46,147 nt of DNA from a virus (taxonomy: Duplodnaviria > Heunggongvirae > Uroviricota > Caudoviricetes). The stretch's first letter is position 1, and each line of letters opens with the position of its first letter. Made by a program: the position numbers and the translations under genes. The notes beneath the pieces are model-generated. The model searched no databases. It saw only the letters and a list, made by a program, of their open reading frames with translations, and was not told the DNA's origin. Shown piece after piece: positions 1 through 46,147 of this stretch. The stretch is taken from the IMG/VR virus record IMGVR_UViG_3300001528_000192, positions 128,001-174,147 of that record; one strand, written 5' to 3'.

Positions 1-78
1 CTTATCCATGTCAACAGTTTCTACATCATCAACTGTTAAAGAGTCACAAGTACATCCAGTAATGTTTACTATTTTCAT
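1..78 (-). CDS. hypothetical protein, N-terminal part (runs off window)
   Basis: ATG at 78 after an A-rich leader; open frame MKIVNITGCTCDSLTVDDVETVDMDK to the window edge. Confidence 0.6.
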   Translation of the reverse strand, partial: MKIVNITGCTCDSLTVDDVETVDMDK

Positions 79-95
79 TTTGTTTTTTTTTTTAG

Positions 96-386
96 TTAAT
101 CCTCTGCTGTCCATCCATCTTCATCACAGGTATGGAATTGACAATAAAGACAGCCCCACTCTACTGAGAGACAAGTCATACTAATATTGCTCTTATCTGG
201 GAGCTCTACATAGAGTTTGTCCATTTCTTCCTCTGGAAACGTCCATTTTGAGTCAAAATAGATTTCTAGATTTTCCTCATCTACCTTCTCTATGTCTCCC
301 CAATCCTTAAAGAAGGATTCTACACATTTCAAGTTCTCTGGCTTTTCAGAATATACTTGAAGGGTATTTTCACAAATGTTAGCCAT
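96..386 (-). CDS. hypothetical protein, YubB/DUF1281-like ferredoxin-fold
   Basis: MANICENTL...FDSKWxxP...EWG pattern resembles this phage-associated family. Confidence 0.55.
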   Translation of the reverse strand: MANICENTLQVYSEKPENLKCVESFFKDWGDIEKVDEENLEIYFDSKWTFPEEEMDKLYVELPDKSNISMTCLSVEWGCLYCQFHTCDEDGWTAED

Positions 387-554
387 TCATTTTGGATATT
401 GTTTCCTTATTTTCTTTAATCTTTTCTCTATTCTTTAGTATCTCCTCCTTTAAAGTTTTAAACTCTTTTCTACTTCCATAAGCTCTCGTTTTATGCGAAC
501 TTCAAGGAAGAAAATAAAAATTATTAAACAAAGTATCGGTAATACGTGTGTCAT
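379..554 (-). CDS. small membrane-anchored coiled-coil protein interrupted by a -1 frameshift (34 aa in frame 0, about 58 aa if shifted)
   Basis: Manual translation: MTHVLPILCLIIFIFFLEVRIKRELMEVEKSLKL* (stop 450-452); the -1 frame continues TLKEEILKNREKIKENKETISKMNG* to 379. Confidence 0.45.
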
Positions 555-556
555 AG

Positions 557-856
557 TCACTCCTTAGATTCATATGTATATACCCTTCCAGACTTCCCTA
601 TTTCAATCTCTACTGGACTTTCCTCATAGGAGATCCTAGGAAAGGTTAAACCTTGGAAATCACTTTTACTAAGAATCTTATCTCCACGCTTCGCTCTGGT
701 ATGAATATCATTGTCTAGAGTAATCCAACCCATATCTGGATTTTCTGTTGACCATCCATACTCTCCTTCTTTCTTAGGCTTCTCTCCCTGACAAATGGCT
801 CTATTACCATTTCCATCAGAAACCATCCAGTAGGTTCCAGCTAATATTTCTTTCAT
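557..856 (-). CDS. hypothetical protein
   Basis: ORF track; tightly packed with neighbours. Confidence 0.7.
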   Translation of the reverse strand: MKEILAGTYWMVSDGNGNRAICQGEKPKKEGEYGWSTENPDMGWITLDNDIHTRAKRGDKILSKSDFQGLTFPRISYEESPVEIEIGKSGRVYTYESKE

Positions 857-1165
857 TCAATAATAACAAATTTTAACTCTACTTACTTCTATCTCTATAG
901 GGTTGTCTCCCCATTTTGGAACGGGATAATTGTTTAACTCTTTCCGAACCAAAGGAGAGCATAGCCCAAATATATCTGATAGGAATGAACTTGAAGTATA
1001 GGCACTTATATAATTACCTATTACATTCCAAATCCTAAGATGATCATCTCTGACTAATATCGCATCGATCCCTGCAACTATTATAAGAGGACCATTATAG
1101 TCAGCAACATACCAGATTCTAAATCCCCTATCAAATTTTAATTCAATTGGTTCCGAGTATGCCAT
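857..1165 (-). CDS. hypothetical protein
   Basis: ORF track; stop abuts the next start. Confidence 0.65.
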   Translation of the reverse strand: MAYSEPIELKFDRGFRIWYVADYNGPLIIVAGIDAILVRDDHLRIWNVIGNYISAYTSSSFLSDIFGLCSPLVRKELNNYPVPKWGDNPIEIEVSRVKICYY

Positions 1166-1310
1166 TTTCCTTATTATACATCTGTTTGCTAAATCCGTCT
1201 ATCTGAGCTTGAGTAATATTACTTACCCAAGTCTCAAATAGATGTCTATACTTAGAATGGTTGCAGAAGTAAAATTCCCTCTGCAACCAATTATATAACT
1301 CTCTTGTCAT
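1143..1310 (-). CDS. small hypothetical protein (55 aa, not in ORF track)
   Basis: MTRELYNWLQREFYFCNHSKYRHLFETWVSNITQAQIDGFSKQMYNKENGILGTN*; ATGA overlap with the upstream gene; fills the gap. Confidence 0.7.
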   Translation of the reverse strand: MTRELYNWLQREFYFCNHSKYRHLFETWVSNITQAQIDGFSKQMYNKENGILGTN

Positions 1311-1975
1311 TCTTTATAAACCTCATCTGGAATAGTATGCTCTTTAGCCTGAGTTTCTATGCCGTGTTCCACTTGTTTACATATGATCTCCTGCACTTGT
1401 TGCCAAGATACCGGAGTGTAGTTATTGTTATCTACTCCAACATCATATTGATATGGAAATAGATTAACTAGTCTGTCCGTGTCAGTTCCAGCACAGTTTG
1501 GACCAGAGTGAACATGACCAAATAGCTGGTATACAGCATTTTCAGGCTTTCTCCATGCTCCACCAAAACATAGGTAAGGATAATGATTGAGATATACAGT
1601 TCTCCCGTCTATCTTAAGGATCATTTGCTGATTCACTTCCTCAAAAAGTTCCATTACTTTATCTCCAGGATATCTCGTAATGTCATGATTGCCTAGAATT
1701 AAGTAATGATGGCCATTTAGTTGACTTAAGAGTTCCTTCCATCGCCCATTCGTGGCAAATGCAAAGTCTCCTAAATCAAACACAAGATCATCAGGTTTAA
1801 CAACTGAGTTCCAATTCTGAATAAGATTCCAGTCCATGTCCTCAGTTGTTTTCCATGGTCTCTTACAGAATTTCAGGATATTCTGATGTCCAAAATGTAA
1901 ATCGGAAGTAAACCAGATTCCCTGCTTAGAAGAATCAATCTTTAGAGGTTTAACAAGTTCCATATTCTGTTTCAT
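1307..1975 (-). CDS. calcineurin-like metallophosphoesterase
   Basis: Motifs SDLHFGH, DLGD, GNHD, NH, GHVH. Confidence 0.9.
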   Translation of the reverse strand: MKQNMELVKPLKIDSSKQGIWFTSDLHFGHQNILKFCKRPWKTTEDMDWNLIQNWNSVVKPDDLVFDLGDFAFATNGRWKELLSQLNGHHYLILGNHDITRYPGDKVMELFEEVNQQMILKIDGRTVYLNHYPYLCFGGAWRKPENAVYQLFGHVHSGPNCAGTDTDRLVNLFPYQYDVGVDNNNYTPVSWQQVQEIICKQVEHGIETQAKEHTIPDEVYKE

Positions 1976-2636
1976 TGTAAAACTTTATTTTAGTGTTATA
2001 ATGTTTTTGAAGTGCTTCATTAATCCTAGGAAAGAAGTCATAAGGCATCTTTTCGCATCTTCTAGCATAGAATGCTGGATGATATACCTCGAATATTCCA
2101 AAGGATTGCACTATGTCTTTCTTGAAAAGACTTGCTTGATTTCCAAACAATACATATATAAGACCTCCACCGTAAGAGCTTAAATTGTGTATTAGTTTAG
2201 ACATAAAAGGTTGCCAAATATTAAAATGAGAACCAACTCTATTTACTTCGCAAGTAAGTGCAGTATTAATCATTAATACTCCTTGCTTCGCCCACGATTC
2301 CATAGTGTTGTCAAATTCTATCCTATTATGAGGCATTTCATAATTTATTACAGACTCTTTCACTACTTGGAGTGAAGGTGAGAGTCTTTCTTCAGGTGTG
2401 TCTGCAGAGTTACCAAAGAGTATTCCAGTAGCTACACCCTTTTGAGGGTATGGATCTTGCCCTAGAGCCACAACCTTGCAATCCTTAAGAGGACATAGTT
2501 TAAATGCCCTAAAGATATTTTGTTTAGCTGGACATAGTATCTCTGGATTTACATCCTTTAGCCAGTGCATTATCTTCAATGTCTCTTGCTCATCTATCAC
2601 TCTAGACCAGTCTCCAAAATATTCTTTAAAAGTCAT
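1950..2636 (-). CDS. ung: uracil-DNA glycosylase, family 1
   Basis: GQDPY, PSL, WAKQGVLMINTALT and HP motifs. Confidence 0.92.
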   Translation of the reverse strand: MTFKEYFGDWSRVIDEQETLKIMHWLKDVNPEILCPAKQNIFRAFKLCPLKDCKVVALGQDPYPQKGVATGILFGNSADTPEERLSPSLQVVKESVINYEMPHNRIEFDNTMESWAKQGVLMINTALTCEVNRVGSHFNIWQPFMSKLIHNLSSYGGGLIYVLFGNQASLFKKDIVQSFGIFEVYHPAFYARRCEKMPYDFFPRINEALQKHYNTKIKFYNETEYGTC

Positions 2637-2977
2637 GGCTCTTTAACCTTTTTCTTCTCAACGTACTTCTCCATAATATGAGATATATGATTAGAATCAA
2701 TTTTCTCAATCTCCTCCTGAGTAAACCAATACTTATCTTCTAGAGGTTTACATGAGTTAAGCATATCCTCATATGAGTGTTTACTTATTATCTTCTCAAC
2801 AAGCTCTATGTCGGGAGAGCATCTCTGAATGAGTCTAGTGCGATAAAACCATACAGCATCATTGCGTTTCAGTCTCTTAAGAGATTTATTAGCTTGTATG
2901 GCAGAGTATATCATACCAATTAGACACACTGCCCAAGCCACTATTAGGATTATACATATAATATTTCCCATTACCAC
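2633..2977 (-). CDS. hypothetical membrane protein
   Basis: N-terminal hydrophobic helix. Confidence 0.7.
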   Translation of the reverse strand: MVMGNIICIILIVAWAVCLIGMIYSAIQANKSLKRLKRNDAVWFYRTRLIQRCSPDIELVEKIISKHSYEDMLNSCKPLEDKYWFTQEEIEKIDSNHISHIMEKYVEKKKVKEP

Positions 2978-3186
2978 TTGTCATAATTAGTTACGTCCTT
3001 TTTATCTCCACACTTAGTGCATAGGATACTAACTCCTACACCTATACCAGTTTGCGTAAAGCAATATGTGAATAGAGGACCTATTGGAATCCCCATTCTA
3101 TTACAAACTCTACATGATTCGGAGTGCTGCTTAATAAACTCCTTAGCAGCTTTCTCCTCCTCCTCATCAACTTCAAATTGTATCAT
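2971..3186 (-). CDS. small zinc-ribbon-like protein
   Basis: HxxxCxxC ... TGIG ... CTKC; common small phage protein pattern. Confidence 0.7.
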   Translation of the reverse strand: MIQFEVDEEEEKAAKEFIKQHSESCRVCNRMGIPIGPLFTYCFTQTGIGVGVSILCTKCGDKKDVTNYDKW

Positions 3187-3425
3187 CCAATAAGTTCCTT
3201 TAATTTATCAATGTACTTGGTGTTATCCTCAGCGACTTTGGTATTAAAGTCTATCTGAGTCTGGATAGCAGCAATCTCATTCTGCTTGACCTTCGTGTCC
3301 TCTGCTATTGCAGAATTAAGTTGGATTGCCTGTTCGTAAGAACTTTTGAATATGCTTTTAACAGCTGCTAATTGCTCGGCAAATGATTTACTTTTCTTTC
3401 CATTAAAGATACTTTTTAAATTCAT
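3183..3425 (-). CDS. hypothetical coiled-coil protein
   Basis: ORF track; poly-A leader before the ATG. Confidence 0.7.
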   Translation of the reverse strand: MNLKSIFNGKKSKSFAEQLAAVKSIFKSSYEQAIQLNSAIAEDTKVKQNEIAAIQTQIDFNTKVAEDNTKYIDKLKELIG

Positions 3426-3457
3426 GTTTTTTTTTTTTAGGTTATTGAACTAGAATC

Positions 3458-4333
3458 TTATTTGCTTATAAAGCCTCTTTTAATAAATTCTTCGTGCATT
3501 GGTTTGGCTATTTCCTGAGCCATAGGATGTGCATCTTTGGCATCTCTACGATAAAAGAAATTCTCCCACGCATCTTTAAACCCACAAGATATGAGTTCAG
3601 ACTTAACTCCTAGAGGGAGTACAGAACGTGCTTGCTGAGGAGTCCAACCCATTTTCAAGAGAGATAAGTAATAGCCCTGTGCATTCTGTAATGCATCCAT
3701 AAACTCTACTTCGTCACTATTTATTTCAAATGGAGAGTATTTCTGTTTAGACCCTTCTATAAGGGACTCACACCAGCTAGGAATAACAAAAGTGACTTGA
3801 TTATCGAACTTATCCTTAGAATAGTTGCAGTAACGAGTACTTTCAGCTAAGTGAGATAGTCCAATGTGAGTCCTAAACTCATCCATGACTCCTCTGTCAA
3901 GAATCATGTGAACAGTGTATCGTCTAGGATAGAAAGAATTGTCAGATTCATCTAGATGTATTGGAAGCCATATAGCATACTTGCACATTTCTAGATAATA
4001 CCTATAATTAGTAGTTACATAACAGTTATCTTCATCCTCTGTATCTATAATGTTATACTTTATCCAATAATCATTATAAACTTTGTCCATTAGAAGAGTC
4101 TGCAAAGTTTCAAATTGAGCGTCACTCATTCTAAGGTGAACAGTTCCAAATTCAAGAGCGCGAGCATGATCTCTACTCTCCAACATTCCTACGAACTTCT
4201 CATAAGAGGTATCTGTCATCCTATCCTCACTCTTATAGGATACTCTGGCGCATCTTTCAATGAATTGTTTTATACCTTTAAGAGTAAAGTCTTTTTGCTC
4301 TAGAATTTCAAAAGATTGCTTTATAAGCTTCAT
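3458..4333 (-). CDS. thyX: flavin-dependent thymidylate synthase
   Basis: CARVSY, HxxxLEFG, ESTRYCNY, ARSVLP and AHP motifs. Confidence 0.92.
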   Translation of the reverse strand: MKLIKQSFEILEQKDFTLKGIKQFIERCARVSYKSEDRMTDTSYEKFVGMLESRDHARALEFGTVHLRMSDAQFETLQTLLMDKVYNDYWIKYNIIDTEDEDNCYVTTNYRYYLEMCKYAIWLPIHLDESDNSFYPRRYTVHMILDRGVMDEFRTHIGLSHLAESTRYCNYSKDKFDNQVTFVIPSWCESLIEGSKQKYSPFEINSDEVEFMDALQNAQGYYLSLLKMGWTPQQARSVLPLGVKSELISCGFKDAWENFFYRRDAKDAHPMAQEIAKPMHEEFIKRGFISK

Positions 4334-4785
4334 TATTCAACTATTTTAACATATAACGTGTCATGAGGAGCTGTTTTGTTAGTTCCTTTTACAATATCTC
4401 CAATCTTTGAGAAGTTCTTGTCAAGAACTATTACGTCATCAACGAAATAGTCACTTTCACCACGATTATTAAAGATGTTCTTTGCTCCCCAAACCTGGTG
4501 ATACTTAATCTTGACTTTCCAACCTTCAACCTGTGCTTTTACCAGTGTATCAATAAGCTTCTGTTGGTCGCCGCGGTCATTATCCATAGAGAAAGCAAAG
4601 GGCTCTCCACTAGAGTTCATACCAGTCTGAGTAATGTTTAGTAAACCATCCCAAGAATCCCAGAAGACTCCTGCTTTACTAAACTTGGTAACTGTACCCA
4701 CACGCTCTCCATCAGAGAAATGTTCTTTGCAAGATGTGAATGTTAAACACATCACTGCCATCAAAAATAATAAAATTTTCTTCAT
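4333..4785 (-). CDS. putative lipoprotein
   Basis: Signal peptide with lipobox-like FTSC; SDGERVG...KFSKAG pattern seen in Bacteroidota/phage lipoproteins. Confidence 0.75.
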   Translation of the reverse strand: MKKILLFLMAVMCLTFTSCKEHFSDGERVGTVTKFSKAGVFWDSWDGLLNITQTGMNSSGEPFAFSMDNDRGDQQKLIDTLVKAQVEGWKVKIKYHQVWGAKNIFNNRGESDYFVDDVIVLDKNFSKIGDIVKGTNKTAPHDTLYVKIVE

Positions 4786-4790
4786 AATAT

Positions 4791-4988
4791 TTACTTGTTT
4801 TGAATATATACATCAATAGTTATGAGAATGAACAGGGAAATAATTGCTCCTATTGTACACGCCCATGTTACTCCTACTCCAAAAAGCATTAATATTGCTG
4901 CTATTAGGAATATTGTAAAGGGAATTAAAGCAATACCTAATAAAACTATTGCAGCAGTTCCCATTGCTTGTAGTACTTTATTCATCAT
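4791..4988 (-). CDS. small membrane protein (2 TM)
   Basis: Almost entirely hydrophobic. Confidence 0.7.
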   Translation of the reverse strand: MMNKVLQAMGTAAIVLLGIALIPFTIFLIAAILMLFGVGVTWACTIGAIISLFILITIDVYIQNK

Positions 4989-5152
4989 TTTATTTTTAGA
5001 AATCCACTACCACCACAGCGAGGACAATCTTCCTTTAGATTATCATCTATGAACTCAAAGAACGTTGAAATACCACAGGTAAATATCCCTGCTGCAACAT
5101 CATAAACCTTTCCTTTGCCCTTACATTTTGGGCATCTTACTATTTTACTCAT
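4985..5152 (-). CDS. DnaJ-type zinc-finger small protein
   Basis: CPKCKGKG and CPRCGGSG (CxxCxGxG); start moved to the ATG at 5152, which abuts the upstream stop. Confidence 0.75.
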   Translation of the reverse strand: MSKIVRCPKCKGKGKVYDVAAGIFTCGISTFFEFIDDNLKEDCPRCGGSGFLKIK

Positions 5153-5796
5153 CACTCCTTTACTACTTCCCAGTCTTCTGCAAACACATCTGAAACAGAA
5201 GGCACCCATGAATCTGCTCTGCCATCAGGGTTGATAATCAACATCTGATTAGTGTAGTCGATGTGTGGGTTCTCACGCTTCATCAAGATGTCCTTTGCAG
5301 ACTGAGGAAGTGATTGCATGTTAGGGATGATGTCACCTGTAATGTGACTTGGAACTTGCTTGACAACAAACAAGCCCTTGCCATTCCAACCCGCCCTGCG
5401 AATAGCAAGACCAGACTTCAAAGCCTCAATAGTCTTACCAAAGTTCATAGGAATTACCGTATTGGCATCAATTCCCATGTCAGCCATTCTTAAAGTTAGA
5501 GCCTTGTAGTACATTTCCATGCCTTGTGCTTGCTCTTTCATCAACTTATACTGATAGTCTCCAACTTTCTCGCGGAAACCATCCTTTGCGAGAGCTGTCT
5601 CCAACTTGTGCAGACGCTCATTCAACTCACTGCGCTCATCGAGCATTCTTCTCTGAAATTCTTCCATAATGTAAATGTCTTTAAAAGTTATTTTATAGTA
5701 TTCTTCCTTTTCGGGGTGCTTATGTATGGCATCTCTTAAAGCCTCTATTAAGAACTTAATATCTACTGGTTCATTATTCTCTTTTATTCCTAACAT
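5152..5796 (-). CDS. crAss001_48-like helical domain fused to a DUF2829/Tad2-like domain (putative signal-molecule sponge); alternative start at 5667
   Basis: MEEFQRRMLDERSELNERLHKL...QAQGMEMYYKAL, then MNFGKTIEALKSG..RRAGWNGKG...WVPSVSDVFAEDWEVV. Confidence 0.75.
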   Translation of the reverse strand: MLGIKENNEPVDIKFLIEALRDAIHKHPEKEEYYKITFKDIYIMEEFQRRMLDERSELNERLHKLETALAKDGFREKVGDYQYKLMKEQAQGMEMYYKALTLRMADMGIDANTVIPMNFGKTIEALKSGLAIRRAGWNGKGLFVVKQVPSHITGDIIPNMQSLPQSAKDILMKRENPHIDYTNQMLIINPDGRADSWVPSVSDVFAEDWEVVKE

Positions 5797-6317
5797 TATA
5801 AATCTAAAAAGTCTCTAACGTCAATATAATCAATTCCAAAATTCTCGGCGCACTTTTTATCGTAATCAGCAAAGTCTCCTGGTTTACCAGAGGCATCTCC
5901 TATCATAAGTTTATCGTTCTTACCATCCATAAGAGAATATTTGCAACAGAGAATCTCTAACATTCCTACATTGGGTTTTCTCCTGATGTCTCTCTTGTTC
6001 ATTGAGGGACAATACTCATAGTCTGCTATCAAGAGTTCATTCCCTATGTGATTTGCCAGATATAGATTTACGAACCTAGTTATAGCTACTAGTTTAGTTT
6101 GTACATCGTGTTCTGTAAAATACTTTCCAATTCCCCCTTGATTGGTAACAATAAATACAAACTTCAAATTGGGGAGCTGCTCAGCTATTTTATTGAGAAC
6201 AGGCAACTTAATCCTGAAGTCTGTAATGTCTTCTGGAAACTTCTTACCTGAAACAGTTTCAATTAAGGTACTATCCAAATCAATGAATAGTACCTTTTTA
6301 CTTGCAAAATCAATCAT
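5796..6317 (-). CDS. HAD-IIIA polynucleotide 3'-phosphatase-like hydrolase
   Basis: FIDLDSTLI, VTNQGG, RKPNVGM and MIGDASG motifs. Confidence 0.88.
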   Translation of the reverse strand: MIDFASKKVLFIDLDSTLIETVSGKKFPEDITDFRIKLPVLNKIAEQLPNLKFVFIVTNQGGIGKYFTEHDVQTKLVAITRFVNLYLANHIGNELLIADYEYCPSMNKRDIRRKPNVGMLEILCCKYSLMDGKNDKLMIGDASGKPGDFADYDKKCAENFGIDYIDVRDFLDL

Positions 6318-6552
6318 TACACCAATGCTTAAGTTGTTCCTCTGTCATAATGCCGACATGGCGATCAATTTCTACTCCATTATCCTCCTTTATAAGAGTA
6401 GGAACAGCACGAATTTTGTACTTCTCCACCAGAGCGTCATTCTCGTCACTATTAGCATTAATAGGCTCATATTCTATTCCAGCCTTTTTAAGGTTAGAAT
6501 CTAGAACTTTACAAGGTCCGCATGTGTCGGAATAAAATTTAATTATTTTCAT
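6310..6552 (-). CDS. thioredoxin/glutaredoxin-like protein
   Basis: CGPC active site, AVPTL cis-Pro motif. Confidence 0.9.
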   Translation of the reverse strand: MKIIKFYSDTCGPCKVLDSNLKKAGIEYEPINANSDENDALVEKYKIRAVPTLIKEDNGVEIDRHVGIMTEEQLKHWCND

Positions 6553-6710
6553 ACTTCAGTTGTTATAATATTTTCAATTTCCCAGTCATCTTCAATGCCA
6601 TTAATTTGATCATAAGCTGTTTCCTCGATAGATTGCCCATCTTTTACCTCAATATCAACTACTTTAGATATTGATACGAAGATTGCAACTTTCTTAGTCG
6701 AACTTGTCAT
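6549..6710 (-). CDS. small hypothetical protein
   Basis: ORF track 6549..6734; the second ATG (6710) gives a smaller overlap. Confidence 0.55.
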   Translation of the reverse strand: MTSSTKKVAIFVSISKVVDIEVKDGQSIEETAYDQINGIEDDWEIENIITTEV

Positions 6711-6906
6711 AGCAGTATTGACAATCTGGGTCATGCACTACTCCTCTGTGCCCAAAATCAATGTAAGAATGTCCCTTGTATTTAAATGATTGAACATAAT
6801 CAAATGGGACAGTACCTTCTCCTGCACTTATTGTATCAGACCCATTACTCTTAGAGTTGCAAGAACATAGTAGTATCACACTAAATAATAATAAAATCTT
6901 TTTCAT
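6694..6906 (-). CDS. small lipoprotein
   Basis: MKKILLLFSVILLCSC lipobox; C-terminal HDPDCxxC. Confidence 0.75.
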   Translation of the reverse strand: MKKILLLFSVILLCSCNSKSNGSDTISAGEGTVPFDYVQSFKYKGHSYIDFGHRGVVHDPDCQYCYDKFD

Positions 6907-7130
6907 TGCACTATTTCATAATTAATACCTGTTGTATTCCAATCCGTTAGGTCTAGATTTGGAATATTAACGTGTAAATTTCTCAAAGCTTGCGAGGCAG
7001 TATAGAGAGCATTAGTAGGAAGAATAATCTCCTTATTTGCAGCCTCTAATACTTCTGCCTCAGTAGTATCATCTGGTAGGTCAACATAGAGAGTTCTCTC
7101 CATTGTAACCTTAGCTTTAATTCCTCTCAT
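6903..7130 (-). CDS. hypothetical protein
   Basis: ORF with ATGA overlaps on both sides. Confidence 0.7.
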   Translation of the reverse strand: MRGIKAKVTMERTLYVDLPDDTTEAEVLEAANKEIILPTNALYTASQALRNLHVNIPNLDLTDWNTTGINYEIVQ

Positions 7131-7540
7131 CCTAATAGATCTTTATTAGTTGGATATTTTGTACTATGAACAAAGTCACCATGAAGGTAAGCAGTGTCCC
7201 AATTTACTCCATCTGGGGGATAAATCGCAAGACCTTCCTCGTTGTGACAATTATTCCAATTCTCAAGAAGTAGAGAGAGTTTCCATCTCTCTATTATATA
7301 CTCCTCCAGAAGTTCTAGATTGTCCTCCACTTGCTCAGTTACAAAGTAATATGGACTTTCATCGTTGTCCTTACTCATAAATTTAGAAGGCTCAGTCATT
7401 AAAGCCATATCTCTGATAACCTTTTTACAAGATTCAATGTTCTTGTCTAGTTCAGAGATTTTGTCTTCAACTTCTCCTCTAGAGTTAAAAGTCTCCCTAT
7501 TATAAGAGACATTACAAAATAATTCTGTACTCCAACCCAT
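7127..7540 (-). CDS. hypothetical protein
   Basis: ORF track; packed arrangement. Confidence 0.75.
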   Translation of the reverse strand: MGWSTELFCNVSYNRETFNSRGEVEDKISELDKNIESCKKVIRDMALMTEPSKFMSKDNDESPYYFVTEQVEDNLELLEEYIIERWKLSLLLENWNNCHNEEGLAIYPPDGVNWDTAYLHGDFVHSTKYPTNKDLLG

Positions 7541-7541
7541 T

Positions 7542-7778
7542 TTATATACTTCTAAAATTGTTTACTTCTTCATATAAAGATTCGGGAACCATATACGCAT
7601 TATCTGGACATGGATGTCCTTCAATCTCCATACAAAATATGCACTCACTCCATCTAGGATGTTCCATAAAATCTTGTATTTCAGGCCATCCTACTAGTAT
7701 ATACCTCTCTGCAGTACCACACAGTACTGGAGAGGCATTAATATTAATTATTTTTGCTGTTGCTGTTTGCGTTTCCAT
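7542..7778 (-). CDS. hypothetical protein
   Basis: ORF track; WPEIQDFMEHPRW motif. Confidence 0.7.
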   Translation of the reverse strand: METQTATAKIININASPVLCGTAERYILVGWPEIQDFMEHPRWSECIFCMEIEGHPCPDNAYMVPESLYEEVNNFRSI

Positions 7779-7803
7779 CTTTTCTTTTAGTTATCCATTG
7801 AAA

Positions 7804-8697
7804 TTAGTGTATCCAGTGATCTCCTATTGAAATGTCAGCGCCCAAATGTACATTTGGGCAGAATGGTTTCCCACCAGCTACCATACACTTAACTAGAATG
7901 TCTGATACCTCGTCTTTGAGAGCTATAGGGCACTCTACGTTTATCTCATCGTGAACTATCGCACATATTTTAACAATATCCTGATAGTTATTTGCAATAA
8001 TCCAATTAAAGAACTTAATAAGGGCCAGCTTTGTACAACAAGCACCTCTATTCTGTATTCTATAGTTAATGGACTGTTTTTCAGAAGAGGCTTTACGTTT
8101 GTTGAAACGTTTCACTTCCTGTACAGTATCACAATAAGGAGACTCCTTCTTCATCTGCCAGTAATAACTGGTAAATTCACGATCCTGCATCTTCTCCACC
8201 ATCTTCTTCTGCCAATCCCCATCAAAGATATGAGCACGGTGTCCTAGAATAGGATTCATGAGGATGTAACCTTTCCTCATTACTTCCTGACGACAATACT
8301 GCTGATACTGATGTATACCAGGGAAACCCCTCATAAAGTCATTGTAGATTTTCTCTGCTTCCTTTATAGGGAGTCCCTTATTGTTAGCTATAGTATGTGC
8401 ATCACCGCCATAATTTACTGCGAACTCAATTCCCTTAGCCTCTTGTCTGTACTCGTGATATAGTTTCTTAATGTCCTCTATCTTAGTACTTCTTGGAATA
8501 GCCGTAGGATATGACATATAGGCGACTAGACTATGAACATCACCGCATCCAGTTTCAAACAAGTCAATCATGGATTTATCGTTAGAAACCGATGCGATAA
8601 GTCTACTCTCTTGAGATTGATAATCTGTTGATAGCCAAACATTTCCTTCTTCAGCAGTAAAACAAGACCTAGTTACTTCATCATGGGGCAGGTTTTG
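7804..8697 (-). CDS. polA: DNA polymerase family A, exon 2 (polymerase domain)
   Basis: QNLP, motif A DYQSQESR, motif B RQEAKGIEFAVNYG, NYRIQ, motif C VHDE; starts right after the intron-terminal G at 8698. Confidence 0.92.
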   Translation of the reverse strand, partial: QNLPHDEVTRSCFTAEEGNVWLSTDYQSQESRLIASVSNDKSMIDLFETGCGDVHSLVAYMSYPTAIPRSTKIEDIKKLYHEYRQEAKGIEFAVNYGGDAHTIANNKGLPIKEAEKIYNDFMRGFPGIHQYQQYCRQEVMRKGYILMNPILGHRAHIFDGDWQKKMVEKMQDREFTSYYWQMKKESPYCDTVQEVKRFNKRKASSEKQSINYRIQNRGACCTKLALIKFFNWIIANNYQDIVKICAIVHDEINVECPIALKDEVSDILVKCMVAGGKPFCPNVHLGADISIGDHWIH

Positions 8698-8763
8698 CAT
8701 TTGTTACGTATAGGCTCTTTATCCTATACTCTCCTCTTTTCAAAGGAGTATCGGACTATATCA

Positions 8764-9582
8764 TTATCTATTATGTTGACAGTAATATAAGTGCAGCATT
8801 GCTAATGCTCTCTTCCTTGGGAGACCGTAAGGAGAATCGTAATCGTACAATAAGTGTATGAACTTAGACACTTCCTCTTTAGCATTTATAGAAAAATGCT
8901 TCCCATCAGAATAGAGATTTACTGATATATTATTGTCCTGTAAATTTTGTATAAAAGATTTAACGAAATCATCTGAATCACAATACGCCTCAGCTAAGTA
9001 ATGCCTAGATTCATTAGCAGTGCTAAAACATCCATCGCCATCCCAAAAACCTCTGAGGAACATAGCTAGGCACTCTTTATTTGGGAGCTTAGGAAAAGAT
9101 AGAGTAGAAGTTTTCCTATATACTTCACCAAAGACATCTTTCAGAGATTGAACAAGTTTTTTGTTTGTAATTCCTAGGAAGTAAACTCCTCCAGTTTTTG
9201 CATACTTTTTCACTTCACCTGAATAATTTAGGATTTCTTTTATGTCCTCCAATGGTTCTCTATCCTTCTGTGTAAATTGCACAATTTCAGAACCACTATT
9301 GGTAAGATGAACATTTCCATCTGCGGCAAAGAATCCAAGAAAATAGCAGTAATTAGGATTGCTTATGTCTATAGCTGATTCGTCCAAGCAATATAAATTC
9401 TTATCTCGAAATCGAGTAAGACCATATCTTGCTACGAAGTGATCTATCTTACTTCTACTAACTCCTAACTCCTCTATTATTTCCTTCTGTTTCTTACGAT
9501 TCAAATACATTTCTAACATCTTTAATTCTACTTCAGAGCAATCTTCTCTGATTTGTTCCATAGAAAAATTCTTTTTATCCAT
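8764..9582 (-). CDS. intron-encoded double-motif LAGLIDADG homing endonuclease
   Basis: YFLGFFAADG and FLRGFWDGDG motifs; likely start MDKKNF at 9582 after a poly-A leader (upstream in-frame sequence is ribozyme core). Confidence 0.88.
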   Translation of the reverse strand: MDKKNFSMEQIREDCSEVELKMLEMYLNRKKQKEIIEELGVSRSKIDHFVARYGLTRFRDKNLYCLDESAIDISNPNYCYFLGFFAADGNVHLTNSGSEIVQFTQKDREPLEDIKEILNYSGEVKKYAKTGGVYFLGITNKKLVQSLKDVFGEVYRKTSTLSFPKLPNKECLAMFLRGFWDGDGCFSTANESRHYLAEAYCDSDDFVKSFIQNLQDNNISVNLYSDGKHFSINAKEEVSKFIHLLYDYDSPYGLPRKRALAMLHLYYCQHNR

Positions 9583-9601
9583 AAGTTTTTTTTTTACTAT
9601 G

Positions 9602-9632
9602 CAAGTATAGTAACTTTCCTTGTGGATACAAA
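9602..9632 (-). promoter_or_regulatory. intron-internal Bacteroidota-type promoter for the LAGLIDADG gene
   Basis: TTTG-N19-TATACTTG (1 mismatch to TAnnTTTG), about 20 nt upstream of the ATG. Confidence 0.55.
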
Positions 9633-9843
9633 ACTTACCTCTACAAAATTTACCATAATAGACATCTGGCGCTCGTGGGCATTTCTTTTGAATTTGCCTA
9701 GTCTCTGAACGTTCCCTTGCACAACAATACATAGGGGCTTCGCTGCTGATTACCATACATTTAGTCTCGCGACTCAAGCTATAGGCTTCCAGCAATTCAC
9801 CAGATTTTCATAGCAACTCACATTGCTATGCCTCCAATATTAG

Positions 9844-11055
9844 AAGGTTAAGCTTGTAAACACCACCTCCACTACTCATTCTTGCAGTATCAGTTCCTAT
9901 AGAGTGTATTTCCACATGTATTCTACCAGTTTTGGGATTAATTGCCTTAACCCAGTTTTCTCCATAGGTAGAAACCAACTTGGAAGCACCTTGATATTTT
10001 AAGAATAGAGGTATAATCGGAAATTGATCAGCTTGCGGAGATAAGACTTTTTCCTCTATAGAATCCTTTTCCTTACCAGTTTTCTTATCAAATGTCTTAG
10101 TTTTTATACCAAGTATTTTGAATAGAGGTATAACCTGTTTTGAACTACTCCAATTAAGAGTACAAGTATATCCAGCCTCAACAAAACCAAATAAATCTGC
10201 ATCCACCCATTTTACGAATGGTTTGTACAATTTATGGTTGCTGTTGTACAAATCAACTACATACTGATTTAAGTCTGAGATAGCTTGATTGAGATTCATT
10301 TTATCTCTAGTCATCTTATCTCCCCACTTAGAGAGACTCATATGAATGCCACAATACTTAGTATATGCAACAGACTTTACTGCTTCGCACTCAAACTTTA
10401 CAGCTCGTTCTAGATCTTGTTTCTTAACTTCTTCCATCTGAGCATTATAGATGTCTTCTAGCCACATTACGTCTCCTGCAGCATAGACTATAACCTCCTC
10501 AGTTAAACCTTGGTTAATAATCTGTCCTCGAACAGTTTTATCAATGTCTATTTTACACCACCTATTCGCAGCAGCCTTTAAAGAGTAACTAATTTCCCAA
10601 TACTTTAGTTCATTAGTCTTTTCATCTCTAATAGGTTCATATCCAAATTGCCCATCATACAAGTCTGGACCTAAAATAGCTGGAAATCCTAAGAATATAA
10701 GTTTCTCTATAATCATTCCATCTATGACATTCTTCGGATAAATTCCTTGAACATATAGGAAGGTTAAGTCAAACTGAATATTCCACCCAAGAAAGATTCT
10801 ATCAGATTCTAGATAAGTCTTAAGATCTTTCTTCTCCCAATCTGAAAGGGTCGTCCAGTCAAATACAACTTGATTCTCTTTGTTTCCAAGCTGAAGAGTT
10901 AAAAGGTCTTTTGTATGACAATCTAACCCCATAGTCTCAGTATCAAGTTGAACTAGACTTAGGGGTTCTAAGACTTTCATGGCATCAAGGAAACTTACTT
11001 GCTTATACTTCTCAGGACTAAATAAACCTTTATTCTTGCTTACTAGAAAGATCAT
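9844..11055 (-). CDS. polA: DNA polymerase family A, exon 1 (3'-5' exonuclease and thumb)
   Basis: LDTET (ExoI), NIQFD (ExoII), YAAGD (ExoIII), LNWSSSKQV, TGRIH, TARMSS; spliced product about 701 aa. Confidence 0.92.
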
Positions 11056-11656
11056 TATAATAGAGTAAAGTAGGATTGTTTTTATGAATATCTACTTTAT
11101 CTAAACCTCTATTTTGAATCTCTTCATTAAACTGCAAAGAGTTAAATCCACTGCATACCAAATGATAGCCATGAACTGTTGGAACTTCATACATTGTAAA
11201 TGGTTCTGAGTGATTACACTGTAGTATGATTTCCTTAATTTGAGGTAGTTGTTCGGGATTATCTACATCTATTATCCATAGGGCTTTATATCCTCTTGCA
11301 CGTGTACTTCCACATGTACTATCCCAAATATTATTACCTTGAAAGGCACAGTTCCCTGCCACTAAATCAGCGTACTTACGAATACACTCTAAAGCAACCT
11401 CTTGAGCATTTCGTATGTTTGGATTAATGTAGGCTCTAGCATTATTGCTTTCACAGAGTTCCTTTATTCTTTCCTCTAAAGAATCAAACTCTTCTACACT
11501 ATAAATATAATAGGAACGGATAAGCCTATATCCGTTCCTTACATGAAGTCCTTCATTCCCATCTTTCTTCCTTTGAATTATCTGAAGGAAGTAGAACTCA
11601 TTAGGATTATGAAAGACTAGATGTTCTCGAAGTTGTTTAAAATTATCTATCTTCAT
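11030..11656 (-). CDS. hypothetical protein with AEP-like motifs
   Basis: WIIDVD and PTVHGYHL resemble AEP motifs I and II; start placed at MKIDNF. Confidence 0.6.
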   Translation of the reverse strand: MKIDNFKQLREHLVFHNPNEFYFLQIIQRKKDGNEGLHVRNGYRLIRSYYIYSVEEFDSLEERIKELCESNNARAYINPNIRNAQEVALECIRKYADLVAGNCAFQGNNIWDSTCGSTRARGYKALWIIDVDNPEQLPQIKEIILQCNHSEPFTMYEVPTVHGYHLVCSGFNSLQFNEEIQNRGLDKVDIHKNNPTLLYYNDLSSKQE

Positions 11657-11906
11657 TCGATACTGGATTATTGCTAAAGATTCTCTCGTCTGTGTCATCG
11701 TTGAATACTTCTAAGGTTGGATAGTTGTCATTATCCTTAGGAGCCATATAGTCAGCAGTATCATACATATACTCAGAGTCATTGCACTCTGTATCTGGTT
11801 TTAGACACTTCTCTAATGCTTCTGTTTCTGATTCTGCTTCTATTGTGTAATATTCCCTTTCCCAGATAGTATACTTACGATCAACACACAAGTTATAGGT
11901 TTCCAT
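11643..11906 (-). CDS. hypothetical acidic protein
   Basis: ORF track. Confidence 0.7.
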   Translation of the reverse strand: METYNLCVDRKYTIWEREYYTIEAESETEALEKCLKPDTECNDSEYMYDTADYMAPKDNDNYPTLEVFNDDTDERIFSNNPVSNEDR

Positions 11907-12357
11907 TTATAATGTCCTTATACTTGTTATAAGTATTCCTGATAACTTCCTCTCCAATAGGATTTTCTCTTTTAGCATCTCTTGCTATACACTCTTCTAA
12001 AGGAGTATCAAAGAATGTTTGGTACTTAATATCATAGTGTAAGTCAACAGGAGATAGAGAAATCCACTTATTAAATTCCTCGACAGTTTCCTTAATTTCA
12101 GCAAGAGTCTTCTGATTAAGGTTCATATTGTCCAGAACGATGTCATACCCTTCTAACATTGCCTCATTGAGGAAGCTATTGTGCATTGCCTTTACGAGGG
12201 GCTCTCTACTAGGAACCCAGTAAACTCCAAACATATTCCTTATGTCATCCTGATTAAATCTTACCCTATGTTTAGGATCTTCTTTAATCCAGTTCTTTGC
12301 CCAAGTAGTCTTTCCTGAGCCCTGAATGCCTTGCAAAATAATTAATTCATGTTTCAT
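11893..12357 (-). CDS. polynucleotide-kinase-like P-loop kinase (AAA_33)
   Basis: GIQGSGKTTWA, NQDDIR, DNMNL and ECIARDAKR match the T4 Pnk kinase domain. Confidence 0.88.
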   Translation of the reverse strand: MKHELIILQGIQGSGKTTWAKNWIKEDPKHRVRFNQDDIRNMFGVYWVPSREPLVKAMHNSFLNEAMLEGYDIVLDNMNLNQKTLAEIKETVEEFNKWISLSPVDLHYDIKYQTFFDTPLEECIARDAKRENPIGEEVIRNTYNKYKDIINGNL

Positions 12358-13208
12358 AATAATTCAGATAATTCGTTTTTATATTTACTTCTAATACGAT
12401 TAATAGCACTGTGTTGGATTTGGCGGACTCGTTCTCCACCAATTCCAAATCGGTTTGCTATTTCATCGTTAGACATAGCTTGTACTCCAATTCCAAAGGA
12501 CATTCTAAGAACATCTTGCTCTCTATAAGAGAGTTTGGATAGGATTCGTTCTATTTCAATAACTAAATCACTCTTTAAGGCGGTTGTATCTGTAGATTCT
12601 GAGTTGTCGTTAGGAAGTACATCCAACAGGCAACTTACATCTTCATCCTTAAAAGGACTTTCTAAAGAAACAGACCTATAAGTTGAGGCTAAAGACATAT
12701 TTATTTTCTTCCTGTTAAGGTTAGTCTCTTCCTCTATCTCCTCCATAGAAGGAGCTCTTCCATTCTCCTGTTCAAATTTCTCAGACATTTTGTTTATCTT
12801 ACTCATATTAACTATTTGACTCATAGGAACTCTAACAGTTCTACACTGTTCAGATATAGCTCTCATAATAGCTTGACGTACCCACCAAACAGCATAGGAG
12901 ATAAACCTATACCCTCTAGTTTCATCAAACTTATGAGCAGCTTCAAGCATTCCGATATTTCCTTCTTGAATCAAATCAACTAAGTCAAGACCCTTATTCT
13001 GATACTGTTTTGCAACAGAGATCACAAATCTCAGATTCGCTGTTACTAACTCATTAGCAGCAGCATTGTCTCCAAGCTTTATTCTCTTAGTAAGCTCTAT
13101 CTCCTTTTCTGGAGTAATCATAGATAGTTTGGACACATCCTTGAAATAAATTCCCAAAGATGCGTCTTTCCTATCTGTTATAGATTGAGTGATTTTAAAA
13201 CTCTTCAT
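12354..13208 (-). CDS. RNA polymerase sigma-70 factor, Bacteroidota RpoD/SigA type
   Basis: ANLRFVISVAKQYQ, DLIQEGNIG, KFDETRGYRFISYAVWW and ERVRQI; lacks region 1.1, as Bacteroidota primary sigmas do. Confidence 0.93.
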   Translation of the reverse strand: MKSFKITQSITDRKDASLGIYFKDVSKLSMITPEKEIELTKRIKLGDNAAANELVTANLRFVISVAKQYQNKGLDLVDLIQEGNIGMLEAAHKFDETRGYRFISYAVWWVRQAIMRAISEQCRTVRVPMSQIVNMSKINKMSEKFEQENGRAPSMEEIEEETNLNRKKINMSLASTYRSVSLESPFKDEDVSCLLDVLPNDNSESTDTTALKSDLVIEIERILSKLSYREQDVLRMSFGIGVQAMSNDEIANRFGIGGERVRQIQHSAINRIRSKYKNELSELL

Positions 13209-13873
13209 TAAAGAGTAATATTATTTTCGGCTTGATACTTAGCTGTATCTTCGTAAAGTTTTGTGGCTAAGAATGCATCAGCCGTAGCTACGGAAGCAGC
13301 ACTAGTACTCTTTCTCAATGACTTAGCATAGGTATCAATATGAGAGTAATTTGCCACAATGTTTTTAGAGCCAGATACAGATCTCATTTTAATGCCAAGT
13401 CTGTTAGCGTCTTTGAGATCTTTAAGATTAGTGCCCATATAAACGAAAGTCCAACTATACTTTTCCTCCTGATGTTGAATCTTTGCCTTTACACTATCAA
13501 AAGTATATTCCTGAGAAGCGTTCTCCTGACCGTCTGTCATGACAACTATCATATTCTTAGAAGGACGCTTAGATTCATCCATGTCAGAAAGCCACTTACC
13601 GATTTCATCTATAGCAGTTCCTACTCCGTCATTCATAGCAGTACAACCGCCAGGAGAATAGATAAGTTTAGGAACCTCGTTTACTGGTTTGCCTATATAG
13701 TCCTTCTTAACTTTGTCTGAGAATCTATACAGAGAGATAATACACTCTCCGTCTTTCTCAGCCTTCTGTTCGTCGATAAGCTTCTGGAAACCTCCAATAA
13801 CATCATCAACGGAATTGTACATAGATCCACTTTCGTCTAGTACAAAACAAATGTGCAATAAATTACTTTTCAT
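13208..13873 (-). CDS. von Willebrand factor A domain protein
   Basis: MIDAS motif DESGS, T in GGCTAM, TDGQEN. Confidence 0.9.
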   Translation of the reverse strand: MKSNLLHICFVLDESGSMYNSVDDVIGGFQKLIDEQKAEKDGECIISLYRFSDKVKKDYIGKPVNEVPKLIYSPGGCTAMNDGVGTAIDEIGKWLSDMDESKRPSKNMIVVMTDGQENASQEYTFDSVKAKIQHQEEKYSWTFVYMGTNLKDLKDANRLGIKMRSVSGSKNIVANYSHIDTYAKSLRKSTSAASVATADAFLATKLYEDTAKYQAENNITL

Positions 13874-15240
13874 GCTTCGTCTTCAATATTAGTTTCACCT
13901 TTATCGAGTAACTCTTGTTCTTTATTTAAGAATCTAAAACACTTAAGCTTGAAGGCATGACTTAGTCCATCCTCCAGCTTAATTACAAGTCCCTCATGTG
14001 GAACTTTATTCTTACAATGAGGAGAATCTTTCTCCATATAGAACTTAGGATCATTTGCCAATCTTTCTAGGAAGTTTTCATTCCAGTGATTTGCAACGTC
14101 CAAGTCTGGATATAAGTCCTTTGCCTGTCCAAAGTAACATTCCTCGACTGGAGTGAGACCTACTTGAGCACACCACTGCTGAACCTGACGAGGAGTATAT
14201 TCAAATACTTTACCATCTACATTAGTATAGGTAACTCTATAAATACGGACTTTGAAGTGTTTCTCAGGAGTATAGGTTTCTCCTTCATTAGGTGGAACAC
14301 ATCCATAGTCATATTTATTCTGGATGAATCCACCATTAGGAAGATAACCCACTATTTCATAGTAAGCAGTTTGTCCTTTAGCAAGGCACGGGCGTACTAC
14401 TTTATCAGCCTCTACCCATACATCAACTCCGTAGAAACCTTCCTGTACTCCAGGGTTGTAAGTCCTATTCTTGACTACAGTTCTCGATGCATATAGGTAA
14501 TCATACTTATTAAATTCCTCGCCAGTAAGCCATTTAGCTATCTTCTGTTTCCAAGTTAACTCTTGTTTGCAGAGAACATATGCAGAAATACCGGAGGTTC
14601 CATGAATTTTGTAAGAGAGTTGAATCCATGCATCTGGAGTAATTACATGAGGACATTTCTTAATAAGAGTTGTGTCGTAATGGAATCTAAATTGGGTATC
14701 GATGACCTTATCAAGCCCTTTCGGAACCTTCTTGGAGATCCTGCCTTTACCGCCACCTTGCGAGAATTGTCTCTTTGCGACATATTTCTTGCTAATCCAG
14801 AACTCTTTACCGCCATGTGACACTGCGTCGAACTCAATACCTTCCTTGATTTCATCAATTTCATGATTTGTTACAGATACAACATAATTCTGAAGTACAA
14901 CTACTGGTAAGATGAATCCTTCAGATAATTCACCTCTAAGCTTAATAGCTTTAACTCTACCATTATCGTCAAACATTCCAGACTGTTCTGGATCGTTATT
15001 TAATTCCTTGTGTCTATAGAGATTTGCAAATCTTAAGAAATCTCCATTGATACAAGATAGAGCAGGAAAATAGACATACAATCCTGGTTGTGAGTCTATC
15101 CCAGTAATGATATTAAACCCATCAATAGTACAACATTTGAGCCGTGTTACCTCTGGGTCATTATGCTTTCTAAAAGTTGTGATGTTTACAATTTTTGAAA
15201 GATAATTTTCACTTGCTTTTTTACTTTTGATTAATTCCAT
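13870..15240 (-). CDS. RNA ligase (Rnl2/DRB0094-like) with N-terminal OB-like domain
   Basis: RVKAIKLRGELSEG, motif I KIHGTS, YEIVG, EGLVIK, FKLK. Confidence 0.82.
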   Translation of the reverse strand: MELIKSKKASENYLSKIVNITTFRKHNDPEVTRLKCCTIDGFNIITGIDSQPGLYVYFPALSCINGDFLRFANLYRHKELNNDPEQSGMFDDNGRVKAIKLRGELSEGFILPVVVLQNYVVSVTNHEIDEIKEGIEFDAVSHGGKEFWISKKYVAKRQFSQGGGKGRISKKVPKGLDKVIDTQFRFHYDTTLIKKCPHVITPDAWIQLSYKIHGTSGISAYVLCKQELTWKQKIAKWLTGEEFNKYDYLYASRTVVKNRTYNPGVQEGFYGVDVWVEADKVVRPCLAKGQTAYYEIVGYLPNGGFIQNKYDYGCVPPNEGETYTPEKHFKVRIYRVTYTNVDGKVFEYTPRQVQQWCAQVGLTPVEECYFGQAKDLYPDLDVANHWNENFLERLANDPKFYMEKDSPHCKNKVPHEGLVIKLEDGLSHAFKLKCFRFLNKEQELLDKGETNIEDEA

Positions 15241-15550
15241 CTAAAATAATTTTTAAACCACTTGTTTTAAACAATTCAATTAAATAACTAGCGTAGGTAC
15301 AGGATTCCTCTTCGGAATATTCCCCCTTGTTGTGCCATTGGAATGCATGCAGGACTTCATGCCAGAAAGTATTCCAAATTTGTTCCTCTTTCAAGGGTAT
15401 CAAATCTCCGTTATCATCTCTAACATGTGTTGCAATTTTAATCACATCAGTGATTCCATTATACTCTCCAAAATTTTGGTCAGAGAGAGAGTCAACTACT
15501 TCTATTCTTATTTCCTGAGAGTTAATAGTAAATTTTTCTGGTATTTTCAT
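15221..15550 (-). CDS. HExxH zincin-like metalloprotein
   Basis: FWHEVLHA followed by EEE. Confidence 0.7.
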   Translation of the reverse strand: MKIPEKFTINSQEIRIEVVDSLSDQNFGEYNGITDVIKIATHVRDDNGDLIPLKEEQIWNTFWHEVLHAFQWHNKGEYSEEESCTYASYLIELFKTSGLKIILDGINQK

Positions 15551-16158
15551 AGTCCTGTTTGATCTGTAAAGAAATTAATATTACCAATTCCTACTATGTG
15601 GGCAGAGCCCTGTTTGTCAACATAGTAGTTTACTTCCCCTTCAAAATCTGGAACCACCGTTACACACCAATCATGAGATGCTATCCACTCATCTATATTT
15701 GGGTTATATTTCCTTACTTCATCAAGATCGAAAACTGAGACTAACCCAGCATCTGCACAGAAATCACCCAATTTGGAACAGTCTACTCCATAATCCTCTC
15801 CTTTTTCTGACGCCTCAACAAAGTTGTCAATTACTCTATAAGGATTTTCAGTAATTTTATAGGTAGTGCAACTCCAGTCTCCGTAGATGGTATCCTCAGT
15901 AAGGTAATTCTGAATACCAAGAGCCTCCATGTGATACCCGAAGTCACATTTTCTCCAGTGATCCTTTTCATCATATTCTGCATGATATTTCTCACAAGCT
16001 GCTTTATATGCTAGCTCATCAGGAGTTGTGTATTCCGAAAAAGGCTTGCTATCTGTGCTCTGTGGCAAATTAAAATCTTCTGGCTTCGGATGGGGGTAAT
16101 TATCTTCCTTAATTATATAGCACGGGTCTGTAATTATTATAGTTCCTTTAAATTTCAT
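15547..16158 (-). CDS. hypothetical protein
   Basis: ITDPCY, YGDW and FCADAGLV motifs typical of a conserved phage family. Confidence 0.75.
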   Translation of the reverse strand: MKFKGTIIITDPCYIIKEDNYPHPKPEDFNLPQSTDSKPFSEYTTPDELAYKAACEKYHAEYDEKDHWRKCDFGYHMEALGIQNYLTEDTIYGDWSCTTYKITENPYRVIDNFVEASEKGEDYGVDCSKLGDFCADAGLVSVFDLDEVRKYNPNIDEWIASHDWCVTVVPDFEGEVNYYVDKQGSAHIVGIGNINFFTDQTGL

Positions 16159-16907
16159 ATTAGTTTTTCAATATAGTCCCTATCTTCTCCTTTAAAAATA
16201 GGGATTTCAGTATCAATAAACCATGAATCTATTCCGTCTATATTCTTCTTGATGCAGCAGCTTCCTCTTTGTAGATGTATAGGTAAACTATTCCAGTCTA
16301 CTTGTTTTTCCTTAAGAAGTTTCTCTAGTACTTGACTTGTCGAAAGCCCCTGTAACTCCTTGTGTGAGAAAGTAGCTTGTCCTACAGAGTTTATACTATT
16401 TCTAATAGCATCCTGTTGTCTCCACAGTACACAATTAGTAACTTCCTCCTTTGGAATATTAAAGCACCTAGAGTCGAATAAGGCTCCCTTCGCTACAGCC
16501 CCTACATGGGGGTCCTCAATGTATATAGGATGCCTATTCATTATGTCCATAAAGTGTCTATTGAAAGCTAAAGTTGCTATTGAGGCGGATATACTGCATA
16601 CTTTTTGGACATCGTAATCGAACCAAGCAGCAGTCTCCAGTTTCTTATAGTCAGTTAAGACTAATGTGATTTCGTCAGACTGCGTATATCCTAATACACA
16701 ACCCTGGATTTCTTTACATAAAGTTAGCATAGTTTTTTGCATAACTTCAGTAAGAATATCATCGAAAGGCTTTTTAAATCCCCTCGTAAAGGTATGGAAG
16801 GCTTTACCATCCAACCTTATAATGACTGGAGTCCTACGAAGAAGTCGGGTCTTAGCTCTATTCTCGTAGTTCTCCTTCATTCTATCTCCTAAATTATCTT
16901 TCTTCAT
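16155..16907 (-). CDS. tRNA(His) guanylyltransferase Thg1-like protein
   Basis: IRLDGKAFHTFT, YTQSDEI, FDSR and WRQQDAIRNS motifs. Confidence 0.93.
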   Translation of the reverse strand: MKKDNLGDRMKENYENRAKTRLLRRTPVIIRLDGKAFHTFTRGFKKPFDDILTEVMQKTMLTLCKEIQGCVLGYTQSDEITLVLTDYKKLETAAWFDYDVQKVCSISASIATLAFNRHFMDIMNRHPIYIEDPHVGAVAKGALFDSRCFNIPKEEVTNCVLWRQQDAIRNSINSVGQATFSHKELQGLSTSQVLEKLLKEKQVDWNSLPIHLQRGSCCIKKNIDGIDSWFIDTEIPIFKGEDRDYIEKLI

Positions 16908-17061
16908 TCAATTTGTCAATTGTTATAAGTACTAAGGCTAGACCCAGTGTTAAGAATAACACAAATGGGTCTAAAACCATCATAATTATCCATAGCACAA
17001 CTCCAAGGATAGCTCCTGGTAGGGCTAACGTCTTGAAGTTTTCAATCGTATGCTTATCCAT
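16894..17061 (-). CDS. small membrane protein (55 aa, not in ORF track)
   Basis: MDKHTIENFKTLALPGAILGVVLWIIMMVLDPFVLFLTLGLALVLITIDKLNEER*; fills the gap. Confidence 0.7.
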   Translation of the reverse strand: MDKHTIENFKTLALPGAILGVVLWIIMMVLDPFVLFLTLGLALVLITIDKLNEER

Positions 17062-17062
17062 A

Positions 17063-18283
17063 TCAATCTTCTAAGTCGAATCTAAATATTCTTAATTTTG
17101 GTTGAGTTGGAATACCATCGTCGGAATAGTTAAAGAAGGTACATTCAGCCTTATGTCCCCTGTACTTATTATCAAAGTTCTCAACATATTCAGCCTTTGT
17201 AGCTCTATCTCCAACTGGCATAGCCTCAAATGTTCTTCCGTCTTCCAATTCACAGGTAAAGGTCATATCCTCGGAGCCTCGAAGACCAAGCTTGTATCCA
17301 ACGACCGTAAAGTCTTCAGACTTATATTGCTTAATCTTTATAAGGTTATTACAGCGGGAACCTACTTTATAAGGTTTAGAAGGGTCAGTAATGACTGCTC
17401 CTTCAAATCCCTCTGCAACCCACTGATCATGAAGTTTCTTCATATTGTCCCAACCAGTTACATATTCATGTATCAAAACACGGATTGGATCTTCATGTTC
17501 ATCGTCCTCAGTAGACATATACATAGGAATCTCAAAATTGTTGCATAGTTCATGCATAAGGAATCCCCATCTATCATCAGCTACCATATCCACATCACTT
17601 GAGATATAACAATCATAAACCCAATATTGTAACCAGTCACAGTCATAAGCATTCTTCTCCATCCTAGCAGCACCACTTATCTGCTGTAGAGTTTTACCTC
17701 TGACAAAAAGCTCACCGTCTAGAATTACAGTAGGATTTGCTTCAAAGAACTTCAGGAGTTTTGGATTCTCACGCAAGTGAGTAGTAGCAGCATCGTAGTC
17801 TTCACCTCCTCTAGAAGCAGTATGTATTTCTCCATCCTTATAATAGAATAGAGCCTTAACACCATCAAGTTTTCTACTAATAAGCCACTTCTTCTCAAAT
17901 ATCTTTGGATTAGTAACCTTATCAGCCTGTTTAGCAAGCTGAGGCTTAATTACTCCATACTGATTAGTCTTAACATCTCCAAAGAGGGCTTGAAGCTCCT
18001 CGGAAGTATATTCCCCAGGATGCTTCTCAACTTCTATGTATCCCTTGTCTAAGAACTTCTTAACCTCAGAATTAAACTGTAGAGTATATTGCTCTTTCCA
18101 ATTTCTCTTCTGCTTAGTTCTATCTACAATAATCTTAGGAGACAATGTAGTCTTGCCTCCTACCTGACCATAGCTACGTTGTATCACATAGCCATGCTCA
18201 GGTTCATGCCATTCTTCATCGCACTCAACTATTGCAAATCGGAATTTACCAGTCGATGCCTTACCAAGAAGATACTTAATCAT
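17063..18283 (-). CDS. ATP-dependent DNA ligase
   Basis: KLDG, LDGEL, YDCY, EGAVI and IKIK motifs; C-terminal OB fold. Confidence 0.92.
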   Translation of the reverse strand: MIKYLLGKASTGKFRFAIVECDEEWHEPEHGYVIQRSYGQVGGKTTLSPKIIVDRTKQKRNWKEQYTLQFNSEVKKFLDKGYIEVEKHPGEYTSEELQALFGDVKTNQYGVIKPQLAKQADKVTNPKIFEKKWLISRKLDGVKALFYYKDGEIHTASRGGEDYDAATTHLRENPKLLKFFEANPTVILDGELFVRGKTLQQISGAARMEKNAYDCDWLQYWVYDCYISSDVDMVADDRWGFLMHELCNNFEIPMYMSTEDDEHEDPIRVLIHEYVTGWDNMKKLHDQWVAEGFEGAVITDPSKPYKVGSRCNNLIKIKQYKSEDFTVVGYKLGLRGSEDMTFTCELEDGRTFEAMPVGDRATKAEYVENFDNKYRGHKAECTFFNYSDDGIPTQPKLRIFRFDLED

Positions 18284-18588
18284 TTCTGATTGTCCTTAAC
18301 TAAATCCCAAAGATCCTCCACTGTATCTGTAGGAATTTCCTTTCCATCTGCATCCCACATCTTGAGTTCTGGATTTCCAGACTTTTCATATAACCACCAG
18401 TCTATATCGTCTACTCCGTCCTCGTTAAATAAGATGTCGATAGTTTTATCGAATAAGATAGCAGCATATTCTACCCAGTCACTTTCAAAGAGTGTAGGTA
18501 CATTAAGAGCTTCAGAAACTTCATCAACTCTGTTAGACCACTCCTGTTGCTTCAAAATAAGATCAATAAATTCTTCCTTAGTTATCAT
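18280..18588 (-). CDS. hypothetical protein
   Basis: ORF track; DIDWWLYE motif. Confidence 0.75.
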   Translation of the reverse strand: MITKEEFIDLILKQQEWSNRVDEVSEALNVPTLFESDWVEYAAILFDKTIDILFNEDGVDDIDWWLYEKSGNPELKMWDADGKEIPTDTVEDLWDLVKDNQK

Positions 18589-18792
18589 TTAACTGTTTTT
18601 GTTTAATCCACCAATACAAATCATTTGATCTTTTGTTATGGTTTCGGCAATCTCTTTATTGCTATTCCAACCAGACATAAAGTCATTGGTTGGAATATTA
18701 ATTGCGATGCCACTGCGTAGGTATACAGTCGTTATACCATTACTTTTATCTAACCATCCATCTATCGCTTCTGTTTTAATAAATCCTTTCAT
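18589..18792 (-). CDS. hypothetical protein
   Basis: ORF track. Confidence 0.6.
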   Translation of the reverse strand: MKGFIKTEAIDGWLDKSNGITTVYLRSGIAINIPTNDFMSGWNSNKEIAETITKDQMICIGGLNKNS

Positions 18793-18801
18793 TTAATACT
18801 A

Positions 18802-19482
18802 TTATGAATATTTCCAAATATACCCTCCAGAACTTTTTGACTTTCCTTTAAGGCAATTAGTTATAGCTCCAGGAGTTACACCTACAGCTATACTAGCCTC
18901 CTTTGCAGTATTAAAAGTTCTCACATACTATCCACTTTTGGTAAATTGCTATATTGGAACTCTATATTTTTCTATTGGCAATACCTTTAACTAACTGTCC
19001 TCGTATCTCCATATAAAGCCATATGCTCTTTTTCTTCTTCCATTACAACACTCAATAATATTGCTATGAGCGGAAGTACTTCCTATCATTGATTCTGCGT
19101 CTGAGATAGATTCAAATACCTTAATTAATTCTCCGTCTATAGAATACTAAAGAACCTTTCTGGACTTAATAATATTCTTTCTACCTCCCTCAGCAATATT
19201 ATAACATATCCCTCCATTCTTGTAGGTCTATATGAGATCCGATTCCAGCTAATTAGCCTCGTCTAAAGTTAAATCTCTTGCAATTATCTCAGATTTAAAG
19301 GATTCCCATCCGTATTTTTCGATAGCTCTTGCAAAGGCAGGTTGGCAATACTTACCATTCTTCTTAGATTTGTAAAATACACCATTTAATCCTGCACGTT
19401 CCTACAGACTCTTATAGGTCTAACCAATATAGACTTTTCCACTTGGAGAAGTGTATTTATATACTATATATTTTCTCTCCAT
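18802..19482 (-). CDS. free-standing GIY-YIG / NUMOD1 homing endonuclease with 8 in-frame TAG codons (TAG=Gln)
   Basis: 226 sense codons with no internal TAA/TGA: MERKYIVYKYTSPSGKVYIG[TAG]T...AIEKYGWESF...CYNIAEGG, then two NUMOD1-like repeats ending AYGFIWRY and GGYIWKY, TAA stop. Confidence 0.9.
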
Positions 19483-19485
19483 ATA

Positions 19486-19848
19486 TCAAAACCAAGTTTC
19501 AAAGTATATGTCTTCACCTTCCTCTAGAGTGTCAAACTCAGGAAGTAACTTGTCCTTGACGTAGTCCCTAACTGCTTCTACGTCCTCATAGTAGTAATCA
19601 TCATAGTCTGTACTTCCAAAGAAGAATCCAGACATAGTAGGAAGCAATTCTGGACCTTTTGAGTGATCCCATAAGACTTCCTCACATTTAGAAAGTAACT
19701 CTTCTGCATCTTCTCTCTTGATTGCCAATGGAGTCTGATTTGGAACATCAAACCCCTTCTTCTCAAAGAATTTTACTAGAAAGTTAACCTTTCTAAAGTA
19801 ACCAATTTCCGAACGCTTCTTTTTAGTAAGATAAATATCCAATCCCAT
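19486..19848 (-). CDS. hypothetical protein (MGLD...YFRK...GFFFGS family)
   Basis: Typical MGLDIYL N-terminus; start moved from 19884 to 19848. Confidence 0.75.
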   Translation of the reverse strand: MGLDIYLTKKKRSEIGYFRKVNFLVKFFEKKGFDVPNQTPLAIKREDAEELLSKCEEVLWDHSKGPELLPTMSGFFFGSTDYDDYYYEDVEAVRDYVKDKLLPEFDTLEEGEDIYFETWF

Positions 19849-19852
19849 AGCT

Positions 19853-20374
19853 TTACTTTGATCCAGTTGAATTAAAACCACCATCTCCTCTCTCAGTCTC
19901 GTCTAAAGAATCTACCTCATTCCATTCAATATGGAATACTGGTTCAAGAATACCCTGACATATACGCTCGCCATCTTCGATGTACACATCCTCCAATCCA
20001 AGGTTGATTACAGGTAGATGCCATTCTCCACGGTAATCTGCATCTATAGTGCCTGGAGCGTTTACAAGGGTTAGTCCCTTCTTTATGGACATACCACTTC
20101 TTGGACGACAACTTACTTGCCATCCTTCAGGAATAGCAGTAAATATACCAGTCGGGAGCAATGCTCTTGACTTAGGTGCAATACGAATCATTGGAACTGT
20201 GTGTCCTTCACCAGACCAGATAACCTCAGCATCACCAAATCCCTTAATAGGAGTATCTGGAGTTACACGACTTAAATCAACTCTAATATCAAAGCCGGCA
20301 GCTCCCGCTGTCTCATACTTAGGAAGAGGATTATTAGACTTGTTAATTACATTTACTACTATTTTATTTTCCAT
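19853..20374 (-). CDS. dut: dUTPase (trimeric)
   Basis: AAGFD, PRSG, GTIDADYRGE, RICQ and RGDGGFNSTG motifs. Confidence 0.95.
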   Translation of the reverse strand: MENKIVVNVINKSNNPLPKYETAGAAGFDIRVDLSRVTPDTPIKGFGDAEVIWSGEGHTVPMIRIAPKSRALLPTGIFTAIPEGWQVSCRPRSGMSIKKGLTLVNAPGTIDADYRGEWHLPVINLGLEDVYIEDGERICQGILEPVFHIEWNEVDSLDETERGDGGFNSTGSK

Positions 20375-20630
20375 TGTTGTTTAAGTATTTAATAAGAGAA
20401 TCAATTACATCTTCTGCTTCTGTGTAGAAAGCCTTGATTGGCTTATCATTATCTAGTATAACTGCAAATGGATCTAATTTAGCTCCGTAGTAGGACTTAA
20501 TCCTCCACGCTTCCTTTTTACTCTTCTTGGCTAAAGAATCAACAAAATGAAAAATCGGAGTATACTTAGAAGTATCTCCGATTCTATCAAGCTGACTCTT
20601 GTCACTGTAAACAACAATAACGTCTGTCAT
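20364..20630 (-). CDS. hypothetical protein, possible Cys-less thioredoxin-like fold
   Basis: YGAKLDPFAVILD resembles the Trx cis-Pro strand; no CxxC. Confidence 0.6.
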   Translation of the reverse strand: MTDVIVVYSDKSQLDRIGDTSKYTPIFHFVDSLAKKSKKEAWRIKSYYGAKLDPFAVILDNDKPIKAFYTEAEDVIDSLIKYLNNNGK

Positions 20631-20845
20631 AAAATAAACAATATGGCAGCACCGCAGGCTAGCCCAACAATACTGTCAATAATTAGGATAAACACAGCTT
20701 TCTTTTGAAAATTTTCTAAATTATCTTTTATTTGATAAAATAGATCTTTCGCAAGCTCATGCTTCTCCTGACTTCCAACTATACATAGCTTGCTTAAGCT
20801 AAGTATTATTAAAATAATTGCCCATATCTTCATGATTCTTTCCAA
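20627..20845 (-). CDS. small membrane protein
   Basis: Two hydrophobic segments. Confidence 0.65.
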   Translation of the reverse strand: MERIMKIWAIILIILSLSKLCIVGSQEKHELAKDLFYQIKDNLENFQKKAVFILIIDSIVGLACGAAILFIL

Positions 20846-21303
20846 AATTTACTAGTAATGTTGAGCATTACACTGTTTCCATTTTCATGGACTACCTTAT
20901 ACATAATCTGATTGGTGTTTGGATTATTTAGAGGCCCGAACTGCTCATTATAAGGTCCAAGTTTAATAAAATCAAACCACTTTGGATCAATATCTTCACT
21001 AAGCATTTGCCTTCCACTATACCAACCAACCTTTAAATCAGTTGTCTCCTTAATTAGTCTAGCTAAGGTATTAATATAATGAGGCTCTAAATCTCCTCCC
21101 ATAAAGCATACACAGGTAATCCCTTTGTTTTCCCCAATAATTCCTTTCAATTTTCTTGGAGTTAATAGAGTGCCTATATCTTCTGCTAAATACGGGGAGT
21201 GGCAACCTGGACATTTACAAGGACAGTTAGAGATATTTATTGCCAGAGAAATCTCATCAGGAATTTCTGCAAAGACTATCTCATAATTGACGTACTTAAG
21301 CAT
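20830..21303 (-). CDS. nrdG: anaerobic ribonucleotide reductase activating protein
   Basis: Radical SAM CPCKCPGCHS, FMGGD, IKLGPY; close to nrdD. Confidence 0.92.
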   Translation of the reverse strand: MLKYVNYEIVFAEIPDEISLAINISNCPCKCPGCHSPYLAEDIGTLLTPRKLKGIIGENKGITCVCFMGGDLEPHYINTLARLIKETTDLKVGWYSGRQMLSEDIDPKWFDFIKLGPYNEQFGPLNNPNTNQIMYKVVHENGNSVMLNITSKFWKES

Positions 21304-21315
21304 CCATTCCCATTT

Positions 21316-21969
21316 TTAATATTCTCTTATTTCCTTGGAATCTAAGTCCATGATAAAACACTTCCTACAATCTAGGCAGGCAAAGTCAGGCTGAATTACT
21401 TCCTTGTTCATTTGGGTATGTCCAAAGACCTGATAGAGGTTAGGGATATGCTCCTCCTGAGCATACTCTCTAACATCTCCCCATAGGATTCCTCCTACCT
21501 TCGAAACTCCTCCTCTCCAAGGAGATACATCAGTTAGAGCTTTATCATCAAACTTTAGATTTGGAACATCTTCTACAGAGAGGTTATTAACCTCTAACCA
21601 CTTAGAGAGTGCTCCAGCATGACTAAATAGAGTATCATTAACACGATAAGCAACTTTGAGATCTAATCTCTTTAGAAGAGATGTAACCTCATCATAGTTG
21701 CCATAATCACCTCTATCGGCAAATTCTTTATTTATAAGATAGTTACCATCATGATTTCCTAAGAGACAAACTACCCTAGATTTATTGTTCTCATAAAACT
21801 TTACAAGAACCTTTAAATTCTCCAAGGAATCATTTCTACTTACATGCTGCTGAGGGTATGGGTCGTGATAGTCTCCTAAAAAGACTATCTTTCCCTCCCA
21901 TTCCCTACAAGGCTCTTTCCAGAAGTCACGACCATGGACATCTGGAATAACTAAGATTTCATTTTTCAT
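21316..21969 (-). CDS. calcineurin-like metallophosphoesterase
   Basis: DVHG, GDYHD, GNHD, SHAG and GHT motifs. Confidence 0.9.
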   Translation of the reverse strand: MKNEILVIPDVHGRDFWKEPCREWEGKIVFLGDYHDPYPQQHVSRNDSLENLKVLVKFYENNKSRVVCLLGNHDGNYLINKEFADRGDYGNYDEVTSLLKRLDLKVAYRVNDTLFSHAGALSKWLEVNNLSVEDVPNLKFDDKALTDVSPWRGGVSKVGGILWGDVREYAQEEHIPNLYQVFGHTQMNKEVIQPDFACLDCRKCFIMDLDSKEIREY

Positions 21970-22162
21970 ACATTAACACTTGAGTTAAATAATTAATTGC
22001 TGCAAGTTCAGTATCATGGAGCTGGATGAGTTTACCATTAAGGTCTATGTCCCATCCCTCTCCATTAGCCCACTCAGTAACAGTTATATAGTCGCCATCT
22101 TTGGCAACATAACTGTACTTGCTTAAATTGTCTGAAACAGACTTGAGATTTTTCCTTTCCAT
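21959..22162 (-). CDS. hypothetical protein
   Basis: ORF track; EWANGEGWDI motif. Confidence 0.7.
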   Translation of the reverse strand: MERKNLKSVSDNLSKYSYVAKDGDYITVTEWANGEGWDIDLNGKLIQLHDTELAAINYLTQVLMYEK

Positions 22163-24330
22163 TATAACGTACTATAAGTTCGTTTTCCAGCTTCTATTTT
22201 TCTATCAGAACCAAAGGCTGTAATAGGTCTTAGATAACCAATGATTCTTGTATATTGAGTAATGTGAGTACCTCCACACTTCGGACATACCTTTATAGGA
22301 TGTTTCGTAATGAAATGACAGTCGTCACACTGACTATTAGGAATATTAAAAGTGAAGTAGTTAGTACCCTGCTTTACTGCAAAATCAATAAGTTTCAGAT
22401 ATTGCTCTTTACTTAGATGATCTTGTAAATTACAGTGAAGAGCAGACCCACCATCACAATAAGAAGCAGTTTGTCTTCCGTGCAGAATGAATTTATCAAG
22501 AACAGATGTATTATCATGAGCATTATAGAAGTATGAGTTATATAGGTTCTCATCATCTGGAACCCAATATCCGTCATTCTTATCCCAACGATAATTCTTA
22601 CCTCCTAAAGACTCGGCAGGAACACATTCACTATTAAACAAGAAAGGTCTTTTCTTGTCGTGAATGGAATGCTTCTTATTCTGTTCTTTTATAGTTCCAA
22701 GAACTAGTTGTAAGAATTGGATATAGTCAGGATTATTAGAAACCTCCAGACCTAAGAATCTAGCTGCCTCATTCAACCCATTTATACCAATCGTACTATA
22801 TAAGTCCTTTATATTTATAAATCCACCATTAGAAGAGGCATAAGCACCCTTACTCTCCCACTCATAAAGCATAGTTTTATAAGCAATATGATACTTATAG
22901 ACTCTCTCTAGAATTGAAGTAAGATACTTCACAAACTCTTCTCTATGCACTGAATCATTCCACAATTTCTTCTCTACAACCTCATCATGCTTATAAGGTC
23001 CGAAATAGTTCTGAATAATTCTATTAACATTCAGAGTAATTACATTAGCACTTCCTGTTTTAATTCCAGTCATACCAGATGTAGGACTAAATGTATTCTC
23101 TGCTAATTCATTCCTAAGTCTACAGCATGATGCAAGACTATCTGCACTATCAGATATATAGGTAAAGAAGGAGTGTCCTTTAGAATACATTTCTGCAGTT
23201 AAGTCTTTATAATCCTTATCTATAATATCTCCAGTTTTTGGATCATATACCATTGCCATAGTTTCAACTGGGAAAGCTACAAGCTGCCTTAATCTCCATT
23301 GATTGAACCAATTCATGAACAATCTCTGCAATGCATCAATTGCCCTCCATTCTGGTTGTGTACCATCTGGATAATAGAATGTTCCAAACAAGGAAGAGAA
23401 GTAAGTATGGTCATAGTATGAGATGTTAGTAAATGGGCTTTGGTATCCCCTGTTACCAGCAGGCTGATTGATTCCGCAAACAAATTGCTTGAATGCTTTC
23501 TCAATCATATTCCTCATAGTTCTAGACTTCTTACAAGTACTAGCTGTAACCACATCATCTAGATGTTCATACCATTTTTCTCCGTATTCAGCAATGATAT
23601 AATAATTCAAAGCAATGAAGTAAGAACCTACTGCTACAGCACCTTTACATTGAGCAGACAAGGTAAATATAGAATTTACCAACTGTCCACTAAAGGACTG
23701 CAAGTCATTCGGCTCAGATGGAGTAGTCTTGTCTAGGATTCCACATCCTTCTAACATTAGAGGATATAAGGATACAGCCATACAATATTGCTTTAGAGTT
23801 GGAGTCGAAGCCTCGTCATGAACATAAATTTCATGTCCTTCTATATCCCTCTCATACTCATATGCAACCTCTGGATACATTTGCTTAAGTTTTCTCTTCA
23901 TCCTATACCTTTGTATGGTACGGAAGTCATCCTTAAACACTTCTGGTTCCAAAGTAGCAACATTCTTGGCAGAAGTATTAGCATTTCCATCAGTATTGGA
24001 CATGGTAGCAGCATTTTCATTGCTATCTATGTATTTGTCCATGTAATGGATTTTCCTCCAGAGCATTCTAGCTCTCGACTGCTTATCCTTATAAGATCTA
24101 TAGGCAGCAGCTACGTCAGGGTAATCATAATCACCAAGGAGTTCAATTATTTGATCTTGAATATCCTCTATGCTAATGGTATCCCAGATATTAACTGCTT
24201 TTGCAATATTTGTTATAACATCTTTACTAACTTCTGTCTCACAAGACATAAAAGCCTTACGTATAGCATTTTCAATTCTGCTAATATCAAAAGACTCTAA
24301 ATTTCCTTCACGTTTTGTAACTCTATACAT
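22162..24330 (-). CDS. nrdD: anaerobic ribonucleoside-triphosphate reductase with N-terminal ATP cone
   Basis: VTKREG ATP cone, QSPFTN, SCCR, PAES, CxxC/CxxC zinc site, RIIGYL glycyl-radical loop. Confidence 0.95.
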   Translation of the reverse strand: MYRVTKREGNLESFDISRIENAIRKAFMSCETEVSKDVITNIAKAVNIWDTISIEDIQDQIIELLGDYDYPDVAAAYRSYKDKQSRARMLWRKIHYMDKYIDSNENAATMSNTDGNANTSAKNVATLEPEVFKDDFRTIQRYRMKRKLKQMYPEVAYEYERDIEGHEIYVHDEASTPTLKQYCMAVSLYPLMLEGCGILDKTTPSEPNDLQSFSGQLVNSIFTLSAQCKGAVAVGSYFIALNYYIIAEYGEKWYEHLDDVVTASTCKKSRTMRNMIEKAFKQFVCGINQPAGNRGYQSPFTNISYYDHTYFSSLFGTFYYPDGTQPEWRAIDALQRLFMNWFNQWRLRQLVAFPVETMAMVYDPKTGDIIDKDYKDLTAEMYSKGHSFFTYISDSADSLASCCRLRNELAENTFSPTSGMTGIKTGSANVITLNVNRIIQNYFGPYKHDEVVEKKLWNDSVHREEFVKYLTSILERVYKYHIAYKTMLYEWESKGAYASSNGGFINIKDLYSTIGINGLNEAARFLGLEVSNNPDYIQFLQLVLGTIKEQNKKHSIHDKKRPFLFNSECVPAESLGGKNYRWDKNDGYWVPDDENLYNSYFYNAHDNTSVLDKFILHGRQTASYCDGGSALHCNLQDHLSKEQYLKLIDFAVKQGTNYFTFNIPNSQCDDCHFITKHPIKVCPKCGGTHITQYTRIIGYLRPITAFGSDRKIEAGKRTYSTL

Positions 24331-24353
24331 AATTTATTTGGATTAATATCCAG

Positions 24354-24384
24354 TAAATATAATAAAAGTTATTGGAACTTCAAA
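24354..24384 (-). promoter_or_regulatory. Bacteroidota-type promoter upstream of nrdD
   Basis: TTTG-N19-TATATTTA (1 mismatch). Confidence 0.6.
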
Positions 24385-24387
24385 ATC

Positions 24388-25170
24388 TTAAGATAAATGC
24401 AAAATATTTTTAAGCAGCAATGTCTTCTCTACTTTATTTACTATATCCCTTGTATCAGCATTACTTATAAGTTCAGTGAATGCATTATATACATTGAACA
24501 TAGAAGTGCTTTCTCCCTCTCCTACGAAATAAGGAGAATCTTCCTTCTCGTAGAGAAGTTTATATGCATCAACAGCAGTGTTGCTAGCAAGCTTAACCTT
24601 TCCGAATCCTGTATTATAAGAACATGCTATTGTTTCTCTTACCCACATTCCGAGGTTCTCATTGATTAGGCGGTTGTCATAGGGTACCTCAGTAGACTTT
24701 AGTTTATCCAACCATACCTTTAAAGTGGAGGTCTGCTCCATAAGAGGTTGAATACATCCAAAATCTAAAGGTTTTTCAGGCTCTATTTCCTGTAAGTTTA
24801 AGAAGGATGGATTAAAAACGCATAAGTTAAGGCAAGCCATATTGAGAGCTCCTCTATAAATCTTAGCTACAGGCTTCCTAGTGTCAAGCCCATAAACCAT
24901 ACCTATAACTTCGTTATGATTGTCAATGCTGAACTCCTCTGGGAGAACTGCTTGAATCCAAACTCTGTTAAAAACAGTGTCTTCTGCGTTCAAATCCTTG
25001 TCTCTTGTAAGACTCATTTGATCTGGAAGCTTTGCTTGAATCCTAAAGTCCTTGGTAAACTTAGACATCCTATCCAAAAATGGTACAGCGTAAGCCTCAG
25101 CACTCAAATACTCTTTTCCACGTATAACGGTGGCTTTTCCTTTTAATAATTCATTAAGGTTTAATTCCAT
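24388..25170 (-). CDS. hypothetical protein, DUF932-like
   Basis: YRGALNMACLNL and SMFNVYNAFTE resemble DUF932 signatures. Confidence 0.6.
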   Translation of the reverse strand: MELNLNELLKGKATVIRGKEYLSAEAYAVPFLDRMSKFTKDFRIQAKLPDQMSLTRDKDLNAEDTVFNRVWIQAVLPEEFSIDNHNEVIGMVYGLDTRKPVAKIYRGALNMACLNLCVFNPSFLNLQEIEPEKPLDFGCIQPLMEQTSTLKVWLDKLKSTEVPYDNRLINENLGMWVRETIACSYNTGFGKVKLASNTAVDAYKLLYEKEDSPYFVGEGESTSMFNVYNAFTELISNADTRDIVNKVEKTLLLKNILHLS

Positions 25171-25251
25171 TGACTAAAATATCAGATTGATTGTGAAAAT
25201 GTATCTATAGTCTTAATAATCTTCATAATCTAGCTTATCTGTATTCAGTCT

Positions 25252-25283
25252 AAAAAAAAAACAGGAGAGGGTTATCCTCTCCT
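25252..25283 (-). terminator. intrinsic terminator
   Basis: AGGAGAGG-ATAAC-CCTCTCCT hairpin, then G and T10. Confidence 0.85.
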
Positions 25284-25288
25284 TATAA

Positions 25289-25603
25289 TTAAAGTATATC
25301 GTCTAAGTCTACCTCATCTGGGACTTCATCAGGATTTACTTCCCAGGGTTCCTCAAGTGCCTCCTGAGGCTCTTCTGCTGGATGTTCTTCTGGAGCGTCA
25401 ACAGCCTCATTGATTTCACCTAGACCCCCATTTAGATATGCGTCTAACTCCTTACGAGTAATTCCCTCAAGGGCCATACACTGCGCCTTGGACAGGTACT
25501 CAGTACCGTTATACGTAACTGGTTTACAATTTTTGTTTGGTTTGTAAACACCAAAGGCATATTTGTTTTTTATTGCCCTTCTAATTTTTCCTTTCTTTAC
25601 CAT
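25289..25603 (-). CDS. hypothetical protein, basic N-terminus and acidic tail
   Basis: ORF track. Confidence 0.7.
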   Translation of the reverse strand: MVKKGKIRRAIKNKYAFGVYKPNKNCKPVTYNGTEYLSKAQCMALEGITRKELDAYLNGGLGEINEAVDAPEEHPAEEPQEALEEPWEVNPDEVPDEVDLDDIL

Positions 25604-25616
25604 AGTAATTTAATTT

Positions 25617-27164
25617 CTAAAGATTTTCAAATGTTCCTCTAATGAGATTATTCCCTATAAATAAGTCATAAGACATACCATAGGAATTTCTGCTGAAGTT
25701 ATAGTTAGAATAATCGGAAGCCCCAAAAAGACTCAAGACATTTCGATAGTCCAATCTCTTACAAGAATTGAGAGAATTAGAGTGCAAATCTCCCTTTATA
25801 AAGTGGATATTATCTTTATGAAGTCCCATCTCATGAAGCCACTCATAAAGCATAATCTTTGATTTGTCATCCAGATTTAGAGGGAGACCTCGCTTCATAT
25901 ACTGATCATCCTTGCCATGACAGCATATAAATGTATTATCGTTGAACTCAAATATTCCAAAGAAATCTTCCCAGAATGTGGTCTCGATATTTGGAAATTT
26001 AGCATTCACGGTTGCCATCAGAGCCTTGTTACACATATACTCATAATTACCTCCATGATTACCACAAGGTACGGAATACAGATTTATGTGAGAACAGAAA
26101 TTATTCTCCTTTTCTGCCAGAGAACCTATAAACCATAGCATAAGTTCTATGAACTTATTAGCCTGTTCCCTAGCATCCATGTTCTCTGGGAGGTCATGAT
26201 CGAGTCTAGCTGTTTTACCATATACTCCAGCACAATCAATATTATCTCCCATTAACACAAGATTGATAGTATCAAAAGTACCAAGCTGATGCAGTCTTCC
26301 TAAAATTTCAGCAAGTCTTCTCTGAGCCTCAACAAACCCATACTTACTATTCTCCTTATAAAGAGAACCTGTAGTCAATGCCGCTCCTAAATGTAAGTCA
26401 GAAAGATATAGATTTACACTTCTTCCAACCTCTTTTCTCTCTTCTAGGAGAATAGGATTAAGATTCTCTGGAAGTCTTACTTTAAATTCAGATAGATCCT
26501 TCATCTGCCTTTTAAGCTCAATATTTTCCTGAGCATACTTCTTCAAGAGCTTCTCTGTATTCTTGATTTGATCCTCCTCAGCTTTACGAAGGAAGCTATT
26601 CTCCTTCTCACGAAGCTGAATTTCCCTAAGTTCATCCTCACTTAGTTCTTCAAACATATGAGGAGCGAAAGGAGCTGATGCCTTAGTAATATTGAACGCT
26701 CGAAGGATTCTCTTGAAATCAATAAGAGAAAGATCAACAAAGTGTCTTGAAATAACCCTTTGAGTCAGAGAGTCTCCATAGTAGGAGTAGAGTCTATGAA
26801 TAGTATTCATTTCCTCTCTTGTAAGTTTACCAGTTAGAGGTGCTTTGTCCCTTCTAAAGATTTGATAGCTATAGAAGTTAATCCTTCCATCTTCTCCTCT
26901 AAGAATAGATGTTTCAGCTCTATCATCGGTTTCAACTACCTCTTTTAGAGATTTCCCTTTCTTAGAAACAACTTCACTGTACAAACGAAGTAAGTTCTTC
27001 ACTTCGTCAGTTTCAGTATCATTTTGTTTCTTAAGACTAGAGATAGCCCCAACTATACTATTATAGTTCAATCCGTTCTTTTCACAGAAAAGATGTAAGT
27101 TTTGTCCGCTATTTTTTGCTGCGGTTAATATTTCAGTGTATTTTCTAACAGTTGAGTGTTTCAT
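25617..27164 (-). CDS. helical N-terminal domain + calcineurin-like phosphoesterase/nuclease
   Basis: SDLHLG, GDNID, GNHG, CHG and GDLH motifs; ends in TAG. Confidence 0.82.
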   Translation of the reverse strand: MKHSTVRKYTEILTAAKNSGQNLHLFCEKNGLNYNSIVGAISSLKKQNDTETDEVKNLLRLYSEVVSKKGKSLKEVVETDDRAETSILRGEDGRINFYSYQIFRRDKAPLTGKLTREEMNTIHRLYSYYGDSLTQRVISRHFVDLSLIDFKRILRAFNITKASAPFAPHMFEELSEDELREIQLREKENSFLRKAEEDQIKNTEKLLKKYAQENIELKRQMKDLSEFKVRLPENLNPILLEERKEVGRSVNLYLSDLHLGAALTTGSLYKENSKYGFVEAQRRLAEILGRLHQLGTFDTINLVLMGDNIDCAGVYGKTARLDHDLPENMDAREQANKFIELMLWFIGSLAEKENNFCSHINLYSVPCGNHGGNYEYMCNKALMATVNAKFPNIETTFWEDFFGIFEFNDNTFICCHGKDDQYMKRGLPLNLDDKSKIMLYEWLHEMGLHKDNIHFIKGDLHSNSLNSCKRLDYRNVLSLFGASDYSNYNFSRNSYGMSYDLFIGNNLIRGTFENL

Positions 27165-27210
27165 TATTTTTAATTGATTTATTCAATTTTATGTTAAGCT
27201 ATTATGCTAT

Positions 27211-27247
27211 AAAAAAAAAACGGGCAGTCGTTTCTCAACAACTGCCC
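27211..27247 (-). terminator. intrinsic terminator
   Basis: GGGCAGTTGTT-GAGA-AACGACTGCCC, then G and T10. Confidence 0.88.
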
Positions 27248-27271
27248 TTAATATAGGATTTAGATATGGAA

Positions 27272-27823
27272 TTAACCTCTTTCAACTCCGAATACAAGAT
27301 AACTACCAACACGAGAACTCTTTGAAGGAGTGTATTCAGCCTCGAATGCAATTGGCTCACCGTCAACTACCTGCTTTGTATATGTGCAGATGATGTTGCC
27401 CTTGAATCCCTTGTTTACATACAAGTCTTTAGCAATCTCCTTAGCCTTAGCCTTAGTCTCATTTGTCTCAGCGATAACTGAGCCAGTAGCCTTATCAATC
27501 AACTGATAAGTGGTCTTATACTTACGAGCACCAGACTCATTCTTCTTGTCGTGGATACCATAAGGACGCTCACGGCTATCAGCAACAGCTGACTCCAATG
27601 TGATTGAGAATCCTACACCAGCAACATTCTTAGATTTCTTAGCAAGATAATCAAGCATAAACTGCTTCTTGTCAGCATCAGTTACGCCATTTACCTGCTT
27701 TTTCTTCCAGATTTTGTAAGCCTGTGTAGCATCACCCATAATGTCAAAAGGAGCCTTTGCGAGTGCTTCATCCTTAGTTGCTCCAGTTACTTCCATTCTC
27801 TTAAAATTCATAATTTGTGTCAT
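27272..27823 (-). CDS. hypothetical Lys/Ala-rich protein, monocistronic
   Basis: Own tandem promoters and own terminator. Confidence 0.8.
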   Translation of the reverse strand: MTQIMNFKRMEVTGATKDEALAKAPFDIMGDATQAYKIWKKKQVNGVTDADKKQFMLDYLAKKSKNVAGVGFSITLESAVADSRERPYGIHDKKNESGARKYKTTYQLIDKATGSVIAETNETKAKAKEIAKDLYVNKGFKGNIICTYTKQVVDGEPIAFEAEYTPSKSSRVGSYLVFGVERG

Positions 27824-27893
27824 AATTCAATAAAATTTAAAAAGTTTAAAACCAAAAACATTAATTCGTATCAACATCTTTCATCTAACATTA

Positions 27894-27924
27894 CAAATGT
27901 ACTATTTCTTATTGAATTACCAAA
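27894..27924 (-). promoter_or_regulatory. Bacteroidota consensus promoter
   Basis: TTTG-N19-TACATTTG, perfect match to -33/-7 consensus. Confidence 0.8.
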
Positions 27925-27993
27925 ACAATAATTTGTAAGGTTTATCTTAAGCTCTAAATTTTACCTTATCTTCTTTCGTTGACTTCGGTAAAG

Positions 27994-28024
27994 CAAATAT
28001 AATATATTATCTGCCCTACGCAAA
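27994..28024 (-). promoter_or_regulatory. Bacteroidota consensus promoter
   Basis: TTTG-N19-TATATTTG, perfect match. Confidence 0.8.
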
Positions 28025-28042
28025 CGAAAAGTGACTATTTTA

Positions 28043-28062
28043 TTGTTAACAAGTGTTAACAA
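28043..28062. repeat. palindromic operator-like site
   Basis: TTGTTAACA-AG-TGTTAACAA, 18 nt upstream of the -33 box. Confidence 0.55.
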
Positions 28063-28101
28063 AATTATCTACACAAAATAAATGAATCTACCTACTTATA
28101 A

Positions 28102-28455
28102 TTAAAACGGAACATACGTCGAAAGAATTTCCTTTATTTTATTAGGAATATCTTTATCGCTTATCCCAAATGTAGGAAAACTCTTACAGCCATAAGAGAA
28201 GTCATCAACAACTACTGCAACTCCTTTTATGAAGTCTTCTGGTAAGTCATCTCCAACTATTTTTCTTATAACCTGATAAGGAGTTACATCTGGCTTTTTC
28301 TGTTTTAGTTTGAAAGCCAAATATCCTACAAGAGAAATTAATGCAAATTTAGCGTTTATGTCCGTGTTCAAATATCCCAACGAATAGTAGCGGTTGTATA
28401 ACCGTTGCATATCTTGGTATGGGGGAGTAGTTATAACATCCATGGCAATACCCAT
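28102..28455 (-). CDS. hypothetical protein
   Basis: ORF track. Confidence 0.75.
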   Translation of the reverse strand: MGIAMDVITTPPYQDMQRLYNRYYSLGYLNTDINAKFALISLVGYLAFKLKQKKPDVTPYQVIRKIVGDDLPEDFIKGVAVVVDDFSYGCKSFPTFGISDKDIPNKIKEILSTYVPF

Positions 28456-29495
28456 TAGATAAATCTATATCCTTTATTGTAATAATGAGCTACAAGTCTT
28501 AGAAGAGCTTTAAACTCTTCCCACCCCCTAGTAAAATCTGCTTTAGTAACTTCATACACCTTAGTATAATACTTAGGTATAGTAGAAACAACCAAACAAT
28601 TGGAACGAATTGTACAATTCTCCATTCCATAATGCTTTTTAGCTACTAGGGATAGTAACCAACTGTACAAGGATAACTCCCGATGATAGTGAAACCTTTT
28701 AAAATTGTTAGGAAACTCTGAAACTATTTTCCCAATAGTTTTAACGTCATTAACTACAATAGTATTAGTTTCTTTGTCAATAGTGTAGTTATCAAGTTTT
28801 GCCTTTAGCTTTAACACAAAAGGCTCACATCCTGGAACTATAACTTTGACATCAAGCAAAATTGCTTGTTCATTCTCAGAAATAGGATCTTCTACAAGTC
28901 CCTCTGGGTGTAACAGCTTCTGAATATTTTCATTCTTTTTCAAAGCCCTTACACATTGCAGAACTCTTTCCCTACCTTTAGCATCCAAATAAATTGGAGT
29001 GCTCTTTAGAGGAGAAGATTCATACTTCTTTCTATCCTCCCAATAGTCTAAGCACTTTGATAGCAGGGCGTCTTGTTTTTCCTTATCAAATTTGCCCTTG
29101 TAATAATCTACTTTATCAGAAGCTCTTATAAGAGCCTCAGAACTTAGTGAGGGATTCTCTTTATACTCTTCAAAGAGTTCATCTGCCATAAACCCTGCTT
29201 TAGCAGTAGGTCTATCTACACTTTCACACATATGAAATAACTCTGGTTGAAGAGTAAGTTCATGTACAGCACTTCCGAATATTAGGGCATCGCTATACTT
29301 ATTATGCTTTCCTAATCCCTCAAAGAAAGCTTTTGGATCATTGTCTTGATCTGGATTTATAAGAGACAATCTAGAATTGCTGATGTATCCATTATACTTC
29401 TCACTAAAGTATTCTGCATCATCTATTTTCTGCAATTTTAGAGTATCCAAAAGAGGTATAATCTGAATCTGATTTAAATCAGCCAAACTTATCAT
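28455..29495 (-). CDS. PD-(D/E)XK exonuclease (RecE/DUF3799-like)
   Basis: ISNSRL, FGSAVH, KAKLD, NDVKT and YHRELSLY motifs. Confidence 0.82.
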   Translation of the reverse strand: MISLADLNQIQIIPLLDTLKLQKIDDAEYFSEKYNGYISNSRLSLINPDQDNDPKAFFEGLGKHNKYSDALIFGSAVHELTLQPELFHMCESVDRPTAKAGFMADELFEEYKENPSLSSEALIRASDKVDYYKGKFDKEKQDALLSKCLDYWEDRKKYESSPLKSTPIYLDAKGRERVLQCVRALKKNENIQKLLHPEGLVEDPISENEQAILLDVKVIVPGCEPFVLKLKAKLDNYTIDKETNTIVVNDVKTIGKIVSEFPNNFKRFHYHRELSLYSWLLSLVAKKHYGMENCTIRSNCLVVSTIPKYYTKVYEVTKADFTRGWEEFKALLRLVAHYYNKGYRFI

Positions 29496-30012
29496 ATACT
29501 AAATCTTTAAAGTTAGGATATAGTGTATCTAAGAATAGATTATAGCAATCCTCTATTTCTTCCTTTCTAAGACTAAAGATCCTCCCAACTGGACCCCACT
29601 TCCTATTATGCTTAGCATCCATTAGCAAGCAGGGTATTCCATGTAAATTCAAGTCAATGAAGTTTGAAATACTATCATCGACAAAAACATCAACTCTACC
29701 TTTAATCCTAGGTGCTTTACTAGACATTTGACAGTATACCTGATATATAGGAGCTACGGGTAAATCATTCATTTCCAAGAACTTTTTAGACCAAGCCTTA
29801 GAATGCACCCTCTTGGTACAATATAGGGTTGGCATAAAGTCTGGACGGTTGATAACTGGAAGGTTTAACCAAAACTCCTTATCCTTTACAAGGATTCGGT
29901 TTACATTTCTAGTAATTTCACTATCCTTATGAGGAGTGCCAAAGCGCTTCAAATAAGGATTTATGAAATCACAGACTGTATCGTCAATGTCTAGTCCTAT
30001 TCGTAATCTCAT
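29479..30012 (-). CDS. HAD-family 5'-nucleotidase-like protein
   Basis: GLDIDDTV and VFVDDS motifs. Confidence 0.8.
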   Translation of the reverse strand: MRLRIGLDIDDTVCDFINPYLKRFGTPHKDSEITRNVNRILVKDKEFWLNLPVINRPDFMPTLYCTKRVHSKAWSKKFLEMNDLPVAPIYQVYCQMSSKAPRIKGRVDVFVDDSISNFIDLNLHGIPCLLMDAKHNRKWGPVGRIFSLRKEEIEDCYNLFLDTLYPNFKDLVYDKFG

Positions 30013-30218
30013 AATTCTTCTACGTCAGTTATTGCTCCAATAAGAATATCCTGACTATCCAAGTCTTTAATGAAATCACGATAAGAATCGCATTCAGAAT
30101 AGTCTGCGAACCTCTCCATGATTTTGTCTTGACAATCAGCATTGGAGTTCGCAACTATCCTAAGGTTATACACCTTTGAATCTGGGATATTACATACTGG
30201 AATTATATATTTATTCAT
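30009..30218 (-). CDS. hypothetical protein
   Basis: ORF track. Confidence 0.7.
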   Translation of the reverse strand: MNKYIIPVCNIPDSKVYNLRIVANSNADCQDKIMERFADYSECDSYRDFIKDLDSQDILIGAITDVEEL

Positions 30219-30247
30219 TACTTGTCACGGTCTTTAGACCATGAACG

Positions 30248-30817
30248 TTATTTGTTTCCATATTCATGGTAAGTTTTTAACAACTTATAAAAAAAGTCTA
30301 CATCGAGAACAGCTACTGTTCCTTTACTATTCTCTCCTGCTTGAGCCGACTTCTTCCAAATAAGAACAAAGTCTCGCGGGTCTGAACATTCCTCCTTTAT
30401 GTTAAAGTAGTTGGGAAAGTTAGTATAATGTTTGCACTGAATAGCTACTTCTAATTCATAATTAGTATCAGCTATATCAACTTTAGCTGCATCTAATCGC
30501 TTAGACTCACCAGCTGCACGACATACTCCACTATATCCAATTTCCTTTAATTTACCTACAACCTCTGCCTCTAAGCCTGCTCCCTTGTTTTTGGATTTCT
30601 TAGCTCTGAAATGTCTAGCTGTAGTATCATTTAACCACTCAAAGGTCGTCTTGTCCTTTCCCCCAGTTCCAGGTTTGTTACACCTAATTTTGATAGCTGC
30701 AACAGATATTCCTGTTTCCTCACTAGCCTCTTCTATAGATGTAAAGTCTTTAGAGGTTCCATCTTTGAAAGTTGCTCTCACAGATGTGTCTAATTCTGTC
30801 TATGTTCTTTTAGCCAT
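30248..30817 (-). CDS. NUMOD1/HTH + Holliday-junction-resolvase-like PD-(D/E)XK nuclease; in-frame TAG at codon 6
   Basis: ATG GCT AAA AGA ACA TAG ACA GAA TTA GAC ACA TCT GTG is in frame with the track ORF; KNKGAGLEAEV, VDI and IQCK are Hjc-like motifs. Confidence 0.72.
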
Positions 30818-31800
30818 AATATAAATGTTTTTATTAAATTGAGTGTTTCTTTTCTTCCATGATCTTTATAAAAATCTGATATATCCTTACTCCCATACCT
30901 CCTTGGGATAAATATGTAAGTTAGTTCTGGATGTTCTCTTCGAATTTTAGCCATGTTGTATAAGCCAGGTCTATCATTATCATAGAAAACTACAATATTT
31001 TCGAAGCGACTTTTCAAGTCTTCCAGAACCTTATCAGATATAAATAGATTTTCACTATTTGGAGCACATGCGGTTATCCCACAAGAATAAAGGCACATAC
31101 TATCCTTCATTGACTTAGTAATCACTAGCAACTTTCCCTTTTTTGGGAGCTGATCATACCCCTGAATCTTCTTACTAGGCCAATTAGTTATGAACCTAAA
31201 CGAAGTTCTCTTCGGGAAATAACATCTCCATAATTCTAGACCTTGGTACTTTTTACCATAGTATCCAAATATAGGACAGTGTTGCTGCGACTCAGCGAAT
31301 AATTGATCATTTAGGAAAACATGCTTGCATGAATATACATCAAAACGCCTTAAGATGTCTCTGGTTATTCCATACCTTCCCCACCATTTAAGTTCGTTAT
31401 CTGTAAATTCCTGTATCTCAATCTGAATCTTTGATATTTCTTTATCTTTAATCTTAATAGGGTTTAAATTAATTTTACCTGGATTCTTATGTAGAGCATT
31501 GTCTCGAACAATTCCGAAGTCATTAGCAATAATTCTAAGGGCTTCAAAGTAATCACATCTAAAGATAGACTGAACCACATCAAATACGTTTAGATGCTGT
31601 CCAGTTGCAAAATCCTTAAATATTAGTGTTCCAGACTTATTCCTATAGAAACTACAAGTCGGTTGCTTATCTCTCCTTAAAGGAGAACGAAACAGTCCCT
31701 TCTTTACAGGCATGTGCAAGTAGTATTCCATAAGTTGCTCCTCAGAGAACCTAGATAAAATTAACTCTTTAGTAATTTTTGGTTGAAACGAGAAGTCCAT
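30790..31800 (-). CDS. DNA primase (crAss-like DnaG type)
   Basis: FRSPLR..PTCSF..FKDF zinc-finger-like region; TOPRIM ITKSMKD and YDND; ends in TAG with a backup TGA 4 codons later. Confidence 0.85.
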   Translation of the reverse strand: MDFSFQPKITKELILSRFSEEQLMEYYLHMPVKKGLFRSPLRRDKQPTCSFYRNKSGTLIFKDFATGQHLNVFDVVQSIFRCDYFEALRIIANDFGIVRDNALHKNPGKINLNPIKIKDKEISKIQIEIQEFTDNELKWWGRYGITRDILRRFDVYSCKHVFLNDQLFAESQQHCPIFGYYGKKYQGLELWRCYFPKRTSFRFITNWPSKKIQGYDQLPKKGKLLVITKSMKDSMCLYSCGITACAPNSENLFISDKVLEDLKSRFENIVVFYDNDRPGLYNMAKIRREHPELTYIFIPRRYGSKDISDFYKDHGRKETLNLIKTFILWLKEHRQN

Positions 31801-31819
31801 AATAATTGTGTTTAGAACA

Positions 31820-31850
31820 CAATAATACTAAATTTCTAGTAAAAACCAAA
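31820..31850 (-). promoter_or_regulatory. Bacteroidota-type promoter for primase
   Basis: TTTG-N19-TATTATTG (1 mismatch). Confidence 0.6.
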
Positions 31851-31883
31851 ATAGAGATACCTACTATCACAGTAGATACCTCT
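31841..31883 (-). terminator. terminator-like hairpin
   Basis: AGAGGTATCTACT-GTGAT-AGTAGGTATCTCT followed by ATTTTGGTTTTT. Confidence 0.65.
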
Positions 31884-31892
31884 CAACTCTTA

Positions 31893-32600
31893 TTAAAGCA
31901 ATGATTCGAAGTCTATATCCTCAGAACCTGCTGATTTACCATCAACCTCCTGAGCAATAGCAGAGTTGCTACTATTGTCCATGTTAGTTGGCTTAGCGTT
32001 CAGATATTCTGCCTTCCTAGACTCCTCATATGCAGAGAAGAAAAGTTTATCACCCAAGAAGTTATCGCAGGTGAACTTCTCTCCATTCTTATTTATTGCG
32101 ACAAACTTAGGAAGACTTGCCACAACGTTTCCATTTTGGGTTCTTCCTACAAGTTTGAGATTAGTTTCTTTACCTTTGGCAACGTCAGTAATCTTGATGA
32201 ATGCAGTTACTACATCATCAAAAGATTTAAACCTTGCACTAGCTGCCTGCATCTTCTTAAATCCTTCAGGATTGAGAACCTCTGCTACCTGTGCAATGAA
32301 AGTCATAGTTCTATCGAAAGAGGAAGCTCCTTGATATTCATGACCTTCTTTGCTAGTATAAGTAGGACGCTTCTCATCTCCATCCTTAGGATAGAAGATT
32401 GACTCCTCATAATAACCATCAACACCATCGAAACGAACCTTAAGGATTTCATAAACTGCATTAGGGTCTTTCTTACCCTTAATAGTTTCCTTGCGAGCTC
32501 CTGAGAACTTTACAGGATAAATTCCCCAAGGTTTAAGACGCTGCTGTACATTAGAAGTTGCTTGTGTTGTTGCGAGACTACCAAAATTAAATTCTGACAT
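31893..32600 (-). CDS. putative single-stranded DNA-binding protein
   Basis: LKPWGIY..V.F OB-like start, acidic tail EDIDFESLL, position between AAA ATPase and primase. Confidence 0.6.
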   Translation of the reverse strand: MSEFNFGSLATTQATSNVQQRLKPWGIYPVKFSGARKETIKGKKDPNAVYEILKVRFDGVDGYYEESIFYPKDGDEKRPTYTSKEGHEYQGASSFDRTMTFIAQVAEVLNPEGFKKMQAASARFKSFDDVVTAFIKITDVAKGKETNLKLVGRTQNGNVVASLPKFVAINKNGEKFTCDNFLGDKLFFSAYEESRKAEYLNAKPTNMDNSSNSAIAQEVDGKSAGSEDIDFESLL

Positions 32601-32612
32601 AATATTTACAAA

Positions 32613-33212
32613 TTAAAGTTTAAAGAAGTTTGCATCTATAGAACTTACATTTGCATCTTTGTCATCTACTAATCCTTCTAAATCAAGATCTATTCCTTCT
32701 GGAGTGTCAAGATTAACATTGTCATCTCCAACTAATTGATCTACCGCTACTTCCTCAGAAGTAAGTACAAATAATCCAGCTTTAGACGGGTGAGCTGCTA
32801 AAACAAATTCCTTTCCATATTTAGAAAGTTCTTCGTTCTTGCTGCCTCTGCAAGCTATGGTATTGGATTTAGTGAGCTTATTGCCACCCTTTGTTCCAAA
32901 TGCTTCGTCAGTTCCAATAATAGGAACAGATCCATTCTTGCCTTCGTCATACTTGATGTCCAACTTATCTCCAGGGCTAATCCCCATAAGGGATACAGCC
33001 TTTGAGTTAAGTTTGCACTTATTATCTTCCAAGTAAAGTTTTGGTTCTTTGTCATCATCTTGTACTGCCTCGCTTGCAGTTGCTTTCATTGCTTTAACTG
33101 GCTTATTGACACTCCTGTCAATAAGCTTGGTTTCTAACACTTCGCCGGTTTCTGTGTCTACCGACATTTCGTAGGTTAGACTTAGGATAAAAGTTTCTTT
33201 TATAGTAGACAT
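32613..33212 (-). CDS. hypothetical protein, possible AbrB-like fold, acidic tail
   Basis: LNSKAVSLMGISPGDKLDIKY resembles the AbrB pattern. Confidence 0.6.
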   Translation of the reverse strand: MSTIKETFILSLTYEMSVDTETGEVLETKLIDRSVNKPVKAMKATASEAVQDDDKEPKLYLEDNKCKLNSKAVSLMGISPGDKLDIKYDEGKNGSVPIIGTDEAFGTKGGNKLTKSNTIACRGSKNEELSKYGKEFVLAAHPSKAGLFVLTSEEVAVDQLVGDDNVNLDTPEGIDLDLEGLVDDKDANVSSIDANFFKL

Positions 33213-33904
33213 TAGTCTTCCTCGTTATATTCCTTAATACGCTTTACTACATAGTCAAGATCATTATCGATATAAATATCATTAAACAATCCCATTGGAG
33301 ACTTAGCAGTACAGGTACCATCAGAATTAGTGATAAACTTATAAGAAGGCTTGTTGTCTTCATCACGCTGTATAGTAGTGAAGAATACATAGGTAAACAA
33401 ACCCTCCAGAGTAATCACAGAATCCAACATCTTGCCGAGAGTCTTCATCTTGTAATAAGGAGATACTCTATCACCCATATTTTCACTATGAGTAGAAACT
33501 ACAACATTCAAGTCATCACGCATATTCATAGCGGATTTTAATACCTGATAAGCATGCTGTGCCATATCAGTAAACTTGTCATAGCTCTTTTCCTTAGCTC
33601 TATCCATTGCCTCAAAGCCCATCACATACTGGAAATCATCAATGACCACAGTCGTAATATGAGGCATCTTCTTGTCGATAATCTGCAAGACCTTACCGAT
33701 TTGATCAACATTTGCAGAGGCAAAGAAATTGCCAGAAACTTTTCCATCCTGAACAGTGAAAGAAGGATATTTCTTGTTAGCTCCCTTAATTCCAGGACGC
33801 TTACCAGTTGTTGATATGATAAATGTCTTTACTGGGTCAAGATTTCTAACACTTGAAGTTTTACCACTTCCACTTTCACCGACGATTGCTATTAATTCAG
33901 CCAT
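33212..33904 (-). CDS. AAA_24 / Sak4-like ATPase
   Basis: GESGSGKT, VVIDDFQY and TAKSPMG motifs. Confidence 0.85.
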   Translation of the reverse strand: MAELIAIVGESGSGKTSSVRNLDPVKTFIISTTGKRPGIKGANKKYPSFTVQDGKVSGNFFASANVDQIGKVLQIIDKKMPHITTVVIDDFQYVMGFEAMDRAKEKSYDKFTDMAQHAYQVLKSAMNMRDDLNVVVSTHSENMGDRVSPYYKMKTLGKMLDSVITLEGLFTYVFFTTIQRDEDNKPSYKFITNSDGTCTAKSPMGLFNDIYIDNDLDYVVKRIKEYNEED

Positions 33905-35007
33905 TATAATGTAAATTTAGATTTTTGAATAGTTTTATTATCATCTTCTATCTTTACGTTATCTTGCTGCTCTTCCAAAGCCCATTCTGGACTTTTATAT
34001 TTTTCATAATCAAATATTTCATCAGGTTTAGGCAACTCTATATAGTGAGAACTATCACCATAATAGCCTAGAGGAACCATTATATCAGAAGTACCAAATC
34101 TACTCTTTAAAAGGAATAACCCAATAAAGCATTGTTCTAGTACTTTAATATCATACTTCCTATAAGAAGAAAGCTTATACTTATGAGGACTAAACAGTGC
34201 AAGAACTACTTGACTATCCTCATAAAGAGCTCCACTATCCTTGAAATCATTAGATGAAGGGTCTTGTAAACCTTGTTTCATTCTTTCTTGGTTGTTGGAA
34301 TCTCTATTGAATTGAGCAATGTGAATAGGACTCATGATCTTAGTTTTATTCCTAAGCATTACAGAGTCTCTAGAGATTGCATCAATTTCTTCCTTCTTAG
34401 ACCTACCAGAAGTTGCCTTAACGAGAGTAAAGTGATCTACAAGGACTCCAAGTATTTGCTGAGGATTATTTGGGATGTAGCCATCCTCGGTAAACTTTCC
34501 ATACTTTCTGAGTTCCTTCTCAACTTCTCTGAGATATACTGCTTCAGTTAGACTTCCTTCATAGAAGGTCAGTCTCTCATCAAGTATATCCATAAATTCA
34601 GAAGCCTTCTCTAGAAGTTCATACCTATCATCAGATAGAATGCAATCTTTTCCTCTAGAGAACATCTCCTTATATCTAAGCTCTACTCCAAACTTATCCA
34701 TGATATACATGGATACTAGCTTTGCATACACTTGACTTCTGGTCATTTCCAGACTAAATAGAAGCCATCTTGGATCTCTCTCAGGACATTCCCCATCAAG
34801 GAAATGAATAAGAGGTTGATACACAAATGTCCATAAGGCATAAGTTGATTTACCTACACCTGATGCGGCACCTATTAAATAACTAGTTCCTGGTAAATAT
34901 CCATCTATAAAGCTTTCCAATCTCTTAGAACCTACAGATAAACCAATATTCTTACCCTCTCGTCCTTCTCGGACTAAATTAAAGAACTCTTCTCTACCAG
35001 TTATCAT
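33904..35007 (-). CDS. DnaB-like replicative helicase
   Basis: AASGVGKS, FSLEM, VDH, IAQFNR, FKDSG and LKSR motifs. Confidence 0.9.
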   Translation of the reverse strand: MITGREEFFNLVREGREGKNIGLSVGSKRLESFIDGYLPGTSYLIGAASGVGKSTYALWTFVYQPLIHFLDGECPERDPRWLLFSLEMTRSQVYAKLVSMYIMDKFGVELRYKEMFSRGKDCILSDDRYELLEKASEFMDILDERLTFYEGSLTEAVYLREVEKELRKYGKFTEDGYIPNNPQQILGVLVDHFTLVKATSGRSKKEEIDAISRDSVMLRNKTKIMSPIHIAQFNRDSNNQERMKQGLQDPSSNDFKDSGALYEDSQVVLALFSPHKYKLSSYRKYDIKVLEQCFIGLFLLKSRFGTSDIMVPLGYYGDSSHYIELPKPDEIFDYEKYKSPEWALEEQQDNVKIEDDNKTIQKSKFTL

Positions 35008-35621
35008 ACTAGTTTAATTGCATCGAAGTTAACATTAGCTCCATCTCCCTTCTTAAGTGCTTCTAAATCTATCCATCCCTGATTAATAATGAAACTAGCT
35101 AAACTGCAATTGATAATGTTATTATCTTTCGCCCATCTGACTAGTTCAATAATTTGATTATGTCTTTCTTCATTCCACCTAATATTTTTACCATACCTAA
35201 AATATGCTTCTTCTAATGAATCAAATTTCTTAGCTACAGTTCTTAACGGAACTGTGGAAGTTCCTATAATGCCAAATTGAGGATACGCTTCAAATAATTC
35301 CTTTCCCATTTCAAAAGAGCATCTATAAAGATTCTTTATAAAGTTCCTGTTAAAAGGTATAGAATATGGATCAAAGGCTTCCCCCTCCTTTGGACAACGA
35401 AAACTCTTTAGGATAACTCCTTTATCTTGTAAAGATAGAATAACCTCCCTAGTTTTTACTCCGCAATTATAAAGTGCTTCTATATAAGATTTGAATATGT
35501 CCTCATTCTCTTCATCCTGAAGCAGTAATAGAGTCCTGATAAACATCAGCTCATTTGGAGTTATTCTATACTTATCAAGTATAGAGATTTCCTCTTCCAG
35601 TGTTAAAGTTAAATTTTTCAA
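35004..35621 (-). CDS. hypothetical protein, possible replication initiator/helicase loader
   Basis: wHTH-like N-half, ELFEAYP and FIINQGW C-half; directly upstream of the helicase; TTG start. Confidence 0.55.
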   Translation of the reverse strand: MKNLTLTLEEEISILDKYRITPNELMFIRTLLLLQDEENEDIFKSYIEALYNCGVKTREVILSLQDKGVILKSFRCPKEGEAFDPYSIPFNRNFIKNLYRCSFEMGKELFEAYPQFGIIGTSTVPLRTVAKKFDSLEEAYFRYGKNIRWNEERHNQIIELVRWAKDNNIINCSLASFIINQGWIDLEALKKGDGANVNFDAIKLV

Positions 35622-35690
35622 GCAGTTTATAAGTTAATATTGAAAAATACTAATCTTACAACTGCATATAAGTTAGACCTCTTTCGAGGT
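35622..35690 (-). promoter_or_regulatory. structured leader (two hairpins) abutting the TTG start
   Basis: ACCTC-GAAA-GAGGT and a long stem GCAGTTGTAAGATTAGTATT-TTTC-AATATTAACTTATAAACTGC. Confidence 0.55.
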
Positions 35691-35694
35691 GGAA

Positions 35695-35925
35695 TCAAAT
35701 TGCATACGGCTCTATAAACTCCTCAACTAAGATTTCTGCTCTTTCTTGCATTTTGTCTATGTTATAGTAAGTTCCGTCAGTTCCTTTAATCATTCTAGTT
35801 TCTCCGTCGTATTCAATGTCTCGTTTATTAATTGTACTTAAGAGTGAACTTAGAATGAGAAGTTCATTCATTTTCTCATTTATCATGTTAATATCTAAAT
35901 GTAAAGTCCTTGATATGTTTAACAT
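35695..35925 (-). CDS. hypothetical protein
   Basis: ORF track; true start may be MINEK. Confidence 0.6.
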   Translation of the reverse strand: MLNISRTLHLDINMINEKMNELLILSSLLSTINKRDIEYDGETRMIKGTDGTYYNIDKMQERAEILVEEFIEPYAI

Positions 35926-37054
35926 AAGGTTTAGGTTCTCTTCCAGCTAAAACATCATCTAATCCTTCTTCGTCAATTGTAATGACGTTTGTAGAATTAT
36001 TGGATTTCTTAAACCATTCTGTTTCGACAGTTTGATCTAAGACCAGAGTAAATATTTCAGCTTTCTTGTCACCTTCCTTCCTAGCTACACGTCCTATTCT
36101 CTGCGTTTTGCGAATCTTAGAGGAATCTAACCCAAGTATGATAGCAACTGATAATCCTGGTACGTCTAAGCCTTCATCAGCCTTTTTAATAGTATGTAAT
36201 ATTCCAGTCTTTTCAGCACTAAATTCCTCGATAGTCATTCTTCCTTTCTTCTTGCTATCCTTTCCAGAGAAAACCTTTCCTCCCATGCCTATGGATTCAG
36301 CCATTTTGACATTGTTAGAGAAGGTAATTATCTTAGAATCAGGTCTAGCTTGAATAATCCTTCTAGCTATCTCAATTTTCTTTGGGTGATTGTTGATAAA
36401 AGCCTTTCTGGATTGTATAATTCGCATAAATTGTGTTGCATGGTATGTTATTTGCTTAAACACTTGTTTTCTTTGCTCTTCAGTTCCATTAGGGCACATT
36501 TCATCCCTTAGTTGAGAGCGATACATAAATCCTCTGGGACCTAGACAATTCATAACCTTGTCCCAATCGAAGTTAAAGAACTCAAAGTGTTCAGTAAATT
36601 CCCTATTCATTTCTTTGTAGGTAGCAATATCATCAACATCCAGTATTACTTGGTACTCCTTATAATCAGAGATCCATCCTTGGAATTTTGACTCTGCAAG
36701 GGTGATTTCATCAATAACAGGACAGTACTTCTTTAGTAACTCGTGTTTTCCATCAAGTCTTTCGAAGGTTGCTGTCAAACCAAGAATATACTTATAATTT
36801 ACAGTTTCAAAGACATGCTTCAACGTATCTGCCGCAACTCTATGGATTTCATCAATCACCATAATGTCACACTTGTACAATCCCTTAATAGCGGTATTAA
36901 CAACTAATACTTCACAACTAAGAGACAAGCCATTCAAGTCAAGTAGCCCCAGCCACTGTTCTTTTAGAGCGGTAGTAGGGACTATAACTATGACTTTCAT
37001 GCTTGGATATTTTTTCAGGACTGTCTTGATACAGTTAAGCCCGACTCTGGTTTT
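35888..37054 (-). CDS. superfamily 2 (XPB/UvsW-like) helicase, exon 2
   Basis: Starts KTRVGL; VPTTAL, DEIH, LTAT, EGLDVP and QRIGR motifs. Confidence 0.9.
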   Translation of the reverse strand, partial: KTRVGLNCIKTVLKKYPSMKVIVIVPTTALKEQWLGLLDLNGLSLSCEVLVVNTAIKGLYKCDIMVIDEIHRVAADTLKHVFETVNYKYILGLTATFERLDGKHELLKKYCPVIDEITLAESKFQGWISDYKEYQVILDVDDIATYKEMNREFTEHFEFFNFDWDKVMNCLGPRGFMYRSQLRDEMCPNGTEEQRKQVFKQITYHATQFMRIIQSRKAFINNHPKKIEIARRIIQARPDSKIITFSNNVKMAESIGMGGKVFSGKDSKKKGRMTIEEFSAEKTGILHTIKKADEGLDVPGLSVAIILGLDSSKIRKTQRIGRVARKEGDKKAEIFTLVLDQTVETEWFKKSNNSTNVITIDEEGLDDVLAGREPKPYVKHIKDFTFRY

Positions 37055-37179
37055 CGGTTTTGTTATCATACGGCTTTTTATCCGTATTTCTATACCCTTT
37101 CCTGTTCTGGTATAGCCCCGCGTACATTTTTACCATATTCACAGAACTTAGGCATTGGGCACTCTTGGAGAGATTATAT

Positions 37180-38139
37180 TTATTCACTCTCTACGCTGTA
37201 CGATGACTCTAAGCCTTTCGAAATCTCAGAGTTTATCTCGGTATTACCTTTACAAACTTCACCGATATTGCCCAATAATAATTCCGATGATTTCTCAATC
37301 GGAACGGCTGCGTCTATATAAACTGGTAGATATTCATCAGAATAATAGAATTTATATCCTGTACTTTTTATAATATATGGATTATTCTTGGTGGCATCTT
37401 TGTGTTTAGTTAAAGTACTTTTACTACTTCCACAATGCTTAGCACATTCTGGAAGAGTACGAAAGTAGAACAATTCTCCATCTGGAGACTCTCCTATTAT
37501 ATACTTCCCAAAAGTACTTTTAGCAACTAATACTGTTTTATTTATATGATTTACCAAATCATTCATATTAGTAAATCTACTCGTACTTAAACAGTATTTG
37601 CCTTTATATACCTTTGATTCCAAGAATTTTCCATTTTTATCTTCCAACAGTCTAAGAGCCGCCTTTGTGTAAGGGCACTCTGCAACGATTGTCTTATCAA
37701 GTACATTATAAACATATGTTGGCTTCCAATTATGTTGTTGCTTATATGTAGTTATTTCTCCAGAAGAGTAACGTTCTCTTAACGTGTTGCTAATTTTGTT
37801 TTTTGTTTCTTCGGAAACTTCATGTCCAAAATTAGCAACTACATTCAAAGTAAGATTATACTCAGGTTTCAGAGAGTTTATATAATATTGTTCTCTATCA
37901 AACCTTATCTCTTCTGGACAATATTCCAGCACACAAAACATAAAAGCATCCTCACCGTATTTATTCCAAGAAGCCTGAAAATGAGCATTATGTGATTTGT
38001 TATTATTTAGATTATGTATATGCTCATGTATTCTATTATATATATCTACAGATGATCCAATGTATCTTTTACCTGACACTATGTTAAAAAACATATAAAT
38101 TCCAGATTTAAACCTTAATTTACTATCAATTTTATTCAT
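37180..38139 (-). CDS. intron-encoded GIY-YIG homing endonuclease with NUMOD3-like motif
   Basis: SGIYMF...RYIGSS, HEVSEETKNKIS; start placed at ATG 38139 because the track TTG lies inside the promoter. Confidence 0.88.
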   Translation of the reverse strand: MNKIDSKLRFKSGIYMFFNIVSGKRYIGSSVDIYNRIHEHIHNLNNNKSHNAHFQASWNKYGEDAFMFCVLEYCPEEIRFDREQYYINSLKPEYNLTLNVVANFGHEVSEETKNKISNTLRERYSSGEITTYKQQHNWKPTYVYNVLDKTIVAECPYTKAALRLLEDKNGKFLESKVYKGKYCLSTSRFTNMNDLVNHINKTVLVAKSTFGKYIIGESPDGELFYFRTLPECAKHCGSSKSTLTKHKDATKNNPYIIKSTGYKFYYSDEYLPVYIDAAVPIEKSSELLLGNIGEVCKGNTEINSEISKGLESSYSVESE

Positions 38140-38160
38140 AATATTGAATTTTTCAATACC

Positions 38161-38192
38161 CAAATATACTAATAAAAATTGATTATGTCAAA
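38161..38192 (-). promoter_or_regulatory. intron-internal Bacteroidota promoter for the GIY-YIG gene
   Basis: TTTG-N20-TATATTTG, perfect match. Confidence 0.75.
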
Positions 38193-38238
38193 TAAAAGCT
38201 ACTACAGGTTTTATAAATCATCTAGCAGTTTAAAAGCA

Positions 38239-38352
38239 ACCAAAACCAGTAGAGGCAACTACTGTACCACGACACTTATTTTTTATCCATTTGACTCGAC
38301 ATTCTTCCTGCCTTTCGTCTCTGGTAGTCCTTTTAAAGGTAGATTCTTGCAT
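38239..38352 (-). CDS. SF2 helicase, exon 1 (38 codons, not in ORF track)
   Basis: MQESTFKRTTRDERQEECRVKWIKNKCRGTVVASTGFG contains the Q-motif and the first half of Walker A. Confidence 0.88.
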
Positions 38353-38439
38353 ATTCTGTCAATCCATATAGCAATATAGCATAGTTATCTACATTGACAA
38401 AATTCTGACAGTTAATAAGAAAATCTAATAGCCTATTCA

Positions 38440-39309
38440 TTAGTCTGAAAGAGTAATACCACGATTCTCTGCAACTAACTTAAGCTGACGGATTCTCTCC
38501 TCCCACTGGTCAATGTGGAACATTACCTCATTTTCCAAGCGGAACAGAACCTTATTACGAAGTACCATAAGCTGATCAGTTGTCAACTCAGAATACTTCT
38601 TTGGTCTTAAATTAACCATAGCACGAAGCTCATTGAAGTTAAGACCTGTAGGCTTTACGGTTAGGCGTACAGTATTCTTAATATTAAGGCGCTCCTTAAT
38701 AACTTCAAGCTTACTGCGTGTGTTTCCATCCTTATCCTTTTCATCAAACTCTTTCATCTCAGCTGGAGTAAGATATACACCCATGTTGAGAATGAAACTG
38801 AAGGTTATGTGCTTGTTATCGAAGTAACCAAGCTGATCAAGACCGCCATCAAGAACATCCTCTATAGAGATTCTTTCAAATTCTCTAGGAAGACCTCCTG
38901 TACAAGCTGCAATGGAAATATTCTTAAGTTCATTAGAAGGGAAATCCTCCTTATGGCTATTCATATACCCACGAAGATCCTGAATATACAGATGGCGTGG
39001 ATAAGGTTTACCATCTGCACATATTTCACCAGACTCCAACTTACGAAGGAAAAGCTCAACGTTACACTTCTTACGCTGCTCACTGATAATGTCCAGAAGA
39101 ACATATCTACCAGGGTTCAACTTATCAGTACTGTGAAGCATTGATAAACAGTGCTTGTAGAATTGATTAAGTTGTTCAGGAGTAGCATCAACAAGATGAA
39201 TCTCCTCCTGAGTTCCATCTACCTTTCGTGCAAGTTTCCATACAAATGACTTGATGTCATTGTTCTTCGCTTCCATAGCCTCCATAAGTTTGTCTCTCAT
39301 TACTGTCAT
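38440..39309 (-). CDS. hypothetical protein
   Basis: Long ORF in track. Confidence 0.8.
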   Translation of the reverse strand: MTVMRDKLMEAMEAKNNDIKSFVWKLARKVDGTQEEIHLVDATPEQLNQFYKHCLSMLHSTDKLNPGRYVLLDIISEQRKKCNVELFLRKLESGEICADGKPYPRHLYIQDLRGYMNSHKEDFPSNELKNISIAACTGGLPREFERISIEDVLDGGLDQLGYFDNKHITFSFILNMGVYLTPAEMKEFDEKDKDGNTRSKLEVIKERLNIKNTVRLTVKPTGLNFNELRAMVNLRPKKYSELTTDQLMVLRNKVLFRLENEVMFHIDQWEERIRQLKLVAENRGITLSD

Positions 39310-39352
39310 AATTTATTTACTGTCTTTCATATTGTTATTTTTAAATTATATC

Positions 39353-39664
39353 TTACATTGTAAACTTGTGAGGTTTTTTAATTGGCCTCTCTATAAATTT
39401 CATAAACTGAACGTTGCTATAGCGATAAGGAACAAATTTAGTCCCATCAAACCACTTATCAACTCCAGCCCTTACTTCAAAGAAATTTAGAAATCCCACC
39501 TCACCTATCTCTATCTTACGGTGATCCCAATTTGGATACCTAGTGCACATAATGTACCTAGTTTCTTTAATCACGTCCTCATCTAGACACTCGAAAACAT
39601 ATGTTATATAGCCAAGAGCATCCTCTTCACTAGCTAATAATTTAGCTAGAACAGTCATGATCAA
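39353..39664 (-). CDS. hypothetical beta-rich protein
   Basis: ORF track. Confidence 0.7.
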   Translation of the reverse strand: MIMTVLAKLLASEEDALGYITYVFECLDEDVIKETRYIMCTRYPNWDHRKIEIGEVGFLNFFEVRAGVDKWFDGTKFVPYRYSNVQFMKFIERPIKKPHKFTM

Positions 39665-39831
39665 TTTGAAGAATTAAGTTCCCTATAATAGGTACAGCCA
39701 TAAGCTGCAAAGTTAGAAGAACATTTTTCAATTCCTCGAAAGCATGGATACCTTCTACAAGATTTACATTCCCTATTAGGAAACTTTAATTTAACTCCAA
39801 ATTTATCTTTTTCTATCCTTATAAGGCTCAC
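39661..39831 (-). CDS. small Cys-rich protein (56 aa, not in ORF track)
   Basis: GTG start; SLIRIEKDKFGVKLKFPNRECKSCRRYPCFRGIEKCSSNFAAYGCTYYRELNSSN*; 4-nt overlaps at both ends. Confidence 0.7.
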   Translation of the reverse strand: MSLIRIEKDKFGVKLKFPNRECKSCRRYPCFRGIEKCSSNFAAYGCTYYRELNSSN

Positions 39832-40232
39832 TTTACTAACAGAAGTAATAATAAACCAGAACTAACTGTAATTCCCCCAATCTTCCAGAAAAAGAGAGTT
39901 TTCTTTTTCTTATTGAGATTCTTGGTTAAAGATTCATTCCAATCCTTGTAAACTTTAATCTGAGCTTGTCTAACCGAGTCAGTTTTTACAAGAAGTTTAT
40001 TGTCTTCTTTGTAATTGTTTAATTGTTCAGAAAGTAATTGATTTTCAATCAATAACTTATGGTGTTCCGCAAAGATCAGGTTAGTTTCCTTCAGTTGAGC
40101 TGGAGTTATCGATACTATCGAATCTTTCTCTATTCCACTTGAGATAGTTGATGAAGAAGATGTAGTCGTCGCTAGTAGTATTGTTAATAATGTCACTAAT
40201 AGTCTCTTTGTAACTCTTTTCATTCTGTTCAA
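39828..40232 (-). CDS. membrane coiled-coil protein, spanin-like partner
   Basis: Signal-peptide-like N-terminus, coiled coil, C-terminal TM; overlaps the upstream gene by about 150 nt. Confidence 0.55.
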   Translation of the reverse strand: MNRMKRVTKRLLVTLLTILLATTTSSSSTISSGIEKDSIVSITPAQLKETNLIFAEHHKLLIENQLLSEQLNNYKEDNKLLVKTDSVRQAQIKVYKDWNESLTKNLNKKKKTLFFWKIGGITVSSGLLLLLLVK

Positions 40233-40431
40233 TTTTGATTATCGTTGTATCAATTCTTCCTGCTATAGAATCCCTCTTAGTCTTTATAGAGGAGAGTTCA
40301 GACTCCAAAGAGTCTATCTTTTCGGAATAGTCTGGAGTCTGAACTTGTTTTTCAGGTTTAAAGATAATATATCCTAAAGCTAAACTAGTAAGTATGAAGA
40401 AAATCAGAATTACTTTTTCTGTTTTCCGCAT
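40081..40431 (-). CDS. membrane-anchored coiled-coil protein, i-spanin-like
   Basis: N-terminal TM followed by heptads (KIDSLESELSSIKTKRDSI). Confidence 0.55.
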   Translation of the reverse strand: MRKTEKVILIFFILTSLALGYIIFKPEKQVQTPDYSEKIDSLESELSSIKTKRDSIAGRIDTTIIKIEQNEKSYKETISDIINNTTSDDYIFFINYLKWNRERFDSIDNSSSTEGN

Positions 40432-40970
40432 TTCTTAGTCTGGTTGTTTAGGTAATCAAGATACTTCTGTACATTATCAAGGTAAGTAGGGTCTTTCTTA
40501 ACTCCCTCTACAATTACCTTCTCAATGTCAGTAAAGTTCTCCTTTACCTTCTCCATCTCCTGATGTTTCAGGAATCGAGCTTTAGCGTCATTGTATCCCT
40601 TAATATACTTCTCAGGATTTGCCTTGATATACTCAGCCTCCTGAGAGAGGTAAGTGCGTACAAGATTATCACTCATTTGCCCAGAGTGTGCTGCATAGAG
40701 GGCAACGTCGGAGTTCTTAGCACGGGCAATTGCCTTAAGTACTCCAACCTTCTCACTAAACTTGTCTACTGGATTACAAATAGACACTCCAACCTGCAAA
40801 CCTACCTGGACACACCCAAGAGCTTCTCCAGTTCCGTTGGCAATCTTCATTACCAATGGATAACCTGCATCGGTATCCTTTAGTGCAACCTTTACAGCTG
40901 CAATTACAAACTGATGCTCTTTACCAGCATAATCCACAAACTTGTCCTTAAGTACGATTTCGTTGTTCAT
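40410..40970 (-). CDS. hypothetical protein
   Basis: GVSICNPVDKF...G...AIARA resembles a common small phage domain. Confidence 0.75.
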   Translation of the reverse strand: MNNEIVLKDKFVDYAGKEHQFVIAAVKVALKDTDAGYPLVMKIANGTGEALGCVQVGLQVGVSICNPVDKFSEKVGVLKAIARAKNSDVALYAAHSGQMSDNLVRTYLSQEAEYIKANPEKYIKGYNDAKARFLKHQEMEKVKENFTDIEKVIVEGVKKDPTYLDNVQKYLDYLNNQTKKCGKQKK

Positions 40971-41290
40971 TTTTTCTTTGATTTTTTATTTGGTTTGAGA
41001 ACATAGGGAGATAAGTTCATCTCATCTATGAACTCTTGAGGAACACCCACTAGAGAAATCTCTTTCTCAATGCTGTATCCCTCATACTTTGTTACAATAT
41101 AATTATTCTTAATATGAAGTAACCTATCAGCTTTATAGAGTTTACTTCCGAGTTGGCAAAAGCCATTCTTCCAGTATTTGCTCAAGGTTACTTCATATGT
41201 AAAAGTAGGAAGGAGTTCAACAAGTCCTCCTTCGTACTCATAAAACTTACTTCCAGAATGGTCGTTCGTTTGGCGCGTACGTTTTCCCAT
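40967..41290 (-). CDS. hypothetical protein
   Basis: ORF track. Confidence 0.65.
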   Translation of the reverse strand: MGKRTRQTNDHSGSKFYEYEGGLVELLPTFTYEVTLSKYWKNGFCQLGSKLYKADRLLHIKNNYIVTKYEGYSIEKEISLVGVPQEFIDEMNLSPYVLKPNKKSKKK

Positions 41291-41693
41291 TGAAGGTATA
41301 CTTAGCTACAACATTAACCATCACTTTGTTTTGACGATCCCACTGATGGAAGAAATTAAGCACATCTCCTATCTGATGCATACCACAGATAGTAGAGTAT
41401 GTTGTATGTGGGAATCGCTTGTTCTTTTTTAGCTGAACAATAAGCTTAGCTCGTACAGGAATTACCTTACGAGGAGAGGTACCAAGATGCATTTTACCCT
41501 TGTGGGTACATCTCAAAGTTCTGAGTATTTTCTTCTCCTGTTTACTCTTAGTCCAGACACTCGGATCTCTTGGAGTTGCAGGACGGGGGTGAATACCCAG
41601 TTCAACCATAAGTGCATCATCGTGCACATCTACCCAGCGATCCTCATCACCCTGGGCTGCCTTAATAGGACTTTTAACATTTTCTTCTTTCAT
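41247..41693 (-). CDS. hypothetical basic protein
   Basis: ORF track. Confidence 0.7.
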   Translation of the reverse strand: MKEENVKSPIKAAQGDEDRWVDVHDDALMVELGIHPRPATPRDPSVWTKSKQEKKILRTLRCTHKGKMHLGTSPRKVIPVRAKLIVQLKKNKRFPHTTYSTICGMHQIGDVLNFFHQWDRQNKVMVNVVAKYTFNGKTYAPNERPFWK

Positions 41694-41830
41694 GCGTGTA
41701 TATTACCACAAATTGTACATTTATAAATTGCATACTCAGGAACATAGAGGGTATGTTTTCCTCTCTGTCTACACCTAGGACATAGCAATGTCTTGGTGAT
41801 TGGATAAACCGTTTCTTTCTTCGTAGCCAT
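41690..41830 (-). CDS. small zinc-ribbon protein
   Basis: MATKKETV...CPRC...CTIC; start moved from 41983 to 41830. Confidence 0.7.
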   Translation of the reverse strand: MATKKETVYPITKTLLCPRCRQRGKHTLYVPEYAIYKCTICGNIHA

Positions 41831-42284
41831 TAAAAAATGCATTAAAAGTTTTACGAATAATTCTATTGTTATGAATGTTATATTCTGGATTCCATCGTCC
41901 AGACCTATAAATCCATTTAATGTTAGAGGAGTTAATATCTTCAACAAGATATTTATTGGGAAGCGTATTGAACCCTCCAACATTTATAGTACCACCTCCT
42001 TCCAGATATAGGGCGTAATGATGACAAGTTCCAGAACCTACTATAGAGGTTCTCCTTGTGTTATTCTTAACTTTAGAATGAACTTCTGCAGAAACGCTAA
42101 CGTCATCCTTTAATTCTTTTGTAAAAATAAGTAACTTGTACTTTAGTCCTAATCTGTCAAAATGGAAAGCAATTAGATATGCAACAAAACAGCAACCACC
42201 ACTATTAATATGATATTTCCTATTAAGTTGCAAGCACAACTCATCTAACAATCTCTGTAAGCCATGAACATTTAAATCCCGCAT
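41775..42284 (-). CDS. hypothetical protein, possible papain/transglutaminase-like Cys-His enzyme
   Basis: INSGGCCFVA helix start and HHYALY strand; ends in TAG. Confidence 0.55.
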   Translation of the reverse strand: MRDLNVHGLQRLLDELCLQLNRKYHINSGGCCFVAYLIAFHFDRLGLKYKLLIFTKELKDDVSVSAEVHSKVKNNTRRTSIVGSGTCHHYALYLEGGGTINVGGFNTLPNKYLVEDINSSNIKWIYRSGRWNPEYNIHNNRIIRKTFNAFFNGYEERNGLSNHQDIAMS

Positions 42285-42541
42285 AACTTCCTAAGTGAAT
42301 CTAATTCCTCTCTGAACTCCTTTAAATATGTAGCTAGGTCAGTAACATCATGTTTGCATGATATTCTGTACTGAATTACTTTCTTTAGAGCAGACTCTAA
42401 GCTTATTCCGTAAGCTACATTCTTAAATTCCTGTCTAGCCTCCTTGCCCTTTGGACGTATCGTATACAAGAGTTCCAAGTCAAATACAGGACTAGATTCA
42501 GAAACTGGAGTCAATCGAAAATCCTTCTCTTCAATTGTCAT
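42272..42541 (-). CDS. hypothetical protein
   Basis: ORF track. Confidence 0.75.
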   Translation of the reverse strand: MTIEEKDFRLTPVSESSPVFDLELLYTIRPKGKEARQEFKNVAYGISLESALKKVIQYRISCKHDVTDLATYLKEFREELDSLRKLCGI

Positions 42542-42857
42542 TAGGATTGTAATTTATGTAAAACTCAGAACCAATATTAAAATCATTGAATATCTTTGGG
42601 CATTGCTCTATAGACATCTCTAATTTACCAGTATCTAAGTCATGTAGTTCAAGGATGTATAGATCATCCTTTTTAGAAACCACCGCCCTATAAACAGAAC
42701 TCTCTGTTCTTTCAGAAGTAAAAGTAACTTCCGCAGACTCTCCTTGAATTAGGGTAGATAAGGCTTTATTGAGAGCAAATGTGGATTTATATCCTTTGCA
42801 CTCCAATGATATATACCATCTACCTTTTACAACCTTTAGATAAATCTTATACTTCAT
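42531..42857 (-). CDS. hypothetical protein downstream of ACP
   Basis: ORF track; overlaps the ACP stop. Confidence 0.65.
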   Translation of the reverse strand: MKYKIYLKVVKGRWYISLECKGYKSTFALNKALSTLIQGESAEVTFTSERTESSVYRAVVSKKDDLYILELHDLDTGKLEMSIEQCPKIFNDFNIGSEFYINYNPNDN

Positions 42858-43095
42858 TCTTTACTAATGAATTAGTATGTTCAGCTATTTCACGGATGCT
42901 TTTCTTAAAGATGGAATGATCCTCCTCGTTAAACTTAACATCATACTTTGCTTCAAGATGCCCTACGAGATCTACAGTATCTAAACTGTCCATTCCAGCA
43001 TCATCTGCAAGATTACTGTTTCCATTCAACTGAACTGGATACCCTATATCCTCAGTGACATAATGAATTATATCAGAAATTATTTCTTCTACCAT
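42847..43095 (-). CDS. acyl carrier protein
   Basis: 82 aa, acidic; LADDAGMDSLDTVDL phosphopantetheine site; LEAKYDVKF. Confidence 0.9.
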   Translation of the reverse strand: MVEEIISDIIHYVTEDIGYPVQLNGNSNLADDAGMDSLDTVDLVGHLEAKYDVKFNEEDHSIFKKSIREIAEHTNSLVKNEV

Positions 43096-44264
43096 AGTTT
43101 AATTAATATTGAACTATTTGTACCTCCTAGCCCAAAGGAATTACTTAAAATGAACTTAGGAGGGTCAATTTCTACTAAACACTTGTGAATATTGAGAGAG
43201 AAGGAATTATCCTTGGTGTTGATGTTAGGTGGAACAAAGCCGGCCTTTCCGGATAGTATGGAATATACTACCTCAGAAGCCCCAGCTGCCCACATCTCGT
43301 GCCCAGTGAGAGCTTTAGTTGCACTTATAAGTGGTTTACGTTCATTGAATAATCCCAGTAAGGCTCCTGCCTCACTAAGATCCCCATCAACTGTACCAGT
43401 AGCATGAGCACTGACCACATCTACAACCTTAGGAGAGTACTCCCCAAGTGCTTTTTGCATACACCTCAATTCAGAAATCATATCACTCTTCGAGAGATGA
43501 TTAGAGGAGGTAGCACCATATCCGACTATTTCTCCATAAATTGGGAGATTCTGCTTTAATGCCCAACCCATTTCTGCCAAGATTAGACAAGCAGCCCCAC
43601 CACTAGGTACTAACCCATCTCTTTTTTCATCAAAGGGCTTAACTGCGTTCTCTGGTACATTAGATTTTGAGAAAGTTCCAATAGCATCAAAGGCAAAAGT
43701 GGAATCTGAATTAACCTCCTGACATCCTCCTGTAGCGATGACCTTAGAGAAACCACTAGCAATTAGATTATAACTAACTCCAATTGCATGTGCTCCAGAA
43801 GCACATGCTCCTCCAACACTAAAAGATGGGCCTTCTAGTCTGAAATGAGTACTTAGTACTGCTGTAGGATTAGAGGTTAGAGTCTTAAAGACATGAATTG
43901 CTCCTAATTTAGAAGTTCTCCCAAGCTTAGAATACGATTCTATTGCCTCTGCCATAGACTGTGAACTACTGTCGTTTCCGATAATTAGTCCACAGTTCAT
44001 TGGAGGGCATCCAAGGTATGCGTCCTCTAAAGCTTCACTTAGTGCTTTATACATATACTCAGTCTGAGGAGCCATATACCTCTTGATGTGTTGAGGTATT
44101 TCTGTTGGAGTAGGAACAATTCCAGTAAGTCTAGAATTAAATCCTGCTCTAGACTGGTCTATTCCAATTCCACAGAAGCCCTTCTTTAGAGATTCTGAGA
44201 CTTCTTTTTTGTTAGATCCTATGCTGGAATAAATACCCATTCCAACAATAACTACTCTCCTCAT
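43089..44264 (-). CDS. beta-ketoacyl-ACP synthase (FabB/FabF-type ketosynthase)
   Basis: RRVVIVGMG, ACASG (Cys), AHATGT (His), KALTGH (His), PFDEKRDG, SNSFGLGG; ATG start at 44264. Confidence 0.93.
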   Translation of the reverse strand: MRRVVIVGMGIYSSIGSNKKEVSESLKKGFCGIGIDQSRAGFNSRLTGIVPTPTEIPQHIKRYMAPQTEYMYKALSEALEDAYLGCPPMNCGLIIGNDSSSQSMAEAIESYSKLGRTSKLGAIHVFKTLTSNPTAVLSTHFRLEGPSFSVGGACASGAHAIGVSYNLIASGFSKVIATGGCQEVNSDSTFAFDAIGTFSKSNVPENAVKPFDEKRDGLVPSGGAACLILAEMGWALKQNLPIYGEIVGYGATSSNHLSKSDMISELRCMQKALGEYSPKVVDVVSAHATGTVDGDLSEAGALLGLFNERKPLISATKALTGHEMWAAGASEVVYSILSGKAGFVPPNINTKDNSFSLNIHKCLVEIDPPKFILSNSFGLGGTNSSILIKLW

Positions 44265-44269
44265 AAGTC

Positions 44270-44398
44270 TCAAGCAGAAGCTGCTGTTCTCTGATTTATT
44301 CCACCAGGACGAGTTAATCCTGCTTTCTCTCTTTCTGGGAGTTTATCCCACCATGCTTGTGCAGCCTTAAGATTTGCAAGTTTCTTTTTATACTTCAT
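44270..44398 (-). CDS. small basic protein (42 aa, not in ORF track)
   Basis: MKYKKKLANLKAAQAWWDKLPEREKAGLTRPGGINQRTAASA*; exactly fills the gap. Confidence 0.7.
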   Translation of the reverse strand: MKYKKKLANLKAAQAWWDKLPEREKAGLTRPGGINQRTAASA

Positions 44399-44399
44399 A

Positions 44400-45209
44400 T
44401 TATATTACTTTAAGCATTGTTACATTTTCAGGAAGGTTCTCCCAATCCTTATAAGAGTTAGTTATCCATACATGATTAAAATTCTTGGATAGATTCTCAA
44501 TACCCTTCGGGTTAACCATGTGAACTACAGAGATATTAAGCTTCTCTTTGGATACTCCTAACTTCCCAAGAGCCTCTGCAATACCACAGAAAGTTCCACC
44601 TCCATCACATAGATCATCCACAATCATTAATGGTTGATTTCCGATTTTTTCTGGATTGTCTACCTTGATTTCGAGTATCTTGCCAGTAGCTAGATCACGA
44701 ACCTTGCTGCAAGAGATAGAGTTCTCACTGAAATACCCATAACGCTCAACTGCTCCAGCATCTGGCAGGACTAATTGATAATTAGTCATCCAGTTTTCTG
44801 GACGTGTAAGCTCTTCAGGATATAAGGCTCTGAACTTATTCCCAAGTCGATAGTCATATATCACGTCTGAGTGAGGCTCCAAGACAGCAATATTTTCTGC
44901 ATTAGAGTTGCTAAGCATCTTTACTATTACCTTAAGAGTAAAAGGACGATTGAAGTCCATAACTCTATCCATCCTCATTCCCATGAGATAGAAGATGTCA
45001 ACATCATAATAGACATCATGTCTATCAAGAATGTCAAGAACCTGAGTTACGATAAATAGTTCCTCAGCATTAGTGATTCTACACTTCACACAGACTTGAT
45101 CTTTGTGACTAAATTCTCCTAGAGAGATTTGTACCTCTCCATCAGGAAATCTAGAAATAGTATATTTAATGTCACTATCTTCTAGACGAACTAAATTTAT
45201 ACATTTCAT
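44400..45209 (-). CDS. PRPP-synthetase-like protein (NARP1 Adps-like ADPR-PP synthetase)
   Basis: FPDGE, YLMGMRMDR, PDAGA and IVDDLCDGGGTF motifs; near a NAMPT-like gene. Confidence 0.85.
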   Translation of the reverse strand: MKCINLVRLEDSDIKYTISRFPDGEVQISLGEFSHKDQVCVKCRITNAEELFIVTQVLDILDRHDVYYDVDIFYLMGMRMDRVMDFNRPFTLKVIVKMLSNSNAENIAVLEPHSDVIYDYRLGNKFRALYPEELTRPENWMTNYQLVLPDAGAVERYGYFSENSISCSKVRDLATGKILEIKVDNPEKIGNQPLMIVDDLCDGGGTFCGIAEALGKLGVSKEKLNISVVHMVNPKGIENLSKNFNHVWITNSYKDWENLPENVTMLKVI

Positions 45210-45691
45210 AACTTGTATATAAATAGATTAATTAAATCATCCTTAAATATTTCTTGGATCATAGGATAGACTACACCGTCCCAATCTCCACCAGCTAAAC
45301 CACAACCAAGCTTATAAGGAATGCCTATAGAGTGGATGTCCATTCGCAGAGCACGGTGTTTTAATTCCAACAGAGCTAGTTTGAGGGCATGATAATCAGT
45401 ATGTCTCCCGTTAGCATTTGGAGCTACGGCTTCTGTAAAGGAGTATTCTCCGAATAGATTAGCCACATGAGGAATAGATTCATCCCCCGTTACGCAGATT
45501 TGACAGTTCCCCAAAAGGGCTCTTGACTTGTTCTTCTCATTGCAATAATGGAGGTACTGATCATATACTATAGGCCATTTATTCCTAATAGCTTTGGCAA
45601 TACCACCTCCCATTACTCCTAGACAGTTAGTCTGGTGTGCAATGAGGGGCAGATTTGACTTAAGTAAATCACCATTAACAATTTCTATCAT
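45206..45691 (-). CDS. macrodomain protein (ADP-ribose binding/hydrolase)
   Basis: GDLL, HQTNCLGVMGGGIA and PYKLGCGLAGGDW motifs. Confidence 0.92.
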   Translation of the reverse strand: MIEIVNGDLLKSNLPLIAHQTNCLGVMGGGIAKAIRNKWPIVYDQYLHYCNEKNKSRALLGNCQICVTGDESIPHVANLFGEYSFTEAVAPNANGRHTDYHALKLALLELKHRALRMDIHSIGIPYKLGCGLAGGDWDGVVYPMIQEIFKDDLINLFIYKL

Positions 45692-46146
45692 TTCAATGTA
45701 GAGTTTACACGTTCACGAATTTCGGAAAGAGAATAGTCTCTCTTCAAATTACTGTTCACAAAGACTGGCTCCAAGCACCCAAGTGCTTCATGTGCTTCAT
45801 CCTGCTGATCGTAGGCAACATACTTACCGTCTTCCTTCTCAACCCTTATAAGACCTTTAAGAGAGTTCTTAGTTCCATCGTCAGTCTTTGGATGCTTGAA
45901 GATTTCTCTAAGTTCTCCATTGATTTTACAAGCGGTTGCCTTAACAGCAAATCCAAGAGAATCTCTACTTTTGAACTGGTAAGTGAACGAACCTACACCA
46001 AGTACAAGATTGCAAGCTGCCATATGAGCACTTTCCAATCTAGTATAGATGTCTCTCTGACGTTCTAGCGTAATAGAGTCACCATAGAGTAGTCCAACCT
46101 TGGTACTTGGATAACGATAATCGTTTACTGTAGTGTTCCAACCGAA
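45688..46146 (-). CDS. nicotinamide phosphoribosyltransferase-like protein (NARP1 Namat-like), C-terminal part
   Basis: Frame open to the window edge; GLLYGDSIT, LGVGSFTYQ, RDSLGFAVKAT and KHPKTDDGTKNSLKG motifs. Confidence 0.9.
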   Translation of the reverse strand, partial: FGWNTTVNDYRYPSTKVGLLYGDSITLERQRDIYTRLESAHMAACNLVLGVGSFTYQFKSRDSLGFAVKATACKINGELREIFKHPKTDDGTKNSLKGLIRVEKEDGKYVAYDQQDEAHEALGCLEPVFVNSNLKRDYSLSEIRERVNSTLK

Positions 46147-46147
46147 G

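Follow-up and report, generated by a model that had tools for sequence, protein, structure and literature searches.

Dedicated pairs of a ketosynthase (KS) and an acyl carrier protein (ACP) are known from rhizobia, where NodE and NodF make a special acyl chain with the help of housekeeping enzymes; NodE is FabF-like and its product is accepted by the acyltransferase NodA. In the human gut, crAss-like phages rank with the most abundant viruses, and to our knowledge a role has been established for hardly any of their accessory genes. ApeR of the aryl-polyene pathway is a homodimeric FabB-like KS that functions without a chain-length factor, and the solved ApeR-type relatives are those of A. baumannii and P. 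phymatum (4EWG) (PMC8358021). Within phages, auxiliary genes of fabF/acpP(/fabG) type have been listed for roseobacter prophages (PMC8224337), and fabF/acpP-type or ACP genes for Flavobacterium jumbophages (PMC13573597). A preliminary description of the DNA treated here knew of no characterised phage KS-ACP system, which holds with regard to characterisation, but genes of fabF/acpP type had already been listed in those two phage groups. Our literature search found nothing linking crAss-like phages with a ketosynthase, and 'crAss-like' and 'acyl carrier' appeared together only for freshwater jumbophages.

The window is the whole stretch of DNA that was analysed, 46,147 nt in length (positions 128,001 to 174,147 of IMG/VR record IMGVR_UViG_3300001528_000192). 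The KS, ACP, p108 and p42 ORFs described previously are all present on its minus strand where they had been placed. These genes and their neighbours are as follows.

42272..42541, minus strand: p89, backbone gene that flanks the cassette on its downstream side, present in KS-less relatives
42531..42857, minus strand: p108, 108 aa, a phage-only small beta-barrel protein (alignment across five phage lineages, AF2)
42847..43095, minus strand: ACP, 82 aa, Ser37 in GMDSLD (PF00550, phrog_5934)
43089..44264, minus strand: KS, 391 aa, FabB/ApeR-like with a Cys-His-His triad, stop codon TAG (PF00109 and PF02801)
44270..44398, minus strand: p42, a 42-aa basic protein, flanking backbone gene present in KS-less relatives
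44400-45209, minus strand: Prs-like gene, upstream neighbour, NARP1-like NAD module
45206-45691, minus strand: macro domain gene, upstream neighbour, NARP1-like NAD module
45688-46146, minus strand: NAMPT-like gene cut by the contig end, upstream neighbour, NARP1-like NAD module

Successive reading frames overlap, by 7 nt between the KS stop and the ACP start codon (ATG), by 11 nt between the end of the ACP gene and the p108 ATG, and by 11 nt between the end of p108 and the p89 ATG; translation of p108 is coupled to that of the ACP gene. The ORF list placed the KS start at a TTG at 44273 (394 aa). Because all KS relatives in the alignment begin MRRVV, the start is instead the ATG at 44264 (391 aa). 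A scan for promoters and terminators gave sites no commoner than in shuffled sequence.

The limits of the cassette can be read from relatives that have no KS. Two of these, MT835492.1 and MT836666.1, retain p89 and also p42, which in MT835492.1 directly adjoins p89, and p108 was detected in neither. The insert is therefore KS-ACP-p108, with an additional 101-aa gene (p101) in other lineages. The 42-aa ORF, described earlier as flanking the KS-ACP pair, is a real gene judging by its dN/dS but belongs to the phage backbone, and its retention in both KS-less relatives rules it out as a module member. The neighbouring p169 (41775-42284) was considered for the role of the acyl-transfer or release enzyme that the cassette lacks. 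Its AF2 model (pLDDT 81.5) shows a papain-like pattern in which Cys31/32 lies where a helix begins, His89 belongs to a strand and Asn101 is invariant, and it has weak fold matches to protein-glutaminase, arylamine N-acetyltransferase and GdmF (Z 3.2-4.0). It is ruled out as a cassette member, as KS-less MT836666.1 carries it too.

The KS matches PF00109 (E=5e-27, 95.5 bits) and PF02801 (E=7e-20, 71.6 bits), each with a cut-off of 20.8 bits, and has the domains of an elongating beta-ketoacyl-ACP synthase (thiolase superfamily, KAS I/II type). Its best NCBIfam match is FabB (NF005935) at 274.6 bits, below the 630-bit equivalog cut-off, and FabF (TIGR03150) scores 216.9 bits, below the cut-off of 493.75. 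Searches of the PDB gave 233 bits for FabB, 154 for FabF and 149 for the P. phymatum ApeR (PpApeR, 4EWG). Both profile and PDB scores make the enzyme FabB-like rather than FabF-like; no PHROG family matches it. The motifs quoted earlier for this protein (GNDSS, RDGLVPSGGAA and TGHEMWAAGASE) were all found in the sequence.

Catalytic and gate residues were tabulated in FabB numbering for 27 phage KS, 28 Bacteroidota, 13 FabB and 4 FabF sequences. That the KS is intact was borne out, with Cys157, His290, Lys320 and His325 (numbering of the 394-aa ORF) invariant in the KS alignment and C163, H298, H333, K328, T300 and T302 (FabB numbering) present in 27/27 phage sequences. The gate, in contrast, differs from that of cellular enzymes. 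All 27 phage KS carry GLGG in the gate loop where cellular relatives retain GFGG, and FabB F392 is Leu in every one of them while it is Phe in 28/28 Bacteroidota, 13/13 FabB and 4/4 FabF sequences. FabB D265 is Ser in 27/27 and the loop-2 Pro (P272) is replaced by Ser in every phage KS, so that none has the conserved gate of GFGG with Phe392/400 plus loop-2 Asp265. The roles of the gate Phe and of Asp265 are set out in PMC7138838. Read against the cellular sequences, these changes suggest a different or relaxed admission of substrates, yet they could equally mean weakened condensation. The position aligned to Tyr135 of A. baumannii ApeR (AbApeR; Met138 in EcFabB) is Leu in 24/27 phage KS and Met in the rest; it is Met in Bacteroidota members as well, so the Tyr may be specific to proteobacteria. 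At the position of its partner in the aryl-stacking pair, AbApeR Phe202 (EcFabB Phe201), all 27 phage KS have Phe. The phage KS also departs from FabB at positions 62, 63 and 127, which we take to be an ACP-docking patch.

The overlapping ACP, reported earlier from its DSL phosphopantetheinylation site, matches PF00550 at 31.9 bits (cut-off 20.8) and phrog_5934, annotated 'acyl carrier protein'. The attachment residue, Ser37 of GMDSLD, is shared by every phage ACP aligned, and the protein is acidic (18 D+E vs 6 K+R). Among carrier profiles, it fitted best that of the ACP which follows the KS in Bacteroidota clusters (32.8 bits), ahead of the clusters' second ACP (24.8 bits) and of housekeeping AcpP (20.9 bits).

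The KS phylogeny agrees with the ACP scores. Two trees were built by quick search with SH-aLRT support only, using Bacteroidales FabF as outgroup. The 27 phage KS form one clade (SH-aLRT 100%), which joins the KS of Bacteroidota clusters in a superclade (SH-aLRT 99-100%) apart from FabB, FabF and KS2. Within it the phage sequences branch off deeply on their own (stem 0.8-0.9) and are not nested within gut Bacteroidales; the three subclades are unresolved among themselves in these quick-search trees. The nearest cellular KS share 40-47% identity with the phage enzyme, none exceeding 47%, and they lie in clusters ordered TAL-KR-KS-ACP-LpxL-like acyltransferase-ApeP dehydratase-thioesterase-KS2, such KS-ACP clusters including ones in B. 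fragilis, Prevotella and Alistipes. One of the Bacteroidota relatives bears the source name 'Nodulation protein E'. A cellular orthologue of the KS is present in 92/301 sampled Bacteroidales species (~31%). The suggestion that the KS resembles the aryl-polyene/flexirubin clade more than housekeeping FabF is thus upheld by both gene context and the grouping with ApeR-like cluster KS. Going by sequence, the KS-ACP pair of the cassette is derived from an aryl-polyene/flexirubin-type gene pair of Bacteroidota.

The same gene order recurs in independent assemblies of crAss-like gut phages of ~170 kb, whose KS proteins are 50-92% identical. A scan of IMG/VR based on an alignment recovered two close genomes of ~170-175 kb with the same junctions, while no match was obtained when a single protein served as the query. 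At dS ~1, dN/dS is 0.10 for KS, 0.05 for ACP, 0.095 for p108 and 0.06 for p42, indicating strong purifying selection. The survey of synteny and the test of selection proposed at the outset both came out in favour of a maintained unit, and the two doubts voiced with them, that the locus is a chimera with host DNA or sits in a single genome under relaxed selection, do not fit junctions shared by many assemblies or dN/dS of 0.05-0.10. The cassette is an accessory unit of a ~170-kb crAss-like gut phage lineage, kept under purifying selection.

The upstream genes were rightly called NARP1-like, as the Prs-like, macro and NAMPT-like neighbours were found. However, a functional tie between the cassette and this NAD counter-defence locus was not borne out: the cassette occurs without NAMPT or Prs nearby in the phage lineages L006, L103 and L104, and DAC15, MT835492.1 and MT836666.1 have the NAD genes but no cassette.

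In all five KS-bearing lineages aligned (the window, L001, L003, L103 and L104) p108 lies next to the ACP gene. Its conserved motifs are KGRWY, KGYK, QCPK and EFYINY, and Cys86 is invariant. Relatives number only 23 among 5.8 billion proteins, and a profile search returned 16 representative clusters among 1.84 billion; the 101-aa matches of that profile search are divergent p108 and not p101. Paralogy of p101 and p108 is unsupported (hhalign probability 5%). No Pfam, NCBIfam or PHROG family matches p108. The AF2 model (pLDDT 87.6) is a small beta-barrel for which PDB searches gave no match among solved structures, the best being Rpb8-like barrels at Z 4.4, and the Atlas structure search yielded nothing informative. 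Among viral structures (BFVD) only uncharacterised phage proteins were matched, the best being a Cellulophaga phage protein (TM 0.65). p108 is likely a specific partner of the KS and ACP.

Partner enzymes had been reported absent from the window, and the same is true of the whole 174,147-bp genome, where searches for a PPTase, FabD, reductase, dehydratase, acyltransferase and thioesterase found none. No match to PF01648, PF00698, PF07977, PF13561, PF00583, PF01553 or PF03061 was obtained in the whole genome, and tblastn found no other aryl-polyene cluster proteins in it, so that KS and ACP are the only cluster parts in these 174 kb. With no partner enzyme encoded, the module needs host machinery, as had been anticipated. 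No acceptor or release enzyme for a cassette product was found. The host could not be inferred via the phage sigma factor, for which the best 120 matches were all phage copies.

Our leading reading, held tentatively, is that an ancestor of the crAss-like lineage took up a KS-ACP pair of the Bacteroidota cluster type, and that the pair builds an acyl or polyenoyl chain on a phage carrier via host enzymes. Host AcpS would convert the phage ACP to the holo form and host FabD would load malonyl onto it. The KS, probably a standalone FabB/ApeR-like homodimer, would accept a primer, either acyl or aryl-enoyl, at Cys157 for condensation with malonyl-ACP, after which the beta-keto product would be processed by host FabG/FabZ or by the KR/DH of a host cluster. 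In this way the phage's own carrier would come to bear a pool of acyl or polyenoyl chains destined for some acceptor. Given that only 92 of the 301 Bacteroidales species have a cellular orthologue, the host cluster enzymes may be unavailable.

If the host does possess an aryl-polyene or flexirubin-type pigment pathway, the cassette might serve to boost it, with an extra fast KS and carrier leading to more protective outer-membrane polyene lipid and an infected cell that stays fit through a prolonged crAss-type infection, for instance when exposed to oxidative stress. The homology of the pair to that of the cluster is in keeping with this, as are the increase in aryl-polyene throughput when ApeR is added in vitro (PMC8358021), the protection from oxidative stress reported for aryl polyenes (PMC13532178), and the presence of the pathway in roughly a third of sampled Bacteroidales species. 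We nevertheless consider a booster rather unlikely. Most sampled species lack the pathway, the phage clade is deep and distant from any cellular KS rather than nested in gut Bacteroidales, its gate residues are unlike those of every cellular cluster KS, the position aligned to the aryl-stacking Tyr135 of AbApeR has Leu or Met, and the cassette travels with the phage-only p108, and with p101 in other lineages.

Loss of the gate Phe, an aid to ordered substrate entry, also bears on a second alternative, in which the cassette drains or diverts malonyl or acyl groups, for instance by malonyl-ACP decarboxylation or by sequestration on a private ACP, and so could shut down or bypass regulated host fatty-acid synthesis, or in which it is a decoy that misleads a defence sensing or attacking ACP or the synthesis of fatty acids. 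A FabB can initiate synthesis via malonyl-ACP decarboxylation (PMC10869286), the phage encodes no downstream enzyme, and the cassette occupies an accessory early region beside counter-defence genes. A sink or decoy of this kind is improbable, however: it would not need the condensation triad and malonyl-binding Thr that are strictly conserved, the position beside NAD genes is not conserved, and the literature search turned up no defence directed at ACP or at fatty-acid synthesis.

It is conceivable, though we would not expect it, that KS-ACP-p108 (plus p101 elsewhere) constitutes a phage-specific minimal pathway. In such a pathway a KS with a relaxed gate would be self-priming from malonyl-ACP, and the lipid or polyene chain that it built on the phage carrier would either go to a protein of phage or host, with Cys86 of p108 as a candidate acceptor, or be released as a small molecule for host takeover or counter-defence. 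If true, phages would have an undescribed route to lipids or lipidated proteins. That the module is a chimera with host DNA created in assembly, or a passenger gene in decay, can be dismissed despite the G+C of 0.405 in 43001-44000 against 0.32-0.40 in most of the window, considering the junctions shared by many independent assemblies and the two IMG/VR genomes, the overlaps of cassette genes with phage neighbours, the strong purifying selection and the lack of any cellular homologue above 47% identity.

A widespread phage lineage has thus long kept, under selection, two genes that stem from polyene pigment synthesis, a secondary-metabolite pathway of the host phylum, which suggests that the phages interfere with the lipid or pigment chemistry of the host or put it to use. 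The phage KS is also a natural variant of the gating loop (GLGG, Ser for Asp265) and bears on how ketosynthases admit substrates.

With the Bacteroidota clusters of ApeR type the phage cassette shares a FabB-like KS with Cys-His-His, a small ACP directly after it and membership of one superclade. Unlike aryl-polyene clusters, the phage has no TAL, KR, DH, acyltransferase, thioesterase or KS-CLF; its KS differs from the cluster enzymes in its 40-47% identity, GLGG gate, Ser at D265 and lost loop-2 Pro, and its KS-ACP pair comes with p108, a protein confined to phages. Scored against the phage KS, the proteobacterial ApeR structure 4EWG falls below FabB (149 vs 233 bits). E. coli/Vibrio FabB (KAS I) is the best profile and PDB match, aligning over the full length with all catalytic residues, yet the phage KS falls below the 630-bit cut-off, forms a separate clade, has an altered gate and differs at positions 62, 63 and 127. 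The cassette is similar to NodE/NodF in being a private KS and carrier that would rely on housekeeping FabD, FabG, FabZ and AcpS, although its KS is not of the FabF-like type and no counterpart of the NodA acceptor was found here. The genes of roseobacter prophages and Flavobacterium jumbophages are likewise a phage-borne condensing enzyme and/or ACP with no full pathway, but they are FabF/AcpP-type or ACP alone and belong to other phage groups. From these the crAss-like cassette is set apart by its probable polyene-cluster descent, its own clade, its gate signature and p108.

Every gene of this region is on the minus strand; the ketosynthase (KS), the acyl carrier protein (ACP) and a 108-aa protein (p108) are placed among their neighbours as follows.

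45688-46146, minus strand: NAMPT-like gene, cut by the contig end
45206-45691, minus strand: macro-domain gene
44400-45209, minus strand: Prs-like gene
44270-44398, minus strand: p42, a 42-aa ORF
43089-44273 as listed, minus strand: KS, with both ketoacyl-synthase Pfam domains
42847-43095, minus strand: ACP, with a PP-binding match above cut-off
42531-42857, minus strand: p108, a 108-aa ORF
42272-42541, minus strand: p89, an 89-aa ORF
41775-42284, minus strand: p169, a 169-aa ORF

The two KS domains were matched at E=5e-27 and 7e-20. Because MRRVV is the start in all relatives, the KS was taken to begin with the ATG at 44264, which makes it 391 aa long and leaves 5 bases between the p42 stop and the KS start. 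The starts of ACP, p108 and p89 overlap the preceding gene by 7, 11 and 11 nt, respectively. The KS stop (43089-43091) is TAG, with TAA two codons on, and is TGA in all relatives checked; in-frame TAG is absent from the cassette genes. One of the 22 tRNAs in the phage genome, located outside the window (G000:C1:39763-39835), has a CTA (amber-reading) anticodon, which fits an earlier remark on TAG recoding. For the macro-domain protein (45206-45691, minus strand), which has NAMPT-like and Prs-like neighbours on either side, matches were found to the DarG antitoxin model (N-terminal part, 59.9 bits) and to phrog_335, and no Pfam match is on record for the ~143-aa protein in its position in relatives.

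The limits of the cassette can be read from two KS-less relatives. In MT835492.1 Prs is followed by p42 and then directly by p89, and MT836666.1 contains NAMPT, Prs, p89 and p169 but lacks KS, ACP and p108. From these layouts the insert is therefore KS-ACP-p108, while p42, p89 and p169 are backbone genes outside it; p42, which the preliminary description named as a flank of the KS-ACP pair, adjoins p89 in KS-less MT835492.1. In other branches of the phage clade (loci L003, L103 and L104) an extra gene, p101 (89-101 aa), directly precedes the KS; it is missing from the window's branch. A functional tie to the NAD counter-defence locus is not supported. The cassette is found without nearby NAMPT or Prs in three phage loci (L006, L103 and L104), and the NAD genes without the cassette in DAC15, MT835492.1 and MT836666.1, so their adjacency in the window is not a functional unit. 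L006 (Logan ERR14149359 contig, 6316-7568) is a P0013-type phage variant with no called NAMPT, macro or Prs gene that retains p43-p101-KS-ACP-p107.

The window makes up the final 46 kb of a 174,147-bp IMG/VR virus record. That record has a CheckV completeness of 100%, and its NAD genes and NrdD are like those of Crassvirales DAC15/17, cr85_1, cr111_1 and IAS virus. KS clusters were found at 81-92% (six) and 50-59% (twenty) identity to the window KS, in gut and other metagenomes, on contigs of up to 171 kb. A synteny survey had been suggested, and in every locus fetched the order KS, ACP, p108 homologue (107-122 aa), p89 homologue (89-92 aa) is constant, with a helicase and DnaB downstream. Cellular proteins reach at most 47% identity to the KS. 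The replicon is thus a phage and the KS-ACP module is not chimeric with host DNA. Between the window and the phage locus L001 (dS ~0.8-1.2), dN/dS is 0.10 for KS, 0.05 for ACP, 0.095 for p108 and 0.06 for p42. Elsewhere in the window, an RpoD-like sigma factor (12354-13208, minus strand) has more than 120 near-identical clusters (94-100%), one of them present on 226 contigs, with contigs reaching 165-179 kb, so this is a phage group met with very often in public metagenomes.

The KS scores as FabB-like both by profile and against the PDB: NCBIfam gives FabB 274.6 and FabF 216.9 bits, each under its cut-off, and PDB scores are 233 bits for FabB, 154 for FabF and 149 for the ApeR homologue 4EWG. 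Among cellular proteins, its closest relatives come from Bacteroidota, are 405-406 aa long and lie in clusters with the gene order tyrosine/histidine ammonia-lyase, ketoreductase (KR), KS, ACP, LpxL-like acyltransferase, ApeP-like dehydratase(s), thioesterase and second KS, with a DarB-like FabH and a halogenase added in some. These clusters are of flexirubin or aryl-polyene type, are also present in gut and rumen Bacteroidales (B. fragilis, Prevotella, Alistipes, Paludibacteraceae), and their KS following the KR is the counterpart of ApeR, a homodimeric FabB-like KS (PMC8358021). The B. fragilis genome contains two ApeR-like KS paralogues, 55% identical, and the tree places them in separate Bacteroidales subclades.

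Two quick IQ-TREE runs with SH-aLRT support gave the same picture. The phage KS form one clade (100%, stem 0.8-0.9). Grouped with it are the Bacteroidota cluster KS (95-97%) and another, small viral clade (99%); the resulting superclade (99-100%) stands apart from proteobacterial FabB (E. coli FabB included), Bacteroidales FabF and the second KS of the clusters. The phage clade does not fall inside the gut Bacteroidales. Five phage ACPs scored 29-42 bits against the KS-adjacent cluster ACP profile, 14-27 against the second cluster ACP and 17-23 against housekeeping AcpP; the profiles, built here, are of unequal depth (30, 12 and 4 sequences), so these scores are supporting evidence only. The aryl-polyene/flexirubin affinity previously proposed from motifs is thereby borne out, and the simplest reading is that phages acquired the KS-ACP pair once, long ago, and have passed it on vertically since. 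The second viral lineage (L110-L113, IMG/VR contigs of 63-107 kb) has the reverse order, ACP then KS (KS at ~5001-6250), and has a giant tape-measure-like gene and a primase alongside. The KS of this lineage, a clade of its own that keeps GFGG, suggests that a polyene-type pair was captured independently here.

Residues of 27 phage KS, 28 Bacteroidota cluster KS, 13 FabB and 4 FabF were mapped onto E. coli FabB. C163, H298, H333, K328, T300, T302, F201 and D202 do not vary in the phage clade, which is set apart at three gate positions. F392 (GFGG loop) is Leu in 27/27 phage KS and Phe in 28/28 cluster KS and all FabB/FabF; D265 is Ser in 27/27, Asn in 28/28 and Asp in FabB/FabF; P272 (loop 2) is Ser in 23/27, Pro in 27/28 and Pro in FabB/FabF. 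These loops gate acyl-ACP admission in FabF/FabB, the gate Phe contributes its backbone amide to the oxyanion hole, reaction with long-chain probes is impaired in D265A and D265N mutants, and F400A increases probe access (PMC7138838). With catalytic residues kept and gate residues changed, the phage KS appears fit for catalysis but gated in a different way, and we infer from sequence that this may alter substrate choice.

The lack of a phosphopantetheinyl transferase, acyltransferase, ketoreductase and dehydratase, first remarked for the window, extends to the whole phage genome, where ACPS (PF01648), FabD-family Acyl_transf_1 (PF00698), PlsC-type acyltransferase (PF01553), FabG-family adh_short_C2 (PF13561), FabA/Z (PF07977), GNAT (PF00583) and 4HBT thioesterase (PF03061) have no match and tblastn found no further aryl-polyene cluster proteins. 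The genome has one ACP. Judging by gene content, the host must supply ACP activation and malonyl loading as well as the reduction and dehydration steps. Of 301 sampled Bacteroidales species, 92 carry orthologues of the cluster KS (54% identity or more with the B. fragilis KS, a clean gap above FabF-level matches of 40% or less), so many possible hosts would lack the cluster's own KR and dehydratase.

Across the phage clade p108 is kept, with invariant residues including G12, W14, Y15, K21-K24, S82, C86, D92, E98, F99 and Y103, and it is limited to these phages (23 matches in 5.8 billion proteins; 16 representative clusters in 1.84 billion). The fold predicted for it with confidence (pLDDT 87.6) is a small beta barrel plus two short helices, for which structure searches gave no informative match. 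Since its gene is constantly coupled to that of the ACP, p108 is the leading candidate for the role of specific partner or acceptor. The backbone protein p169 (41775-42284, minus strand), found also in KS-less MT836666.1, has a papain-like catalytic pattern (invariant GGCC opening a helix, His89 opening a strand, invariant Asn101); its AF2 model (pLDDT 81.5) has weak fold matches (Z 3.2-4.0) to protein-glutaminase, arylamine N-acetyltransferase and GdmF-type enzymes.

Our leading reading, held tentatively, is that the cassette encodes an active, phage-private KS and carrier. With AcpS, FabD and reductive enzymes borrowed from the host, the phage pair would assemble a chain on the phage ACP, destined for a putative acceptor. 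Homology to the cluster pair and the reported throughput effect of ApeR would also suit a module that plugs into the host pigment pathway and boosts it, but the deep divergence of the phage KS, its changed gate, the phage-only partner proteins and the patchy host distribution of the pathway make this rather unlikely. A role as sink, bypass or decoy is less probable still, and a chimera or decaying passenger gene scarcely credible given the shared gene order and low dN/dS.

The KS matched no PHROG family. Phage-borne fabF/acpP genes and ACP modules have already been listed, without functional tests (PMC8224337; PMC13573597). What sets the present cassette apart from these, and is new here, is the polyene-cluster ancestry of its KS-ACP pair, a crAss-like phage as carrier, a gate signature across the whole phage KS clade, and p108 as candidate partner of the pair.
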